Shown here: positions 1 to 64,000 of the stretch, piece after piece
Numbering within the stretch: the first letter of the stretch is position 1
Layout of the letters: each line of letters begins with the position of its first letter
DNA from: an uncultured Spirochaetota bacterium
Lineage (GTDB): Bacteria; Spirochaetota; Spirochaetia; SZUA-6; Fen-1364
DNA length: 64,000 nucleotides
Assembly: GCA_963820525.1 (NCBI GenBank)
Contig: CAWGAA010000001.1
Span: 1,696,001 to 1,760,000, forward strand
Reading direction: 5' to 3'
Notes under the pieces: generated by a model
The model's input: only the letters and a program-made list of their open reading frames with translations
Told to the model about the DNA's origin: nothing
Database searches by the model: none
Program-made: the position numbers and the translations under genes

Positions 1-32
1 ACAGATCGATTTCGAGGGGCTACATTCGATTT

Positions 33-57
33 ACACCCCTCCCCGGGGGTGGGGTGT
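33..57. promoter_or_regulatory. Putative CsoR operator (C-tract/G-tract inverted repeat) upstream of copA
   Basis: ACACCCC-T-CCCC-G-GGGG-T-GGGGTGT pseudo-palindrome 30 bp before the copA ATG; csoR is in the same operon; CsoR operators are C/G-tract palindromes. Confidence 0.7.
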
Positions 58-87
58 TACGGCAAAGGGGACAAGGAGTAGGGTTCC

Positions 88-2559
88 ATGAAGACGGACA
101 ATCTGACAATAACCGGAATGACATGCGCCTCCTGCGCTGCGCGAATAGAAAAGGTGGTAGGAAAATTGGATGGCGTGAAGACTGCCAGCGTCAATCTGGC
201 AACAGAGAAGCTTCACATCGAGTTCGACGAAGGCAAGCTCACCGAGGATGTGGTGAAAAAAGCCGTTGAAGAGGCGGGCTATGGAATCGCTCAGGCGGAA
301 ACGGCGAAGCGGGTCGTGATGCCGATCGAAGGCATGACGTGCGCCTCCTGCGTTGCTCACATCGAAAAAGCCGTGGGCAAGCTTGTGGGGGTCAAGACCG
401 TGTCCGTGAACCTGGCCACCGAGAAAGCAGACATCCTCTACGAGCCTTCCATGGTCAGGCTCTCGGCCATCAAGAAAGCCATCACGGATGCCGGCTATGC
501 TCCCCGAGAGGTCGACGCGTCCGAGGCTGTCGACCATGACGCAGAGCGCAAGGAGCGGGAGATCCGCTCCCTGTGGAAGAAGTTCATTGTGGCGGCTGCG
601 GCCTCGGTGCCCCTTCTCTACCTTGCCATGGGGCACATGATAGCGTCGGCCCGCCTTCCCCTGCCCGCGTTCCTGACCCCCATGGAGCATCCCCTGTGGT
701 ATGCCCTGGCCCAGGTCCTGCTGGTCATCCCCGCCATCCTCGCGGGAAACCGCTTCTACCGCAACGGATCCAAGGCACTCTGGCACCTGGCGCCCAACAT
801 GGATTCCCTGATCGCCATTGGAACGGCGGCGGCGGTGCTCTACAGTCTCTACTCCACCGTTCGCATCGCCCTGGGGAACGCCGAGGCCGTCCAGAACCTC
901 TATTTCGAGACGGCGGCCGTCATCATCGCCTTGATCCTCCTGGGAAAATCCCTCGAAGCCATGTCCAAGGGCAAGACCTCCCAGGCCATCAAGAAGTTGA
1001 TGGGCCTGGCGCCGAAGACCGCCACCGTGCTGCACGACGGGGCCGAGATGGAGATCCCCATTGGCGAGGTGGAGGTCGGAGACCTGGTGCGCGTGAGGCC
1101 GGGAGAGAAGATCCCGGTGGACGGCGTCGTGAGTGAAGGCTACACCTCGGTGGACGAGTCGATGCTCACGGGAGAGCCGATTCCCGTCGAGAAGAAGCCG
1201 GGAGATCAGGTCACGGGGGCGAGCATCAACAAGAACGGCTCCATCGTATTCCGCGCCACGCGGGTTGGAGCCGACACTGCCCTGGCCCAGATCATCAAGC
1301 TCGTGGAGGAGGCTCAGGGATCCAAGGCGCCCATCGCGCAGCTTGCCGATGTCGTATCGGGATACTTCGTTCCCATAGTCATGGCAATAGCGCTCCTGGC
1401 GGCGGCGGCGTGGCTGGTGTCGGGCCAGAGCGCAGTATTCAGCCTCACCATCTTCACATCGGTGCTCGTCATCGCCTGCCCCTGCGCACTCGGGCTTGCC
1501 ACGCCCACCGCCATCATGGTAGGGACGGGAAAGGGAGCCGAGAGCGGAATCCTCATCAAGAGCGGGGGGGCGCTCGAAGGCACCCACAGGATAGAAACCG
1601 TCATCCTGGACAAGACGGGGACAATCACCGAGGGAAAGCCGGTGGTCACGGACGTTGTGGCGTTCGACGGCGTTTCCCCCGATACGCTCTTGAGCCTCGC
1701 CGCTTCAGCTGAGAAGGGTTCCGAGCATCCCCTGGGAGACGCCATCGTGCACGGCGCCGATGAGAAGGGGCTCGCGGTCCCGGCCGCGGAGAGCTTCCGG
1801 GCCATGCCCGGCCGCGGGGTGGAAGCGCGGATCGACGGCAAGTCCGTGCTCCTGGGAAACGAAAAGCTCATGGAGGAGCGGGGCATCGCATTGGGCGGGC
1901 TTTCCGCGAGATCGGCCGAGCTTGCCGCCCAGGGCAAAACCCCCATGTTCATCTCCCTCGACGGCGTTCCCGCCGGGATTGTCGCGGTGGCGGATGTCCC
2001 CAAGGAATCGAGCAAGCGCGCCGTCGCCGAGCTTCGCCGCATGGGCCTCGAGGTTGTCATGATCACGGGAGACAACGAACGCACGGCGCGCGCCGTGGCC
2101 CGAGAGGTGGGCGTGGACAGGGTCATGGCCGAGGTGCTTCCCCACCAGAAGGCCGAGGCGGTCAAGAAGATTCAGGAGAAAAAGCGCATGGTGGCCATGG
2201 TTGGAGACGGCATCAACGACGCGGCCGCCCTGGCGCAGGCCGACATCGGAATCGCCATCGGCTCGGGCACCGACGTGGCAATCGAGAGCGCCGACATCGT
2301 GCTCATGCGCGGTGACCTGATGGACGTGCCGGCCGTGATCCGCCTCTCCAAGGCCACCATCAGGACGATCAAGCAGAACCTTTTCTGGGCTTTCTGCTAT
2401 AATGTGCTGGGCATTCCCATCGCGGCGGGGCTTCTGCACGTGTTCGGCGGGCCGCTGTTGAGCCCCATCTTCGCGGCCGCAGCCATGAGCTTCAGCTCGG
2501 TTTCCGTGGTGAGCAACGCCCTGAGGCTTCGAAGGTTCACGCCCGCCCGGGCGAATTGA
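88..2559 (+). CDS. copA: Cu(+)-translocating P1B-type ATPase
   Basis: Two N-terminal GMTCASC HMA domains, TGEP, CPC, DKTGT, HP, GDGIND, and YN / MxxSS Cu(I) signatures; RBS AGGAG. Confidence 0.95.
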
Positions 2560-2568
2560 TGGAGGAAA

Positions 2569-2850
2569 ATGGTAATGGATCATTCAAGTCACGACTCAAA
2601 GGACGCCCTGGGACTCCTCAAAACCGTGCGGGGACAGATTGACGGAATCATCAGGATGGTGGAGGAGGACCGTTACTGCATCGACGTGTCGAAGCAGGTC
2701 CTCGCCTCGGTGGCCCTCTTGAAGAAGGCGAACCTCGTCATCCTCAAACAGCACATGAACACCTGCGTGAAGGACGCCATCCAGACGAACAAGGGCGCGG
2801 AGAAGATCGACGAGATCACGATGATCCTGGAAAAGTACCTGGAGCGGTAG
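2569..2850 (+). CDS. csoR: CsoR-family metal-sensing repressor
   Basis: GQIDGIIRMVEEDRYC...HMNTC (Cys...His-x3-Cys) fingerprint; directly after copA. Confidence 0.92.
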   Translation: MVMDHSSHDSKDALGLLKTVRGQIDGIIRMVEEDRYCIDVSKQVLASVALLKKANLVILKQHMNTCVKDAIQTNKGAEKIDEITMILEKYLER

Positions 2851-2968
2851 CGGGGGCAGGGACCCCCAGGTCTCGTCTTTCCTTACGGGTTTGGAGAGTT
2901 TTCCCTATGCTGAAAGCCCGCAGAACGTTCCAAAAAAGTAGCCGTCCGATTCTTGGTACGCGATAGCA

Positions 2969-3850
2969 ATGGGCAATTCCGACGCCGCTTTAGTACTTCT
3001 CGGCACCACCGGCCTCCGCGTCCGCCCCCTCGGCATAGGGACCAACAGGTGGGGCCCCGGCAGGGGCTCCGGCAGGGCTGCCCGCCCGGAGCTCAAGCCT
3101 GTGTTCGACGAGGCTCTTTCATTCGGCCTCACCTTCTTCGACACGGCCGAAGTGTACGGGATGGGCGGATCCGAGCGCACGCTTGGGTACTGCCTAAAAG
3201 CCGCGGGCGGCGATCGAGCTCTCGCCCCCGTGATCGCCACCAAGTTCTTCCCCATGCCGCCCGTCTCCATAGAGACCTGGGCAGACGCACTGGCGGACAC
3301 GGTTGATGCCGGCCTGACGCGCGCCGTGGGGGTTTCGAACCACAATCCTGCCGAGATGCGCAGGGCTCACGCGGCCCTTGCGGCGCGCGGTGTCCCCCTG
3401 GCGTGCAACGAGGTAGAGTACAGCCTGCTCAAGCGGGACGTGGAGAGAAACGGCCTTCTGGCGGCATGCCGGGAGCTTGGCGTGACGCTCATCGCCTATA
3501 GGCCGCTCGCCCTCGGGCTGCTTCCGGGAAAGCACACGTCGGCCAACCCGCCGTCGGGGTGGCGCGGGATGGCCTTCCGCCGGCTGTATCCGCCGGGGAT
3601 CGAACCTCTCGCGGCGCTTCTCACGCGCATTGGCGAGCAGCACGGCGGGAAAACGGTGACGCAGGTCGCCCTCAACTGGGTTATCTGCAAGGGGGCCTTG
3701 CCCATTCCAGGCGCTACCCGAGTTGATCACGTCCGGGAGAACGCCGGAGCCCTCGGCTGGCGGCTGACGGATGAGGAAATCGCCGCTCTCGACGCGGCCG
3801 AGGAACGGCTTCGCGCTTCTATTCGCGACAAGGAGAATCCCGATGCGTAG
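2969..3850 (+). CDS. Aldo/keto reductase, apparently internally deleted (possible pseudogene)
   Basis: DTAEVYG, ATK, GVSN, YRPLA, QVALNW and IPG motifs present; the SL-x-RL...DLYxxHWP segment is missing. Confidence 0.85.
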   Translation: MGNSDAALVLLGTTGLRVRPLGIGTNRWGPGRGSGRAARPELKPVFDEALSFGLTFFDTAEVYGMGGSERTLGYCLKAAGGDRALAPVIATKFFPMPPVSIETWADALADTVDAGLTRAVGVSNHNPAEMRRAHAALAARGVPLACNEVEYSLLKRDVERNGLLAACRELGVTLIAYRPLALGLLPGKHTSANPPSGWRGMAFRRLYPPGIEPLAALLTRIGEQHGGKTVTQVALNWVICKGALPIPGATRVDHVRENAGALGWRLTDEEIAALDAAEERLRASIRDKENPDA

Positions 3851-4736
3851 AAATGTCCTGATCCCTGCCCTGGTTTGGGTCCTCGTGCTCGTCGCCACGG
3901 CGAGCGGGCTCTTCTATCGCACGAACGAGCCGCGAATCGGGCACCTGACCGTGCGGGGAGAGCACGCCGTCTTCCAGGGAAGCGGGCTATACCGCTTCGA
4001 TCCGGCCGTTCTCGCCCGTGAAGGGATAATCTGGGACGTGATCAACCTCGCGATCGGCCTGCCCCTGCTCGCCGCCGCAATCTATCTGAGCGCCCGCGGC
4101 TCGCTGCGGGGAAGGCTGCTCCTGGCGGGTCTCCTCTCCTACTTCTTCTACGTCTACCTCATGTATGCAACAATGATGGCGTTCAACCCGCTTTTCATTG
4201 TGTACGTGGCAATCTTCGCCCTGAGCGGGGTCGGCTTTTTCATCAACCTTTCGAGTATCGATGTTGCAGGCCTTCCACAGAAGATGGGCCCCCGCTTTCC
4301 CCGCCGGGTCTTCGCCGTTTTTTCGCTTGTCGTCGGGGCCATGCTGGTCTTCCTATGGATGGGACGGATCGTCCCCATGACCATCTCCAACGCCTTTCCT
4401 CCCGAGCTGGCGGGATTGAGCACCCTCGAGCCCCAGGCACTCGACCTGGGCCTGCTCGTCCCGCTTGCCCTCGCATCGGGGATCCTCCTTCTCCGCCGTT
4501 CACCGTGGGGATACTTCCTTATTGCAGTCATGATCACCCACGGCTTCATGATGTTTATCTCGGTTCCCAGCTGGATCGTCGTGCCGCTGATCCAGGATGG
4601 CGCCGTCAACGCATTCGAAGCGAGCCCATTTCTCCTGGTGAGCCTCCTGGGGCTTTTCCTGACGGTCTGGTTCTACAGAAATGTGCCGGGCAGGTCAGCC
4701 GCCGCGGCGGCGCAGCCGGAGCAACGCAGGATTTGA
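3843..4736 (+). CDS. Multi-pass membrane protein of unknown function
   Basis: About 9 hydrophobic segments; ATG 3843 with RBS AGGAGA overlaps the AKR stop. Confidence 0.75.
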   Translation: MRRNVLIPALVWVLVLVATASGLFYRTNEPRIGHLTVRGEHAVFQGSGLYRFDPAVLAREGIIWDVINLAIGLPLLAAAIYLSARGSLRGRLLLAGLLSYFFYVYLMYATMMAFNPLFIVYVAIFALSGVGFFINLSSIDVAGLPQKMGPRFPRRVFAVFSLVVGAMLVFLWMGRIVPMTISNAFPPELAGLSTLEPQALDLGLLVPLALASGILLLRRSPWGYFLIAVMITHGFMMFISVPSWIVVPLIQDGAVNAFEASPFLLVSLLGLFLTVWFYRNVPGRSAAAAAQPEQRRI

Positions 4737-4743
4737 ACCGTTC

Positions 4744-5253
4744 CTACGCGATGATCGGTGAGCCGCCCATATAGGGAGGAAGACCTTCGGGGTATCTCCT
4801 GACGAAGCGCTCGTAGTTTGCCTTGTACAGGGGCGTATGCTCGACCCTTTCCAGCCAGAGGATTGCGGCCTCGACGACATCCTCGATGAATACCCGAACG
4901 TCGACGTTCAGGATGTCGAAGATCTTGTTGTTGTGCGGCACGATCCCCGCCATGCCCGGCTCTATGAAGATCACGCGCGACAGCCCGCCGGCTGGAAGAT
5001 GAGTGGTCGCCTGGTGGAGCATCTTGCACCTGACGCGATAGAGATCCCAGCCCGCGAGCAGCGGGGTGCCGCGCACGGAGTACCGCGCGCCGACGTTCTT
5101 GTCGAACCACGCCGCGTATTTTTTGCCGTCCGCTTCGCCGTTGGATGACTCGAGCGCCCCGCAGATATCGGGGACGCAGAGAGCGGAAAACAGCGCAACG
5201 TAGTACAGCCCGGAACGGTTTGCCGCCTGAATCTGGTCCAGCAGGTCTTGCAT
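4744..5253 (-). CDS. Hypothetical protein with HEPN-like Rx4H motif
   Basis: LYYVAL..AL..PDICGALE helix pattern and YRVRCKMLHQ; start chosen at ATG 5253. Confidence 0.65.
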   Translation of the reverse strand: MQDLLDQIQAANRSGLYYVALFSALCVPDICGALESSNGEADGKKYAAWFDKNVGARYSVRGTPLLAGWDLYRVRCKMLHQATTHLPAGGLSRVIFIEPGMAGIVPHNNKIFDILNVDVRVFIEDVVEAAILWLERVEHTPLYKANYERFVRRYPEGLPPYMGGSPIIA

Positions 5254-5356
5254 CGCGTGCTCGATCCGCGGCCGGGCGCTCGTTGGCATGCCGCCCGGTC
5301 CGGTCAACCCGATTATCGGCAGATCAGGGATAACCTGCTGGCCTTTGCCGGATATT

Positions 5357-6889
5357 TCACGGGGTGGGGATCGGGTACCCCCGTCTGGCAAGCTCGAGGC
5401 GCGCGTGCGCGGTCAGCTGCTTCAAGCCCGATGCCCGGATGAATGCGATGTCCGCCTGGCCCTTCTGGCTGCATCGCTCGAACGAGAGCGCGGCGGAAAC
5501 AAGCCCCTCGCCCGCCCGGGCTTCCTCTCCCCTCGCCTCAGCAAGATCGGCCAGCGCCAGATAGTCGCGCGCGGCCGCTGCATTCTTCGAGAATACCGCT
5601 TCGGGCACGGCCGAGGCCACGGAAGCCCTGTTCATGAGGGCGATCTCCCGCTCGTCGTCCGTCTTTGCCGCGGCGACGGCACGGTCCAGGAGAGCGAAGG
5701 CATCGTTTACAAACATCACGGCAGAGGCCGGCGATCCGGCCCTGCCCCCCTTCATCGCAGTGATCGAGCCAAGGTAGGCAAGCGCGGCAGGGTTCTCCGG
5801 CTCGCGGACCAGCACGCCCCTGAATGTCTTTTCAGCTTCTTCAAGCCTTTCCAGCGAGAAGAGCCCCGCTCCGGCTCGAAGAGGATCCGCCGATGCCGCG
5901 TCAGCCTGAGCGCGTGAACGTGCCGCCGCTTTTTCCACTTCGGCCTGTTTTTTTGCCTCTGCTTCAAGCTTTTCCAGGTCCACCGTTCCTGCCCCGAGAG
6001 CCGGGGTTCCGGGCAGGATAGTCACCGGGCGCAGGGTGGCATACCTGAACGAGGCTTCGTCGTAGGAGCCGAGCTGCGCCTGCTGATCTTCCGCTCTCGG
6101 CGCCAAAACATCGAAAACGCGCGGGGTCAGAGTCGAACGCGCGCCTCCGGCTGAATCGGGTGTGGCGCGGCCATTCACCCGCATGACGTTGTCCACGGCC
6201 AGGGGGTCATACCCGCAGACGAGCACGTAGTGTCTCGTTGGCCTTCCGTCCAGGATGCGCGTGACCTGGGGGACATCCATCGGCAGGCGAACGTAAACGG
6301 TCCTCTGGTCGGGGACCGCAATGATCGGCACGGGACGCTGGATCTTGCCGTCGGCCGTGCGCATGATCGCGCTCGCGTGCCAGCCGTCGATCTCTACCAT
6401 GACGTCCCAGGGCGCCGCCGGATCGAAGGATGCGAGCTCCGCCCTGGGGACCGCCGTCTCCGTGGATCCTGAGCCGCCGCCCGTATCGATATAGATGCGG
6501 ATCGAGCACAGCGAGAAGCCGTTCGGGGCCTGGTGTGGGTTTTCGAACCGCAAGAGCGTCACGGCAAGCTGCCAGAACTGGCGCTGGTCGGACCATGCGG
6601 CGTCGAGCTCGGGCTGGAATACCGTGTATTTGACAAGGTCGAAAATTCCGTGGGCCTGGAACAACGGTCCCCGGGGATAGCCGAGCCGTCCGTCACCGTT
6701 ATCGTCTCCCGTCGGATCATATACCCGCGCCATCTCGGTCCCGCCGTTGAACCTCGGATCCACCTTGAGCTTGAGGAGCGCTTGAAGGCCAGCCGTGATC
6801 GCGGAGCCCGAGAAGATGAATCCGATGGGGATCGAAAAAAAGGAAACGATGGCAATCGCCTTGAGCACTATGTCCATGATCGTTTTCAT
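5357..6889 (-). CDS. Membrane-anchored glucodextranase-type DOMON-like domain + TPR protein
   Basis: N-terminal TM; DPTGDDNGDG..YP, NP..APNGFS..I.IYID motifs; C-terminal TPR-like helices; RBS GAGG. Confidence 0.75.
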   Translation of the reverse strand: MKTIMDIVLKAIAIVSFFSIPIGFIFSGSAITAGLQALLKLKVDPRFNGGTEMARVYDPTGDDNGDGRLGYPRGPLFQAHGIFDLVKYTVFQPELDAAWSDQRQFWQLAVTLLRFENPHQAPNGFSLCSIRIYIDTGGGSGSTETAVPRAELASFDPAAPWDVMVEIDGWHASAIMRTADGKIQRPVPIIAVPDQRTVYVRLPMDVPQVTRILDGRPTRHYVLVCGYDPLAVDNVMRVNGRATPDSAGGARSTLTPRVFDVLAPRAEDQQAQLGSYDEASFRYATLRPVTILPGTPALGAGTVDLEKLEAEAKKQAEVEKAAARSRAQADAASADPLRAGAGLFSLERLEEAEKTFRGVLVREPENPAALAYLGSITAMKGGRAGSPASAVMFVNDAFALLDRAVAAAKTDDEREIALMNRASVASAVPEAVFSKNAAAARDYLALADLAEARGEEARAGEGLVSAALSFERCSQKGQADIAFIRASGLKQLTAHARLELARRGYPIPTP

Positions 6890-6897
6890 ACTCGACC

Positions 6898-8127
6898 TCA
6901 TACAAAGAGAAAGGAGCCGGTGGTCAGCAGGTGGAGAAACCGCGCCACGGTTTCCACGGAGAAGGATCCGCAGATGATCATTCCGATGGTGAAGCCGCTT
7001 GTTGTCATGAGGGCTCGAGGCGAGAGCAGCTCCTCGAGTGCCCTGGCAAGCCCGGGGAGGAGCCCGCGCGTCTTTCCGGCGCCGGCCAGTCGCTGACGCC
7101 AGCGGGCGGCCAGCCCCCGCGGCGAGCCGCAGGCGCGCGACCAGGAGAAACGGTAGCCCGCCGCCCCCGTGGGACAGGCGGTGACGCACTCGCCGCATTT
7201 GGTGCAGGTGCGGAGAATCCGCGGGGGATCGGCGGCCATGACGGGGCATTCCTTGGCGCATTTACCGCAGCGCGTGCACAACTTCTCATCGATTCCGACG
7301 CGGTAGGGAGAGACCACGTCAACGAGGGACTGGAACGCGCCAAAGGGGCAGAAGCTCATGCACTGCGTGCGCCGGCGGGTGACGATGGGAAGGATGATCG
7401 CCATTGAAAAGAAAGCGAGCACGAAAAGGATGAAGGCGAAGAAGGTGATGGCGTTCGTCACCTCGGCGTACTCGGTAACGATCTTGAACGGGCACAGCCA
7501 GGTGCAGTACACGCTGGTCATTGTGGCCATGCCGGCCAGGGCCACAAACGCAAGCATGGCGAAGCTGAAGTACCTGACCCTCTTGTTCGGGGCCCGTATC
7601 TCCACCTTCGCGCGCGATGCCAGCCGAGAGGCTCCATCGTCCCACCCGCCGTAGAAGCAGACCCACGAGCACCAGCCGCGGCCGATGGTCAGCGTGGCGA
7701 TGAGCCAGATGGCGATCATGCCGTAGATGGAGGCGAAGTAGTTGGTGAGCTGCCCGGGAAACACGACGACGCCCGAAAGAAGGTACGGGATGATGGCCTG
7801 GGGAATGACGATGTGGCAGAAGGGAGTCTGGCTGAGGAAAGTCTCCGCTTGGGTCAACACCATGGATCCCCGGCTCTCCACAAGCCGCGCGATGAAAGCC
7901 GGTGCGAAGAGCAGGGCCGAGCTTACGAAGAAGATCCTTCGAAACGTGGAGACTCTGCCCGTTCGCTGCAAGGCGACAAACAGGGCCAGAAGAGCCCCGG
8001 CAACGATCCACGCGGCAATCCGCTGTCCGCCGTTGGACATGCCGATGAGAAAAAAGTACTCGAAGAGCGCCATGATGCCGCAGAGCACGACCACGGTCGC
8101 GACTGAAAAACCATCCGTTCGCTTCAC
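6898..8127 (-). CDS. Membrane polyferredoxin (NapH/YccM-like 4Fe-4S binding protein)
   Basis: GRGWCSWVC, YCTWLCP, CMSFCP and two CxxCxxCxxxCP motifs; multiple TMs; GTG start. Confidence 0.85.
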   Translation of the reverse strand: MKRTDGFSVATVVVLCGIMALFEYFFLIGMSNGGQRIAAWIVAGALLALFVALQRTGRVSTFRRIFFVSSALLFAPAFIARLVESRGSMVLTQAETFLSQTPFCHIVIPQAIIPYLLSGVVVFPGQLTNYFASIYGMIAIWLIATLTIGRGWCSWVCFYGGWDDGASRLASRAKVEIRAPNKRVRYFSFAMLAFVALAGMATMTSVYCTWLCPFKIVTEYAEVTNAITFFAFILFVLAFFSMAIILPIVTRRRTQCMSFCPFGAFQSLVDVVSPYRVGIDEKLCTRCGKCAKECPVMAADPPRILRTCTKCGECVTACPTGAAGYRFSWSRACGSPRGLAARWRQRLAGAGKTRGLLPGLARALEELLSPRALMTTSGFTIGMIICGSFSVETVARFLHLLTTGSFLFV

Positions 8128-8137
8128 GTTTCCCCCC

Positions 8138-8767
8138 TTATGCCGCGCCGGCAAGCCCGATGACCAGCAGGAAATACAGGCCGAGCAGGGTCATCGCGGA
8201 GCGCGCGACAAATCTGAAAACCTCGGATCGGCGCAGCACCGCGGGAAGCCCCAGGAGGGGAACCAGCCAGACGCTCGTTCCGATGAAAAAGAAGATGAAG
8301 TAGCCGGCGCCTGAAAGCGGGCTTGACCCGGCAAACACCCGTGCGGCGGCGGCGAAGAAAGGCGGGCAGATCGACGCCCCGGTGACCAGGCCGAAGAGAA
8401 ACGCGCTCATTCCCGGCCGCCAGAGCCTGCGGGCAATCTCGCATGCCTTGACCCGGGGGAAGGCTTCGGACAGCCCTGCAACGATCATGACGGCCCCGGC
8501 AAGCGAGTAGGAAATCCGCGTCAGGAGGCGCGAGAAGCCGGGATCCACGTACCGCGCAGAATAGGCCCCGATGGCGCCGAGGGCGGCGCCAACCGCGATG
8601 TAGGCGAGGAGACGGCCACCAAGGAAAAGGGCCACCAGGATACCGTTGGCCCGGAACGGCTTTCCGGCTCGCGCCTGCGAGGAGAGGAAAGGGAGGGCCA
8701 CCGGCGCGCACGCCACGGCGCAATACGTCCCAGAGGAAAGCCCAAGGAGAAACGCTTCAATCGGCAT
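8138..8767 (-). CDS. DsbD_2/TauE-like membrane protein
   Basis: GLSSGTYCAVAC, GRLLAY, G..ICPP motifs; about 6 TMs. Confidence 0.75.
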   Translation of the reverse strand: MPIEAFLLGLSSGTYCAVACAPVALPFLSSQARAGKPFRANGILVALFLGGRLLAYIAVGAALGAIGAYSARYVDPGFSRLLTRISYSLAGAVMIVAGLSEAFPRVKACEIARRLWRPGMSAFLFGLVTGASICPPFFAAAARVFAGSSPLSGAGYFIFFFIGTSVWLVPLLGLPAVLRRSEVFRFVARSAMTLLGLYFLLVIGLAGAA

Positions 8768-8777
8768 TGCAGTCCCC

Positions 8778-9488
8778 CTACTCTTCGAAGTCTTTTAGAA
8801 TCCGCCGCGCCGCGGCTGCCGCCCGGGATTCGGGGGCCGCGCGGATGGCCGCCTCGCACCTGCGCATCGCCTCTGAAGCATCTCCCTTTCCCAGGGCTAC
8901 GCGCGCCTTGAGCAGCTCGACCGAGGCGCGCTCCCCGGCGGAAAGCCGCGCCCTCGATTTCTCTAGCAATGCGAGGTCTTCCGCGGCGACATCCCAGCGC
9001 TTCAACGGAGACTTCGCGCTCACGGACACGGAGTTTTCAGCCCGAAGGAAGCGGAGAACTACCGATTCGGGCGCCAGGTCAACGGCCTCGTCCAGTTTGC
9101 GGGCGCCCTCGTCAAGCTCGACGGCCGCCTGCGCGCCCGCCCCTGTTTGTGCAAGCAGACCGGCATGGAGCATGAGCGCGCTTCCATAATAGGCAAGCGC
9201 CATCGGCTCCTTTCGGGACGCGAGCGGCTTCAGAATAGAGAGCGAGGCCTGCACCCAGCGGCCGGGATCCGACACGGCGAGGTTATGCCGGACGATTCCT
9301 GTGACAAGCGGAAGCAAAGCCGGCGCCTCACGCTCGGCCTTTTGGATCAACTCCTCAGCCTCGGCTTGCGTCCAGCATCCGCCTGCCAGAGCGATGAGGG
9401 CGGATTGATCCAGCGCGCGGTCCTGCGCGCCAGCAAGCGCCGCGCCGAGGCAGCCCAACGCAACAATTATAGATACTCTTATGTTCAT
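8778..9488 (-). CDS. Exported TPR-like protein
   Basis: Signal-peptide-like N-terminus MNIRVSIIVALGCLGAALAGA; Ala/Leu-rich helical repeats (AYYGSAL, LDEAVDLAP). Confidence 0.65.
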   Translation of the reverse strand: MNIRVSIIVALGCLGAALAGAQDRALDQSALIALAGGCWTQAEAEELIQKAEREAPALLPLVTGIVRHNLAVSDPGRWVQASLSILKPLASRKEPMALAYYGSALMLHAGLLAQTGAGAQAAVELDEGARKLDEAVDLAPESVVLRFLRAENSVSVSAKSPLKRWDVAAEDLALLEKSRARLSAGERASVELLKARVALGKGDASEAMRRCEAAIRAAPESRAAAAARRILKDFEE

Positions 9489-10819
9489 CTGTTCCTCCCG
9501 TTCAAATCGAGCCGCGGGAAATCCGTCACGCTCGTGAAAACGAGCCGGCCGGAGCCCCGCGGATTCCATCCATAGGAAAGAGAGAAGAAAGCGAAGACAG
9601 GGTTGTCGAAGGAGATCTTCAGCCCTATCCCAAAGGCTTCGAGATCCCGCAGCTCTGCGCCGGGAAGAGTCTGGGCAACCGCGGCATCTGCGAAAAGAAA
9701 GGGGGCAAAGGCCAGGGAAATAAAGGAAAACATTCGAAGCGGAGGCAGGACAAAGCCAATCTCAGTGCTCGCCAGGGCAAAGCCCGATACGAACAGATCC
9801 ATGGGTGCGTAGCCGGATCGAACGGAGCGATCGGCCTTTCCCGCAAGGTCGAACAGGCCGTACGCGGGAAGGCCGCCCTTGACGGGAAGCAGGCCGCCAT
9901 AGGAAAGCCTCGCCGCGGCAAACGGCCCGCAGTCATCCGGGGATGAAAGGCGAGTCCAGCCCGAACCTTCAAAGGTCGCGTACGCGCCGCCATCGATAGA
10001 TAGAGAGATGCCCGCTGTATTTTCGGAATACGCCATGAAGCGAAGGGCACGGGAGCGAGACAGGCTTTGCGCGGCCAGGCCGATCCTGGGAACCCACTGA
10101 AGGCCGCCCGTCGTGTCCGGATACTCACCGAGAGCGTGGGACGAGTCGGGCAGGAGCCATCGATACGACAAACGAGAGTCGACAAAGACCAGGATGTCGG
10201 GGCTTATAGAGAAGCCGGCCGCCAAATCCGCGTCGATATCGTGAAAATCCAGAAAACCAGTACCGATCGCATTTGAATAGAAAGCATCGACACGATACGA
10301 AAAAGGCCCTCCCTCAAGAGAATCGTCTTCCCAGGCTAGGCCCGCCAGGTTGTACCCTGCGGTGATGCTCCACGATTCTCTCCGGCCGTCAACATTGTCC
10401 TTGCCCACAGACGCAAAATAGGGGCCGCCGCCGAACCTCCAGAGAAAGCCTTCCTCGAGGCGAACCGTCACCAGCCTGCCGTCAGGCGCGCCCGCAAGGG
10501 GGGTCACGAACACCTCGGCGCTGTAGAAGAAGCCGGAAGCAGCGAGCCTTTCCTGCGCCGCCGCCCTCCTGCCTTCCAGATCCGCGGCGCTCATCGAGTC
10601 GCCGGGAGAGATTCCGAGAAGCGATATTATGGTTTGTGGAGCGGTTATGCCCTCGACCGCGCGAGGGGGAACGGCGGAGCCGCTCGTCCAATCGTAGCGC
10701 AGCTCGCCCACGATCATGCGCACCTTGATCACCATGACGCGCTCCCCCGCGTCTCCCCATGCCGCGGCAGGCGCGATCAGCTTGAGAACCATGGCGATGA
10801 CGAGGATCCTGCGATCCAC
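9485..10819 (-). CDS. Omp85/BamA-TamA-like outer-membrane protein (one POTRA-like domain + beta barrel)
   Basis: Signal peptide; POTRA-like RLAASGFFYSAEV; alternating beta strands; VRSGY; C-terminal FGIGLKI...LSYGW. Confidence 0.6.
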   Translation of the reverse strand: MDRRILVIAMVLKLIAPAAAWGDAGERVMVIKVRMIVGELRYDWTSGSAVPPRAVEGITAPQTIISLLGISPGDSMSAADLEGRRAAAQERLAASGFFYSAEVFVTPLAGAPDGRLVTVRLEEGFLWRFGGGPYFASVGKDNVDGRRESWSITAGYNLAGLAWEDDSLEGGPFSYRVDAFYSNAIGTGFLDFHDIDADLAAGFSISPDILVFVDSRLSYRWLLPDSSHALGEYPDTTGGLQWVPRIGLAAQSLSRSRALRFMAYSENTAGISLSIDGGAYATFEGSGWTRLSSPDDCGPFAAARLSYGGLLPVKGGLPAYGLFDLAGKADRSVRSGYAPMDLFVSGFALASTEIGFVLPPLRMFSFISLAFAPFLFADAAVAQTLPGAELRDLEAFGIGLKISFDNPVFAFFSLSYGWNPRGSGRLVFTSVTDFPRLDLNGRNR

Positions 10820-10911
10820 GAAAACCCCCTCTGCGCGGAAGATTCGGCGATCCGCCGGTCCGCTTGGGTATCTAACCCCAGGGGGCTCTCGCTGTCTGTC
10901 GGGAGATAGGT

Positions 10912-11870
10912 CTATTTCGAGTCAGCAGGTGTCGGGAAATCGGTTGACAGCGGGCGCGCGGCGAGCATCCGGCCCAATTCGATCTTGTTTCCCGCACCGG
11001 TTTTATCGTAGATGCGGTTCACATGGGTCTTCACGGTGGCCATGGAAACGGAAAGCCTGTCCGCGATCTCCTTGTAGGAAAAGCCCTCCAGGAGAAGAGA
11101 CGCCACTTCACGCTCGCGGGGAGAAAGCTCGAAGCGATCGAAATCCCACTCCCCCTCGGCGGCGGCGGCGGTGTGTCTGAAATATAAAGGAAGAGTATTG
11201 AGGATGTAGATCAGGTTCCAGAGGAGATAGAAGACGGGAAAAGCCCGGAGGGACTTCGGCAATCGATCCGAGAGGGAGGGAAGAAGCTGCGGAAAGAAGT
11301 CGATCAACACGAAAAAAGGGATGAAAGCGGTCGTCAATACCGTGGCTGAGCGCATGATTCGATGCCAGCGGCTCGTTTCCGCCGGCGTGAGATCCCTCCG
11401 CGGCCAAACGCGGAGGAAGATGTTGCCCGCCACAACGGCATACACGATAACGGCGGTCAGAAGGCCGAACTCCACGTTGGCCAGCCATAGGGGGGGGAAC
11501 CCAGGCCGGCCAGGATCACCATGGCATAGGAGGCGAGGCCCAGAGCTGCGAAGATGCGGTTGAGAATCCGCTCGAAACTGAGCGCGGCCATGCTATGAAT
11601 GAAGCGGGGGAGAACCGCGATCATCAGCGACATGCCGGCAAGCTCCACAAAGGAGCTGATCAGGATCATGTTCCCCGCCCAGACTCCCGCGTTCCCCGTG
11701 TACACGTCGAAGGAATTGGAGACCAGGATGATCGTGAAGCTCGCCATGAAGGCGGCATAGCGCCGGTCGATCATGCTCTTTGCAAGAGCGCCCGTCAGAA
11801 CGGCGAAGAGAACCCCGATCCCTCCCACGGAGTAGCAGATGATTTCATAGAGGAAGATCACATGATTCAT
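10912..11870 (-). pseudogene. Membrane-anchored LuxR-family regulator, frameshifted in a C8 tract
   Basis: ORFs 11457..11870 (TMs) and 10912..11475 (TMs + LSPREREV...TVKTHVNRIYDK HTH) join if one C is added to the G8/C8 run at 11490-11497. Confidence 0.8.
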
Positions 11871-11955
11871 GGCGGCGCAACCTCACCAGTATGCGAGGGG
11901 AATAAAGCGGCGTCAAGCAAAAGACCGGCCAGGCGGGACGCGTTCGCCGGCATGG

Positions 11956-14406
11956 TCATTCGTACGTATTGCGCAGGTGGTGGAACGTGAGCGATCCTCG
12001 CAAGTCCTCCAGGCTCACTTTCCGCCGTGGGGTGAAGAAAAGGGAACGCGGCGCCCCATCAAGGAGGGTGAAGCAGTTGTCGTCAAACTCGCCGGGGATT
12101 GCCCCAGTGTCAAGGGAAACGAAGAAGGCCGGCTTGTCCGTCGTAAGACGGACCGTAAACCCGTCCCCGCATTCCTCTGCCTCGACCCGGATCTCGGCTT
12201 TTTCGATTGCGCATCGCTTGTAATCCGCGAAGAAATGCTCGTTGCTGAAGACCTTGCCCTTCTCCGGCGTGTGCTTGAGGAAGAGGAACTCCCTCTCGGG
12301 GGTAGAGGTAAGCTCCTCCTGAGAGAGAACACCGACCAGCTTGGACGACCCGGCGGGAACGCGAGCGCGCAGGCTCCCGCTCGATCCGCGCGACCCGTCG
12401 AAGCCGATCACAGACCACTCCACCGTGCCTTTGGTCTCCTGAAGCGTGTCGTTCACCAGCCATATCTCGATCCCGGCATCCGTGGGGGAGGCTGCCAGGA
12501 GCACGGGGGCGTAGAACCTGGCGGCCGCGTAATGGACCAGCTTCCATTTTCCCCCGTACTCGATGGAGGACCAGGAGCAGACCGGCCAGTTGTCGTTCAG
12601 CTGCCAGTAGAGGGTGCCCATGCACAGCGGCCTGAGATGCCGCCAATGCTCCACGGCAATCTTCATGGCAAGCGCCTGCTGAACCTGGCTTAAATACAGG
12701 AAGCTCTCGAAGCCGCGGGGGAAGCGGAAATAGCGCGTCATCATCTCCGTGATCCGGGCGTTTCCTCCGGGATGGCGCTGGTGGTGCTCCATGATCGGTG
12801 AGCTGATGCTCAGGGAATCTTCCCCGGCGTAGGATTTCACTGTTTCCAAGGAGGGGAAGGACTGGTAGCCGAACTCCGAGCAGAAGCGGGGCGAAACCTC
12901 GCGGTATGCCTGGAAAGGCTTGCCCTCGTGCCAGACGCTCCAGAAGTGCATGTCACCCCGCCTGTCGTCGTGCCAGTTGTCCGAGTAATTGCTGCGCCCG
13001 CCCGACGGCGAGCTTGGCCAGAAGGCGCGCGTTGGGTCGCACTCGTCCACGGCCTTGCCGATGACGCCTTCGTACAGCCTGTCGTAGTCCGCGATGTAGC
13101 GATCCCGGTCCTGCTTGGATTCCGCGTACCAGGACAGGGCCCCGAAGTTCTCGTTGTTTCCGCACCACAGGGCGATGGATGGGTGATCCCTCAGCCTCTT
13201 GATCTGGTGGCGCGCTTCAGCGTCCACCCGGGCAAGGAAATCGGGGACCGCGGGGTACAAGGCGCAGGCGAACATCATATCCTGCCACACGAGCAGGCCC
13301 TTCTCGTCACAGAGGTCGTAGAAGTCCTCGGATTCGTACTGCCCGCCTCCCCAGACGCGCAGCATGTTCATGTGAACCTTCACGCAACTTGAAAGCAGAT
13401 GCTCCACCCGCTCGCGGGTCTGGCGCTGGGGAAGGGCGTCGCAGGGAATCCAGTTGGCCCCCTTGCAGAAGATGTCGATGCCGTTCACCCGAAAGACCAT
13501 GGATGCGCCCACTCTGTCCGTTCGGGTAACCAGCTCGAGCGTTCGAAGCCCGATCCTCTTCGTCACCGAGTGGCCGCTAAGACGGACCTCCAAGTCGTAG
13601 AGAGGCTGTTCACCGAATCCATTGGGCCACCAGAGCCGCGGGTTTTCCACGGTAATGTCCACTGACAGCCGGCGTGGACCGGCGTCGAGCTTCACTTTTT
13701 TTTCGACCTTCTGTCCGCAGAAGCTCACGGAAAGCTCATACTCAGAGGAGCGGAATGCCCGGCACTCGACAAAGACCCGCATGCGGCAGCGGCCCGCCGC
13801 ATGCTTCTGCTCCGTGTACACGTATTCAATGCGCACGGCGGATGTGGCCTCGAGGCGGATGCCGCCATAGATCCCCGCCACCATGAGGCAGGGGCCCCAG
13901 TCCCAACCCGAATGGCATTGGACCTTGCGCACGAGGTTCCTGTGTGGGGAGTCCACGGGAAATCGCGTATGCGGAACCGGATAGGGCAGGCCGCCTGCCG
14001 CTTTCGCCGCTTCCCGTTCAGCGGAATGAAAGAGAATGCGTATGGCGTTTTTACCCGGCCGGAGGTGCGGCTTGGCGTCGAAGCAAAAGCGGGTAAACAT
14101 ATTGTCAGCGCGGCCCAGGAGCTTTCCATTGAAGAAGACCTCCGCCACGGTGTCCAGTGAATCGCAGACCAGGAGGACCGCATCCTGGGAGAGGATCTCA
14201 TCCTCGACCATAAAGTCGCGCTCCCAGGCCCAATCCTCCCTGCCGACCCACTGCACGGCGAGCTCATTCGTTCCCCCGAACGGGTCTGGAATCACCCCCG
14301 CGGCGAGCAGGGCCGAATGGGTATCTCCGGGCACGCGGGCGGGCACGGTATCCCCCGTGGCGATGCGGACCAGCCGCCAATCTCCCCGCAGATCAAGGAT
14401 TTTCAA
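11956..14406 (-). CDS. GH2 beta-mannosidase
   Basis: RKxQ..GWDWGP, KGANWIP, NMLRVWGGG, WQD, WCGNNE (acid/base), SEFG (nucleophile), YWQLND; TTG start. Confidence 0.93.
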   Translation of the reverse strand: MKILDLRGDWRLVRIATGDTVPARVPGDTHSALLAAGVIPDPFGGTNELAVQWVGREDWAWERDFMVEDEILSQDAVLLVCDSLDTVAEVFFNGKLLGRADNMFTRFCFDAKPHLRPGKNAIRILFHSAEREAAKAAGGLPYPVPHTRFPVDSPHRNLVRKVQCHSGWDWGPCLMVAGIYGGIRLEATSAVRIEYVYTEQKHAAGRCRMRVFVECRAFRSSEYELSVSFCGQKVEKKVKLDAGPRRLSVDITVENPRLWWPNGFGEQPLYDLEVRLSGHSVTKRIGLRTLELVTRTDRVGASMVFRVNGIDIFCKGANWIPCDALPQRQTRERVEHLLSSCVKVHMNMLRVWGGGQYESEDFYDLCDEKGLLVWQDMMFACALYPAVPDFLARVDAEARHQIKRLRDHPSIALWCGNNENFGALSWYAESKQDRDRYIADYDRLYEGVIGKAVDECDPTRAFWPSSPSGGRSNYSDNWHDDRRGDMHFWSVWHEGKPFQAYREVSPRFCSEFGYQSFPSLETVKSYAGEDSLSISSPIMEHHQRHPGGNARITEMMTRYFRFPRGFESFLYLSQVQQALAMKIAVEHWRHLRPLCMGTLYWQLNDNWPVCSWSSIEYGGKWKLVHYAAARFYAPVLLAASPTDAGIEIWLVNDTLQETKGTVEWSVIGFDGSRGSSGSLRARVPAGSSKLVGVLSQEELTSTPEREFLFLKHTPEKGKVFSNEHFFADYKRCAIEKAEIRVEAEECGDGFTVRLTTDKPAFFVSLDTGAIPGEFDDNCFTLLDGAPRSLFFTPRRKVSLEDLRGSLTFHHLRNTYE

Positions 14407-14576
14407 ATTCGGGCCTCGCTGAAGCTGGCGGGGACGTAGCTCGCGTCCGTCTTCCTGAGCGCGTACGTCGCATCAGCCCGCTTTTCAGGGGCTTCATCCA
14501 GCATGCGCAGAACGGTACGCTTCATCGGCTTTTACGGTACCACGGCTCGGGCCGGGATGCCAACCAGGGAAGGGGA

Positions 14577-14622
14577 TTGACGCCTCGTTCAGCGCGTGAT
14601 ATAGTTAGTTTATTCTAACTAA
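14577..14622 (+). promoter_or_regulatory. Sigma70 promoter with overlapping MarR-type operator
   Basis: TTGACG(14577)-N17-TATAGT(14600) with TG extension; inverted repeat TTAGTT-N6-AACTAA at 14605-14622. Confidence 0.8.
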
Positions 14623-14636
14623 TCAGAAGGCAGGAT

Positions 14637-15092
14637 ATGCCGTTGGACCTGAGCCGGCTTGAGCAAGGATTGGCAGTCATCACAAATGCGATCGGGGATG
14701 CGGAGGAGGCTTTCCTGAAGGATGCAGCGGCCTCGGGCCTCACGCCCCGCCAGATGCACCACCTGGACACCCTCTCCTCCCTGGGAAGCCCCTCCCCCAG
14801 CGAGATCGCCGTCGCGTTGCAGCTCAGAAAGCCATCTATCACGGCGCTCGTCTCCCAGCTCAGCGCTCTGGGCTTCATCCGGAAGGTGACATCCGACATG
14901 GACCGCAGGGGATACCACGTGCATGTCACGAAGAAGGGCATGAAGCTGATCCATGAGCATTCGGCGCTTCACCGGCGGCTCGCCCAATCCTTCGCGGCAG
15001 CCCTTCCGCCGAAAGAGCTCGCCGCTCTGTGCACCCTGCTCGAGAAGGTCGCCCGGAAAATCGGGAAAGACCACGGACTTCCCCGGGCCTGA
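14637..15092 (+). CDS. MarR-family transcriptional regulator
   Basis: GLTPRQ...SEIA..L..RKPSIT..V..L...GFI.K....DRR wing motif. Confidence 0.9.
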   Translation: MPLDLSRLEQGLAVITNAIGDAEEAFLKDAAASGLTPRQMHHLDTLSSLGSPSPSEIAVALQLRKPSITALVSQLSALGFIRKVTSDMDRRGYHVHVTKKGMKLIHEHSALHRRLAQSFAAALPPKELAALCTLLEKVARKIGKDHGLPRA

Positions 15093-15160
15093 CCCGACAC
15101 GGGATGTGAGGGCGGGCGCGGGGAAGGGGGCGCCGCATGGCGGTGTCCCGTCGCATATAT

Positions 15161-15182
15161 TGTTAGTTCAGTAAAACTAACA
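15161..15182. promoter_or_regulatory. Second copy of the MarR-type operator
   Basis: TGTTAGTT-N6-AACTAACA just upstream of the RBS of the 15196 gene. Confidence 0.75.
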
Positions 15183-15195
15183 GAGGAGGACGCGA

Positions 15196-16272
15196 ATGGG
15201 CTTTTTCGGCTGGTTCTCGCTTCTGGCCGCCGCTGCTTTTTTTTCGCTCTTCTCCGGCAGGACCCTGTTCCTCGCCGCAAAGGGAATCCCGGCTTTCACC
15301 CTGGGGAAGGGCAAGCGCGGCGTGCGGGTTTTCATCGAGCTCGGCGGGGGGGCTCTCTTCTGGCTCATCCTGGCCTTCTCCATAAGCCAGGCCTTTCATC
15401 CGGCGTTTCTCCCGGGAGTGCTCGACCGGCCCCTCTTTGCCTCTGTACCCGCGCAGGTTGCGGGTACCGTCCTGGCAGCAGCAGGCCTCGCGCTTTTTGC
15501 GGCAGCTCTCGCGTCTTTCGGAGAATCGTGGAGAATCGGCATCGACAAAGAGAACCCGGGAAGCCTGGTCACGGGCGGCGTATTCGGCCTGACCCGAAAC
15601 CCCGTTTTCCTGTCCATGGACCTGTTCTTCCTCGGGATGTCGCTCATCCATCCGACATGGCCGATCATGACCCTGACCGCGGTGTTTGTCATCGGTGTGC
15701 ACTTCCACATCCTCGAGGAGGAGCGGTTCCTCGCCACGCATTACGGGAAGGCCTACCGCGAGTATAGCCGGCGGGTCTCGCGGTACATGCCGACGGGATT
15801 CAGCGGCACGGCGGCCGAGATAAAGACCCGGATCCATGTGCCCGGGCTTCGGGGCATGAAGGTCACTGATTTTCTCTTGAACCCGACGGACGAGCGCTAT
15901 CGGCAGTGGTGGCCGGGTATGCACCTTGAGTTCCATATCCTGAAGCCTTCTCCAGACCATGTCGGAGACGTCGTCTGGATGGATGAGCTCGTAGGCAAGC
16001 GCAGGCTGCGGATGAAGGGGATCGTAGAAGAGGCGATCCCGGGCAGGCGAATCGTCTGGCGGATGAAGAAGCTCCTCAGGCTGCCCGTGCTGCTCGCCCT
16101 GGACCTGGAGGATGATGCGCACGGGGTGAAACTCACCCATGCGCTCAGCGCCGGATCGTGGGGAATCGGGAGGGTGCTCAATCCCTTCATCCGGGCTTTC
16201 TTCTCGAAAAATTTCGCGAAAGCCATGGACGAACATGCGAAGATTGAATTCCACAAGCTGAAGCATCTCTGA
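15196..16272 (+). CDS. ICMT/PEMT-family membrane methyltransferase fused to an SRPBCC/START-like domain
   Basis: SWRIGID..LVTGG.F...RNP.F...EERFL...YG..Y..Y..RV, then a soluble ~150-aa helix-grip-like domain (YRQWWPG.H...H...EF..L). Confidence 0.8.
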   Translation: MGFFGWFSLLAAAAFFSLFSGRTLFLAAKGIPAFTLGKGKRGVRVFIELGGGALFWLILAFSISQAFHPAFLPGVLDRPLFASVPAQVAGTVLAAAGLALFAAALASFGESWRIGIDKENPGSLVTGGVFGLTRNPVFLSMDLFFLGMSLIHPTWPIMTLTAVFVIGVHFHILEEERFLATHYGKAYREYSRRVSRYMPTGFSGTAAEIKTRIHVPGLRGMKVTDFLLNPTDERYRQWWPGMHLEFHILKPSPDHVGDVVWMDELVGKRRLRMKGIVEEAIPGRRIVWRMKKLLRLPVLLALDLEDDAHGVKLTHALSAGSWGIGRVLNPFIRAFFSKNFAKAMDEHAKIEFHKLKHL

Positions 16273-16385
16273 AAGCCGCCCCTTGGAGCGGCCCGGAGGG
16301 GCTGATAACCCCGTCCACCTCCAGGGCGTCGAGGCGAGCGGCCCCGGATCAAGGCGGCGACCGCGGCGGCCCGGTGCCCGCTTGC

Positions 16386-17426
16386 TCAGCGTATCTCCGT
16401 TCCGTCGGGAAGGGGCGAGCCGAAGTCCGGGGTCCCGTCCGTCCGCCACGCAAACGGCTGGACCCGCGTGTGCCGGTTCGGGTCCAGGATCGCCGGGTCG
16501 CTCACCCAGTCACTGGAGCGCGCATGATAGACGAGGTAGTCAATAGTCCCATCCGCAGAGGTCGTGAAGCTATTGTGTCCCGGTCCCCAGATTCCCACGG
16601 TTGGGTCACTGTTAAAAACCGGTGCTTCGCTCTTGGTCCAGGAGGAAGGATCGAGGAGATTCGAAAGGGTGGAGGCCGTCAGCATTCCCATGCAATAGCT
16701 CGCATCGACGTAGTTGGCGGAGTACGTAAGGAAGACCCGGCCGTTGCGCTGAAGGACTGCCGGGCCCTCATTGGTATGCCGTTTCCTCAATTCCCATTCA
16801 CGGTCAGCCGTCGATATCCTCACCTGAGCGCCCGTGATGGTCCAGGGGTTGGACATGGGCGCGATGTAGAGATCGAGCGGACCGCTCATGTCCCGGGTTT
16901 CCCGCTGCGCCCAGACAAGGTACCTGACACCCGCGCAGGAAAACGTCGTCGCGTCCAGAGTGATGGTGTCCCAGTTCGTGCGGATGCGGCCCTTCTCCGT
17001 CCAGGCGCCCATCAGCGGGTCCGCAGAGCGGTTCTCCAGCACGTACGGACGCACGTCATAGGGCGCAGAAGTTGAGCCCGCCGCGAAATACAGGTACCAG
17101 ACGCCGTCGATGAAGTGAAGCTCGGGCGCCCAAATGTTGGCGGCCATCTCTCCGAGGGGATGCTTTTTCCAGACCGTGACCGGCCGCGCGGATGCGAGTC
17201 CTGCTATCGTGGCGCTCTTTCGAAGCTCGATCCTGTCGTATTCAGGCACCGTGGAGCTGAAATAGTAAAAACCGTCCGAATGCCGGTATATCCAGGGGTC
17301 CGCATGGCGCGGCAGCAGGGGATTGACGAAGGATACGTTGGGCTGCGCTGCCAGCCGGACGTCCGGGATGCCGAAGAAACAGATCGCCAAAGATACGAAG
17401 AGAACAGCCCGCAATTTCAGTTGCAT
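16386..17426 (-). CDS. Exported GH43 glycosidase (alpha-L-arabinofuranosidase-like)
   Basis: ADP, WAPE, LDAT, NEGP, GPGHNSF, YHAR motifs; signal peptide; RBS AGGAGA. Confidence 0.92.
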   Translation of the reverse strand: MQLKLRAVLFVSLAICFFGIPDVRLAAQPNVSFVNPLLPRHADPWIYRHSDGFYYFSSTVPEYDRIELRKSATIAGLASARPVTVWKKHPLGEMAANIWAPELHFIDGVWYLYFAAGSTSAPYDVRPYVLENRSADPLMGAWTEKGRIRTNWDTITLDATTFSCAGVRYLVWAQRETRDMSGPLDLYIAPMSNPWTITGAQVRISTADREWELRKRHTNEGPAVLQRNGRVFLTYSANYVDASYCMGMLTASTLSNLLDPSSWTKSEAPVFNSDPTVGIWGPGHNSFTTSADGTIDYLVYHARSSDWVSDPAILDPNRHTRVQPFAWRTDGTPDFGSPLPDGTEIR

Positions 17427-17636
17427 TTGACGTCTCCTTGCACGCCGCGCTTGAAAAAAACAGGCCGCGGCAAAGCGTGGTTTTTCGATTGTAACCGCCT
17501 CAAGGATAGGAGTCTTTGGCGGAAACGGCTTTTTTTTGCACAAATCGAACCTGTTGAATGGGGTGCGACGCCGCATATCACGGCCGATCTCGGCCTGGAT
17601 CGCGCCCGGCCAAGCCGAACGGAGGCCCGCGCCGCT

Positions 17637-19034
17637 TTACCGTGGAATGGCTGCGATGAAACGCGAGCCTTTGCCCGCCTCGCTCTCGGCGCGGATTGTT
17701 CCCCCGTGAGCCTCGACTATCGCCTTCGCGATTGCAAGCCCGATGCCCGAGCCTCCCGTCGAGCGGGTGCGTGAAGAGTCGGCCCTGTAGAACCTCTCGA
17801 AGACGAGGGGAAGGTCTTCCGGGGAGATCCCGCAGCCGGTATCAGACACTGTGATCCGGGCCGTTTGCGGGGCTTCATCAACGCCAACCTCAACCGATCC
17901 TCCCGACGGGGTGAACTTCAGCGCGTTGGAAAGGAGATTGATTACTGCCTGGCTTATCTTGTCGGCGTCGATGGAGGAGGCAGCCGCGGGACCGCTGCGG
18001 GAGAGGCTCATCCGCAACTCCACACCTTTTGATCTGAATTGCGGCTGGTGGTTTTCCACGATACGCTCAACAAGCCGCGGGAGATCGACGCCGCGTCTTT
18101 CCAGCGTCAGCGAGTCGCTCTCGTAGCGGGCCAGGTTCTCCACGTCCACCACCATCCGGTTTATCCTGAGGATCTCCTCGTAGAGGCCCTGGAGGCGCCG
18201 CTCGTCGGGGGCCCAAACCCCGTCGATCAGGGCCTCGAGGTGGCTCTGGAGGGTGGCGAGCGGAGTGCGAAGCTCATGGGCCATGTCCGCGGTAAGCCTC
18301 TTTCGAAGCGTTTCCTGAGTCTTCAAGGCGCGTGAGAGATCGTTCACGGCCGCTGCGATTTCGTCGATCTCGCGCAGGCGCGATTTCCTGGGAAGGAGAA
18401 CATCGAGGTTTCCCCCGGCGATCTGCTGAGTGGCGGCCACCACTTGGGCCAGAGGGGCGCTGATCCCCCGCGCCATGAGGAGACCCACTCCCACGGCGAG
18501 CCCCAGGGCGATGAGCATGACCCGCATGAGGAGCCTGTTGAGGGTATTGATGAAGGCGAGCTCTTCGTCGTTGAGGAAGAAGGGCCCGTAGTAGCCGATC
18601 GAGACGCTGCCCACCTCCTGGAAGTTGCTCAGGAGGGGATAGCGGTTCTCCGTGAAAGCCCCCTTCCAGTTGGGGTATCGGCTGGCCATGTTGGCGGCGA
18701 TATGGGAGAGCATCTCCTGGCAGAGGCCGTTGTTGTGCTGCGTGGCGTCCCACACGACGCGGCCCGACGGATCGGAGACCCGAACGATGACCCCTTCCCC
18801 CAGGACGTTCAGCCCGATCGCCGCCACCCCTTCCTCGTCCCAGGTGCCGTCGGACCGCAGCTGCTCGCTCATGAGCTGTGCGATCCGCCGATGCCGGGTC
18901 TCCTGCACTTCCCGCACGTATCTGCGGAACCGGTCTTCCAGGACGCCGTTTGCCAGGGCGCTCACCAGGAGAACGCACAGAAACGCCACGAACACGTAGG
19001 AGAGGGTAAGTCTGGTGCGCAGGCTGGTGCTCAC
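17637..19034 (-). CDS. Sensor histidine kinase (BaeS-like, HAMP-HisKA-HATPase)
   Basis: 2 TMs, HAMP, AHELRTPL, NLLSNALK, DTGCGI, FERFYR, GSGIGL; periplasmic HNNGLCQEM His/Cys/Met patch. Confidence 0.93.
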   Translation of the reverse strand: MSTSLRTRLTLSYVFVAFLCVLLVSALANGVLEDRFRRYVREVQETRHRRIAQLMSEQLRSDGTWDEEGVAAIGLNVLGEGVIVRVSDPSGRVVWDATQHNNGLCQEMLSHIAANMASRYPNWKGAFTENRYPLLSNFQEVGSVSIGYYGPFFLNDEELAFINTLNRLLMRVMLIALGLAVGVGLLMARGISAPLAQVVAATQQIAGGNLDVLLPRKSRLREIDEIAAAVNDLSRALKTQETLRKRLTADMAHELRTPLATLQSHLEALIDGVWAPDERRLQGLYEEILRINRMVVDVENLARYESDSLTLERRGVDLPRLVERIVENHQPQFRSKGVELRMSLSRSGPAAASSIDADKISQAVINLLSNALKFTPSGGSVEVGVDEAPQTARITVSDTGCGISPEDLPLVFERFYRADSSRTRSTGGSGIGLAIAKAIVEAHGGTIRAESEAGKGSRFIAAIPR

Positions 19035-19038
19035 GGTG

Positions 19039-19746
19039 CTACTCTCCGTGAAAGCGATAGCCGATGCCGTGGACCGTCATGATGAAGCGGGGGTTTCGAG
19101 GATCCGCCTCGATCTTCTGCCGGAGGTTCTTCACGTGGGCGTCTATCGTCCTGTCGAATCCGTCGAAATCGCTTCCCAGGGCGAGGCTGATGAGCTGGTC
19201 CCGTGTGAGGACCCTGCCGGGGTTCGCGGCGAGGGCGCAGAGGATGCGATACTCGCTGGGGGTCAGACTAACAGCCTCCCCGCGACTCTTTACCTCCTGC
19301 CGCTGGGTGTCGATGCACAGCTCCTCGAAGCAGTAGGTGAGCTCGCGCGCCAGAGCGCCGGAGTCACCCGATGCGCGCCGCAGCACGGCCTCCACCCTCG
19401 CCATGAGCTGGCGCGGGCTGAAGGGCTTGGTTACGTAGTCGTCCGCCCCCAATTCCAGGCCCTTCACGGCGTCTTGGTCTTCCACCTTGGCGGTAAGCAT
19501 GATAATGGGGATGCGCGAGCGGGCCCGAAGCCTCCTGCACACTTCCTCCCCGGATATGTCGGGGAGCATCAGGTCGAGGATGACCAGGCAGGGCTGCTCC
19601 TTCTCGAAGAGCTCCAGGGCGCGGATTCCGTTTTCAGCGGCCAGCGGGACAAAGCCATCCCTCTCGAGGTAGGAACCGACCACCTCCGCGATCTTCGGCT
19701 CGTCGTCGACGACAAGGACTTTCCGGATCAGTCTTTCCTTGCTCAC
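19039..19746 (-). CDS. OmpR-family response regulator
   Basis: VVDDE, LDLMLP, GADDYVTKPF, RTIDAHVKNLRQK, TVHGIGY. Confidence 0.95.
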   Translation of the reverse strand: MSKERLIRKVLVVDDEPKIAEVVGSYLERDGFVPLAAENGIRALELFEKEQPCLVILDLMLPDISGEEVCRRLRARSRIPIIMLTAKVEDQDAVKGLELGADDYVTKPFSPRQLMARVEAVLRRASGDSGALARELTYCFEELCIDTQRQEVKSRGEAVSLTPSEYRILCALAANPGRVLTRDQLISLALGSDFDGFDRTIDAHVKNLRQKIEADPRNPRFIMTVHGIGYRFHGE

Positions 19747-19955
19747 TTCACGGTGTAGCCCTGATCCTCAATCGCCGCCTTGATGGAATCCAGGCTGACA
19801 AACCCCGGATCGAAATCAACGGTGACGAGCTTGTCGGCGAGGCTCACCTCTACCCCGCCAACCCCCGCCAGGCCGCCCACGGCGCTTTTTACGGCATGCA
19901 CACAGTGCTGGCAGGACATTCCTTCAACATTGAGAGCCTGCTTTTGCTTGCTCAT
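19743..19955 (-). CDS. copZ: CopZ-like copper chaperone
   Basis: 70 aa, GMSCQHC, C-terminal IEDQGY; RBS GAGGAG. Confidence 0.9.
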   Translation of the reverse strand: MSKQKQALNVEGMSCQHCVHAVKSAVGGLAGVGGVEVSLADKLVTVDFDPGFVSLDSIKAAIEDQGYTVK

Positions 19956-20016
19956 GAGAACTCCTCTTTGCGAATATGCCATCAAACCCTATGGCGGTCC
20001 AGAGCGATGTGCCCGT

Positions 20017-20137
20017 GGCGCCCGCGCCCGACCCGGCCCACGGTCGGATGCGACCCGGCCCAGTCGGCGCCCGCGCCCGACCCGGCCCACGGTCGGATGC
20101 GACCCGGCCCAGTCGGTGCCCGCGCCCGACCCGGCCC
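20017..20137. repeat. GC-rich tandem repeat, 49-bp unit x ~2.5
   Basis: Unit GGCGCCCGCGCCCGACCCGGCCCACGGTCGGATGCGACCCGGCCCAGTC at 20017 and 20066, partial third copy at 20115. Confidence 0.9.
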
Positions 20138-20185
20138 GCAGCGCTCAGGCGCAACGCGGCCTCTGGCCCGGCAAAAAGCCGCCCT

Positions 20186-22276
20186 TCAGTTGCCGCAGCA
20201 GCCGCCCCCGCCCCGGGAAGCCGGCTTATACGCGGCAACCGTTTTTCTCACCTCACCAAGGTCCACCTTCGTGATATCGTCCACCACCTTCACATAGCCG
20301 TGGAGCATGCCCATCCCGCATTGAAATGTGAAGTCCTGGCTGATTTCGAGGTACGGGGTGGCACGCCTCCCCCCGGCCAGGCTGAGCTGGCCCTGGTACT
20401 CCGGAAACACCACCGTGGAGTTGCACCCGGAGAGCTTCTCCGGCACGAACCTGATCTTCGCCTTCAGCCCGCGCTGCAGGACGAGAACGGCGGGGGTATA
20501 GCCGGCGTCGTTCACGCGGACATCCACCACCTGGCCTTCCTCATCGCGCTGCGCAATGCCGATGGCATCCGTGGGGACCTTGCCGCCTGCGAACGCAGGA
20601 GGCGTCACTCCGCAGCAGCCTCCTGCCAGACCGCCTGAGCCGGTCCCGCCCGGGAACGCCGAGGCGATGCTTCCCTGGCCCGGCTGCTTCGGGTCAGCTG
20701 TCGAGGCTTTCGAGAGATCCGACACGACCGAAATAGTGCTTGAGATCATTCCCATCCAGCAGGTGTAGGTGATGGTTCCCTCCCGCTCGGGGGTGAACTC
20801 GATCAGGTTGTCTCCCGGCACCAGCTGCTTTCGGATTCCATACTGGGGAACTGTGAGGGGATTGTTGCATCCGTTCAGGTCTTCGGCCTTTGCCGTCACG
20901 GTCCAGCGGACGGGGATGCCCTTCTGTACAACCAGAGGGTAGTACCTGCCCGAATCCAACCGGGTAGAAACATTCTGAACGCCATTGCGTATGCTGGCCA
21001 CGGAGACGGAAGAGGAGCCGGCGCGGCCCGGGATGGTCACCCCGACGCCGAAGAGGTTCATTCCGCGCGTGAACATCACAAGGCCGAGCACCGCCACCAG
21101 GACCCCGCTCGCCTTGAGCATTCCCCGATTGAACCGGGCGGAGAGGAAGCTGCTCACGGCGCCGAACCCGAACATCAGCGGAACGGTGCCGAGGCTGAAG
21201 AGGAACATGGAGAGGGCGCCGGCGAGCATGCTCCCCGTGCCCAGGGCATAGACCTGCATCGTCTGCAGGGGTCCGCAGGGCATCAGGCCGTTGGCCAGGC
21301 CGACGAAGAAGGGGCTTCGGCTCGAGCGCGTCCGGTGCAGAGCGACGGAGGCTGACTGCGGCTCTTTGCGCATAGCGCATGAAGCCCCTCCTGGATCGCC
21401 GTCCGCCGCTCCATGACCGGTGGCCGCGCCGGGTCTTCCGCCCCATGGCAGCCGCACGCGCAGCCGTGAAAGCCAGGGAAAAACTCCCAGCATCCGAACG
21501 CCAAGGAACAGCATGAACGCGCCGGCTGCAATCGGCATCACGCCCTTGAGCCGAGAGGAGAGACTGAAAACAGAGCCCAGGGCGCCGGCCGCCGCGCCGA
21601 CGATGGTGTAGGAAATGACACGTCCCCCATTGTAGAGGATGCTGGGGAAGAATCTCGAGGTCCGGAAAATGGCCGCGGGGGCCGCCTGCGAACCTTGGGG
21701 AGGAAGGCCGGACGTTGCGCCTGGCGAGGCCGCGCCTTCCTCCCGAGCGATTGTCTGTGAAAGGTTTATTCCTCCGCACATCGCGATGCAGTGAAGCGAC
21801 GTGAGAAGGCCGACAAGCAGGATGAGCCCGTATCCCATGGATTGGCTTACGGATGGAACAAAGGAGAATCCGACCGTATAGCGGATGATGAAATACAGGG
21901 CGGCAATTATCGCCAGAAGACCGAGGACCTGGGTGATGCTCATTTTCCCCGATCGGCCCCGAGGTTCTTTTGCGGCCGCATCCGGTTTTGCCGCTGCCGG
22001 GCCCTTCACGCGCGAAGCCGGCTGGCCTTCCGGTGCGATCGCCGTATCCGCGTAAGGCTCCCGTACCGAGTAACCGACGCCCCGAATGGCGTCATGGATG
22101 CGCTCCAGGGAGATCAGTCGCGGGTCAAAGGAAACGATGACCTCGGCCAGGGGCGCGCTGGCCCTTGCCTTCCCGACTCCCGTCATGCGCTCCAGCGCGG
22201 ACTCGATCCTCCTTTCGCAGCTCGAGCAGCTCATCCCATCCACGGCAATCTTGGCTGTTTCCAGCATCCCAGACAT
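20186..22276 (-). CDS. HMA + DsbD_2/TauE + two cupredoxin-like domain protein
   Basis: GMSCSSC; HCIAMCGG and MPCGPLQ; GCNN...YTCWMGM and GCN...FQCGMGM; GGCC motifs. Confidence 0.9.
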   Translation of the reverse strand: MSGMLETAKIAVDGMSCSSCERRIESALERMTGVGKARASAPLAEVIVSFDPRLISLERIHDAIRGVGYSVREPYADTAIAPEGQPASRVKGPAAAKPDAAAKEPRGRSGKMSITQVLGLLAIIAALYFIIRYTVGFSFVPSVSQSMGYGLILLVGLLTSLHCIAMCGGINLSQTIAREEGAASPGATSGLPPQGSQAAPAAIFRTSRFFPSILYNGGRVISYTIVGAAAGALGSVFSLSSRLKGVMPIAAGAFMLFLGVRMLGVFPWLSRLRVRLPWGGRPGAATGHGAADGDPGGASCAMRKEPQSASVALHRTRSSRSPFFVGLANGLMPCGPLQTMQVYALGTGSMLAGALSMFLFSLGTVPLMFGFGAVSSFLSARFNRGMLKASGVLVAVLGLVMFTRGMNLFGVGVTIPGRAGSSSVSVASIRNGVQNVSTRLDSGRYYPLVVQKGIPVRWTVTAKAEDLNGCNNPLTVPQYGIRKQLVPGDNLIEFTPEREGTITYTCWMGMISSTISVVSDLSKASTADPKQPGQGSIASAFPGGTGSGGLAGGCCGVTPPAFAGGKVPTDAIGIAQRDEEGQVVDVRVNDAGYTPAVLVLQRGLKAKIRFVPEKLSGCNSTVVFPEYQGQLSLAGGRRATPYLEISQDFTFQCGMGMLHGYVKVVDDITKVDLGEVRKTVAAYKPASRGGGGCCGN

Positions 22277-22309
22277 GAAGCCTCCCTCCGATATTTGCGT
22301 GAGGACGGC

Positions 22310-22795
22310 TCACAGAGTACCTCCAGCCCATGAAGAAAGTGTGAAGAAAGACCTTTTTACATGCACCGAAAGCCAATCCCGCGCGGAGGGCGGCTCAAGG
22401 TTCCGCCTGATATCGATCCTGAGAACGAGAGCGGCAGCGAGCACGGTTGCCGCTGCCTGCGGGAGGATTATCTCGAGGGTAGCGGGAAGATCGCCTTGCG
22501 CCGCTTTCACGAAGATCTCAACCGAGGCATAGAGGGCAAACCCTGCCACGAACTGGGAAGCGACATATCCATATCTTCGGAGCCTCCACAGTCCCACGGA
22601 CGCCAAGATGCAGGCAGGGGCATTTACGAAGATGTCGGCAACGGGGAAGCTCAAGTCCGCGCCTTTGGGGAACGACAGGATGAAGCCTTGACCCCAGAGG
22701 AAGAGCGAGCCGAAGAGGGCGAAAAAACCGAAAAGAAAGAGAATGATCGAGAGAACCCTGACATGAAGTGGTGCTTTTATCCGCGAGTTCGCCAT
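22310..22795 (-). CDS. Small 4-TM membrane protein (3' end possibly aberrant)
   Basis: Four hydrophobic segments; RBS GAGGAGG; the tail runs over the putative promoter of the next gene. Confidence 0.6.
   Translation of the reverse strand: MANSRIKAPLHVRVLSIILFLFGFFALFGSLFLWGQGFILSFPKGADLSFPVADIFVNAPACILASVGLWRLRRYGYVASQFVAGFALYASVEIFVKAAQGDLPATLEIILPQAAATVLAAALVLRIDIRRNLEPPSARDWLSVHVKRSFFTLSSWAGGTL
22331..22347 (-). promoter_or_regulatory. Putative OmpR-family direct-repeat site TCTTCA-N5-TCTTCA
   Basis: Minus strand TCTTCA-CACTT-TCTTCA, followed after 11 bp by -10-like TACTCT, upstream of 22276. Confidence 0.55.
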
Positions 22796-22805
22796 GATGC
22801 CCTCC

Positions 22806-23174
22806 TCAATCTCCCGTGGGATTCACCGTCGCGCCTTCGATCATCAACAGGACCGTACGCTCAGGCGCCCGGGTGCGGTGCCTGACGCCCCTCGGCACGG
22901 TGATGCCTTGCTGGGGGGCAAGCTCCACGGTCCGGCCTTCGAGATCCACGAACAGACGGCCTTCCACGACAAAGAAGAACTCATCCTCCCTGTCATGCTT
23001 GTGCCAGTGAAAATCTCCCTTGATGACTCCGAGACGCACAACACAGTCGTTCACCCTGCTCAACGACTGGTTGTACCAGGGCTGCCGGGACTCTTGAAGG
23101 TTGCGCACGTCGATCAGCTCTAATGGACCGAACATCGGATCGTTATTGATCGAGTATTTCTGTTCTTGAGCCAT
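22806..23174 (-). CDS. Cupin-domain protein
   Basis: FHWHKH..EDEFF.V.EG...VPRGVRH. Confidence 0.9.
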   Translation of the reverse strand: MAQEQKYSINNDPMFGPLELIDVRNLQESRQPWYNQSLSRVNDCVVRLGVIKGDFHWHKHDREDEFFFVVEGRLFVDLEGRTVELAPQQGITVPRGVRHRTRAPERTVLLMIEGATVNPTGD

Positions 23175-23243
23175 CTGTCACCCCCTAGAATAATAGAGAG
23201 AATAACACCCTGCCCAATCGTTGAACAAGCATTGCCCGGGTCG

Positions 23244-23260
23244 TCTTCATAGAATCTTCA
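23244..23260 (+). promoter_or_regulatory. Second TCTTCA-N5-TCTTCA direct repeat
   Basis: TCTTCA-TAGAA-TCTTCA, ending 23 bp before the DUF2318 ATG. Confidence 0.55.
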
Positions 23261-23283
23261 CGACGTTGTGCAAGGTTTCTGGA

Positions 23284-23745
23284 ATGAAAAGCTGGAAGAC
23301 ATTCGCAATCGCCTTTGCTTTATCGGGGCTGATCTCGGTACAAGCCTCATTCGCGGGCGGCGCCTCACTCACACCCGCCGGAGATCTCAAGATCTCCAAG
23401 GCCGAGATCACCGCCAAGGCGAAGTTCTACTCTTTTAAGTCGGGAAAAATCACCATGGAAGTCCTCGCGCTCCGCGCTCCTGACGGAACCGTCCGAACGG
23501 CGTTCAACACGTGCCAGGTCTGCTATTCCTCGGGGAGGGGCTACTATGTCCAGGAGGGGGATGTGCTGGTCTGCCAAAACTGCGGAAACCGCTTCAAGGC
23601 AAGCCAGGTGGAGCTGATCAAGGGAGGCTGCAATCCCGTCCCCATCACCAAGGATCTGAAGACTGAGGACGCAAACTCCATCGTGATTTCCAAGGACCTG
23701 ATGGAAAAGGCGGCGTTTCTCTTCGCCAATTGGAAGAAGAGGTAG
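23284..23745 (+). CDS. Exported DUF2318-type Cys-rich (Fe-S/metal-binding) protein
   Basis: Signal peptide; FNTCQVC...GYY...LVCQNCG...GGCNPVP. Confidence 0.85.
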   Translation: MKSWKTFAIAFALSGLISVQASFAGGASLTPAGDLKISKAEITAKAKFYSFKSGKITMEVLALRAPDGTVRTAFNTCQVCYSSGRGYYVQEGDVLVCQNCGNRFKASQVELIKGGCNPVPITKDLKTEDANSIVISKDLMEKAAFLFANWKKR

Positions 23746-23814
23746 CGGCGGAGGTCCCCGCGGCGGGACGCGAGATGCGTAACCTCAAAGGCCTACGCGG
23801 CGAGCCGACCCGCC

Positions 23815-24719
23815 TCATGACATCTCGAGCATCCGGTTTATCGCTCCAAGCGCTCTTTTTCTGAGGGACTCATCCACGCGCACCGCATGGTCCTCGCGCT
23901 CCAGCACGTCGAGGAGCTTCCGCGGCGTCGCCTTCTTCATGTTGGGGCATACGGCGAGCTTCGTCACGGGGGAGAAGGTCTTGCCGGGATTGTCGTTGCC
24001 GAGGCGATAGAGTAGCCCGTTCTCCGAGGCGACGATGAACTCCCTAGCCTTGGACTCGGCGGCATAGGACTGGATCTGCCCCGTGGAGCCGATGAAGTCG
24101 GCGAACGCCAGAACGTCGGGGGTGCACTCGGGGTGCGCCAGGACCAGGGCTTCGGGATGCGCGGCCTTGGCCTCGCTCACCTGTTCCGCGATCATCCTGT
24201 GATGGGTGGGGCAGTATCCCGGCCAGAGGATGAGCTCCTTCTCCGGGCCTGGGACCCCACGTACGCGCCCAGCGAGCGGTCCGGGATGAAGATGATCTTC
24301 CCCGCGGGAAGGCGGCGGACGATCTTCACGGCGTTTGAAGAGGTGACGCACACGTCGGACTCGGCCTTTACTTCCACCGTGGAGTTCACGTAGCAGACAA
24401 CCATGGCGCCCGGATGCTCGGCGCGAAGGGCGCGGACATCGGCTGCGCTCACCATGGAGGCCATTGGGCAGCCGGCATCCGGGTCAGGTACAAGAACTTT
24501 CTTGCGCGGAGAAAGGATCGCTGCTGTCTCAGCCATGAAACGCACGCCGCAGAACACGATGATGCGGCAGCCTGAGCCGAGCGCCGCCGCCTTCTGGCTC
24601 AGGCCGAGGGAGTCGCCCACGTAGTCCGCGATATCCTGCACAGCGGGAAGCGTGTAGACATGGGCGAGTATCACCGCCTGCTTCTCGCGGCGAAGCTCAT
24701 CGATTCGTTCATGGATCAC
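23815..24719 (-). pseudogene. nadA: Quinolinate synthase, 1-nt frameshift near 24247
   Basis: AVILAHxY, GDS, FCGVRFMAE, GCPMA, YVNS in one frame; WPGYCPTH, AHPEC, GST, CPNMK in the next; GTG start overlaps the upstream stop. Confidence 0.9.
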
Positions 24720-25909
24720 AGGGCCCTCGTCCTTTCCACGGCACGCGGAAGCTTTTCCAGCAGGAAGTCCACGTCGGATTCCGTCGTGTCTCTTCCCATG
24801 CTGATCCTGATTGCAGCCCGCGCCTGCTCGGGGCGAAGGCCAATGGCCGGGAGCACGGCCGACGGCTCCCCCGTCCTCGATTCGCACGCCGAGCCTGTCG
24901 ACACCTGGATCCCTTCCCGGTCCAGGCGAAGCGCAAGCCCCTCCCCTTCGAGCCCGGCGAAGGACACGTTTACCGTCCCCGCCAGGCAATCCGTCGGGTG
25001 TCCGTTGAAGCTCGCTCCCGGTATTTTCTCTAAAATGCCTTCACGGAGCTTCTTCGATAGCGAGCGCAGGCGGGCCTGGCTTGGCCCCATCTCCTCGGCT
25101 GCCGCCTCCAATGCGGCGGCGAATCCGACGATGCCAACGGTATTGAGGGTGCCGGCGCGGCGGCCCTCCTCCTGCTCTCCTCCGGGCACGAAGGAAAGGA
25201 ACGCGGAGCCCTCCCGGATGTAGAGCGCTCCCACTCCCTTGGGTCCATAGATCTTATGGGCCGAGATGCTGGCGAAATCCACGCCGAGCCTCGCCAGATC
25301 CTGGGGGATCTTCCCCGCGGCCTGCACGGCATCGGTATGAACGAGCGCGCACCGCTCATGGGCCAGCCGGCATATCTCCTGGACATCCTGGATGGTCCCG
25401 ATCTCATTGTTGGCGGCCATGACGGAAACGAGCAGAGTGGGCTTTGCCAGCGCATCCTCGAGGTCGCTCATCTCGAGCTTCCCCGAGCGGTCCACGCGGA
25501 TGAAGCGCGCGGGAAAGCCGAGCCTGCAGAGCCTGAGCGCGGCCTCCCGCACGCTGGGGTGTTCTACCGCGCTCACGAGAACCTGGGCGCGCCCGTCTTT
25601 GGCTCCCTGGCCGCCTTCGCCTCTGCGGACGCCGCGTCCCCTTTCTTCCAGGCGCCGAAGCAGAATGGAGTTGAACACGGCCGCGTTCGATTCGCTTCCA
25701 CCGCTCGTGAACACGATCTCCCCCGCGGCCGCTCCGAAGAAGGATGCGACCCTCTCCCTGGCCTCCTCCACAGCCTCCGACGCGGCCTGTCCTGCGCTGT
25801 GGATGCTCGCCGGATTCGCGAAGAGCGCGGCGCATGAGTCCATGGCTTCTCTTACGCGCGGGTGAAGCGGGGTTGTGGCATTGTAGTCGAGGTAGACGGT
25901 CCGGCTCAT
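24716..25909 (-). CDS. Cysteine desulfurase (IscS/NifS group I)
   Basis: YLDYNATTP, TSGGSES, HTDAVQ, SAHKIYGPKG, STGSAC. Confidence 0.93.
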   Translation of the reverse strand: MSRTVYLDYNATTPLHPRVREAMDSCAALFANPASIHSAGQAASEAVEEARERVASFFGAAAGEIVFTSGGSESNAAVFNSILLRRLEERGRGVRRGEGGQGAKDGRAQVLVSAVEHPSVREAALRLCRLGFPARFIRVDRSGKLEMSDLEDALAKPTLLVSVMAANNEIGTIQDVQEICRLAHERCALVHTDAVQAAGKIPQDLARLGVDFASISAHKIYGPKGVGALYIREGSAFLSFVPGGEQEEGRRAGTLNTVGIVGFAAALEAAAEEMGPSQARLRSLSKKLREGILEKIPGASFNGHPTDCLAGTVNVSFAGLEGEGLALRLDREGIQVSTGSACESRTGEPSAVLPAIGLRPEQARAAIRISMGRDTTESDVDFLLEKLPRAVERTRAL

Positions 25910-25910
25910 C

Positions 25911-27005
25911 CTACCAGCTCCGCTCGATCACCCCGCCCCCGAGGAGGAGATCGCCGTGGTAAAACACGGCCCACTGGCCGGCGGCGATGGATTTCTGCGG
26001 CTCGTCGAAGAGCACGATCGCCGAGCCGTCTCCCTGTGGGGTCACCAGGGCAGGTGCTTCCCGATGCTGATAGCGGATGCGCACGGCCGCGCGCAGCGGC
26101 TCATCGGCGACGGCCACGCTCGCCCAGTTGATCCGCGAGGCGAGGAGGTTTCTCCTGGAGAGCTCTCCGGCGGGACCGGCGAATACCGTGTTCGACTCCT
26201 TGTCGATAGCCGTGACATAAAGCGGCTCTCCGCCCCCGATGCCCAGCCCCCGCCTCTGGCCCACCGTATAGCCCCCTATCCCCCTGTGGCTGCCCAGGAC
26301 CTTCCCCTGGGAATCCTTGATCGGTCCCTCCGCCGCTGCGCCCACCGCATCCTGTCCCAGCATGTCACGGTAATCCCCGGAGGCGAAGTTCTGGCTGTCC
26401 GGCTTGTCGTGGGTGCAAAGGCCCCTCTCCCGCGCGATGCGCCGGACCTCGCTCTTGGAAAGCCCGCCCAGGGGAAACCATGCCCGACGGAGCTGGTCCT
26501 GGGAGAGCATGCAGAGAAAGTAGGATTGGTCCTTCGCGGGGTCAGACGCTTTGCGCAGGGTGTACCGCCCCAGCCGCTCGTCGAACGATATCTTCGCGTA
26601 ATGACCGGTGGCGAACAGGTCGAACTCCGTGCCGGACCGCCCCGCGAGCTTTTCGACGAGCATGCCGAACTTGACGAGCTGGTTGCAGCGGATGCAGGGG
26701 TTGGGGGTCCTGCCGGAGAGGTACTCGTCCCTGAAGTACGTGAGCACATGGCGGCTGTACTCTTCCCTCAGGTCCACGACGCGATGGGGAATGCCGAGTG
26801 CGGCGCACACGGCGCGGGCATCCTCCACGTCCTTCTCCTCGTCGGGACCGTAGCAGGCGTTTGAGGCCGCGTCTTTGTCCAGGCCTCCCCCGTAGATGGT
26901 CATGGTCACGCCCTCAACCTTGTGCCCCGCCTCGATTGCCAAAAGCGCGGCCACGGATGAATCGACACCGCCGCTCATCCCCACCGCGACTCGTCTCGGC
27001 GCCAC
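25911..27005 (-). CDS. mnmA: tRNA 2-thiouridine(34) synthase
   Basis: MSGGVDSS, TPNPCIRCN, ATGHY, KDQSYFL, YTVGQRRGLG, GQWAVFY. Confidence 0.93.
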   Translation of the reverse strand: MAPRRVAVGMSGGVDSSVAALLAIEAGHKVEGVTMTIYGGGLDKDAASNACYGPDEEKDVEDARAVCAALGIPHRVVDLREEYSRHVLTYFRDEYLSGRTPNPCIRCNQLVKFGMLVEKLAGRSGTEFDLFATGHYAKISFDERLGRYTLRKASDPAKDQSYFLCMLSQDQLRRAWFPLGGLSKSEVRRIARERGLCTHDKPDSQNFASGDYRDMLGQDAVGAAAEGPIKDSQGKVLGSHRGIGGYTVGQRRGLGIGGGEPLYVTAIDKESNTVFAGPAGELSRRNLLASRINWASVAVADEPLRAAVRIRYQHREAPALVTPQGDGSAIVLFDEPQKSIAAGQWAVFYHGDLLLGGGVIERSW

Positions 27006-27015
27006 GATGCTCCCC

Positions 27016-29106
27016 CTACCTCATCGCCCGCGCGGCATTGAGGACCGCGATCAGGGTGACCCCCATGTCCGCAATGACCGCTTCCCACATGCTGGCGAGG
27101 CCGGCTCCGCCCAAAAGCAGAAAGACCGCCTTCACCCCCAGGGCGAAGGCTATATTCTGGATGACGATACGCCGCGTACGCCGGGCGCGCCGGATCGCTT
27201 CCGCGACCCTCGATGGGCTGTCCGTCATGAGGACCACGTCCGCCGTTTCCACCGCGGCGTCGGATCCTGACTGCCCCATCGCGATCCCCACGTCGGACCG
27301 CGCCAGGACCGGCGCGTCGTTGATTCCATCCCCGACAAACGCCGTCTTTCCCCTTCCGGCGTCCGCCATTATCCGCTCGAGGTGCGCCACCTTGTCCGCG
27401 GGAAGGAGCCCTCCATAGTATTCGCCGATGCCCAGCCCGCCGGCCACGAGAGCCGCCACCTCGTGCGAGTCTCCCGTGAGAAGCGCCACGCGGCGGACCC
27501 CGAGACCCCGGAGGTCCCGAACGGCGTTTCGCGCATCCTCCTTCAATTCGTCTCCGATGGCAAGATACCCCGCGTAGGCGCCGTCCACCGCGACGTGAAC
27601 GGCCGTCCCGCCGATGTCGCATCTCGCGTGATCGATGCCTTCGCGGTGCATCAGCCGGTCGTTTCCCACGAGCACGTTCCGCCCATCCACCCTGGCCGCC
27701 ACTCCGTACCCGCCGATCTCCCGCGCGTTCTCCACGGTGGACTCGTCCACCGCGACGCCATGCGCTTTGCGGATCGACTCGGCAATGGGATGGTTGGAAT
27801 GCGCCTCCGCAGATGCCGCCAGCCGCAAAAGCTCGGATGAGCCCGCGCCGTCCGAGGGCTGAACGTCGGTGACGCGGAAAACGCCCTTGGTGAGAGTTCC
27901 CGTCTTGTCGAAGACGACGGTCCTCGCCGATGCCAGGGCATCGAAGTGCCGCGCACCCTTGACGAGGATCCCATGGCGCGAAGCGCCGCCCAAACCGCCG
28001 AAGTAGCCCAGGGGGATGCTCACCACCAGAGCGCAGGGACAGGAGATGACGAGCATCGTGAGGGCCCGGTATATCCAGACATCGAACGAGGCCCCGGCGA
28101 AGAGAAGCGGCGGAAGAAAAGCCAGCAGGGCGGCTGCCGCCACCACGATCGGCGTGTACACGCGGGCGAATCGCGTGATGAAGAGCTCCGTCCTGGCCTT
28201 GGCGTGGGTCGCCCCCTCGACGAGCTGGATGATCTTGGCGGCCCCGGACTCCCCCGCCGTCCTGGTCACCCGCACCGTGAGCGAACCGTCGGTGTTGATA
28301 TAGCCCGCCAGCACCTGCCCGCCCTGCTCCACCCTGCGCGGCACCGCCTCCCCTGTCATGGCGGAGGTATCCACGAAGCCTGAGCCAGAGATCACGGTGC
28401 CGTCCAGGGGAACGCGCTCGCCCGGCCTGACGGAGACTTCCTCTCCAACCGCCACCTCCTCGGGCTTCACGTCCACCAAGCCGCCGGCCCTCCTCACCCG
28501 CGCCGAATCGGGCCGAAGCTCGAGCAGCTTCCTGATCGAAGAGCGGCTTCTCTCAACCGCAAGCTCCTGTAATATCTCCCCGATTTTATAGAAGATCATG
28601 ACGCCCGCAGCTTCGCTCACGGCGTGGATGGCGAAGGCTCCGCCCGTTGCAACGGTCATGAGGAAGTGCTCGTTGAAGACCCGACCGCGGATGATGCTTC
28701 GAGCGGCCGAGGCGAGCACGTTCCACCCGGCGAGGAGGTACGCGCCCCCGAACACGATGTACTCCAGCCAGGCGTAGCCGCTCCGGTGCACAAGGCCCTC
28801 CGTGAGGAGCCCCGCGGCGAAGAGAACGAGCCCCGCCGCGAGGATGGCGAGCTCGCGGATAAGCTGGAAGGGCTTTTCCACTTCATGGTCAGCATCGTCA
28901 TGCACGGTCTCTTTCACGACGCGCACCGCGGGCTCGAGCGAGCCGATCTTTCGCACGACATTTCCCATGTCCTCGGCGTCGATTCGCATCGAAAGGGTGG
29001 CGAAATCCACAGAAACGCAGCGGACGCCCGGGCAGGCACGCACCCCGCTTTCGATCTTCCGCGCGCAGTCGGCGCAATCCAGGTTTTCAAGCTTGTAGAT
29101 TTCCAT
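27016..29106 (-). CDS. cadA: Zn/Cd/Pb-translocating P1B ATPase (CadA/ZntA)
   Basis: LDCADC HMA, TGEA, SCPC, DKTGT, GDGINDAP, conserved K and WEAVIADMG. Confidence 0.92.
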   Translation of the reverse strand: MEIYKLENLDCADCARKIESGVRACPGVRCVSVDFATLSMRIDAEDMGNVVRKIGSLEPAVRVVKETVHDDADHEVEKPFQLIRELAILAAGLVLFAAGLLTEGLVHRSGYAWLEYIVFGGAYLLAGWNVLASAARSIIRGRVFNEHFLMTVATGGAFAIHAVSEAAGVMIFYKIGEILQELAVERSRSSIRKLLELRPDSARVRRAGGLVDVKPEEVAVGEEVSVRPGERVPLDGTVISGSGFVDTSAMTGEAVPRRVEQGGQVLAGYINTDGSLTVRVTRTAGESGAAKIIQLVEGATHAKARTELFITRFARVYTPIVVAAAALLAFLPPLLFAGASFDVWIYRALTMLVISCPCALVVSIPLGYFGGLGGASRHGILVKGARHFDALASARTVVFDKTGTLTKGVFRVTDVQPSDGAGSSELLRLAASAEAHSNHPIAESIRKAHGVAVDESTVENAREIGGYGVAARVDGRNVLVGNDRLMHREGIDHARCDIGGTAVHVAVDGAYAGYLAIGDELKEDARNAVRDLRGLGVRRVALLTGDSHEVAALVAGGLGIGEYYGGLLPADKVAHLERIMADAGRGKTAFVGDGINDAPVLARSDVGIAMGQSGSDAAVETADVVLMTDSPSRVAEAIRRARRTRRIVIQNIAFALGVKAVFLLLGGAGLASMWEAVIADMGVTLIAVLNAARAMR

Positions 29107-29119
29107 GTCTCGTCTCCGC

Positions 29120-29467
29120 TCACTCGGCGAGGTGCACCCGCATCGACTCCAGGAGGTCCCTCACGTGATCGTCGCTCAAGGAATAGTAGACGACCTTTCC
29201 GTCCCGTCGGTGGCTCACCAGGCGGCCCTGCTTCAGCACGGCCAGCTGATGGCTCACGGCGGAGACGCTCATCGACAGAACGACGCTCAGGTCGCAGACG
29301 CACAACTCCTCACGCGAGAGGGCGTGCAGGATCTTCAGGCGCGTCTGATCTCCCAGGACCTTGAAGAACTCGCCCATCTCGGCAAGCTCGTGAGGCTCCG
29401 GCATCCCTCCCCGGGCATCCTCGACGGCCCGGGGGTGGATGACGCGTTCGCTGCAGGAAGCGGTCAT
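29120..29467 (-). CDS. ArsR/SmtB-family metalloregulator
   Basis: FFKVLGDQTRLKI...ELCVCDL...SAVSHQL...LSDDHV...HLAE (alpha3N and alpha5 ligands); ATG 29467 with RBS GAAGGAG. Confidence 0.93.
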   Translation of the reverse strand: MTASCSERVIHPRAVEDARGGMPEPHELAEMGEFFKVLGDQTRLKILHALSREELCVCDLSVVLSMSVSAVSHQLAVLKQGRLVSHRRDGKVVYYSLSDDHVRDLLESMRVHLAE

Positions 29468-29482
29468 ACGATCTCCTTCAAT

Positions 29483-29504
29483 CACTTGAACAAACGTTCA
29501 AGTG
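29483..29504. promoter_or_regulatory. SmtB/CadC-type operator
   Basis: CACTTGAAC-AAAC-GTTCAAGTG (TGAA-N6-TTCA core) between a minus-strand TTGACG / TGcTATTTT promoter and the RBS. Confidence 0.85.
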
Positions 29505-29604
29505 TAAAATAGCAGGAATGAAGCGGTCGCGTCAAGTGTGGCCATAGAGCGCCCTTTCCTCGCAAAGGGTGCAGCCGGATCGCCGCCGAGCCGCGCCTAT
29601 GCTT

Positions 29605-30065
29605 TCAGCGCACAGACTCCAGCGTGTCCCTCTGCGGATCGAAACGGATGAACCGCTTGAACGAGGGCAGGAAGATCAAGGGGAACGCGCAAATCATGGC
29701 GATGATGAAGCTGGCGCTGATGATGATCCCGGCGGCAAACACCATCCAGACCTGAAGCGTTCCCAGCAGTGCCTCAACGGCAACCAGGACCACGGCGAGG
29801 CCCCGGATGACGTCCATCCAGATGAGAAGCAGCCGGCGGTCGCTCCTGTCGACAACCACCCCCGCCATGGGAGACACGGCGACTCGCGGGAGCGTCGACG
29901 CGGCCATGAGCCCGCCCATGAGAGCCGTGGATCCCGTTACGGCGAGAACCCAGAATCCCAGCGCGATCCCGTAGACACATCCCCCAGGATGGACACCAGC
30001 TGCCCCTGCCACAGGAGGAAGAAGGTGAGCGTCCAGACTTTTTCGGGCTTCCCTTTCGTTTCCAT
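29605..30065 (-). pseudogene. MFS transporter remnant (frameshift + large internal deletion)
   Basis: FFLLWQGQLVSILGD, then a frameshift to YGIALGFWVL...AGVVVDRSDRR (motif A), then a jump to a C-terminal-like segment; only ~150 codons. Confidence 0.8.
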
Positions 30066-30082
30066 GGCGGCCGCTTTTTCGC

Positions 30083-30715
30083 CTAATCGATCAGCCCATG
30101 CTCGAGGGCGTAGCGGACCAGCTCAGCAGCGGAGGAAAGACCCAGCTTTTCAAGCAGGCGGGCACGGTAGGTCGACACAGTGGGCACGCTCAAGCAGAGC
30201 TCGTGCGCGATCTCCTTTGCCCTTTTGCCGGAGGCCAGAAGGCAGAGCACCTGATACTCCCTGTCCGAAAGCAGCTCGTGAGGGGCCTTCTCGCGATTCC
30301 CTTCCAGCTCAACGGCCAGGCGTTCCGCCAGCGAGGCGGTGACATACTTGCCTCCCTTGGCAATCGTGCGGATCGCGCTCACCAGCTCTTCGGGCGGGCT
30401 TTCCTTCTGGAGATATCCGGCCGCTCCAGCCTTGAGAACCCTCCGCGCGTAATGCTCTTCGGGGTGCATGCTGAGTATGAGAACGCCGGCCCTGATTCCC
30501 GATGCCCGCAGCGCCTTCAGGACATCGAGACCGTTCATGTCAGGGAGAGCGATGTCGAGGATGATGACATCGAAATGCTTTGCTGCGGCCGCCTGCAGGA
30601 GATCAGCGCCGCTGCCCACCTCGCTCTCCACCCGGATATCCGGCTGTTCCAGGAGAATTCGTCTCAAACCCTCGCGGAATATTGGGTGATCGTCACACAA
30701 TGCAATCTTCAGCAT
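30083..30715 (-). CDS. NarL/FixJ-family response regulator (REC + LuxR HTH)
   Basis: DDHPIFREGL, LDIALP, GAAGYL.K, LSDREYQV, TVSTYRARL. Confidence 0.95.
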   Translation of the reverse strand: MLKIALCDDHPIFREGLRRILLEQPDIRVESEVGSGADLLQAAAAKHFDVIILDIALPDMNGLDVLKALRASGIRAGVLILSMHPEEHYARRVLKAGAAGYLQKESPPEELVSAIRTIAKGGKYVTASLAERLAVELEGNREKAPHELLSDREYQVLCLLASGKRAKEIAHELCLSVPTVSTYRARLLEKLGLSSAAELVRYALEHGLID

Positions 30716-30920
30716 TTCTCGGCTCTCCCTCCGAGACGAATTGTCATCATGCCCCCCGGATTGCCGCCGTCCTGCGCCGAATTATTATGATGCAATTGAA
30801 CGCTCTTGGGTAGGGGGCTCACCCGTCTGCTCCCCATAGGAGTGCTCCAAAACAGAAACGGCCCCGGGGCAACGCCTCGGGGCCAAGAAAAAGGAGGATA
30901 TGAAGAGAGCAATGCCCGCC

Positions 30921-33368
30921 CTATTCTTTTTCCAGGAAAAGCGCGACCCTGCGGTTCTGCCACCGGTCCTTGTAATTGCTGTCGGGGACCAGCTGGTCCG
31001 AGGCGCCGACACCCTCCGTGGCGAATCTCGCTTCCTCGAGGCCGCGCTCGACAAGAGCAGCCTTCACAGCATCGGCCCTCGCCTTGGAAAGCGGTATCAG
31101 GACCTGCGCCTGCTCAGCCTTTCCCAGCTTCGGGTTGTCCCAGTGGATCATGACCGCGTGCCCAACGATTCGAATGTTGTAGCCGGGGAACTTGCCGAGC
31201 TTGTTCGCCAGCGCGTCCAGCCGACTCATGTTCTGCTGCGCCAGGTCGGCAGGCACGTTCTTGTAGTCCGCGGTGAACGCCTTGAAGAAGATGCGGGATG
31301 CGAGTATCCGATACCCGTTGCCCCTCTTTTCCACCAGGATGTCGATGGGTACCACGGCCTTCACCGTGCCCGTGTTGCCGTACTGGTCACGTATCTTGGC
31401 GACGACGGGGTAGTCTTCCGCCGACTGGACAAAGTCCCCGTTCGCTCCCTTGCCGTCCCACACCGCCGTATTCGCAGGCCACTTGCCGGAGAAGCTGCGG
31501 AAGAGGTTTCCTCCCGGATCATAGATATCCATTGTCCAGCTGTCGATTTTCGCCGATGGCGAGCTTGCGGCGAGCGTAAGGGTCATCGTGTCGGAAGCCT
31601 CCAGAGGAGAGAAAAGAGTGGAAGAGAGCCTGATCGATCCTGTCGGCGGCGTGACATCGAGCTCGAAGGGCGTGCTGGTTGCCGAGGCCGGCGCAAAGAC
31701 CGTACCGTAGTCGATGCTGAGCGTTGCCGTGTAGGTGCCTTCCGGTGCGATGGCCCCCTTGTCCGTTTTCCCGTCCCAGCTCAGCGTCTTGGGAAGGCTG
31801 GCCCGATCGCCCGTGAACGTGTATTGCACGCCCATCCCCGCTTCCGAAATCGCCACCTTCCATGAAACAACAGCCGCGGGCTGGCCGAACGAGAGCGCCA
31901 GCTGCATCGTGTCCGCAACCTGGTCGCCGTTGGGAGAGAACCCTGCTGTCGCGGGGACGATCGCCACCGCGCCTTGAACGGCAGGCAGCTCGCCGGTGGC
32001 AAGCGATCCGCGGATCTCGCCGACATTGCCGTATTCGTCTTGAATCTTCGCGACATAGCTGTATGCCTGCGTGGGATCCGCCCTTCCGCCGCCCGCAAGC
32101 TTTCCATCCCAGCTGGCGGGTTCCGCCGGCCACGGACCGTTGAAGCTCGCGGCGGTACGCCCGCGGGAGTCGAGAATGTTCAGCGTCCAGCTCTTCAAGG
32201 CCGCGATCTCCGAGCTTCCATACAGTGTGAAGGTGACGGGCTGAATCCCGCCCTTCCCGTCCGCGGCGAGCTTTGCGGGGTTCGCCGAGACGTTGCCCGC
32301 CGGCGCCGTGACGTCGAGGACGAACGGGCTGCTCTTTACAAGGACCGGCTTGAAGGACTTGCCGAAGTCTATGGAGAGCAATGCCGTGTAGGTGCCTTCG
32401 GGCGCGAGGACGCCCGCGGCGGTCTTTCCATCCCAGGCGACCGATTGGGGAAGGCTCGCGGCGTCTCCTGTCCAGCTTCTCTGAACACCCATCTGCGAAT
32501 GCGACACGGAGAGCTTCCACGACTTCAGGGACTCCTTGTTGCCGAAAGTCAGGGCCAGGGTGATGGAACGAGCCATCGTGTCGCTCTTTGGGGAGAATCC
32601 GGCAGACTGGGGCTGAACAAGGTTCTCCTGCGTCGCGAGGGGGATGTCGGCCACCGGGACGGCCGCCTTCAATTGAGCGGAGTTTCCGTACTCGTCACGA
32701 ACGGTGGCTACGGCGGCATACGTCGTGGCCGGCGAAACGAAGCCTCCGCCAAGCGAGGATCCGTCCCAGGTAGCGGCCGCGGTCGGCCATTGCCCGCTGA
32801 AGCTCTTCACCAGTCCACCGGCCGGGTCGTAGATGTCAAGCGACCAACTGTCCATCTTGGCCAGGGCGGAAGTTGCTTTTATCGTCAGTGTCATCGGCCC
32901 GGTTACGCCCTGGTCCGATGGGGTGAATTGCGGAGGGTCGAGCACGATGCTCCCCGTGGGCGGCGTCACGTCGAGAACGAAGCTGCTGCTCTCCACGGAA
33001 ACAGACTGGTAGGTCTTCTCGTACTCGATGGAGAGCCGCGCAACGTACGTTCCTTCTGGCGCCATGTTCCCGTCGTCGCCCGCGCCGTCCCAGCTCAGGC
33101 TCGCCGGAAGATTCATCGCGTCGCCGCTCCACGTCCTGCGGGCAACCCCACCCCCGACGATCTCCACCTTCCAGGACTTGATCGAATCCCCGTTGCCATA
33201 GAGAAGGGAGATCTCGATCATGGCCTGGTCTGCAGTCCCCTTCGGCGAGAAACCGGACTTCTCCACCTGGATAGCGCTCTCTGCAGGCGCTATGAGCGTG
33301 GTCTGGCATCCCAGGACCGCGATCAGGAGGGCGGCACACCCGGCCGCCCAGAGGAGTAGCTTTCTCAT
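30921..33368 (-). CDS. OmpA-domain lipoprotein with three tandem FlgD-Ig-like repeat units
   Basis: Lipobox VLGC; three repeats of GFSP...WDG...APEGTY...LDVTxP...DxYGN; C-terminal LSKARA..V...NRRV. Confidence 0.88.
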   Translation of the reverse strand: MRKLLLWAAGCAALLIAVLGCQTTLIAPAESAIQVEKSGFSPKGTADQAMIEISLLYGNGDSIKSWKVEIVGGGVARRTWSGDAMNLPASLSWDGAGDDGNMAPEGTYVARLSIEYEKTYQSVSVESSSFVLDVTPPTGSIVLDPPQFTPSDQGVTGPMTLTIKATSALAKMDSWSLDIYDPAGGLVKSFSGQWPTAAATWDGSSLGGGFVSPATTYAAVATVRDEYGNSAQLKAAVPVADIPLATQENLVQPQSAGFSPKSDTMARSITLALTFGNKESLKSWKLSVSHSQMGVQRSWTGDAASLPQSVAWDGKTAAGVLAPEGTYTALLSIDFGKSFKPVLVKSSPFVLDVTAPAGNVSANPAKLAADGKGGIQPVTFTLYGSSEIAALKSWTLNILDSRGRTAASFNGPWPAEPASWDGKLAGGGRADPTQAYSYVAKIQDEYGNVGEIRGSLATGELPAVQGAVAIVPATAGFSPNGDQVADTMQLALSFGQPAAVVSWKVAISEAGMGVQYTFTGDRASLPKTLSWDGKTDKGAIAPEGTYTATLSIDYGTVFAPASATSTPFELDVTPPTGSIRLSSTLFSPLEASDTMTLTLAASSPSAKIDSWTMDIYDPGGNLFRSFSGKWPANTAVWDGKGANGDFVQSAEDYPVVAKIRDQYGNTGTVKAVVPIDILVEKRGNGYRILASRIFFKAFTADYKNVPADLAQQNMSRLDALANKLGKFPGYNIRIVGHAVMIHWDNPKLGKAEQAQVLIPLSKARADAVKAALVERGLEEARFATEGVGASDQLVPDSNYKDRWQNRRVALFLEKE

Positions 33369-33369
33369 A

Positions 33370-33609
33370 TCAACCCCCTTGTGTGGAATCTATTGAGGCG
33401 GGCGGCTTACCGGATTGAAGGGCCACATAGACCTGGTTTCCGCGTCTTTCGTAGCGGATCCTTCCCTCCCGCGCCAGCCAGCCGAGTGCCTGGTAGGTGA
33501 TCACGCTTCTCTCGGCGAGGTGTTCTGAGAGTCGAAGGATGTTCGCCTCTCCCATCTTTTCGAGAATCATGATGATTTTGTGCGCGCATTCCTCTATCAT
33601 CTTTTCCAC
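33370..33609 (-). CDS. Small winged-helix protein (DUF2582-like)
   Basis: YQALGWLAREGRI motif; GTG start after AGGAGA; stop 1 bp before the OmpA gene. Confidence 0.7.
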   Translation of the reverse strand: MEKMIEECAHKIIMILEKMGEANILRLSEHLAERSVITYQALGWLAREGRIRYERRGNQVYVALQSGKPPASIDSTQGG

Positions 33610-33757
33610 GGCATCTCCTACTTTTCCGAGCCGTGCCATGCAAGGTTCGGACGGCATCAACAGTTTTACGGTATGCCGCGGAGGGAGCGAGCGGTATCCA
33701 AGAAACAATGATATTTGTGTCGAACTTATATGACGCACGAACAGGGGGAAGCAGAAC

Positions 33758-34048
33758 TTGGCCTACCCGGAGCTCTTTGCCGCGATCGCCCCGATCTGCG
33801 GCCCAAGTGACGTCGCCAATGCGCACCGCCTCAAGGAAGTGCCCATCTGGGCCTTCCATGGCGCGCAGGACAGGAATGTCCCACTTTCAGAATCGACGAA
33901 GATGATAGATGCCATCAGGAGCGCCGGTGGCGATACCGCGCTGACCGTGTATCCGGATCTTGGACATGATTGCTGGACCATGACCTACAGGGATTCAAGG
34001 CTTTACTTCTGGTTTCTCGAGCACTGGAGGCAGGGCGCGGACCGATGA
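33758..34048 (+). pseudogene. C-terminal fragment of an alpha/beta hydrolase (phospholipase/carboxylesterase-like)
   Basis: YPELFAAIAPICG, WAFHGAQD..VP, YPDLGHDCW give the Asp and His; no upstream GxSxG nucleophile. Confidence 0.8.
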
Positions 34049-34118
34049 AACCGGCTGGCCGCCGCTCAGGGGGTATCCTGAAGGCAACCGCCTCCAGCCC
34101 CGCCTTGCCCGCTCGACT

Positions 34119-36662
34119 TCATTGAGTCACTGAAGGCCCTGGTTTTCGCCTACTCGCCCGGATGGATGCGATCAGGCTGTCGATGGAAGCGCTCTTGGAA
34201 AGGTAGTCCACAGCCCCTGCATCGCGCATGGCCCTGGCCTGCTTGGGCTCGTCGAACATCGAAAGTCCGATGATGCTCACAGCCGGAAACTCGCCGTGAA
34301 TGATGCGGGCAGCCTCGATGCCGCTCATTCCCGGCATGTTCACATCCATAGTGACGACGTCCGGCTGCAGCGCGCGTGCCAGCTCGACGCCGGTCTTGGC
34401 GTCCGATGCTTCGCCGACGATTTTCATGTCCGGCTGCTGCCCGAGCTGGAGAGCGATCCCATTGCGCACAACGGTATGATCATCGACCAGAAGAATCCTG
34501 ATCGCCCCTCCGCCTGCTCCTGACGGCGAACGCGAGCGCCGCTGACCCATACGCGCCTTCGGCGCTTTGCGCGCCATTGGCTCACCCGCCGGAGTCGCGT
34601 GATCCCCGCTCGCGCTCGGCTGCGGGGCGGACGCCCATACCGTGAAAGAGCTGCCATGGCCGGGAGAGCTCGCGACCTCCATCCCCCCGCCTGCGAGCGC
34701 GAGCCTCTCGCGGATGCTGAAAAGGCCGATGCCGCCCGACGCGGTTCCAAAACCGGCCAGTTTCGACATATCAAAGCCTACCCCTTTGTCGCTCACGGTG
34801 ATGAGCACTCGTCCGTCCGAATCCAGACCCAGCCGCAATGAGGCGGTCTTCACGCCGGAATGTTTGACCACGTTGAAGAGGAGCTCGCGGGCGGCCTGCA
34901 ACAACATGATACGGGTCTCCTCGGACTCCATTGCGAGGGATTCCACGGACTCCAGTTCAACCTCCAGACCGTGCTTGTCCTTCATCCACGCGGCTAACCA
35001 CTCCAGGGCCGCCGCCAGATCGGGCTCGGAGAACGCGGGATGGCTGATCTCCGAGGTGAGAGATCGTGAAATGCTTATGCATTCCCGCAGTTGTCCGCTG
35101 AGATCGGTGAAGCTTTCCTGGCGTTCGGCCTCGGATCCCGCCGTCCGCAGGCTTTTCAGGCCGTACAGCGTCGCGGCCAGAAGCTGCTGGAGCTGGTCGT
35201 GGAGGAGCTGGGCGATTCTCTGCCTTTCCCGCTGCTCCGTCCGCACGATCTCGCCGGCAAGCATCTGCAGCTGGGAGGCCTTAAGCTCCAGCGCCCGCTG
35301 CGCCTCATCGCGCTCGGCCCGAGCGTTCAGGGATGCGATGCCGAAAGCGAGATCATCCGCCAGCTCTTTCAGGATGTTGACCTGGCCCTCCTCGAAGTCG
35401 GGAAGCCTGTCGGAGTAGATGAGCAGAACTCCGAAGGCGGACTTCTCCATGCTCAGCAAGGGGAAAGCCGCCATGGTCCTGAATCCTCTGGCGAGCGCCG
35501 CCTCCTTCCATGGCGCTTCCTCCGAAAGGTCCGCGATGTTGCGGCTGACCACGGGAGCCCCCGAGCGGATCGCGTCGCCGGCCGGGCCTCCTGAAAGAGC
35601 GGCGTCGCCCCACCTTGCCTGGATGTCTTCAAGAAAGCCATCGCGGTCTCCCGCCGAAGCGACGCACGTGAGGATACCTCCTCCTCCGCTCTCGGCAAAT
35701 CCCACCAACACGAGCGGGTAGCCCCCTTCGTCCCGGATGATCTGGCAGATGACGGCGGTCAGTTCCCGCTCGTCGGATACCTGCACCAACGCCTGATCGC
35801 ACTCGCTGACCAAACGCAGCATCCTGTTGGCCTTCTGCAATTCGGAGGTCCGCTGCTGCACTTTCTCCTCCAGCTGGTCATGCGCTCTCTGCAGCTCCTG
35901 CTGAACGCGTTTCTGGTCCGTGACATCGCGGTCTATCTCCAGCACTCGCTCTTCTCCATCGAGCCCGCTGCCGATATGCAGGCGGGAAGAGACGATCACC
36001 TCACGGCCGTCCTTCGTGACATGGCAAAGCTCTCCATTCCACTGACGTTGTTCGCGCAAAATGTTCTCGAAATCCGGCACCGTTATTGCATGCGACGTGC
36101 GCAACAGCTCATGAATGTCGTGACCCAGCGCCTCGCTCTCCGAGAAGCCGTACAGCTCCTCCGCCCCCCTGTTCCAGCTTTCGATCCCTCTTCCCATCCG
36201 CCATACGATAACCGCATCGAATGAAAGCTTCAGAAGCTCCGCTTGCTGGCGGAGAGCCGCCTGACTCTCTCTCAGCGCCTGTTCCTTGTCATACGCTGCG
36301 GCCTTGAGCCGATTGCGGCGGTACAGCTCGGCGACCATGCTCAGGAACGCGCACACGCCGATGAAAAGGCCAAGGCCGATGAAATTCGATATCCTGAGCG
36401 TCAGGATGGGATCGTGCATGGGAATCACCCACAGCACAACGATCATCACCGCGATTGTTGCAATGGTGAACAGCGCCGGCCAAAAACCCGTCAAAAGCGC
36501 TACGATCATCACGGTGGGATAAAACACGAGGTATTCTGGAAAATCGGGACCCACCGCGAGGGACAACACCTCGCGGAGGACGAAGGCGAGAATGGCGGCG
36601 GCCACGCCGGCGAAATACCGGGCAATCGGCCTTTTCAAGAGGGTTGCTCTGGATGCACGCAT
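34119..36662 (-). CDS. Hybrid histidine kinase (DUF4118-like TMs, PAS, GAF, HisKA_3, HATPase, REC)
   Basis: SWNRGAEELYG PAS; ERQRIAQLLHD; ELLFNVVKH; DKGVGF; C-terminal DDH...MD receiver. Plausible partner of the NarL regulator at 30083. Confidence 0.9.
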   Translation of the reverse strand: MRASRATLLKRPIARYFAGVAAAILAFVLREVLSLAVGPDFPEYLVFYPTVMIVALLTGFWPALFTIATIAVMIVVLWVIPMHDPILTLRISNFIGLGLFIGVCAFLSMVAELYRRNRLKAAAYDKEQALRESQAALRQQAELLKLSFDAVIVWRMGRGIESWNRGAEELYGFSESEALGHDIHELLRTSHAITVPDFENILREQRQWNGELCHVTKDGREVIVSSRLHIGSGLDGEERVLEIDRDVTDQKRVQQELQRAHDQLEEKVQQRTSELQKANRMLRLVSECDQALVQVSDERELTAVICQIIRDEGGYPLVLVGFAESGGGGILTCVASAGDRDGFLEDIQARWGDAALSGGPAGDAIRSGAPVVSRNIADLSEEAPWKEAALARGFRTMAAFPLLSMEKSAFGVLLIYSDRLPDFEEGQVNILKELADDLAFGIASLNARAERDEAQRALELKASQLQMLAGEIVRTEQRERQRIAQLLHDQLQQLLAATLYGLKSLRTAGSEAERQESFTDLSGQLRECISISRSLTSEISHPAFSEPDLAAALEWLAAWMKDKHGLEVELESVESLAMESEETRIMLLQAARELLFNVVKHSGVKTASLRLGLDSDGRVLITVSDKGVGFDMSKLAGFGTASGGIGLFSIRERLALAGGGMEVASSPGHGSSFTVWASAPQPSASGDHATPAGEPMARKAPKARMGQRRSRSPSGAGGGAIRILLVDDHTVVRNGIALQLGQQPDMKIVGEASDAKTGVELARALQPDVVTMDVNMPGMSGIEAARIIHGEFPAVSIIGLSMFDEPKQARAMRDAGAVDYLSKSASIDSLIASIRASRRKPGPSVTQ

Positions 36663-36833
36663 ATCCTCACTCCTCGCGCTCGATGATGGTCATGTCATCG
36701 TCATGCAGGCCGGAGCTATTCACTCTCATGAATATAGTGAGGCGGTAGAAGAGCATCAACATAGCGACGTGATTCGCGCCGCCGGTCACGCCCCTTCGCG
36801 GGGCGGGCAAGAGGGAGCCTTATCGTGTAGCCT

Positions 36834-37913
36834 TTACCGCGCGGGAAGCAGGGACTTCACCATCTCGCGGTTCTTCCACAGGGCGCAGCCGCCCTCGGTC
36901 TCCACCAGCTTGTCGTGGTTCTCCCGAAGCGAAAGGAGGAACGGCGACTTCAGGGCTTCCATCAGCGGCACGCTCTTCAGGTTCGTGTCCGAATACGGGG
37001 CAAAGGGACACGGCTCGAGGTCCCCTTTGGCGCTGATGTGCACGAAGCCCCTGCCCGAGGCGAGGCATCCGCCCGTTTCCTCCTCGTCCCAGGGGACCGC
37101 GATGAAGACCGAGGAGAACTTCTTCCTGAAGCCTGCGATGAGATCCTTCATCCGCTCCCGCTGATCGTCGGTGATCGCCCACTCGTCGGTCCCTTCCCGG
37201 ATGGGGGTGTACTCCATGAAGATGAACAGCCGGCAGCCTGCGGCCACGGCGGCGCTCACGAACCCGGGGTCCGTCACCGTCTCGTAGTTCGAGCGCGTGA
37301 CGGTCAGGGAGATGCTGAAGAAAAGCCCCTCCTTCTTCAACTGGACCATCTTGGCCTGGAGCCGCTCGTGCACTCCCCTGCCCCTCCTCTCGTCGGTTTC
37401 CGCCTGGTTTCCCTCGAGGCTGAGAACGGGGACCGTGTTTCTCTGTTCCTTCAGCTGCTGGATAAGCCGCTCGTCCAGGAGAAGGCCGTTTGTGATGAGG
37501 AGGAATACTATGTGGGGGAAATCCCGGGCGATATCCAGGAACTCGGGCCGCGTCAGCGGCTCTCCCCCCGCGATCACGAAAAAGGAGATGCCGAGGCTGT
37601 CGGCCTGCGCCACGATGTCGCGAAGCTCCATCCCGGACAGCTCGTCGGGAGCGTCGCCGCGGATGGCCTGTGCGTAGCAGCCCTTGCACCTGAGGTTGCA
37701 GCGGTTGGTGATGGAGAATATGGCGATCGGGGGAACGTGGAGACCCTCCGCCCTCCAGCGCGCGCGAAGACGGGCGGCTTTCCTCTGCCAGCTGGCTACC
37801 TTCAGAAAGTGGAGCGCCTGGGATGGCCGCGAAAGGCTTACCCGCACGAACTCGGAGAAAAAGATGCGAAGGCCGCGGTTGAGGATATTGGTGTAGCTGG
37901 TCTTGGATTCCAT
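36834..37913 (-). CDS. Radical SAM / SPASM-twitch protein
   Basis: CNLRCKGC, GGEP, TNG, GCLASG...EPCPF. Confidence 0.9.
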   Translation of the reverse strand: MESKTSYTNILNRGLRIFFSEFVRVSLSRPSQALHFLKVASWQRKAARLRARWRAEGLHVPPIAIFSITNRCNLRCKGCYAQAIRGDAPDELSGMELRDIVAQADSLGISFFVIAGGEPLTRPEFLDIARDFPHIVFLLITNGLLLDERLIQQLKEQRNTVPVLSLEGNQAETDERRGRGVHERLQAKMVQLKKEGLFFSISLTVTRSNYETVTDPGFVSAAVAAGCRLFIFMEYTPIREGTDEWAITDDQRERMKDLIAGFRKKFSSVFIAVPWDEEETGGCLASGRGFVHISAKGDLEPCPFAPYSDTNLKSVPLMEALKSPFLLSLRENHDKLVETEGGCALWKNREMVKSLLPAR

Positions 37914-38363
37914 CGGTTCTCGTACGCTCCTGATAATATGTAACACCAAAGTGTGAGGAAATCGGGAATCATCCCCTCATGAAGGACAGCCCGTGCTCCT
38001 CCAACGGCCGGATGATCCTGGAGGACTCTACCTCGTTGAAGGGATGAATGTCCACGGGGTGGGTCGCCCACAACCTCCCACTTCAGAGTGCAAACGCGTC
38101 GAGCTCGAAATCGATCGAATACATTCCCTGCGGTATTCCGTACGAATCCTTTTCTGTCGCCAGCGCCTGCTCCAGTTCGGGGTTGGAGCCTGCGCTCGCC
38201 GGTGTTCCCTCCACGGGTGCGACGGCCTCGCCGGCCCGCTGTTCTACGCGGCAGCCTTCGGGATCTCGTTCCTGAACGCGTCGGCGGGAATGATCTTCTG
38301 CGGGGCTCTTGCGGCATTCTTCGGCTTCCGCCTCGTGTTCTACAGAGGTGAGGGACCGAGAAC

Positions 38364-38394
38364 AAAGCCGGCCGCCGTAACGGCGGCCGGCTTT
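38364..38394. terminator. Hairpin / possibly bidirectional intrinsic terminator
   Basis: AAAGCCGGCCGCCG-TAA-CGGCGGCCGGCTTT perfect 14-bp stem downstream of the acylase ORF. Confidence 0.65.
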
Positions 38395-38427
38395 CCCTGA
38401 ACAGGGCTCCCATAAGCCCCTCCGCGC

Positions 38428-39934
38428 CTAGGGGGCCAGAATCATCGTGGATACCACGGTGGCCTGGACCCGCTCGGGGCTGACAGGGAGATTGATCGAC
38501 TCTCCCTTGATGAACTTCCCCACCATGTCGTCGTAGTGCGGGTGGCCGGGCTGCCCGGACTGCCCCAGGGGTGCAATGATCGACATCCCGTCCAGATCGG
38601 ATAGAGAGACGATCATCCGCAGGTTCGGGATGACAAAGGAGTAGTATTCGTCCCGGGCCGGCACCGGGGCCCACGAGTTGAGTGTCGTCCCGTCACCGTC
38701 CACGGGGTAGGTGCCGCTGTTGAGCAGGAGTGCGTTGAGCCCGCTGCCTCCCCCGGGGTGCTTCCAGTAGACGGTGTGCAGGCGGCCCCATGACCAGGAG
38801 CGCCGGTCGGTGCCGAGCCGGCCCTCCAGCCAGCGGATGGTCCTCGAAAGGGACGCCTCCAGTATCTCCTGCGGCCCCTCCCGCTGCGGCGTGTCCCTGC
38901 GGTCCCAGAGGGTCGAATCCGGCCGGTCAAGGATCACGTCCTGGATCAGGTACCTCTTGAAGGAAAAGTTGAAGTAGTAGAAAAGTTGGTCCCCCAGCTC
39001 GTCTTCCAGGAGCTGCCGCACCCACTCGGTGAGGAAGACCTCGTATACCGCCGCCGCCTTGCTGCCGGTGAGCACCTTGCGGTCCCAGCTCTTGAGGATG
39101 TCCGCAGCTTCCCGGGCGCGGGGGTCCTTGAAGGAATAGGCCAGGAGCTTGGGCAGGATCCTTTCCGCTTGAAGAGAATAGGCGTCGAGCTGCATCCTCC
39201 TGAAGTCCTCTGCCGAGGGAGATGCCAGCTCCTCGAGCAGCGACAACGCGCGCTCAATACGATAGGGGGCGCTCCAGCTGTTGGAGATCTGCTGCGGCTC
39301 ATCATCAGCGACAACCCGGTTGTTGCAGTTCGCGATCCTGCCCTCGGCCGGATTGAAGGCCCCAGGCAGCTCATCGAAAGGCGTAAAGCCCTCCCACCCC
39401 ATGGTGCCTGAGGAGCCGTCCGCGGGGAGCCTGCCGGAATACCCGCGCCGGATGGGAGCCGCGCCGGCGGAGTGCCAGCCGATGTTGCCGTCCACGTCCG
39501 CAGCCAGGAAGTTCAAGCCCACGATCCTTGTGTACCTGGCGTTTTCGATCACATCCCGCGCGCTCCTGCAATCCATGAGGCCGAGCATGGTTCTCATGGT
39601 CAGGTCTTCCAGCTCACCCTCCTTGAGCGTGCCATACCAGTGCAGGGCGACTGCAGCATCGATTCCCTTGTCCAGTGCCGTGATCACCGGACCGTAGGTC
39701 GTACGGAACACCGTCATGGTCCGGGACTTTCCTCCGGGGAGCGTGAGGACCACCGCCTGCCTTTCCATCTCCCGGACCTCATCGCCCACGTAGTAGCGCG
39801 TGGGGTTCTGCGGATCGACCCGCACCATGAACAGGTCCAGGGAGTCGACGGGCAGGAAAGTCAGGCCCCAGGCCACTTTCTGGTTGTGGCCGATAATCAC
39901 CCCCGGAGCCCCGGGGGCGGACGCGCCGGCAATT
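38428..39934 (-). pseudogene. Penicillin-acylase-family (S45) beta-subunit fragment lacking its N-terminus
   Basis: PGVIIGHNQKVAWGLT, T.YGP, NF..ADVDGNIG, NCNN, WSWGRLH, GQSG.PG.PHYDD; no alpha subunit or SNxW nucleophile. Confidence 0.85.
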
Positions 39935-40135
39935 CCACCGGGGAAAGGGACCAGTAGTCGTTGCTCATGTTGAGGAGCAGGTCCGCCCCGGAGCACAAAG
40001 CGGCGCGCGTGGTCGAAGAACACATCCTCGAAACAGATGGGTGTCGCGAAGCGGATCCTCGGGTGACTGAAGACGACCATTTCACCGCCTACGCCCCAGT
40101 CCGATATTTCGTAGCTCTGGAACACCTTTCTTCGA
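39935..40135 (-). pseudogene. Apolipoprotein N-acyltransferase (Lnt) internal fragment
   Basis: FATPICFEDVF and, after a frameshift, GADLLLNMSNDYW. Confidence 0.7.
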
Positions 40136-40246
40136 AATGAAAACGGGGCGGGGGGGGCTAGCGCTTTGTGACTCAGGTTCGTCACTCTTGGTTACCCGTC
40201 ATCCTTTCCCCAAAGCGACAGATCGCTTCCCTGCGTTCTTTCATTT

Positions 40247-40645
40247 GTGGATTCGACTGCCGAGACACCTGTCGTACCGACCGCCCGGCCGGACTACCGT
40301 CCACGGCAACCGGGATTCCTCCGGAAGCTGTTCCGGCAACGCTTCCCGGCCTTCGAAGCGCTCTACGAGGAGCAGTATGCCTCCTTCTACGGCAAGTTCC
40401 GTCTCCCGCTCATCGCTCACGCTGCCTCCGCGTTCCGCCTCTGCGGTGACTGGAGCCAGGGCATCGCCCGCATTCGCTGTCCGGACTGCGGCTACGACTT
40501 CTTCCGCCCTTTCTCCTGCAAGAGCTTCTTCCCCTAGGGCGGGCAACTGCATCGCCTCTGCCGCTCCTGTGCCCAGACGCGGACGCTCCTTCTAGGGGAG
40601 CACCTCAGCGGGGACCTCCTTCTCAACCTGCCCCACCGCCAGTTC
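40247..40645 (+). mobile_element. IS91-family transposase relic, N-terminal zinc-binding part
   Basis: CGD...G.ARIRCPDC...PFSCK, then after a stop-containing insertion LCRSC..RT......LL..LPHRQF. Confidence 0.85.
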
Positions 40646-40804
40646 TTACCATGCTTGTTCAACGGCTTAACGTTGGATCATGGAACCGATCAAGCGGATC
40701 CGCGACTCTCCGGAGCGTGACAGAACATGATGCCGGATGTGTTTCATTGAATGCGCGCCTTCATAGGGCGCGTGAAATCCTCCAAGCTCACACGAGGGGC
40801 GGAT

Positions 40805-41416
40805 ATGGTAGGCTATTATTCCCTGAAGACGAACATCAGCTATGTCGGATTGTTTTTCTCCAATCCCCGCCGCTGCATCTCGGAGTTCGCCCGAAACCCG
40901 TCGATCTGGTTCGGCGTCGTGATGTTCGCAGCCTATATGCTGGTCTGCGAGTACGGCTGGCTCAGCGCGTATGCGTCCGGGTATCAGCAGGCGATCAGTC
41001 CGATGCCCAAGATCCTCCCGATCCCCGATGACCAGTACTTGCTCTATCAAGCCATCTTCGGGCCTTTTCTCAAGGCGGCGTGCTTTCCTCTCTTTGCCGG
41101 GAGCCTGTGGGTGCTCGCCAGGCTCCTCAACCTCCGGAGCCTCACTATCTGGCCCGTGATGTCGTTCTTTGCATTCACCGGGTCCGTGATGGGCTTGATA
41201 GCATTCGCGGTCGACCAGATCATCGTCTTGAGCGTGGTCCAGGGGTGGATGCGGTTCGCCCTCAGCTGCATCCACCCGATCGCATTGACCATCGATATGG
41301 TCTACGTGACTGCGTACGTTGCCAGGAGCTATTCGACGCCGCTATGGAGAGCGCTCGTGGTCGTGATTCCCAGCATGATCATTGCCGGCCCGGTTCCGGG
41401 ATTTCTCTTCAGGTGA
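40805..41416 (+). CDS. Membrane protein (Yip1-like)
   Basis: FFSNP...EF N-terminus followed by about 5 TMs; RBS GAGGGG. Confidence 0.6.
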   Translation: MVGYYSLKTNISYVGLFFSNPRRCISEFARNPSIWFGVVMFAAYMLVCEYGWLSAYASGYQQAISPMPKILPIPDDQYLLYQAIFGPFLKAACFPLFAGSLWVLARLLNLRSLTIWPVMSFFAFTGSVMGLIAFAVDQIIVLSVVQGWMRFALSCIHPIALTIDMVYVTAYVARSYSTPLWRALVVVIPSMIIAGPVPGFLFR

Positions 41417-41855
41417 GACGTGGAGGGCGGAAAAGCACAGGGGAAAGCTGCCGTGCTCTTAAAAGAGGTTCCCTTGGGCAAAAGGGCTGATGCCTGGAAA
41501 ACACCCCTATGCCCTGAGGGAACGCCTGATGAAATGATTTTCAAGCTGCATCTCTTCAACTTTTCAAGGACGCCCGGTACAATCTCCAGCTGACGGGGCT
41601 CGCCGGAACATGGGGCTCGCTATCTCTTTCGTGACCGCTTCCGGCCCTTTGCCGGCGCTAGGACAAAAAGGTTCTCGCAGGCATTCATCGCGGCTGTTCG
41701 ATCGGACAAGTCGTGGGCATCGTCGAACTGGCGTCGCCCGTCTACCTCTTGAGGGCGGGTGCGTTGACGGGCATCACCGAAGCGGGCAGTATGGAATCGT
41801 TTACTCATGCCGACGAGGCATGTCGAGGGAATCGTAGGCCGCATCGGAGGTGCGC

Positions 41856-43634
41856 ATGAACATCGCCGTCACGGGAGCCGCGGGATACATCGGAAGAAAA
41901 ATCATGACGAGGATGCGTCGCGAATCCGACATCTGCCTCTTCGGCATCGACGTGAGGGCGCCCCGGCCCTCACCTTCAGAAACCTTTTACCGCATGGACA
42001 TACGTGATCCGGGGATTGCCGGGGTGTTTCGAGAGAACACGATCGACTGTGTCTTTCACCTCGCTTTCCTGATGCCGCCGTTCAAGGACAAGCAAAAGGC
42101 GTACGACAACGACGTGAACGGCACACGGAATGTGCTGGATGCCTGCCGGAAGGCGGGCGTCCGCAAGTTCATCCTTCCCTCAAGCACCACAGTGTACGGG
42201 GCGAATCCGGACAATCCGCGGCTCATCTCGGAAGATGCCCCCTACCGGGGCGACCCGGACTACTATTATTACCGCGATAAAGTGGACGTGGAAAAGGTCT
42301 GCCTGGAGTTTTTTACGAACAATCCCGAGATGGAATACGTGATCTTCCGAATCTGCGAAGTGTACGGACCCGACGTCGACGCGTATTACACGCGGAGCCT
42401 GGAAACCCGGAAAGTCCACCTTTTCGAAGGTTTCGATCCGGAGTACCAGTTCGTCCACGTGGACGACGTTGCGGAAGCGTTCGTAACGGCGGCGCGGAAG
42501 TGCGCACGGGGAGTTTTCAATCTCGTCGCGGACGGCGTGATGAAGCTGAGCGAAACCACTGCGGTAACGGGACGCCAGCTCGAGTGGACAAGATTGAATC
42601 CGTCCATGCTCGGGACTCTGCGGGCACTGTACAGGCTGGGGCTTTTTCAAACGCCAGTCGAATCCTTCTCCTACTGGCAATACAGGTGGACGGCGTCAAA
42701 CGAGAAGCTGAAGAGGGAGCTCGGTTTCACGCCGCGCTTCACGACGCGGGAGGCCTTCGAATCCAAGTACTTCACCGAGGACGATCCAATCGTTCGGATC
42801 GATTCCCGGTTGTGCACGTGCTGCGGCGCGTGCGTTCGGAGCTGCCCCCTCGCGCTCTTCCGCGGGTCTACGGGCACGATCCCCGCGATACGGGACGCCG
42901 ACCTCTGCATCGTCTGCGGGCACTGCATCCTCTCGTGTCCTGTCGGCGCGGTCCGCCACGGTTCCGCAGCCGCCGTGAAGATCCACGCGGTTAGATCGGA
43001 GAGACTTCCGGGAAAGGAATCTGTGCTGGAGTTCTTCCGAACCCGCCGATCCGTCCGGTGTTTTTCGAATGAGACGGTCAGCCGTGACGTGATCGAAGAA
43101 GTCATCCGGGGCGCCGGGCTCGCCCCGAGCGCCCATAATACCCAGAGCACCAAGTACCTGGTCCTCCGCGATCCCGTTCTGATTGAAAAACTCGGCGATG
43201 AGTCCCTGGCCTTCTACCGGAGGGTCCGAAACATGACGGGCAACCCTCTCAATCGATTCTTTATCAACCGATTCGCCGGAAGCGAAATGAGGAAGGTAAT
43301 GCGGGAGATGGAGATCGCGGTGAAGCAAGGCAAGATGTATTTCACCCACGGCGCGAAAACGTTCATCGTCTTCTATTCTGACCCCTCTCTCCGGTACCCG
43401 GAAATAAACGCGCACCTGGCATTGTATCAGGCGCTTCTGACCGCGCATGCCTTGGGTTTAGGCGGTTTTATTGCCGGGTATCTCATGATGGGGGCCCTCA
43501 AGAGCAGGAGGATAAGATCGCTTTTGGGGTTGAATAGAAGGCAGCGGATCCACGGTATCCTGGCGCTGGGATATCCGGAACAGAAGATCGATCGGTGGGT
43601 GGAGAGGAAAGAGCCGGAGATACATTGGCTGTAA
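41856..43634 (+). CDS. Extended SDR (NAD epimerase) - 2x[4Fe-4S] ferredoxin - nitroreductase fusion
   Basis: TGAAGYIG, HLA, SS..VYG, YxxxK; CTCCGACVRSCP and CIVCGHCILSCP; RRSVR.F, APSAHN.Q, LGYP; RBS GGAGG. Confidence 0.88.
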   Translation: MNIAVTGAAGYIGRKIMTRMRRESDICLFGIDVRAPRPSPSETFYRMDIRDPGIAGVFRENTIDCVFHLAFLMPPFKDKQKAYDNDVNGTRNVLDACRKAGVRKFILPSSTTVYGANPDNPRLISEDAPYRGDPDYYYYRDKVDVEKVCLEFFTNNPEMEYVIFRICEVYGPDVDAYYTRSLETRKVHLFEGFDPEYQFVHVDDVAEAFVTAARKCARGVFNLVADGVMKLSETTAVTGRQLEWTRLNPSMLGTLRALYRLGLFQTPVESFSYWQYRWTASNEKLKRELGFTPRFTTREAFESKYFTEDDPIVRIDSRLCTCCGACVRSCPLALFRGSTGTIPAIRDADLCIVCGHCILSCPVGAVRHGSAAAVKIHAVRSERLPGKESVLEFFRTRRSVRCFSNETVSRDVIEEVIRGAGLAPSAHNTQSTKYLVLRDPVLIEKLGDESLAFYRRVRNMTGNPLNRFFINRFAGSEMRKVMREMEIAVKQGKMYFTHGAKTFIVFYSDPSLRYPEINAHLALYQALLTAHALGLGGFIAGYLMMGALKSRRIRSLLGLNRRQRIHGILALGYPEQKIDRWVERKEPEIHWL

Positions 43635-43694
43635 GGTGATTGATCGTTAAGTTGCAGTATCAGCTGGGTTTGCCGCCCCTCATTTACAAAATAG

Positions 43695-44001
43695 GCACGC
43701 TCTGGTGCTGGAAGGAGGCTTCACCCCCGACGCACGGTTCCTGTTCCTTCCCCTCCACGACACGCAGAAGCTCTCCGAGACCTTCCGTCGTGCTGTCATC
43801 AAGCTCTTTCTCTCCAAGGCTCTCATCAGCGAGGATTTCGCCTCCACTTGATCGCCGTCAAACGCCCTTCGGGCGTTTGACGAGTGGAATGATTGTCGTG
43901 CCCGCCTTTCGGCGGGCTGCGTCATCCGCGATATCGCAGAGATCCGGACCATCATCGCGTGTTTGGTCAAGCACGGCAGGGGCCCGCCCGATGAGGGATG
44001 A
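43695..44001 (+). mobile_element. IS91-family transposase relic, central and C-terminal fragments
   Basis: Hand translation: HALVLEGGFTPDARFLFLP...FRRAVIKLF (region after the HUH motif) and VIRDIAEIRTIIACLVKHGRGPP (typical C-terminus). Confidence 0.7.
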
Positions 44002-44280
44002 GCCGTTCCTCTCTACGGATCACCACCCGCGTAAATCCCGGGCAGTCAACCGGCTGTTCCCGGTCTGCCTTCCCTGTGGTGGGCGATTGGCACGACCATG
44101 CCCTGCAGCACTCAAAATCGAGTATGCGGAACGCGGAATCGTTCTTGAAAAAACTGTCGGCAGTGGGTCACTATGACGTTGACGGCGGGCCCGAATTCAG
44201 GATAGGGACGTCGCAAGCAGCGGATATGGTCGGAGTCCGGTATGGTTGCAGAACCGGAGGCTATAAAACCGCCTATCACT

Positions 44281-44688
44281 TACCTGGGAGACGGGATCAT
44301 GGCCCTGTTCCCCCGCTCCAGCGCCGACGCGGTCAACCTCGCCTCGCGGCTGGAGAGGCTCACGAAGACCTACGGCGCCTGGATCATCGTCGCGGACGAG
44401 GTGCTGCGGGGCATGGGCGAGAACGTGCCCGATCACCGTTTCCTCGGCCGCACCACGGTCAAGGGAAGGAGCGAGCCCGTGGTGATCAACGAGGGGTTCG
44501 CGGCCGATCCAATGTACGACCTGAAGATGAAGCGCTGCACCAGGCGCTACTTTGAGCAGGGGGTGCGCCTGTACCTGAAGGGGAAAACGCAGGAGGCCCT
44601 GCGCTATTTCAAGGCCGTGCTCAGGGCGCACCCGGCGGATCGCGCCGCGCAGTATTACGTGTCGGCGTGCAGGAAGAGGGCGGGGTGA
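44281..44688 (+). pseudogene. Class III adenylate/guanylate cyclase remnant
   Basis: YLGDGIMALF joined directly to DAVNLASRLE..TK.Y and VKGR.EPV, plus a TPR-like tail; N-terminus and the central RIGI...G segment are missing. Confidence 0.8.
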
Positions 44689-44897
44689 GATGCCGCCGGA
44701 TATGGCGGCCGTGTGCTCGCCCGCGGAGGTAAAGCATCCCCCCGGCACCCCGGCGTGTTGGAACTGCCGGTTTCCGGACGCCAGGTCCTCGGAAAAGACC
44801 ATTAAGCCAAAGGGCACAGACGGTCTCGAAGGCTTAGAAAACACTTGCATAACTCTCTTCTCTGCACAATAATAGAGAGAAATAGGAGAGAACACGT

Positions 44898-45698
44898 ATG
44901 GCGGAAAAAGAAGGAACATCATCGATAGCTGACGCGAGCCGCCCCAATGCTGGACGAATCTATGACTATCTCCTTGGCGGGAGCCATAACTTTGAAATCG
45001 ATCGAATCGCCGCGAAACAGCTCATGAGCCAGGTGCCCGACATGCCGCAGTGGGTGCGGCTCGTCCGATGGTTCCTGGGTGAAGCGGTGCGGCGCCTGCT
45101 TGAGGAAGGTTTCACGAAGTTTGTCGACTTCGCCTCCGGCCTTCCCACCGTCGATCACATTCACCAAATCGCGCCGAAGGGCTGTGTTGTCGTCTACTCG
45201 GACATCGATCCCGTCACCGTCGCCTACGGCCAGGAGATCGTCAAGGACCTTCCAGGTGTCGCCTTCGTCCACGCGGACGCGGGAGAGCCGGAGAAACTGC
45301 TGAAGCTCGAGGTCGTCGAAAAGCTGATCGGTGCGGAACACAAGGCTGCAATCGGGTTCAACGGGATTGCGTTCTTCCTGCCCGATGAAAAGATCGCCCA
45401 CGCTATGCAGGTCCTCTACGATTGGGCCGAGCCGGGATCCAAGCTTTTCTTCTGCGATATCAATCACGAAGTCGCGACGAACATGAATGAGCAATTGATG
45501 AAGTTCTACTCCCAGGTGAAACAGCCGGTCTTTCTCCGTTCCAGAAGCAAGCTCAAGGAGCTCCTCGGTAGGTGGAGGATCTGCGATCCTGGGATCCAGC
45601 CTCTGGAACGATGGCTTCCGATCGAAAAGACGAAGACCGAGGCAGCATCTCAGCAATTGGGCGGCAATCTCATTGGAGCCATCGTCGAAAAGCAATGA
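44898..45698 (+). CDS. SAM-dependent methyltransferase (Methyltransf_19/DUF574-like)
   Basis: PNAGRIYDYLLGG.HNF..DR, RWFL..AV, D.ASGLPT..H.H, VVYSD.DP; RBS AGGAGA. Confidence 0.85.
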   Translation: MAEKEGTSSIADASRPNAGRIYDYLLGGSHNFEIDRIAAKQLMSQVPDMPQWVRLVRWFLGEAVRRLLEEGFTKFVDFASGLPTVDHIHQIAPKGCVVVYSDIDPVTVAYGQEIVKDLPGVAFVHADAGEPEKLLKLEVVEKLIGAEHKAAIGFNGIAFFLPDEKIAHAMQVLYDWAEPGSKLFFCDINHEVATNMNEQLMKFYSQVKQPVFLRSRSKLKELLGRWRICDPGIQPLERWLPIEKTKTEAASQQLGGNLIGAIVEKQ

Positions 45699-45711
45699 CG
45701 GGGAGCTTCTC

Positions 45712-47706
45712 GTGAACCCTCCCCCGAGCGGTCCGCTGCGCGGCGGCAGGGAGAAGCTCATCCGGCTCTTCTCCGAATCGCTTCTTGCCAACGCATTCAA
45801 CAACCGCTTCACCCTGCATCCGCGGAAACTGGCGGAGATGGCCGTGGAGGAAGCGGATGCTTTCTTCGACTTTCTCGATTCTCAGGACTCCGGCCAGGTC
45901 TTCAGCCGCGGCCTTTCGCTCGCTCGGCAGGGTATGGGAGAAAAGAGCCTCCTTTCGCTCATGTCTTCACTGCGATCATTCTGTCGGGAAGAGCTTGCGG
46001 AGAGAAACAGGGAATCCATTGACGCCGCGCTTAATGCCGTTGAGATCTACAGCTCCTCCCTTCTATTGGGATTCATCGATGCGCGCGAGTCACAAATCCT
46101 CACGGACCAGGAGCAGCTGCGCAGGGCCCTTTCCACCGCCTTGCAGGAACAGAGCAGGGAGCTGCTCGTCCGGGGCCACGCCATCGCCACTTCAATCAAT
46201 GGGATCATGTTCGCAGACCTGGACGGTCGGGTAACCTATGTGAACCCCTCTTTCCTCTTTCTCTGGGGCTATCGCTCCTCGGAGGAAGTGGTGGGCGCGC
46301 TCGTGAGTGACGTTCTGCCCAGCGAAGAAGCACGCGCGATCATTGAAACCCTCCCTCGGACGGGCGGCTGGAGGGGCGAACTTGAGGTTCGACGCAAGGA
46401 CGGGGAGGCGCTCACCGTGACGATTTCCGCCTCACTCATCAAGAATGAAGCCGGAACGCAAATCGGCATCATGACCTCCTTCATGGACACCACGGAGAGC
46501 AGGCGGCTGCAGGACCAGATGCAGCAGCTCCAGAAAATGGAAGCCCTGGGGCAGCTCGCGGGCGGGATCGCCCATGATTTCAACAACCTCCTCACGGTGA
46601 TCAGCGGCTACCTCCAGCTCCTCCTCCTGGAGGCGGCCCCTGAGACGTCCATGCACCAAGACATGCTTCAGATCAAGGCCGCGGTGGACCGCGGCGCAGG
46701 GCTCACGAAGCAGTTGCGGTACTTCACACGGCAGGCGAACGGCAAGCGCGAGGTACTGAATCTCAACGACATAGCCCAGGAGACCTCCGAGCTATTTAGG
46801 CGAACCTTCCCCCCCGACATTTCCGTTGTCCTGGCCCTCGCCCCGACACTGTGGGCCGTGAAGGCGGACCCCAACCAGATGAGCCAGGTACTGGTCAACC
46901 TGTGCGTGAACGCCCGGGACGCCATCACCGAGCGGGGCGGCGCCGGGGCAGGCCAGCCCAGGTCAGGGCTCATCACCATCCGCACGGAAAATGTGGTTCT
47001 CGCGGAGAGCGAGGCGAAAAAGTACGCCGGCGCCGTCCCGGGAAATTACGTTTTGTTACGGGTGAGCGACACGGGTGTGGGAATGCCGCCGAAACTTCTG
47101 GAAAAGCTCTTCATCCCCTTCGTCACCACCAAGGCCGAAAGGCGCGGCACAGGGCTTGGCCTCGCAGTGGTGTACGGGATCGTGCACGGCAATCGGGGAT
47201 TTATTGACGTGGCGAGCAGCCTTGGAGTCGGCAGCACCTTCTCGGTGCATCTCCCCATGGCGGAGCGCACGGCGGACGCGGTGGAGGGCGGGGCCGAACC
47301 CGTTCTGGCGGGCGGTACGGGCGCGATCCTCCTGGTGGATGATGAACCGCAGGTACGGGACCTGATGACCCGGACACTCGACCAGTGCGGCTACCGCGTG
47401 CTCTCCGCTCCCGACGGAAGGAGCGCCCTCGCCCTCTACGAGGAGAACATGGCGGAGATCGATCTGGTGATCCTGGACATGATCATGCCGATCATGGGGG
47501 GCCGAGAGACCTTTCTCCGCATAAGAGCCGCGGACCCCGCCCTTCCTGTGCTCATCATCACCGGCTATACCACCGACGGCCTCGCCTACGAGCTGGCGCG
47601 AAGCGGCGCAACCTCCGTTGTAGAGAAGCCGCTGGACCTGGGGGTGTTCACGGAGAAGGTGCGCGAGCTGATCAGAAAGCATCCTCCCAGAAAGCAGGCG
47701 TCCTAG
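45712..47706 (+). CDS. Cytoplasmic hybrid histidine kinase (helical N-domain, PAS, HisKA, HATPase, REC)
   Basis: QKMEALGQLAGGIAHDFNN, NLCVNARDA, DTGVG, GTGLGL, LVDDE...LDMIMP; GTG start after GGGGAG. Confidence 0.9.
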   Translation: MNPPPSGPLRGGREKLIRLFSESLLANAFNNRFTLHPRKLAEMAVEEADAFFDFLDSQDSGQVFSRGLSLARQGMGEKSLLSLMSSLRSFCREELAERNRESIDAALNAVEIYSSSLLLGFIDARESQILTDQEQLRRALSTALQEQSRELLVRGHAIATSINGIMFADLDGRVTYVNPSFLFLWGYRSSEEVVGALVSDVLPSEEARAIIETLPRTGGWRGELEVRRKDGEALTVTISASLIKNEAGTQIGIMTSFMDTTESRRLQDQMQQLQKMEALGQLAGGIAHDFNNLLTVISGYLQLLLLEAAPETSMHQDMLQIKAAVDRGAGLTKQLRYFTRQANGKREVLNLNDIAQETSELFRRTFPPDISVVLALAPTLWAVKADPNQMSQVLVNLCVNARDAITERGGAGAGQPRSGLITIRTENVVLAESEAKKYAGAVPGNYVLLRVSDTGVGMPPKLLEKLFIPFVTTKAERRGTGLGLAVVYGIVHGNRGFIDVASSLGVGSTFSVHLPMAERTADAVEGGAEPVLAGGTGAILLVDDEPQVRDLMTRTLDQCGYRVLSAPDGRSALALYEENMAEIDLVILDMIMPIMGGRETFLRIRAADPALPVLIITGYTTDGLAYELARSGATSVVEKPLDLGVFTEKVRELIRKHPPRKQAS

Positions 47707-47748
47707 TCCGCATCTCTCATTTCATCATAACAACCTATCACTTACCGC

Positions 47749-48402
47749 TTATTCGAGATCTTTCAGGTATAGAATCAGGTCTTCAACGGCCTTGCCCAGG
47801 GCCGCCCGAAGGCATTCACCCGCCAACGATTCGTCGTAGCCGCCGCTTCCGCCGACGCCGACGGCTGAGCTGATTGTTTTTTGTGCACTCGCGTCGCCGT
47901 ACGCCGAATACACTATCTGCGCGGTTTCCACCTTGATCAGCTGTATATCGACTTCCACTTTCACGCTCTGAATCTTCTGCTTGGCCAGGATCAGGTCCAC
48001 GCCTTCGGTCTTGACCCCGAAATTGCTGATCGTCCCGGTGATTATATACGTACAATTAAGGATCCTGCCGACCTGTGCGGCGGTTGCGTTGTCCGTCAGG
48101 TCCGATACCTGCAGCTCCATCTCCTTGACGACCTTGTCAAGGTTCTTACGCTACACCAGTATGAAATTCCTGGAGCGCGAAAGCTCTGAGGTCAGGATTT
48201 CGGCCGCCGCGTCCGAAAGGTTTCTGGCACCGTACTTCGTCTTGTTCATCACGTCCATGACGGCGACCGAGACCTGGGCCTTGAGCCGGTCGTACGTATC
48301 GACTTTGGTTACCGTTGTTTGAACGCTCGCGCAGGAAATGCAGAGGAATAAACATACTGCCGTTCCCGTGACAGCAACCCCTTTCACGATTGTAGTCACC
48401 AT
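47749..48402 (-). pseudogene. CsgG/HfaB-family lipoprotein with in-frame TAG
   Basis: Lipobox CISC; FILV*RKNLDKVVKEMEL (FxxVER expected), G....C.YIITG.I..F, VDIQLI.VET..IV. Confidence 0.8.
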
Positions 48403-48446
48403 TGGGTACTCCTCGATTCTCAATGTATGATCGTTCGTTGCCACTC

Positions 48447-48892
48447 CTACGGCAGCGTGCTGGCGCTCCACGTGCACACGTTTCTCAGATGTTTGATGAG
48501 CGGATGGCTGTTCAGGGCCTTCATGATCACGTCGCTTCCGGCCTCGATCAGCAGTTCTTCGCCAGCCGTTTTCAGCATTTCCGTGGGATCTATCACAAGC
48601 TTGCTTTCCTCCGATTTGCGCTCATCCTCCCACATGGTGGCGCCGCTTGCGCTAATTATTTTAAACTCGATCTGGACTTTTTTGTTGAAATATATCCCGA
48701 GCATCAGCCTTTGAGCGTCCAGGATGTTGCCGTACAATAGAGAGTCGCACTGAATCGTCCGCGCCAATTCCTCCGCGGTGACGGTGGGCAGTTGACCGCC
48801 TTCGGTGATGCCCAGCTCATTGAGCTTCGCGTCGATTGTGTCGAGGTCGACGACGGTGAAATTGCGTTCTTTCAATTTTTCAACCATCACAA
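48447..48892 (-). pseudogene. N-terminally truncated DUF799/GNA1162-like lipoprotein
   Basis: D..L.ELGIT..GQL......LA.....D.LLYG.I; no signal peptide; 5' end abuts an oppositely oriented acylase fragment. Confidence 0.6.
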
Positions 48893-49296
48893 GCCTCGGG
48901 GAGAACTTCGAGCACTGGAAGTGGGGAACGGTGCACACCGCAGAGTTCCGCAACCAGAGCCTGGGCAAGTCCGGCATCATGCCGATCGAACGGATATTCA
49001 ACCGGGGCCCGATTGCAGTGTCGGGAGGCAACACGACCGTCGCCGCCACCGGGTGGGATCCGAAGAAGCCATTCGAAGTGAAGCTCATCGTGTCGGAGCG
49101 AATGATCATAGACCTGGGTGACATAGGAGCCTCTCTGATGGCCCACACAACGGGACAGAGCGGGCACCCGACGAACCGGCACTACGCGGACTTCATCCTG
49201 GATTGGCGCGATGTCCGGTACCATCCCTCGCTGTGGACTCGCGCGCAGGTGAAGGCTGCATCATCTGAACGTCTGTGGCTTGAGCCTAATAAGTAG
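48892..49296 (+). pseudogene. Second penicillin-acylase-family C-terminal fragment
   Basis: WKWG.VH, NRGP....GG..TV, S.RMIIDL, GQSGHP...HYAD. Confidence 0.8.
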
Positions 49297-49372
49297 CCAG
49301 AGCTTCTGCCCCGGTCCGCGCAGGATCTGCCGCAATTCGCCCTTCATCTTGTTCCCTTCCTTACTTCAGGTT

Positions 49373-50053
49373 CTATCCCAAGGGCAGAAGCCTGTGCCGC
49401 ACCCTCGCGGCGTACTCGGCATAGCCGGGAAGCTCCTTTTGGAGCGTTGCATCCTCAAGGAACGTTCGAACCACCAACAGGCAGGCGGCGAGGCCCTGCG
49501 GGATCACGGCGCACAGCGACCCCAGAATGAGGGGGGTGGTGACCGTGAACAGCACGCCTCCAACATACCCTGGGTGCCTGACGAAGCGGTAAGGGCCCGT
49601 ATCGCAGACGGTCTGACCCCGGTCGCTCTGGATCCTCACCACTGTGGCGAACCACCTGTTGGTGCCCTTTGCCCAGAAGTGTATCCCCTGGCCGATGCAA
49701 TACACGATCCAGGAGACGATATACGCCCAGGCGGGCAGCGGGGGGCTCCATGAGAACCGTCCCGCGTCCACCGCGGCCAGCACGACCGTGACGAAATAAA
49801 GCGGCGTCGTGACGGCGAAATAGAGCTTGTCCCACCATTTCGTCCCCTGGCCGGGAGAAAGGCGCTCCTCTATGAGATCCGGCCGTCCTCGCAGGATGAG
49901 CAGGTTCACCGCCAGCGCGGCAAGGCCGGACAAGCCGTACGCCCAACCCTGCCAGTAGCTGACCCTCCCCGCCGCGACAAGCACGATCGCCAGTATGAAA
50001 AGAGGATACACGATGCTTCCGGCGACCGCTCGCGCAATCACTTTGCTCTTCAT
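49373..50053 (-). CDS. ICMT-family membrane methyltransferase
   Basis: VRIQSDRGQTV...GPYRFVRHPGY.G...RT..ED..L..EL.GY.EY..RV. Confidence 0.9.
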   Translation of the reverse strand: MKSKVIARAVAGSIVYPLFILAIVLVAAGRVSYWQGWAYGLSGLAALAVNLLILRGRPDLIEERLSPGQGTKWWDKLYFAVTTPLYFVTVVLAAVDAGRFSWSPPLPAWAYIVSWIVYCIGQGIHFWAKGTNRWFATVVRIQSDRGQTVCDTGPYRFVRHPGYVGGVLFTVTTPLILGSLCAVIPQGLAACLLVVRTFLEDATLQKELPGYAEYAARVRHRLLPLG

Positions 50054-50225
50054 GTGACCGCTCCTCCATCACCCCGGCAGACAGCGTGTTTGCTCCCTCT
50101 CTTGAAGCGCATGCTAACCATAAAAGGCGGAGAATTCAATCGAAAACAGGGAATTGGCACGAATCGGATGAAAAAGCCGCGCCGCCGCGGGGAACGGCAG
50201 GACTGCCATCAGGCGGCGCGAATGT

Positions 50226-50780
50226 TTACTCCAGGGTGACTTCCTGAGATCCGCGGAAGGAATGTATGGGGGACGAGTCCGCGGCGGCAAGCGCGTAGAT
50301 GATGTCCAGGGCCTGCTGCCCATCGGCGATATACGTCGCGGATTTCAGAGCGAGCTCGAGAGTGGTCTTGCCGCCGTCCTCCTTCATCGCATAGGAGACT
50401 ACAGAGTCGGCGATTTCCTTGTTCTCGGCATCGGAGTGTTTGTGGCCGATCCCCACCTGAGGCTTGAACACAGTCTTTCCATCGGCCACGAAGCCCATGA
50501 AAATCGTGGAGCCGTCCATCTTTCCAGGGCCAAGGCCTACGGAGACCCACCCTGTTGTGTTGCCCGTAAACCCGATGTAGATGGTACTGTCGGTCCGGCT
50601 CAGGTACAGCACCGCTTTCCCGAGGTCCTTCTGGAAAGCGTACTCGCCAGCGGCGATCACCCCGTCAACCTCGGGCTTCTTGGAGCCGGCCTTGAGGGAC
50701 GCATCCTGGGCAAAACAGGCGGCGCCGATAAACGCGAACAATACTACAAACCCCGCCGAACGGTGAAATGACTTCATCAT
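50226..50780 (-). CDS. Exported DOMON-domain protein
   Basis: Signal peptide; TTGWVSVG.G...M.GS.I.MG; C-terminal H..RG (Met/His pair as in haem DOMONs). Confidence 0.75.
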   Translation of the reverse strand: MMKSFHRSAGFVVLFAFIGAACFAQDASLKAGSKKPEVDGVIAAGEYAFQKDLGKAVLYLSRTDSTIYIGFTGNTTGWVSVGLGPGKMDGSTIFMGFVADGKTVFKPQVGIGHKHSDAENKEIADSVVSYAMKEDGGKTTLELALKSATYIADGQQALDIIYALAAADSSPIHSFRGSQEVTLE

Positions 50781-50971
50781 GATGGAGATTCTCCTTTGCG
50801 GAAGAAAATACTCACGCCGAGGGGCTCCTGGCAACGCGGGCGGCGGAGAGCCGGAATCCGGGGAGCGCGGCTCCCGAGGCCGCCCTGCGAGACACGGAAA
50901 AAGTACCAAGAACCCGGGACGCGCGACCACAGAACGTTGACAGCCGGCTTTCTCCATGCCAGCATGAGGCC

Positions 50972-51979
50972 ATGCAGGAGCGCATCGAGCGAAAGCGCCT
51001 CGTCATGCTTCGCATCCTCCAGGAGGCGGACAATCCCGTGGGCAGCGACCTGATCACAAAGGAGCTGAAGCAGCACGGCTACGACATGAGCGAACGCACG
51101 GTTCGCTTTCACCTCCTGGCCATGGACAAGGCGGGGTACACCCGCTACATCGGAAAGCGGGGGCGGCGCATCACGGAAAAGGGCAAGCTCGAGCTCTCCA
51201 ATGCCATGGTCCACGAGAGGGTGGGTTTCCTGGCCGCGAAGATCGACCAGCTCACCTACCTCATGAAATTCGACATCGCGAAGCTCCAGGGCAGCGTGGT
51301 TGTCAACACAAGCCTCATCGAGAAGAAGGAGCTGGAGCGCACCTACCCGTTCGTACAGAAGGTATTCGAGGCGGGCTACGCCATGGGCAAGCTCCTTACC
51401 CTCTACGAGCCGGGATGCAGGGCGGGGGAGATCGTGATCCCGCCCGGGTTCGTGGGTTTGGGAACGATCTGCTCGATCACCGTCAACGGAGTGCTCCTCT
51501 CCCTGGGAATCCCAACCCACTCCCGCTTCGGCGGGCTTCTGGAGATGCAGGAGAGGAAACCACTGCGCTGGACGGCCATCATCAACTACGACGGCACCAG
51601 CCTGGACCCGCTGGAGATCTTCATCAGAAGCGGCATGACCGATTACGTTGGAGCAACCGAAGTGGGAAGCGGCCAGATCGGAGCCAGCTTCCGTGAGGTC
51701 CCTGCAGGCAGCCGCGACAGCGTGGTGGAAATAGCGGGAAAGCTGGAAAAGATCGGTTTGGGTGGATTCATGGAGATCGGCTGGCCTGGCCAGCCGCTCC
51801 TGGGGATCCCCGTGGACGAGAACAGAATCGGGGCCATCGTCATCGGGGGGCTCAATCCCGTCGCCATCCTGGAGGAAATGGGGGTCACGGTATATTCGCG
51901 GGCTCTCTCGGGGCTCGTGGATTTCCATAAGCTCTTCCATTACAAGGAGTTGGGAGAGCGGATCAGAAAAATGAAGTAA
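50972..51979 (+). CDS. NrpR-like regulator (wHTH + single NrpR/DUF128 domain)
   Basis: ERTVRFHL..MD..G.T...G..GR.IT..G; TICSITVNG; Y.GTSLDPLEIF; ASFRE.P; GGLNP.A. Confidence 0.88.
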   Translation: MQERIERKRLVMLRILQEADNPVGSDLITKELKQHGYDMSERTVRFHLLAMDKAGYTRYIGKRGRRITEKGKLELSNAMVHERVGFLAAKIDQLTYLMKFDIAKLQGSVVVNTSLIEKKELERTYPFVQKVFEAGYAMGKLLTLYEPGCRAGEIVIPPGFVGLGTICSITVNGVLLSLGIPTHSRFGGLLEMQERKPLRWTAIINYDGTSLDPLEIFIRSGMTDYVGATEVGSGQIGASFREVPAGSRDSVVEIAGKLEKIGLGGFMEIGWPGQPLLGIPVDENRIGAIVIGGLNPVAILEEMGVTVYSRALSGLVDFHKLFHYKELGERIRKMK

Positions 51980-52013
51980 TCGGGCTTTTATTCACGTTTT
52001 TTATAAATTTTCA

Positions 52014-52102
52014 TTGACAGCAGACGCCTTCTATGGTAATTTGTCGAAAAATATTCATGGCAATGGTTTGCCATAAAGAGTTGTTACCGGCTTGTCTTTG
52101 CC
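52014..52102 (+). promoter_or_regulatory. Sigma70 promoter followed by two GGC(A/T)-N6-TGCC boxes
   Basis: TTGACA(52014)-N17-TAATTT(52037); ATGGCAA-TGGT-TTGCCAT at 52057-52074; GGCT-N6-TGCC at 52089-52102. Confidence 0.7.
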
Positions 52103-52159
52103 ATAAGGGAGAGATTTTCGTCAAGTCGGGGCGTCCCGTCCGCCCGCCAGGAGGGATTC

Positions 52160-52657
52160 ATGGAAACGACCACAAAAGATTCCCTTGAGCAAATCCTCAC
52201 CCGTCACGGGCGGAAACGCACCCAGCTCATCGAAGTCCTTCACGACATCCAGAAAAGCTTCAGCTACCTTTCCGAGGATGCGCTCAAGACCGTATCCGAC
52301 AGCCTTGAAGTGCCTCTCATCGAAGTCTTCAGAGTGGCCAACTTCTACAAGGCCTTCAAGCTGAACCCCCAGGGCCGGCACCTTCTCACCCTCTGCATGG
52401 GCACTGCCTGCCACGTGAGGGGAGCGGACAAGCTCGCCGACGAGGTGAGCGGCCAGTTCGGCATCAAACCGGGGGAGACCACTCCCGACGGAGAGCTCAC
52501 CCTGGAGACCGTCAACTGCCTGGGGGCCTGCGCCCTGTCTCCCATCGCGATTCTCGACGGCAAATACTACGACAGGATGACCTACGCGAAGCTTCGCTCG
52601 CTGATCGAGAGGGTCACCGGAAACTCCCGCGAAAAGAAAAGCGTCACGTCAGGATGA
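52160..52657 (+). CDS. NuoE/HydC-like [2Fe-2S] subunit
   Basis: VANFY..F, CMGTACH, CLGAC. Confidence 0.93.
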   Translation: METTTKDSLEQILTRHGRKRTQLIEVLHDIQKSFSYLSEDALKTVSDSLEVPLIEVFRVANFYKAFKLNPQGRHLLTLCMGTACHVRGADKLADEVSGQFGIKPGETTPDGELTLETVNCLGACALSPIAILDGKYYDRMTYAKLRSLIERVTGNSREKKSVTSG

Positions 52658-54516
52658 AACCCATGGCAATAAAACCCACGACCGAGACCCTGAAGAGACT
52701 GGCCGATACCCGCCTGAAGGAGGACAGCGCCTACAGCCGGATCGCCATCGTGTGCGGCGGGCCCGGCTGCAGCGCCTCCGGCTGCCAGACCATCGTCGCA
52801 TGCCTCCAGCAGGAACTTGCCCGCAACGGGATCGGCAAGAAGATCAAGGTGAGGACCACGGGCTGCCACGGCTTCTGCGAGCAGGGACCCCTCATGGTGA
52901 TAGAACCCGAGAACCTCTTCTATTGCAGGCTCAAGCCGGAAGATATCCCCGAGATCGTCGCCGAGACCCTCGGCAAGGGCACGGTGATCGAGCGGCTCCT
53001 CTACACGGACCCCGCCACGGGCCGCAAGGTACAGAAGGAATCCGACGTTCCCTTCTACAAGGCCCAGGACAGGGCCTTGCTCGAGCAGAACAAGAATATC
53101 GATCCCTGCGAGATCGGGGACTATATCGCCCACGGCGGATACTCCGCGCTTTCCAAGGTCTTGACCACCCTGAAGCCCGAGGAGGTGATCGCCGAGATCA
53201 CGGCTTCGGGATTGCGGGGACGGGGAGGCGCTGGATTTCCCACGGGAAGGAAGTGGGAAACGTGCAGAAAGGCGGCGGGCTCGCCCAAGTACGTGATCTG
53301 CAACGCGGATGAGGGCGATCCGGGCGCCTTCATGGATCGCTGCATCCTCGAAGGCAATCCGCACGCCGTCATCGAGGGAATGCTCATCGGCGCATTCGCC
53401 ATCGGGGCGGAGCACGGCTACATTTACGTGAGGAACGAATACCCCGTCGCAGTGGATCACTCGAAGATCGCCATCACGCAGGCCGAAGAGATGGGCCTCC
53501 TGGGGAAAAACATCCTGGGGACCGGCTTTTCATTCGATATCACGGTGGCGCGCGGCGGTGGGGCATTCGTCTGCGGAGAGTCCACGGCCCTCATGGCCTC
53601 CCTGGAGGGGAAAGTGGGGGAGCCCCGGCCAAAGGACATTCACAGCACGGAAAAGGGCTTCATGGATCTGCCGTCCAATCTCAACAACGTGGAGACCTGG
53701 GCCAATGTTCCCTCGATCATCAATCGCGGTTCCGCCTGGTTCGCTTCGAAAGGCACCGCCCAGAGCACGGGGACCAAGATCTTTGCCCTCACGGGCAAGG
53801 TGAAGAACACGGGGCTCGTCGAAGTTGCCATGGGCACCACGCTGCGCCGTATCGTCACCGACATCGGCGGCGGCGCTCCCGACGGCAAGCGGGTGAAAGC
53901 GGTACAGATCGGGGGGCCATCCGGCGGCTGCCTGCCCGAGAGCCTGTTCGACCTTCCCGTCGACTTCGAGGCTCTGACGGCGCATGGGGCAATGGTCGGC
54001 TCCGGCGGCCTGGTGGTCATGGACGAAGGCACCTGCATGGTGAACGTGGCCCGCTACTTCCTGAAGTTCCTCCTGGAGGAGTCATGTGGCAAGTGCGTGC
54101 CGTGCCGCCTTGGAGTGAAGCGCCTCCACGAAACGGTGAGCGAGATTGCGGAGGGCCGGGGCACGGAGGGGATGCTGGAGCTCCTCGCCGACACGGCGGA
54201 GACGGTATCGGTGGCTTCCCTCTGCGCGCTGGGAAAGACTGCTCCCAACCCCCTCCTGACCACCTTGAAGTACTTCCGTGAGGAGTACGAGGCCCATATC
54301 AGCGACAAAAAGTGCCCCGCGGGGGTCTGCAGGGCCCTGATCCATTATTCAATCGACGATGCCGCCTGCAATGGATGCGGCCTGTGCTTCACGGCATGTC
54401 CGCACGGCGCCATCCAGCGGATCGACAAGAAGGTCTATCGCCTCGACGAGGCAAAATGCAGCAAGTGCGGCATCTGCCGGGACGCATGCAAGCACAGCGC
54501 CATCAGGGTCGCGTGA
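52654..54516 (+). CDS. NuoF/HydB-like FMN/NADH subunit with N- and C-terminal ferredoxin domains
   Basis: CGGPGC...GCHGFC; GLRGRGGAGF; NADEGDPG; CGESTAL; NNVET; CGKCVPC; H....KCPAGVC; two CxxCxxCxxxC. Confidence 0.93.
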   Translation: MKPMAIKPTTETLKRLADTRLKEDSAYSRIAIVCGGPGCSASGCQTIVACLQQELARNGIGKKIKVRTTGCHGFCEQGPLMVIEPENLFYCRLKPEDIPEIVAETLGKGTVIERLLYTDPATGRKVQKESDVPFYKAQDRALLEQNKNIDPCEIGDYIAHGGYSALSKVLTTLKPEEVIAEITASGLRGRGGAGFPTGRKWETCRKAAGSPKYVICNADEGDPGAFMDRCILEGNPHAVIEGMLIGAFAIGAEHGYIYVRNEYPVAVDHSKIAITQAEEMGLLGKNILGTGFSFDITVARGGGAFVCGESTALMASLEGKVGEPRPKDIHSTEKGFMDLPSNLNNVETWANVPSIINRGSAWFASKGTAQSTGTKIFALTGKVKNTGLVEVAMGTTLRRIVTDIGGGAPDGKRVKAVQIGGPSGGCLPESLFDLPVDFEALTAHGAMVGSGGLVVMDEGTCMVNVARYFLKFLLEESCGKCVPCRLGVKRLHETVSEIAEGRGTEGMLELLADTAETVSVASLCALGKTAPNPLLTTLKYFREEYEAHISDKKCPAGVCRALIHYSIDDAACNGCGLCFTACPHGAIQRIDKKVYRLDEAKCSKCGICRDACKHSAIRVA

Positions 54517-54531
54517 CGAGGAGCGGAAGCG

Positions 54532-55230
54532 ATGAATGAAACGGTAACCTTGAGGATCGATGGCGCGCCCGTCAAGGCGGCCCAAGGAACCTCCGTTCTG
54601 GAAGCGGCCCTCGATTACGGGATCTGCATCCCCCACCTCTGTAACATCAAAGGGGTGAGCCCCGTGGGAGTGTGCAGGCTGTGCATCGTAGAGGTGGAAA
54701 AGAAAGGAAAGTCGAGAATCACCGCCTCCTGCACCCTGGAGGTGGAAGAGGGCATGGAGATCAAGGCCCACACCGAGAAGGTCAACCGCATCAGGAAGGG
54801 TGTCGCGGAGCTCCTGGTGGCTGAAGCGCCCAACTCGCGGGCCGTGCAGGACATCGCCGTGCTCTGCGGCGTCACCTCGGTGCGCTACCCGTTTCGAAAC
54901 GAGCAGTGCGTGCTGTGCGGCAGGTGCGTGAGGGTCTGCACGGAGGTATGGCGGGGCAACGCCTTGGGCCAGGTTGGCCGCGGGGAGCTGCAGCACATCG
55001 CCCTCCCCTTCGACAAGAGGCCGGATTCCTGCAAGCGGTGCAATGCCTGCATCACCGTCTGCCCGATGATGATCACCCCGTGCGACGGCCCGATGAAGAC
55101 GGGGCAGGAATACCTGTGCGGGAAGTGCGCTTCCCAATTGAGCATGAGCGCCCACGCTCCCGGCAGTTGCGTCCGCTGCAGGCTGGGAAAGGGATTCGAT
55201 TGCATCCGGCAGGTGCCGGTCATCTATTAA
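54532..55230 (+). CDS. Short NuoG/HydA-N-like Fe-S subunit without catalytic domain
   Basis: IPHLC...CRLC...SC [2Fe-2S]; CVLCGRCVRVC and CKRCNACITVCP; six-Cys tail; no H-cluster or molybdopterin domain. Confidence 0.88.
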   Translation: MNETVTLRIDGAPVKAAQGTSVLEAALDYGICIPHLCNIKGVSPVGVCRLCIVEVEKKGKSRITASCTLEVEEGMEIKAHTEKVNRIRKGVAELLVAEAPNSRAVQDIAVLCGVTSVRYPFRNEQCVLCGRCVRVCTEVWRGNALGQVGRGELQHIALPFDKRPDSCKRCNACITVCPMMITPCDGPMKTGQEYLCGKCASQLSMSAHAPGSCVRCRLGKGFDCIRQVPVIY

Positions 55231-55276
55231 GGGGACATCCAGCGAGCCCACAGGGCGAGCTTCAAGGGGGGAATGA

Positions 55277-56866
55277 ATGAACCTGCAGAGACCCAATTCC
55301 AATGACGTGACCCAGACGGTCAATCGTTCCGAGAGCGTCGTGGCAAGCTCCGGCTTGTGCACGCGCTGCATCGACGGCTGCCGTGGAAACTGCGAAGTCT
55401 TCCGCTCCACCTTCAGGAGCCGCGAGGTCATCTACCCGGGGCCATTCGGCGAAATCACCGCCGGGGGAGACAAGAACTACCCCATCGACTATTCCCACCT
55501 CAACATCATGGGCTACGCCATGGGCGCCAAGGGGCTTCCGCAGGGCGTCGAGCCGGGCCCCGACACGGCAATCTTTCCCGCGGTCAATACCGAGACCGAG
55601 TACGGGTGGAGCTCCAAGGTGAAGATGAGGGCGCCCGTGTTCACCGGCGCGCTCGGGTCCACCGAGATCGCGCGGAGGAACTGGGAGCATTTCGCAATCG
55701 GCGCGGCCATCTCGGGAATCACCCTGGTGTGCGGCGAGAACGTGTGCGGAATCGATCCCCAGCTCGAGCTGGACTCCAAGGGAAAGATCGCCAAGTCCCC
55801 CGATATGGACAGGCGCATCGAGACGTACAAGCGCTTCCACGACGGCTACGGAGAGCTCCTCGTACAGATGAACGTCGAGGATACCCGCCTCGGCGTGGCG
55901 GAGTACGTGAGGAAGAGGCACGACCTGAAGACCATCGAGCTGAAGTGGGGCCAGGGCGCCAAGTGCATCGGCGGAGAGATCAAGGTGAAGAGCCTGGAGC
56001 GCGCCCTGGAGCTGAAGAAGCGCGGCTACATCATCACCCCGGACCCCACCTTGGAGGCGGTTCAGGCCGCGTACAAGGACGGGGCCATCCGCGAGTTCGA
56101 GCGCCACTCCCGCCTGGGTTTCGTGACCGAAGACGGATTTTTCAAGGAGATCGAGAGGCTGCGCAAGCTCGGCTTCGAGCGCATCACCCTGAAGACCGGC
56201 GCCTACTCAATGAGGGAGCTCGCCATGGCCATCAAGTATTCCTCCATGGCGCATATCGACCTTCTGACCATCGACGGGGCGGCAGGGGGAACAGGCATGA
56301 GCCCCTGGCGGATGATGGAGGAGTGGGGAATCCCCACCTTCTACCTGGAGTCGCTCACCTATGAGTTCGCAGAAAAGCTCGTAAAGAGGGGAATGCGCCT
56401 GCCGGACCTTGCCATCGCGGGGGGCTTCTCCACCGAGGACCACCTGTTCAAGGCGCTTGCCATGGGCGCCCCGCACATCAAGGCCGTCTGCATGGGCCGC
56501 GCCATGATGATCCCCGGAATGGTGGGCAAGAACATCGACCTCTGGATTAAGGGCAACGACCTTCCCACAACCGTGTCGCGCTTCGGCAAGACCCCCAACG
56601 AGATCTTCGTGTGCTTCGACGAGCTGGCCGATAAGTACGGAAAACAGATGAAGGACATCCCGCTTGGTGCCGTGGGCATCTACAGCTTCTCCCAGAAGCT
56701 CAAGATCGGGCTCCAGCAGCTCATGGCGGGCACCAGGAACTTCAGGCTCTCGACCATCTCCCGCAAGGACCTGATGTGCCTCACCGAGGACGCTTCGAAA
56801 GTTTCGGGCATCCCCTACCTCATGCAGGCGTACCGGGAAGAGGCGGAGGCGGTGCTTCAGAGCTGA
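55277..56866 (+). CDS. Stand-alone FMN-binding glutamate synthase family protein (GltB2-like)
   Basis: N-terminal CxxCxxxCxxxC; IELKWGQGAK..GGE; LKTG; IDG..GGTG; AGG......FKALA.GA; MGR. Confidence 0.88.
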   Translation: MNLQRPNSNDVTQTVNRSESVVASSGLCTRCIDGCRGNCEVFRSTFRSREVIYPGPFGEITAGGDKNYPIDYSHLNIMGYAMGAKGLPQGVEPGPDTAIFPAVNTETEYGWSSKVKMRAPVFTGALGSTEIARRNWEHFAIGAAISGITLVCGENVCGIDPQLELDSKGKIAKSPDMDRRIETYKRFHDGYGELLVQMNVEDTRLGVAEYVRKRHDLKTIELKWGQGAKCIGGEIKVKSLERALELKKRGYIITPDPTLEAVQAAYKDGAIREFERHSRLGFVTEDGFFKEIERLRKLGFERITLKTGAYSMRELAMAIKYSSMAHIDLLTIDGAAGGTGMSPWRMMEEWGIPTFYLESLTYEFAEKLVKRGMRLPDLAIAGGFSTEDHLFKALAMGAPHIKAVCMGRAMMIPGMVGKNIDLWIKGNDLPTTVSRFGKTPNEIFVCFDELADKYGKQMKDIPLGAVGIYSFSQKLKIGLQQLMAGTRNFRLSTISRKDLMCLTEDASKVSGIPYLMQAYREEAEAVLQS

Positions 56867-56890
56867 TCGCTCGCGGTCACGCATGACGGC

Positions 56891-56926
56891 AAGGCGGCCG
56901 GTCACCCCCGGCCGCCTTTTTATTTT
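56891..56926 (+). terminator. Rho-independent terminator
   Basis: AAGGCGGCCGG-TCACCC-CCGGCCGCCTT followed by a T-rich tail. Confidence 0.85.
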
Positions 56927-57013
56927 GGCGGGACCTTTCAGATGCTTTCTGTGTTGTCCGAGGAATCGGCCCGCCGTTAAAGGCCTGACCCCCTCGGCAG
57001 ATGCGGCTTGATC

Positions 57014-59917
57014 CTACCGCCCGGCGTCCTTCGGCGCGAGATCGTTTCCGATGCCGAGATAAACCGGCTTGAATCCCCCTCCGTAATCCAGCTGCGTCGT
57101 CCACACCTGGACCGTGCCGGCGGCCTGCCAGACCCGGCCCTTCTGCGACTTGGCGGTCAAGAGGTAGCCAACGGTCGCTCCTTCGGGCAGGTTCATGGAT
57201 TGGCCGAAGCCCAGCGCGTTGCCCCTCGGCGCCCCAGGCTTTGTCCAGACCATATCGCTGCCGAGAGGCTTCCCCGCGGATGCGTCAATGACGCTCACCG
57301 CTATTCCATATTCTCCCGCGGAATTCTTCTCGAAGTCCTCGCGGTCGGCAGCGCGTTCCTTTCCCGCCGCCCGCGATATATAGCCTGCCACCTTCACGAG
57401 CGTGCCGACCTTGGGCCAGATCGCCCGGGGGCTGCTGCCGAAAAGCAGGAAGGGAACATTCAGCCCCACAATGCCGCCTGAAGGCATCGCCTCGGCATAA
57501 TAGAGGTAATTGCCGCCGCTGGTTGGGACGGCAACTTCAACCTCGACGAGGCGGTTTCTGTCCAGTGTTACCCCCGCCGAGCTGTATTCGATGCTCACGG
57601 CCTGATTTCGGCCCAGGGAACGCACCTGTACGGGAACGGATCCCTGCGCCACGATTTCATCGCTGCGGTAATAGCGCACCGTCACGCGAGCCTGGTCGCC
57701 GATCCGCTCCTTGTTCAATGCAAGGGCATCCGCTTCACGCTTCTCGAGGCGCAGGTTTCTGGCCATCACTGAGATGCGGTCGTTTCCCGTCGGCTGCGCC
57801 GGCTGGGGCGTGACGGGCATCGGCTGAGGTCTGAGGGGCTGTGGCTGCTCTTCTCGGGAAACACGGAGGGTATATCTGGCCGTGCTTCCATTCTCCGCGG
57901 TTACGTCAATGGCGACAACCCGGGTGGCACCCGGATCCACGGCAACGGTTCGACCTGTCTTCTCCAGGGGCGAGCCGTCGACCGTGATGGCTGCCTTCGG
58001 GCTCTGAGCTGATGCCATAAGGAGCACGGAAGGCACGCCGGCGCCGATCTTGGCATCGTAGATGATGATGCCGGGGGAGAAAACGGGCTGGAGCGCAACG
58101 CCGGCGAGCTGGAGCGTATTCAGCATGGTGTTGCCGTCCTTGCCGACCTGAGGCACGACGGGGGCGGGATTAGCGGGCTCTACCGGCTGGGGAGTCACTG
58201 CGGGCTGAACCGGAGACACATCTCGGCTCACCGTCACCTGGTAAAGCCGCTGCGAGCCATCCTCCGCAGTCACCACGAGGCTGACGATGGCGCTCTTGCC
58301 GGGGTCAACAGCCACTGTGACGGTCTTGCTGGAAGCTGGGGCCGCGCCCTGCTCTCCCGCGAGGGAGATGACAGCCCGCGGGCTTGCCGTCATCGTCGTG
58401 AGCTGGACGTTCGTAACGCCCGAGGACAGCGCCAGGCTGTACGATACGACACGGGGAGAAAACGGCGGGAACAGCGCTCCGGCTGAAACGGCCAGGGAGG
58501 CAAGGTCGGCATTGCGGTCAGGGGGCGCCCTCCTGATGACGAGGGAGTAGCGGAAGACATTCCCGTCCTGCGCGGTCACGGTGACCGACATGGGCAGCAG
58601 GTTTCCCTTCTCGAAATCCAGCAGCACTCCCGCCGGGTCCGCCGGGCTTCCCTGATATGAGAAGCCCACGGCGGCCGCGCCAGCCGCGGAGGCCGGCATC
58701 TCCAGGGCTACGCGCGCATACGCGCTTCGCGGCTGGGCATGCACCGTGAGCTGCTTGGTCGCGAAAGGCACGCTTGCGTCGAAGGAGGCGATATTGGGGC
58801 CGAATGTTGGAGAGAGCACGCCCCCGTCCACCGAAAGTACGGCCAGCTGGTAATCGTGATCGGGCTCCGCGCGCACGATTTCAACCGCGTATTGCTGCGC
58901 GCTTCCATCCTGCGCGGTAACCGTCACGATAAAGGGGAAACGCGCGCCGCTGGCGAAATCGAGGACGGCGCCGTTTTTATCCGAGACATTCCCGCGGAAC
59001 GCTCCGACGGCCCCACCGCCCTCCTGGGAGGCCGTCTGCCCGGGCACGCCGATGGCAAGAACGGCATACGGGCTCTGCGGACGGGCGCGGACCACCAGCT
59101 GCCGTGTTTCGAAAGGCACAGAGACCACGTAGGTGAAGCGGGAAGGCGTGAACAGGGGCGCAAGAGATGCGCCCTGTATGTCAAGTGCGTCCAGGGCGGC
59201 GTTGGAATCCGGCGCGGCCCGGGAAAGGAGAAAAGTATATTTCTGGCGCGTGACTCCATCCTCGGCCAGCGTCTCGATCACGATCGTTTCCTTCTGCCCC
59301 GTGGCGAAGTCCACGCTCGCGCTTGCCGCGGCGCCCTGATACTCGACGCCGGCAATGGAAATGCTTTTCACGGTGCGGCTCTGAGCCCGGGCTTCGATGT
59401 GCAGAGTTCGAGTGGCGAAGGGGACCTGGATGGCATAGCGAGTCACCGCCGGGCTGAAAGCGGGCTGGATCACCGCCCCGGAAGGCAGGGAGATCTGCGC
59501 AAGCCCGGCGGAGGCCTCGGCTTCCCGGACGACCACCCGGTAGCGCCATGGCTCCTTCTGGCCCGAGACCTCGATCGAGTACATCACGGGAGCCGAGAAA
59601 TCGTTGGCAGTGACGCCGTTCTGCTGGAGCACGCGCGTTCCGCTGGAAACAACGGAAATGACAGCCTCCGTGCTCAGGGAGAGCGTGGCGATCAACGTCG
59701 ACCTGTCGGTGCCGGGCGGAACGACGAGCTCGACGTCCCTCGGGTCCGCCAGCTCGTTTATCGTCCCCTGCACGTTCTGCGTCAGCCCGGGATTCGACGC
59801 CGAAAGCAGGAGAAACGAATCCACGGGGCCCTTGCCGCGCCCCGCGAATGTGACGCAGCCGCCGAGACCCGCGAGCATGAGCAAGGCAAACACGGCACGG
59901 CAGGCGAGCTTTCGCAT
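57014..59917 (-). CDS. Lipoprotein with about five cadherin-like beta-sandwich repeats
   Basis: Lipobox LGGC; repeated L..L...L.P.F.P....Y...VP and VTAEDG...Y motifs; Pro/Gln linkers; RBS GGAGG. Confidence 0.88.
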   Translation of the reverse strand: MRKLACRAVFALLMLAGLGGCVTFAGRGKGPVDSFLLLSASNPGLTQNVQGTINELADPRDVELVVPPGTDRSTLIATLSLSTEAVISVVSSGTRVLQQNGVTANDFSAPVMYSIEVSGQKEPWRYRVVVREAEASAGLAQISLPSGAVIQPAFSPAVTRYAIQVPFATRTLHIEARAQSRTVKSISIAGVEYQGAAASASVDFATGQKETIVIETLAEDGVTRQKYTFLLSRAAPDSNAALDALDIQGASLAPLFTPSRFTYVVSVPFETRQLVVRARPQSPYAVLAIGVPGQTASQEGGGAVGAFRGNVSDKNGAVLDFASGARFPFIVTVTAQDGSAQQYAVEIVRAEPDHDYQLAVLSVDGGVLSPTFGPNIASFDASVPFATKQLTVHAQPRSAYARVALEMPASAAGAAAVGFSYQGSPADPAGVLLDFEKGNLLPMSVTVTAQDGNVFRYSLVIRRAPPDRNADLASLAVSAGALFPPFSPRVVSYSLALSSGVTNVQLTTMTASPRAVISLAGEQGAAPASSKTVTVAVDPGKSAIVSLVVTAEDGSQRLYQVTVSRDVSPVQPAVTPQPVEPANPAPVVPQVGKDGNTMLNTLQLAGVALQPVFSPGIIIYDAKIGAGVPSVLLMASAQSPKAAITVDGSPLEKTGRTVAVDPGATRVVAIDVTAENGSTARYTLRVSREEQPQPLRPQPMPVTPQPAQPTGNDRISVMARNLRLEKREADALALNKERIGDQARVTVRYYRSDEIVAQGSVPVQVRSLGRNQAVSIEYSSAGVTLDRNRLVEVEVAVPTSGGNYLYYAEAMPSGGIVGLNVPFLLFGSSPRAIWPKVGTLVKVAGYISRAAGKERAADREDFEKNSAGEYGIAVSVIDASAGKPLGSDMVWTKPGAPRGNALGFGQSMNLPEGATVGYLLTAKSQKGRVWQAAGTVQVWTTQLDYGGGFKPVYLGIGNDLAPKDAGR

Positions 59918-60151
59918 GAAGACCTCCACTCTCAGATCTCGAATATAGTCCTTAGACGCCGGCAAAACCGGCATGTCGGAGCATACCGAAGAGGCACGGA
60001 TTGTATTTCGATATCATCCGGGCGGTATACTAACCCAAGGGGTTCACCATGCAATATACGATCATGCCCTCTGTGAAGGCCATCAAGAAGGCTCAGGGCG
60101 GCAACGTCGACATCATCGTCGGACCGTCCGCGGGGGAAGCCGCCCGCCGGC

Positions 60152-61006
60152 TCAGCCGATGTCTGCCTGCCGGGCGCGTTCCTTCATCAACCTGCTGAAA
60201 GTGACGCGGGGTACCGGCTCCCGCGGCCGGGCCTTGAGGGTGATCTTCTCTCCCGTGGCGGGATTGACTCCCACGCGCGCCTTCTGCGCGGGACGCATGC
60301 GCAGGAACAGCCTGCCCAGCTTGCCCAGGGGAACCCGCTGGCCCAGGAGCATCCCCGACTCGATCATCGTAAGATAGTCGTCGACGATCCGCCTGGTCTG
60401 CTTCTGGCTCAAGCCGTTCTTCCGCGCGAGGTAGGTGATGATGGTTTTCATGGTGAACTGGTCCGGCACTTCCTGTCCGGCCGGAACCACCGTGCGGTTG
60501 ATCTTCAAGAACCCATTGGTGAGGTAGATGGTGGCTTCCCGGATCCGTTTCTCCTGCTCTTCCGGCGGCACGTCGGGAGCGCAGGCGGCGATCTTCAGGA
60601 GAGCGGAGGTATTCTGGAGCTGTCCCCCACGGAAGGCCGCCTCCTGATCCTGGACGGCATCCGCCTCGAGCTCCGCGCTCTCCATCACGATCAGGTGCGG
60701 CACATCGGTTCGAAGCTGGATGCTTGCGTACTCGACCCGCCGCCCCCCCTTCTCCAGGGGCCCCAGGCTGACGAGGGATCCGGAATAGGTCAGCATCAGC
60801 GCACCCCTCTTGTCGGCGGCATCGAATGACTCCAGCTCCACCATGTCCAGGGCGCGGATCTGGCCTTCGAACATCTGCTTCTTCTCGAACCAGACCCGAG
60901 CCATGTCCTCCAGGGTCTGCGGCGTGTCGGGAAGCCCCGAGCTCTTGATCAGGCCGGCCAGATGGGAGCGGATCGTCTCGTTCAGCTTTCCAGCGTAATC
61001 TGACAT
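60152..61006 (-). CDS. Unrecognised ~170-aa domain fused to a C-terminal HU/IHF-family DNA-binding domain
   Basis: C-terminal LARKNGLSQKQ...V.LGKLG......RPA..AR.GVNPATGE.I...A.P....P...F; ATG 61006 after AGGAGGT. Confidence 0.85.
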   Translation of the reverse strand: MSDYAGKLNETIRSHLAGLIKSSGLPDTPQTLEDMARVWFEKKQMFEGQIRALDMVELESFDAADKRGALMLTYSGSLVSLGPLEKGGRRVEYASIQLRTDVPHLIVMESAELEADAVQDQEAAFRGGQLQNTSALLKIAACAPDVPPEEQEKRIREATIYLTNGFLKINRTVVPAGQEVPDQFTMKTIITYLARKNGLSQKQTRRIVDDYLTMIESGMLLGQRVPLGKLGRLFLRMRPAQKARVGVNPATGEKITLKARPREPVPRVTFSRLMKERARQADIG

Positions 61007-61144
61007 TCCCACCTCCTTTTCTTCCATGGTAATACGAATTGACTCGGCCCGCAATTGAATGATTCGACGGTGTTGGGTATATTGCTTTGCGCGGGCTATA
61101 TTATATGTCGGTGTACGTTTTTCCATGCAACGAAGGAGGACAAA

Positions 61145-61675
61145 ATGGGAGAGCACTTGGATCAAATTCCGGCGCAAATCCAGAGCCACATCCGTCAGAT
61201 CACCAAGACATCCGGCCTGCCGGACACAGAGGATTCGGTTGAAATGATCGCCCAGGGCTGGCTCGAAAAAAAGGGCCTGTTCGAGAAGCAGGTGGCCGGC
61301 ATGAGCCTTGAGCAGATCGACATCCTCGAGAAGACCGACCAGCGCGGCTGCCTCGCAATGACATATTCCGGCTCCCTCCTGAACATCGGCCCCATGCGCG
61401 AGAATGGAAGGACCGTCCAGTACGTGAGCATCGGCTTGCGGCAGGACGTGCCCGAAACCGCCAACAAGGAAGGATCGGCCCTCGGCCAGGACGTGCGCGT
61501 CGGCGCGCCCGTTTCCTTCTCCACGGGTCCCATTCAGAGCTCTTCCCCCGTATTCGCCATCGCGGTCACGAGCGAGGACCTGGACCTGGAGGAGCAGGAG
61601 CGCCAGATTTCCAAGGCCACCCAGATCCTGACCCGCGAGTTCGTGGAGGTCAACAAAGAGCTGGACGCCGAGTAA
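61145..61675 (+). CDS. Stand-alone paralogue of the N-terminal domain of the HU fusion
   Basis: Shares SGLPDT, WxEKK..FE.Q, TYSGSL..xGP, YxSIxLRxDVP, EEQE..I..AT..LT..F..xN; RBS AGGAGG. Confidence 0.85.
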   Translation: MGEHLDQIPAQIQSHIRQITKTSGLPDTEDSVEMIAQGWLEKKGLFEKQVAGMSLEQIDILEKTDQRGCLAMTYSGSLLNIGPMRENGRTVQYVSIGLRQDVPETANKEGSALGQDVRVGAPVSFSTGPIQSSSPVFAIAVTSEDLDLEEQERQISKATQILTREFVEVNKELDAE

Positions 61676-62698
61676 GTGACGCTCGAAGAGAGGCTGTGGG
61701 AGATCTTCCGCCGTGAAGGTCCTCCCGAAACGGAACCCTATCAGGAGTCCCTGCTGGAAACATTGGAGGTCATGGCCGCCGAACCGGGCAGCGTGCGGCC
61801 GCCCGACTCCAACGGCATTCCCGGCGGGCTGGTGATGCTTGCCCGCGACCTTCCCACGATCATCGTGCCCGACCTCCATGCGCGGATGGATTTCTTCCTG
61901 AGCGTGATGGGCTACGAGGCGGAGCCGGGCAGGAAAGCCCTCGAGCTCATGGACGCCGGACTCCTCCAGATCGTGTGCCTGGGAGACGGCGTCCACGCGG
62001 AGGGGCGCGCCGCGCGGCGCTGGAAGGCGGCCCTGCAGGAGTTCCAGGACGGTTTCGAGCGCCACCAGAGCATGGACGAGGAGATGCGGGAGAGCCTGGG
62101 AGTGATGGGCATGGTGATGGAAGTGAAGAGAGCCTGTCCAACGCGCTTTCATTTCCTCAAGGGCAACCACGAGAACATCTCCAATGAGATGGGCGGCGGC
62201 AACTTCCCCTTCCGCAAGTTCGCCCTGGAAGGCCTGATGGTCCTGACCTACATGCGCCAGTTCTACGGCGATGAGCTGTTGGGCGCATACTCGCGCTTCG
62301 AGAAGGATCTGCCGCTCCTCGCTTCCGGGCGGGGATTCCTCATCTCGCATGCCGAGCCGGCGGCCTTCTTTCCCCGCTCCCAGCTCATCGACTACCGCTC
62401 ATACCCCGATGTGGTTTCCGGGCTGACATGGACGGACAACGACGAAGCGGACGAGGGAAGCGTGCAGCAGATGCTGGACCACTACCTGGGCCCCCAGGAG
62501 GGGGAGAGAGGCTTCTACTTCGCCGGGCACCGTCCCGCTGCGGGGGGATACCGGCTGCGGGCCGACGGCAGATTCGTGCAGATCCACGACCCGGATCGCT
62601 TCGTCATCGCCCACCTTCCGGCGTCGGGGGATATCGACCTCGGCCGGGATATCAGGGAGATCGACGATACGTCCGTCATGGCGGAGGAGTATGGATAA
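61676..62698 (+). CDS. Calcineurin-like metallophosphoesterase (PPP-like)
   Basis: DLH, GDGVH, GNHE, SHA and GH metal-ligand motifs in order; GTG immediately after the previous TAA. Confidence 0.85.
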   Translation: MTLEERLWEIFRREGPPETEPYQESLLETLEVMAAEPGSVRPPDSNGIPGGLVMLARDLPTIIVPDLHARMDFFLSVMGYEAEPGRKALELMDAGLLQIVCLGDGVHAEGRAARRWKAALQEFQDGFERHQSMDEEMRESLGVMGMVMEVKRACPTRFHFLKGNHENISNEMGGGNFPFRKFALEGLMVLTYMRQFYGDELLGAYSRFEKDLPLLASGRGFLISHAEPAAFFPRSQLIDYRSYPDVVSGLTWTDNDEADEGSVQQMLDHYLGPQEGERGFYFAGHRPAAGGYRLRADGRFVQIHDPDRFVIAHLPASGDIDLGRDIREIDDTSVMAEEYG

Positions 62699-64000
62699 CA
62701 GACAGACCAAGAAGATCGGCAAGTACGAGCTCATCGCAAAAGTAGCCCAGGGAGGGATGGGCGCCCTGTACAAGGCGAAGCATCCCACCCTGGGCAGGGT
62801 CGTGCTCTTGAAGAAGCTCGCCCTGCGGGGAGGCAGCCAGTTCGTGGAGCGCTTCAAGAGGGAAGCCCGCATCATGATGGATTTCAAGAACGATCACATC
62901 GTCCAGGTCTACGACCACTTCAAGGAAGGCCTCCACTACTTCATCGTGGAAGAGTACGTGGACGGCATCTCGTTGGACGCGCTGATCAGGAAGGAGCGCT
63001 ACCTCACGAACGAGGCGGCCATGCTGATCCTCTACGAGGTATGCAAGGCCCTGAAGTACGCCCATGACAAGCAGGTGATCCACCGCGACATAAAGCCGGG
63101 CAACATCCTCATCTCCAAGGAAGGGGAGGTGAAGCTGGTGGACTTCGGGATCGCCACCTCCCTGGAAGAAACGGACGACGGTCTGACGCGCGACGGAATG
63201 ATGCTGGGCACTCCCGCCTACGTCCCGCCCGAGCAGATCGACAACGCCAAGAACGTGGACAGGCGCGCTGACATCTACTCCCTCGGAGTGGTGATCTACG
63301 AGATGCTCACGGGCAAGACCCCGTTCCCCGGTTCCTTCACGGCGGAGACGATCAACCTGATCCACAAGGGCAGGTACGTGCCGCCGCAGCGCCTCAATCG
63401 CAAGATCGCCCCCCTCATGGCCCGCATCGTGCGCAAGTGCATGCGGGTAAGGCCGAAACGGCGCTTCCAGGACCTGCATGAGATCATCCGGCTGCTGGAA
63501 AAGCGCATCAAGCGCAAGGATCCCGTCTCCATCAAGCACGCCATAAGAAACGTGCTCGCTGATAAAGACATCAGGGACATCTTCAAGAGGAGGAGCTCCT
63601 GGCCGGGGCGCATCATTGCCGCCGTTGTCCTTCTGGCGGCCCTTGCAGCGGGCGGCTACTACCTGTACCAGCAGGGCGCCGTCTTCGAGTACCTTGCCCC
63701 GGATCGCTACGGCGCGCTTATCATCTCCGCCCAGGTTGCCTCCTCCTACAAGGACCCCGGGGAGATCTACTTCAAGCCGGTGCTCTACAGGGAGAACGGA
63801 AACGACATCACGCGCCTGGACGGAATAGATTTCGGCCTGCACGAAAACACGGCCAAGCGCGCGGGCCAGAGCTTCGTCCTGGAAACCAGGCGCATCTACC
63901 TCGAGGCGGGAAGGTACAGGCTGAAAGTCGGCCTGGAAGGCCAGCTGTACTGGAGCTCGTTCACCCTGTCCCCGCGCCTGGTTCAGAGGCAGCTCCTGGC
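62691..64000 (+). CDS. Membrane-anchored Hanks-type Ser/Thr protein kinase (runs off window end; not in the ORF track)
   Basis: Hand translation: GKYEL...AQGGMG.LYKA, LLKK, RFKRE, HRDIKPGN, DFG, GTPAY.PPEQ, DIYSLG; TM IIAAVVLLAALAAGGYYLY near 63610; start overlaps the phosphoesterase stop. Confidence 0.95.
   Translation, partial: MDNRQTKKIGKYELIAKVAQGGMGALYKAKHPTLGRVVLLKKLALRGGSQFVERFKREARIMMDFKNDHIVQVYDHFKEGLHYFIVEEYVDGISLDALIRKERYLTNEAAMLILYEVCKALKYAHDKQVIHRDIKPGNILISKEGEVKLVDFGIATSLEETDDGLTRDGMMLGTPAYVPPEQIDNAKNVDRRADIYSLGVVIYEMLTGKTPFPGSFTAETINLIHKGRYVPPQRLNRKIAPLMARIVRKCMRVRPKRRFQDLHEIIRLLEKRIKRKDPVSIKHAIRNVLADKDIRDIFKRRSSWPGRIIAAVVLLAALAAGGYYLYQQGAVFEYLAPDRYGALIISAQVASSYKDPGEIYFKPVLYRENGNDITRLDGIDFGLHENTAKRAGQSFVLETRRIYLEAGRYRLKVGLEGQLYWSSFTLSPRLVQRQLL

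Follow-up and report, generated by a model that had tools for sequence, protein, structure and literature searches.

Which reaction might be served by an operon that sets the genes of a NuoE-, NuoF- and short NuoG-like electron-transfer trio directly ahead of a gene resembling the FMN domain of glutamate synthase? We analyzed such a locus in a 64,000-nucleotide stretch of DNA (the window) from an uncultured Spirochaetota bacterium, naming the trio BfuC, BfuB and BfuA and the fourth protein GltB2L. Our best reading, which we hold tentatively and short of even confidence, is a horizontally acquired, NrpR-controlled and ammonia-dependent glutamate-forming enzyme driven by NADH and possibly ferredoxin. 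A literature search found no paper describing this type of operon.

Operon architecture and a candidate NrpR operator

Five ORFs were verified at positions 50972-56866, all on the forward strand: nrpR, followed by four co-directional structural genes (Table 1). The structural genes are separated by -4, 15 and 46 bp and form one tight transcription unit with a strong terminator, as the initial annotation had described along with the neighboring nrpR. A GGAGG ribosome-binding site precedes bfuC. The single promoter that the initial annotation proposed stands in part: a promoter-like element can be read by eye in the leader, but a consensus scan called none on the forward strand, and the -10 element TAATTT matches only three of six positions. 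Phylogenetically, the cassette occupies a foreign position, and horizontal acquisition is included in the reading we favor.

Table 1. Positions of the operon's genes and signals within the window
Feature	Position	Strand	Description
nrpR-like regulator	50972..51979	+	335 aa; PF01995 263 bits, PF08461 70 bits
Promoter-like site	52014..52042	+	TTGACA 52014-52019, 17-nt spacer, TGn, TAATTT 52037-52042; read by eye
Candidate bacterial NrpR operator	52057..52074		Perfect palindrome ATGGCAA-TGGT-TTGCCAT; read from leader sequence
Further half-site	52097-52104		TTTGCCAT
BfuC / NuoE-like [2Fe-2S] subunit	52160..52657	+	165 aa; PF01257 (2Fe-2S_thioredx) 162.7 bits; Cys 79, 84, 120, 124
BfuB / HydB-type subunit	52654..54516	+	620 aa; Pfam domains and cysteine positions
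BfuA, WorA-like short NuoG-like subunit	54532..55230	+	232 aa; PF13510 73 bits and Fer4
GltB2L	55277..56866	+	529 aa; FMN (beta/alpha)8-barrel, sister family of GltS FMN domain
Intrinsic terminator	56891..56928	+	Hairpin 56891-56918 with 11-bp stem, 9 G-C pairs, 6-nt loop; T run

The regulator, the genome's only NrpR homologue (a single tblastn match), combines NRD1_2 (263 bits) with a winged helix in Pfam. This is the domain set of NrpR from Methanococcus maripaludis and Methanosarcina mazei, which likewise adjoins nitrogen-assimilation genes; here the host is bacterial rather than archaeal, and 2-oxoglutarate sensing and DNA binding are putative. The targets of archaeal NrpR are de-repressed under nitrogen limitation. 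According to a preprint, the archaeal repressor controls nif, glnA and amtB-type genes through the operator consensus GGAA-N6-TTCC. The palindrome in the window has equal spacing, GGCA-N6-TGCC, with a half-site one base different. It begins 15 nt past the -10-like hexamer, at approximately +8 to +25 of the promoter-like site, and its core, TGGCAA-N4-TTGCCA, occurs once in the whole 5.05-Mb genome.

We also surveyed 80 GltB2L loci related to that of the window. Seven of the 11 GGCAA-N4-TTGCC sites in these loci fall within 350 nt upstream of the gene starts of GltB2L runs, a zone that holds 6.7% of the bases. This operator-like motif is over-represented ahead of GltB2L operons, and we regard it as a predicted operator; of two further intergenic copies in the window's genome, neither adjoins a nitrogen gene.

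A Bfu module and its linkage to GltB2L

By the sequence definition of the family, the trio constitutes a complete Type-2 BfuABC (HydABC-like) module that lacks a catalytic subunit, as the initial annotation had recognized. BfuB contains all of the domains by which Schut et al. 2022 define the family: Pfam identifies Complex1_51K, SLBB, NADH_4Fe-4S and a C-terminal Fer4, together with a partial N-terminal 2Fe-2S_thioredx at residues 33-104. Its predicted sites comprise an N-terminal [2Fe-2S] cluster (C34, C39, C71, C75), the FMN/NADH site, SLBB, a [4Fe-4S] cluster (C478, C481, C484, C524), a B2/Zn site (C461, H548, C554, C559) and a C-terminal 2x[4Fe-4S] domain. The long HydB architecture claimed for this subunit, with its N-terminal [2Fe-2S], H-x5-C-x4-C and C-terminal 2x[4Fe-4S], is thus borne out by Pfam, by motifs and by alignment to 7t2r_B, the NiFe-BfuB of A. 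mobile. In that alignment H548-x5-C554-x4-C559 matches H525/C531/C536 without gaps, and all four B2 ligands occupy the exact positions of C438, H525, C531 and C536. C476 of 7t2r_B corresponds to Ala499, leaving three cysteines and one histidine. This set of ligands fits the Zn-bound version of the site, as reported for HydABC, NfnABC and WorABCSL (PMC12318220).

The closest solved chains to BfuB are 7t2r_B (767 bits, residues 27-617), 8a6t_B, 7q4v_B and 9mqx_B. Chains named as B subunits of bifurcating hydrogenase, Wor or Nfn enzymes gave top scores of 648-767 bits over the full length, whereas non-bifurcating NuoF or Fdh-beta chains reached at most 391 bits over the core only. Relative to NiFe-HydABCSL (7T2R) and FeFe-HydABC (8A6T, 7Q4V, 7P5H), the window's module shows full-length BfuB homology (767 to 654 bits), identical B2-site His/Cys positions in the case of 7T2R, and the same type of BfuC; in contrast to these enzymes, it has no H-cluster or NiFe subunit, and its BfuA is truncated.

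A nearer parallel for BfuA is found in the Type-2 BfuABC enzyme WorABCSL of Acetomicrobium mobile (PDB 9MQX; PMC12318220), which has the same BfuC/BfuB/BfuA trio. WorB matches BfuB at 727.7 bits over residues 20-617, and WorA (9mqx_A) is the closest solved chain to BfuA (E 2.6e-29, residues 2-184). BfuA carries Fer2_4 (PF13510) and Fer4 matches; it and WorA are each approximately 240 aa, with [2Fe-2S] and two [4Fe-4S] motifs and no catalytic domain, the last established for BfuA by Pfam, in line with the initial annotation. WorABCSL is described as lacking the A3 cluster (PMC12318220), and BfuA likewise has no His-ligated cluster motif. The C-terminal Zn finger described for WorA in the same source may be equivalent to the BfuA motif C196xxC199...C213xxC216, which lies beyond the end of the phmmer alignment at residue 184. 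All four of these cysteines are invariant in 7/7 aligned relatives. In five of these the trio lies immediately ahead of GltB2L or has only nrpR in between, and in the other two it shares a locus with GltB2L at a distance of a few kb. Unlike WorABCSL, the operon encodes neither the polyferredoxin WorS nor the tungstopterin enzyme WorL, offering instead a single FMN/Fe-S protein whose docking is putative.

The synteny survey proposed in the initial annotation gave a divided answer. GltB2L recurs with nitrogen genes, but linkage to Bfu is a minority trait: nine of the 80 loci hold the trio. In five it lies directly upstream of GltB2L and in a sixth nrpR intervenes, these six coming from Omnitrophota, Thermodesulfobacteriota and Actinomycetota; in three Dehalococcoidia loci (L027, L053, L046) it is near but non-adjacent. 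Because 71/80 loci lack the trio, the GltB2L family does not need the Bfu module. On the GltB2L tree, Bfu-linked copies require at least four changes of state. Viewed from the other side, among 24 informative loci with close metagenomic relatives of BfuA, GltB2L directly follows in seven and lies no more than approximately 1.5 kb away in three more, while in 13 of the 24, with BfuA at 55-65% identity, the trio is without GltB2L in the downstream DNA covered. ORFs scanned downstream of these trios are unrelated genes (e.g. CutA1, ThiF, amidase, ABC transport).

The 71 loci lacking the trio, the 13 trios lacking GltB2L, the non-adjacent Dehalococcoidia trios and the changes of state on the tree agree with an alternative that we consider possible but doubtful, in which BfuCBA and GltB2L work as independent enzymes and share no more than their regulation. 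GltB2L would then depend on ferredoxin, as it has to in the numerous genomes that lack the trio. The trio itself would act alone as an NADH/ferredoxin module, either keeping the ferredoxin pool in balance or supplying a partner whose gene lies elsewhere. Against this, electron transfer from NADH to ferredoxin is uphill, so BfuABC without a third substrate would have no net exergonic reaction. Where BfuA comes closest to that of the window (65-69% identity), GltB2L directly follows in 6/7 informative loci. The short gaps of 15 and 46 bp in the operon, as well as the invariance of the BfuA Cys4 tail in seven GltB2L-associated relatives, also count against this alternative.

GltB2L and its possible substrate

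Sequence comparison places the product of the fourth gene outside canonical GltB2, in GltB2L, an uncharacterized sister family that is very large and 70-80% conserved. The 'stand-alone FMN GltB2' of the initial annotation therefore survives as homology to the GltS FMN domain (hhalign probability 98.2%, E 4.8e-14, 286 columns, 25% identity), but not as family membership. The Pfam match to PF01645 is only 60.1 bits, covering residues 290-412 and profile positions 193-309 of 369 (about a third). Compared with the GltS alpha-subunit FMN domain or archaeal-type GltB2 (PF01645; 1OFD, 6S6S), GltB2L shares the FMN (beta/alpha)8 barrel and an occurrence in nitrogen-assimilation gene clusters, and differs in lacking the [3Fe-4S] cysteine triad, in an extra N-terminal Cys4 segment and C-terminal helical domain, and in having no glutaminase, central or GXGXG partner. 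In the N-terminal motif C28xxC31xxxC35xxxC39, three cysteines (C28, C31, C39) are invariant across 30 sequences, with conservation of C35 at 90% or more. A natural fusion, P0254 (800 aa, three full-length members), joins Fer4, FrhB-like and GltB2L-like parts, placing an electron-donor module directly N-terminal of the Cys motif.

A related idea exists in FGltS, a putative F420-dependent glutamate synthase of methanogens in which a GltS-type unit is fed by an exchangeable flavo-Fe-S dehydrogenase subunit, there FrhB-like (PMC3448663, PMC3087415). FGltS is described as using glutamine and an apparently canonical three-part archaeal GltB, as opposed to a BfuABC donor and GltB2L, and is itself unproven (PMC3087415). 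The FrhB-like part of P0254 touches on this parallel.

That GltB2L is instead a nitrogen-regulated FMN/Fe-S reductase of another 2-oxo/imino acid or nitrogen metabolite, with Bfu feeding electrons, appears unlikely, though several features lean that way. Beyond the weak, partial Pfam match, 30 of 50 aligned canonical-invariant positions are not retained, among them the '..tR' Arg, which aligns to E245, and the SGRFG and YSIED motifs are lost. Type-2 IPP isomerase, 2-hydroxy-acid oxidases and IMPDH score at or above GltS in the fold search (Z 25.9-21.4 versus 21.3), so the fold, generic for FMN barrels, does not fix the substrate. A third glutamate-forming enzyme also looks redundant where a GXGXG domain of canonical GOGAT accompanies GltB2L in 46/52 GltB2L-bearing genomes of a phylum sample and GDH in eight loci. 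Set against these points, the remaining 20 positions include GltS motifs, namely E154 (the Glu of GEGG), Q226-G-A-K229 (QGAK) and the DG-x-GGTG-x-SP block, and the top Foldseek match is Fd-GltS (1ofd_A). Furthermore, nitrogen genes cluster around GltB2L in different phyla: the 80 loci include NrpR (32), GAF-ANTAR regulators (14), PII (13), GDH (8) and GltD-type genes (7), with AmtB, GlnA and canonical GltB likewise among the neighbors. These are core ammonium, glutamate and glutamine genes and their regulators, with no other single pathway. Together with the adjacent nrpR and the operator-like palindrome, they lend partial support to the nitrogen role proposed initially.

Since GltB2L and canonical GltB2 coexist in seven loci, we take GltB2L to be a paralogous family rather than a split GOGAT subunit, and its co-occurrence with GXGXG in the 46 genomes marks it as an addition to GOGAT, not a replacement. 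The window's genome also encodes canonical GltB, GltD and GDH away from the operon. As had been noted, the unit itself contains no GltD, GATase_2 or GXGXG gene, and the genome-wide search suggested for such genes returned, as its sole GATase_2 and GXGXG matches, the canonical gltB-gltD locus approximately 1 Mb away. With canonical GltBD elsewhere in the genome, the claim that the module replaces GltD reduces to an analogy. The suggestion of free ammonia as donor fared better: no spare glutaminase or GXGXG gene was found genome-wide, and free ammonia is therefore the likelier nitrogen source if the product is glutamate.

It is very improbable that the enzyme oxidizes glutamate and passes the electrons to NAD+ and/or ferredoxin, a direction raised in the initial annotation: judged by redox potentials, glutamate is not a strong enough reductant for both, GltB2L neighbors elsewhere are assimilation genes, and the operon adjoins a homologue of the archaeal repressors that control nif, glnA and amtB-type genes in nitrogen limitation. 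Bfu enzymes are nevertheless described as reversible (PMC9304861).

A proposed route from NADH to glutamate

For the NADH-driven, glutamate-forming enzyme that we favor, complex formation, substrate, reaction direction and any involvement of ferredoxin or bifurcation are inferred. With nitrogen short and 2-oxoglutarate abundant, NrpR would come off the palindrome immediately behind the promoter, allowing transcription of the operon. BfuB would oxidize NADH, and reduced ferredoxin may also donate electrons (confurcation), by analogy with other Bfu enzymes. Electrons would pass from the BfuA clusters through the N-terminal four-Cys cluster of GltB2L to its FMN. 2-Oxoglutarate and free ammonia would combine to 2-iminoglutarate, which the FMN would reduce to L-glutamate without ATP. 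The standard potential of the 2-oxoglutarate + NH4+/glutamate couple is about -0.14 V, so NADH alone should be enough and bifurcation would be unnecessary. If this reading is true, the operon would provide ATP-free glutamate synthesis from ammonia under nitrogen scarcity.

An NrpR-linked operon encoding a Bfu module, probably of Type 2

The five genes described in the initial annotation were all found, in the same order, with gaps of -4, 15 and 46 bp between the last four and a terminator after them (table below). We refer to the NuoE-like, NuoF-like and short NuoG-like products as BfuC, BfuB and BfuA, to the fourth (529 aa) and its family as GltB2L, and to the trio together with GltB2L as the cassette. 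The GC content of the unit (0.60-0.63) is the same as that of the remainder of the window. A single promoter had also been claimed; a consensus scan found none on the forward strand, but inspection by eye revealed a TTGACA/TAATTT-like site in the 180-nt leader, as well as a GGAGG ribosome-binding site ahead of the first ATG. An Rfam search of the leader found no known RNA, the sole match being a sub-threshold Pyrobac-1 inside nrpR. The reading frame directly past the terminator contains several internally similar segments of about 100 aa each.

Features of the nrpR-Bfu-GltB2L unit and its flank (window coordinates)
Feature	Position	Strand	Basis or remark
nrpR-like	50972-51979	+	ORF call, Pfam
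Promoter-like site, TTGACA, followed by a 17-nt spacer	52014-52019	+	by eye
Promoter-like site, TAATTT, preceded by TGn	52037-52042	+	by eye
Perfect palindrome, ATGGCAA-TGGT-TTGCCAT	52057-52074		by eye; starts 15 nt past the -10-like hexamer
NuoE-like (BfuC)	52160-52657	+	ORF call, Pfam
NuoF-like (BfuB), 620 aa	52654-54516	+	ORF call, Pfam
Short NuoG-like (BfuA), 232 aa	54532-55230	+	ORF call, Pfam
GltB2-like (GltB2L)	55277-56866	+	ORF call, Pfam
Strong intrinsic terminator	56891-56918	+	3′ of GltB2L
986-aa ORF	57014-59974	-	directly past the terminator

The sequences identify the trio as a BfuABC module, probably of Type 2, the kind in which BfuA lacks the A3/A5 clusters and additional subunits feed it. 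BfuB is defined in the account of Schut et al. 2022 by NuoF FMN-binding, SLBB, NuoF [4Fe-4S] and 4Fe-4S ferredoxin-type domains, and the window protein matches the corresponding Pfam models (PF01512, 152.9 bits; PF10531, 28.2; PF10589, 103.9; PF00037, 44.9). The HydB architecture proposed earlier was recovered in full by Pfam: an N-terminal thioredoxin-like [2Fe-2S] domain (C34/C39/C71/C75, inside a PF01257 match at 33-104), Nuo51 FMN, SLBB and NuoF [4Fe-4S] domains, and a C-terminal 2x[4Fe-4S] segment with CxxCxxCxxxC motifs at 572-582 and 602-612. In the same account, a B2-site His and its Cys partners mark bifurcating BfuB and are missing in non-bifurcating homologues. Because the alignment with 7t2r_B, the B chain of Acetomicrobium mobile NiFe-HydABCSL, is gapless, C461, H548, C554 and C559 of the window protein sit exactly on its B2 ligands C438, H525, C531 and C536. 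The fifth ligand, C476, is replaced by Ala499, a change that would suit the Zn form of the site known for HydABC, NfnABC and the A. mobile Type-2 enzyme WorABCSL (PMC12318220).

Among solved chains, BfuB scores highest against the B subunits of bifurcating enzymes, with matches along the full length (7t2r_B at 767 bits, followed by 8a6t_B, 7q4v_B, WorB 9mqx_B, 7p5h_B and NfnB 9n5u_B); non-bifurcating NuoF and Fdh-beta chains among the solved structures reach at most 391 bits, over the core only. The trio scores under the curated cut-offs of the NCBIfam NuoE/HoxE, NuoF and HoxU/NuoG models, which sets its members apart from complex I and Hox subunits.

Schut et al. 2022 describe BfuC as a NuoE-like [2Fe-2S] subunit and BfuA as carrying at least one 2Fe-2S and one 4Fe-4S ferredoxin domain. 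Here, BfuC matches PF01257 at 162.7 bits, and BfuA matches PF13510 at 73.1 bits along with Fer4 families. As had been noted, this third subunit has no catalytic domain: Pfam and a motif scan identify a [2Fe-2S] motif and two CxxCxxCxxxC motifs. Judged by motif rather than by A1-A5 cluster names, the His-ligated cluster motif (H-x3-C-x2-C) is absent from the BfuA sequence. Among solved structures, BfuA is closest to WorA of WorABCSL (PDB 9MQX, E 2.6e-29). A C-terminal C196xxC199...C213xxC216 motif, invariant in 7/7 BfuA relatives, recalls the Zn finger with which WorA docks catalytic subunits, though phmmer leaves this tail unaligned; the AlphaFold model of BfuA falls below pLDDT 50 at residues 121-232, which ruled out a structural comparison of the two. 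Members of the Bfu family couple NAD(H), ferredoxin and a third substrate by bifurcation or confurcation (Schut et al. 2022), and gene order suggests that GltB2L may be the extra subunit carrying the third-substrate site. A complex prediction for GltB2L with a BfuA-like subunit scored 0.00 and was weighed neither for nor against a complex.

GltB2L and the canonical glutamate synthase of the host

The fourth gene had been read as a stand-alone FMN glutamate synthase. Its product is indeed a homologue of the GltS FMN domain, but it belongs to a sister family that lacks the [3Fe-4S] cysteines. GltB2L matches PF01645 at 60.1 bits (cut-off 20.4) over profile positions 193-309 of 369 only, about a third of the model, and neither an NCBIfam model nor a solved structure was matched by sequence. 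Profile-profile comparison with 11 canonical FMN domains (hhalign) gave a probability of 98.2% (E 4.8e-14, 25% identity over 286 columns). The AlphaFold model (pLDDT 85.4, low at residues 1-68) is an FMN (beta/alpha)8 barrel, for which Foldseek ranked the ferredoxin-dependent GltS 1ofd_A first (E 7.7e-10, TM 0.46). In a second fold search, independent of Foldseek, type-2 IPP isomerase, 2-hydroxy-acid dehydrogenases and IMPDH scored Z 25.9-21.4; GltS 6s6s_A followed at Z 21.3, aligned over 348 residues, more than any other match.

Twenty of the 50 aligned canonical-invariant positions are retained in GltB2L. The GEGG Glu (E154), QGAK (Q226-K229) and the DG-x-GGTG-x-SP block are kept; the '..tR' Arg, the SGRFG and YSIED motifs and both aligned [3Fe-4S] cysteines are lost, with I424 and L429 in place of canonical C281 and C286 and no C...C....C motif in that region. 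An N-terminal C28xxC31xxxC35xxxC39 motif is invariant or nearly so among relatives. This comparison was made by motifs only, rather than by Synechocystis GltS residue numbers, which we take to include Lys972. The partners of canonical GltB domain 2, a class-II glutaminase and a GXGXG domain, are fused to it or encoded next to it, whereas the unit described here holds neither; Pfam bore out the earlier observation that GltB1- and GltB3-type genes are absent from it (no GATase_2 or GXGXG match).

The host genome holds a canonical GltB locus (GATase_2, FMN domain and GXGXG) with GltD, and also GDH. The genome-wide check proposed earlier did find gltB1, gltB3 and gltD at this locus: the one GATase_2 and one GXGXG domain in the genome both lie at C1:2763045-2767327, leaving no spare glutaminase or GXGXG. 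Also in the genome are a second, stand-alone GltB2L copy (62% identity), one NrpR and three further NuoEF-type sets. Within the canonical locus (G000:C1:2762915-2769000; L001, L084, L088, L089), the gltB open frame of 1186 aa comprises glutaminase, central and FMN domains, with GXGXG in a separate 463-aa frame just 5′ of gltD; this separation could be a natural split or an assembly frameshift. Another contig (G000:C3:775811-782000, L085) has a further NuoE/NuoF pair of the HydBC type, which shares 51% identity with the window BfuB and has its NuoF match in two overlapping pieces. A 1224-aa frame carrying a GltD-type Fer4_20 domain comes next, and this set looks like an NfnABC/Stn-type Bfu enzyme.

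Family context, linkage and origin of the cassette

Every one of the 7,999 scored candidates matches GltB2L with an E-value no higher than 0.001, and the best 120 show 78-100% identity. After clustering at 50%, 185 representatives reached an E-value of 1e-30 or lower, though many are fragments. At least 596 relatives came from the genome collection; the 80 loci kept from these show 70-80% identity and span at least eight phyla, with members from Omnitrophota, Planctomycetota, Chloroflexota, Nitrospirota, Thermodesulfobacteriota, Actinomycetota and Bacillota, together with one Methanosarcinales MAG. Among these 80, NrpR occurs in 32, and the clustered neighbours include GAF-ANTAR regulators (14), PII (13), GDH (8), GltD-type proteins (7), AmtB (6), class-II glutaminase (7), canonical Fer4+PF01645 GltB2 (7), full-length GltB (5), GlnA (4) and CarAB. 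These neighbours place GltB2L among the nitrogen-assimilation genes, as a paralogue of canonical GltB2 rather than one part of a split GOGAT.

Several lineages have arrangements of their own. Dehalococcoidia carry a HisF-like gene (PF00977, 256 aa) directly 5′ of GltB2L, often as nrpR-hisF-GltB2L (a cluster of 16 members in 16 loci, among them L026, L027, L035, L044, L053, L054, L056, L064, L067 and L076), which may be a housekeeping hisF or a dedicated ammonia-channel paralogue. At nine Dehalococcoidia loci (L034, L036, L041, L042, L043, L048, L055, L060, L061), a PPDK_N (PEP-utilising, ATP-binding) protein of about 884 aa is encoded directly upstream of GltB2L, often with ferredoxin, class-I glutaminase and pyridine-nucleotide disulphide reductase genes downstream; in L041 a GGCA-N6-TGCC site lies ahead of the PPDK_N gene. 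Omnitrophota and Planctomycetota loci L006, L013 and L019 place NfnAB-like genes (PyrK-like Fe-S and GltD-like subunits) and GDH before a GAF-ANTAR regulator and GltB2L, a further redox-balancing module amid nitrogen-assimilation genes. In Nitrospirota loci L051, L074 and L078, two GltB2L genes stand in tandem, sharing about 71% and 55% identity with the window protein, and nrpR and a PII gene come after them; on the tree, the second copies group on a long branch of their own. L051 and L074 also have an upstream KaiC-HTH-cupin regulator gene, and so do L057, L073 and L080, Nitrospirota loci with a single GltB2L copy.

Of 301 genomes sampled from the same phylum, 52 carry GltB2L (best 73% identity) and 41 have a NuoG-like match (best 45%, tail not covered), and none of the 17 other genomes having both places them side by side. 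In the tree, the window GltB2L branches within an Omnitrophota/Planctomycetota clade (SH-aLRT 99), apart from the copies of its own phylum. Given this foreign position and the lack of adjacency in the phylum sample, the cassette was probably acquired horizontally. The GXGXG domain is present in 46/52 genomes with GltB2L versus 189/301 overall, so GltB2L supplements GOGAT rather than replacing it.

The trio is present in nine of the 80 kept loci: directly upstream of GltB2L in five (L004, L023, L037, L047, L065), with nrpR between in L021, and nearby in the remaining three, from Dehalococcoidia. The Actinomycetota MAGs L037, L047 and L065 have BfuB matches as two or three pieces in different frames, in an otherwise kept nrpR-Bfu-GltB2L order; frameshifts or assembly errors are possible. 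On a tree of 95 GltB2L sequences, from which no rows were dropped, copies linked to the trio are spread over three or more clades and require at least four changes of state. We also took the reverse approach, using 28 metagenome loci with BfuA relatives at 55-69% identity, 24 of which had enough downstream DNA to be informative. GltB2L lies directly downstream in 7/24, rising to 6/7 where the BfuA relative is at least 65% identical. One further locus has GltB2L beyond an intervening LysR gene, two have a convergent GltB2L-like gene, and one runs into nrpR and then the contig end. GltB2L was not found in the downstream DNA covered in the other 13, and in eight of these the downstream ORFs encode unrelated proteins or lack a Pfam match.

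The conserved linkage anticipated earlier thus recurs across phyla, but is obligatory for neither partner. This pattern bears on an alternative in which the trio and GltB2L would be only loosely coupled, via free ferredoxin. With dispensable linkage on one side and recurrent adjacency on the other, we regard such coupling as rather unlikely.

A search for fused GltB2L relatives of greater length, 927-2645 aa, gave none at E 1e-30 or better. The 50%-cluster representatives do include an 800-aa fusion, P0254, with three full-length members on separate contigs (cluster members P0272 and P0273). It comprises a 2x[4Fe-4S] segment, an FrhB-like F420-type flavo-Fe-S domain and a full GltB2L-like domain (E 1e-46 against the window protein, 3e-13 against canonical GltB2), with the GltB2L Cys motif at the junction. 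This arrangement would fit an exchangeable electron-donor module feeding the N-terminal cluster, and it echoes FGltS, described in methanogens as a putative F420-dependent glutamate synthase (PMC3448663, PMC3087415).

A candidate NrpR operator and the proposed reaction

The NrpR-like protein has a DNA-binding winged helix (PF08461, 70.1 bits) and the NRD1/NRD2 regulatory region (PF01995, 263 bits). The archaeal NrpR operator, quoted as GGAA-N6-TTCC in an M. maripaludis RB-TnSeq preprint, is absent from the leader, which instead holds the variant GGCAA-N4-TTGCC with equal spacing. Across the 80 loci (999,804 bases) we found 11 such sites. Seven of them fall in the 350-nt stretches ahead of gene starts in the GltB2L gene run, and these stretches make up 6.7% of bases (binomial about 1e-6 by our estimate); most of these site-bearing loci carry nrpR. 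Within the window itself the motif is no commoner than expected by chance, with 2 matches (one mismatch allowed) against 2.48 expected. The palindrome core is unique in the genome; GGAA-N6-TTCC occurs 174 times. Of six other GGCAA-N4-TTGCC sites in the genome, four are inside called ORFs, and the two between genes adjoin a response regulator and a phospholipase-C-like gene, with no nitrogen gene beside them; NrpR may therefore serve this cassette alone here. A sigma-54 reading of TGGCAA...TTGC was ruled out by eye, the GG-to-GC spacing being one base short of the consensus. The nitrogen-related NrpR literature that we found concerns methanogens only, and the conserved palindrome is a candidate operator for bacterial NrpR.

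We tentatively favour, at somewhat less than even confidence, an NrpR-controlled enzyme that makes glutamate from 2-oxoglutarate and free ammonia. BfuCBA would pass electrons from NADH, and probably also from reduced ferredoxin, to GltB2L, which would reduce 2-iminoglutarate (2-oxoglutarate plus free ammonia) to L-glutamate. Free ammonia is favoured as the nitrogen donor because the genome has no spare glutaminase. The 2-oxoglutarate + NH4+/glutamate couple has an E0′ of about -0.14 V, and at standard potentials bifurcation would be unneeded. At 10 uM NH4+, 0.5 mM 2-oxoglutarate and 50 mM glutamate, we calculate an effective potential of about -0.35 V, which would fall between those of NADH and ferredoxin; by our estimate, pooling electrons from both would pay at micromolar ammonium. 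It is a more doubtful proposition that BfuABC-GltB2L is an undescribed Bfu member with 2-oxoglutarate plus free ammonia as its third substrate and with such pooling.

Two other readings concern the reaction itself. GltB2L could act on another substrate, as its lost motifs and its fold matches to other FMN enzymes might suggest; its retained core motifs and nitrogen-assimilation neighbours point the other way, and we consider this unlikely. Glutamate oxidation, by a gene found amid ammonium-assimilation genes, seems highly improbable.

A literature search found no paper describing a BfuABC-GltB2L enzyme, although Supplementary Table 1 of Schut et al. 2022, outside that search, might list the arrangement; 'glutamate' is absent from the main text of that paper and from the one supplementary text searched. 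The portions covered of a GapMind 2026 preprint and of the M. maripaludis RB-TnSeq preprint hold nothing on the GltB2L family. According to Schut et al. 2022, 18/57 Bfu clades are still uncharacterised.

Together, these findings describe a Bfu module, probably of Type 2, whose candidate catalytic partner is new and comes from a very large family at the heart of nitrogen-assimilation clusters that has neither an assigned function nor a solved structure. If the more doubtful reading with pooled electrons is true, glutamate would be formed at ammonium levels that stall NAD(P)H-dependent glutamate dehydrogenase, giving energy-starved anaerobes a high-affinity, ATP-free route beside GS-GOGAT. The whole GltB2L family would gain a function, with ferredoxin, F420H2 (in FrhB fusions) or Bfu modules as donors, and the bacterial NrpR operator would be defined as GGCAA-N4-TTGCC. 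The Bfu family would in turn gain a biosynthetic, nitrogen-regulated member, and the link suggests that anaerobes might meet the cost of ammonium assimilation from low-potential electrons rather than ATP.
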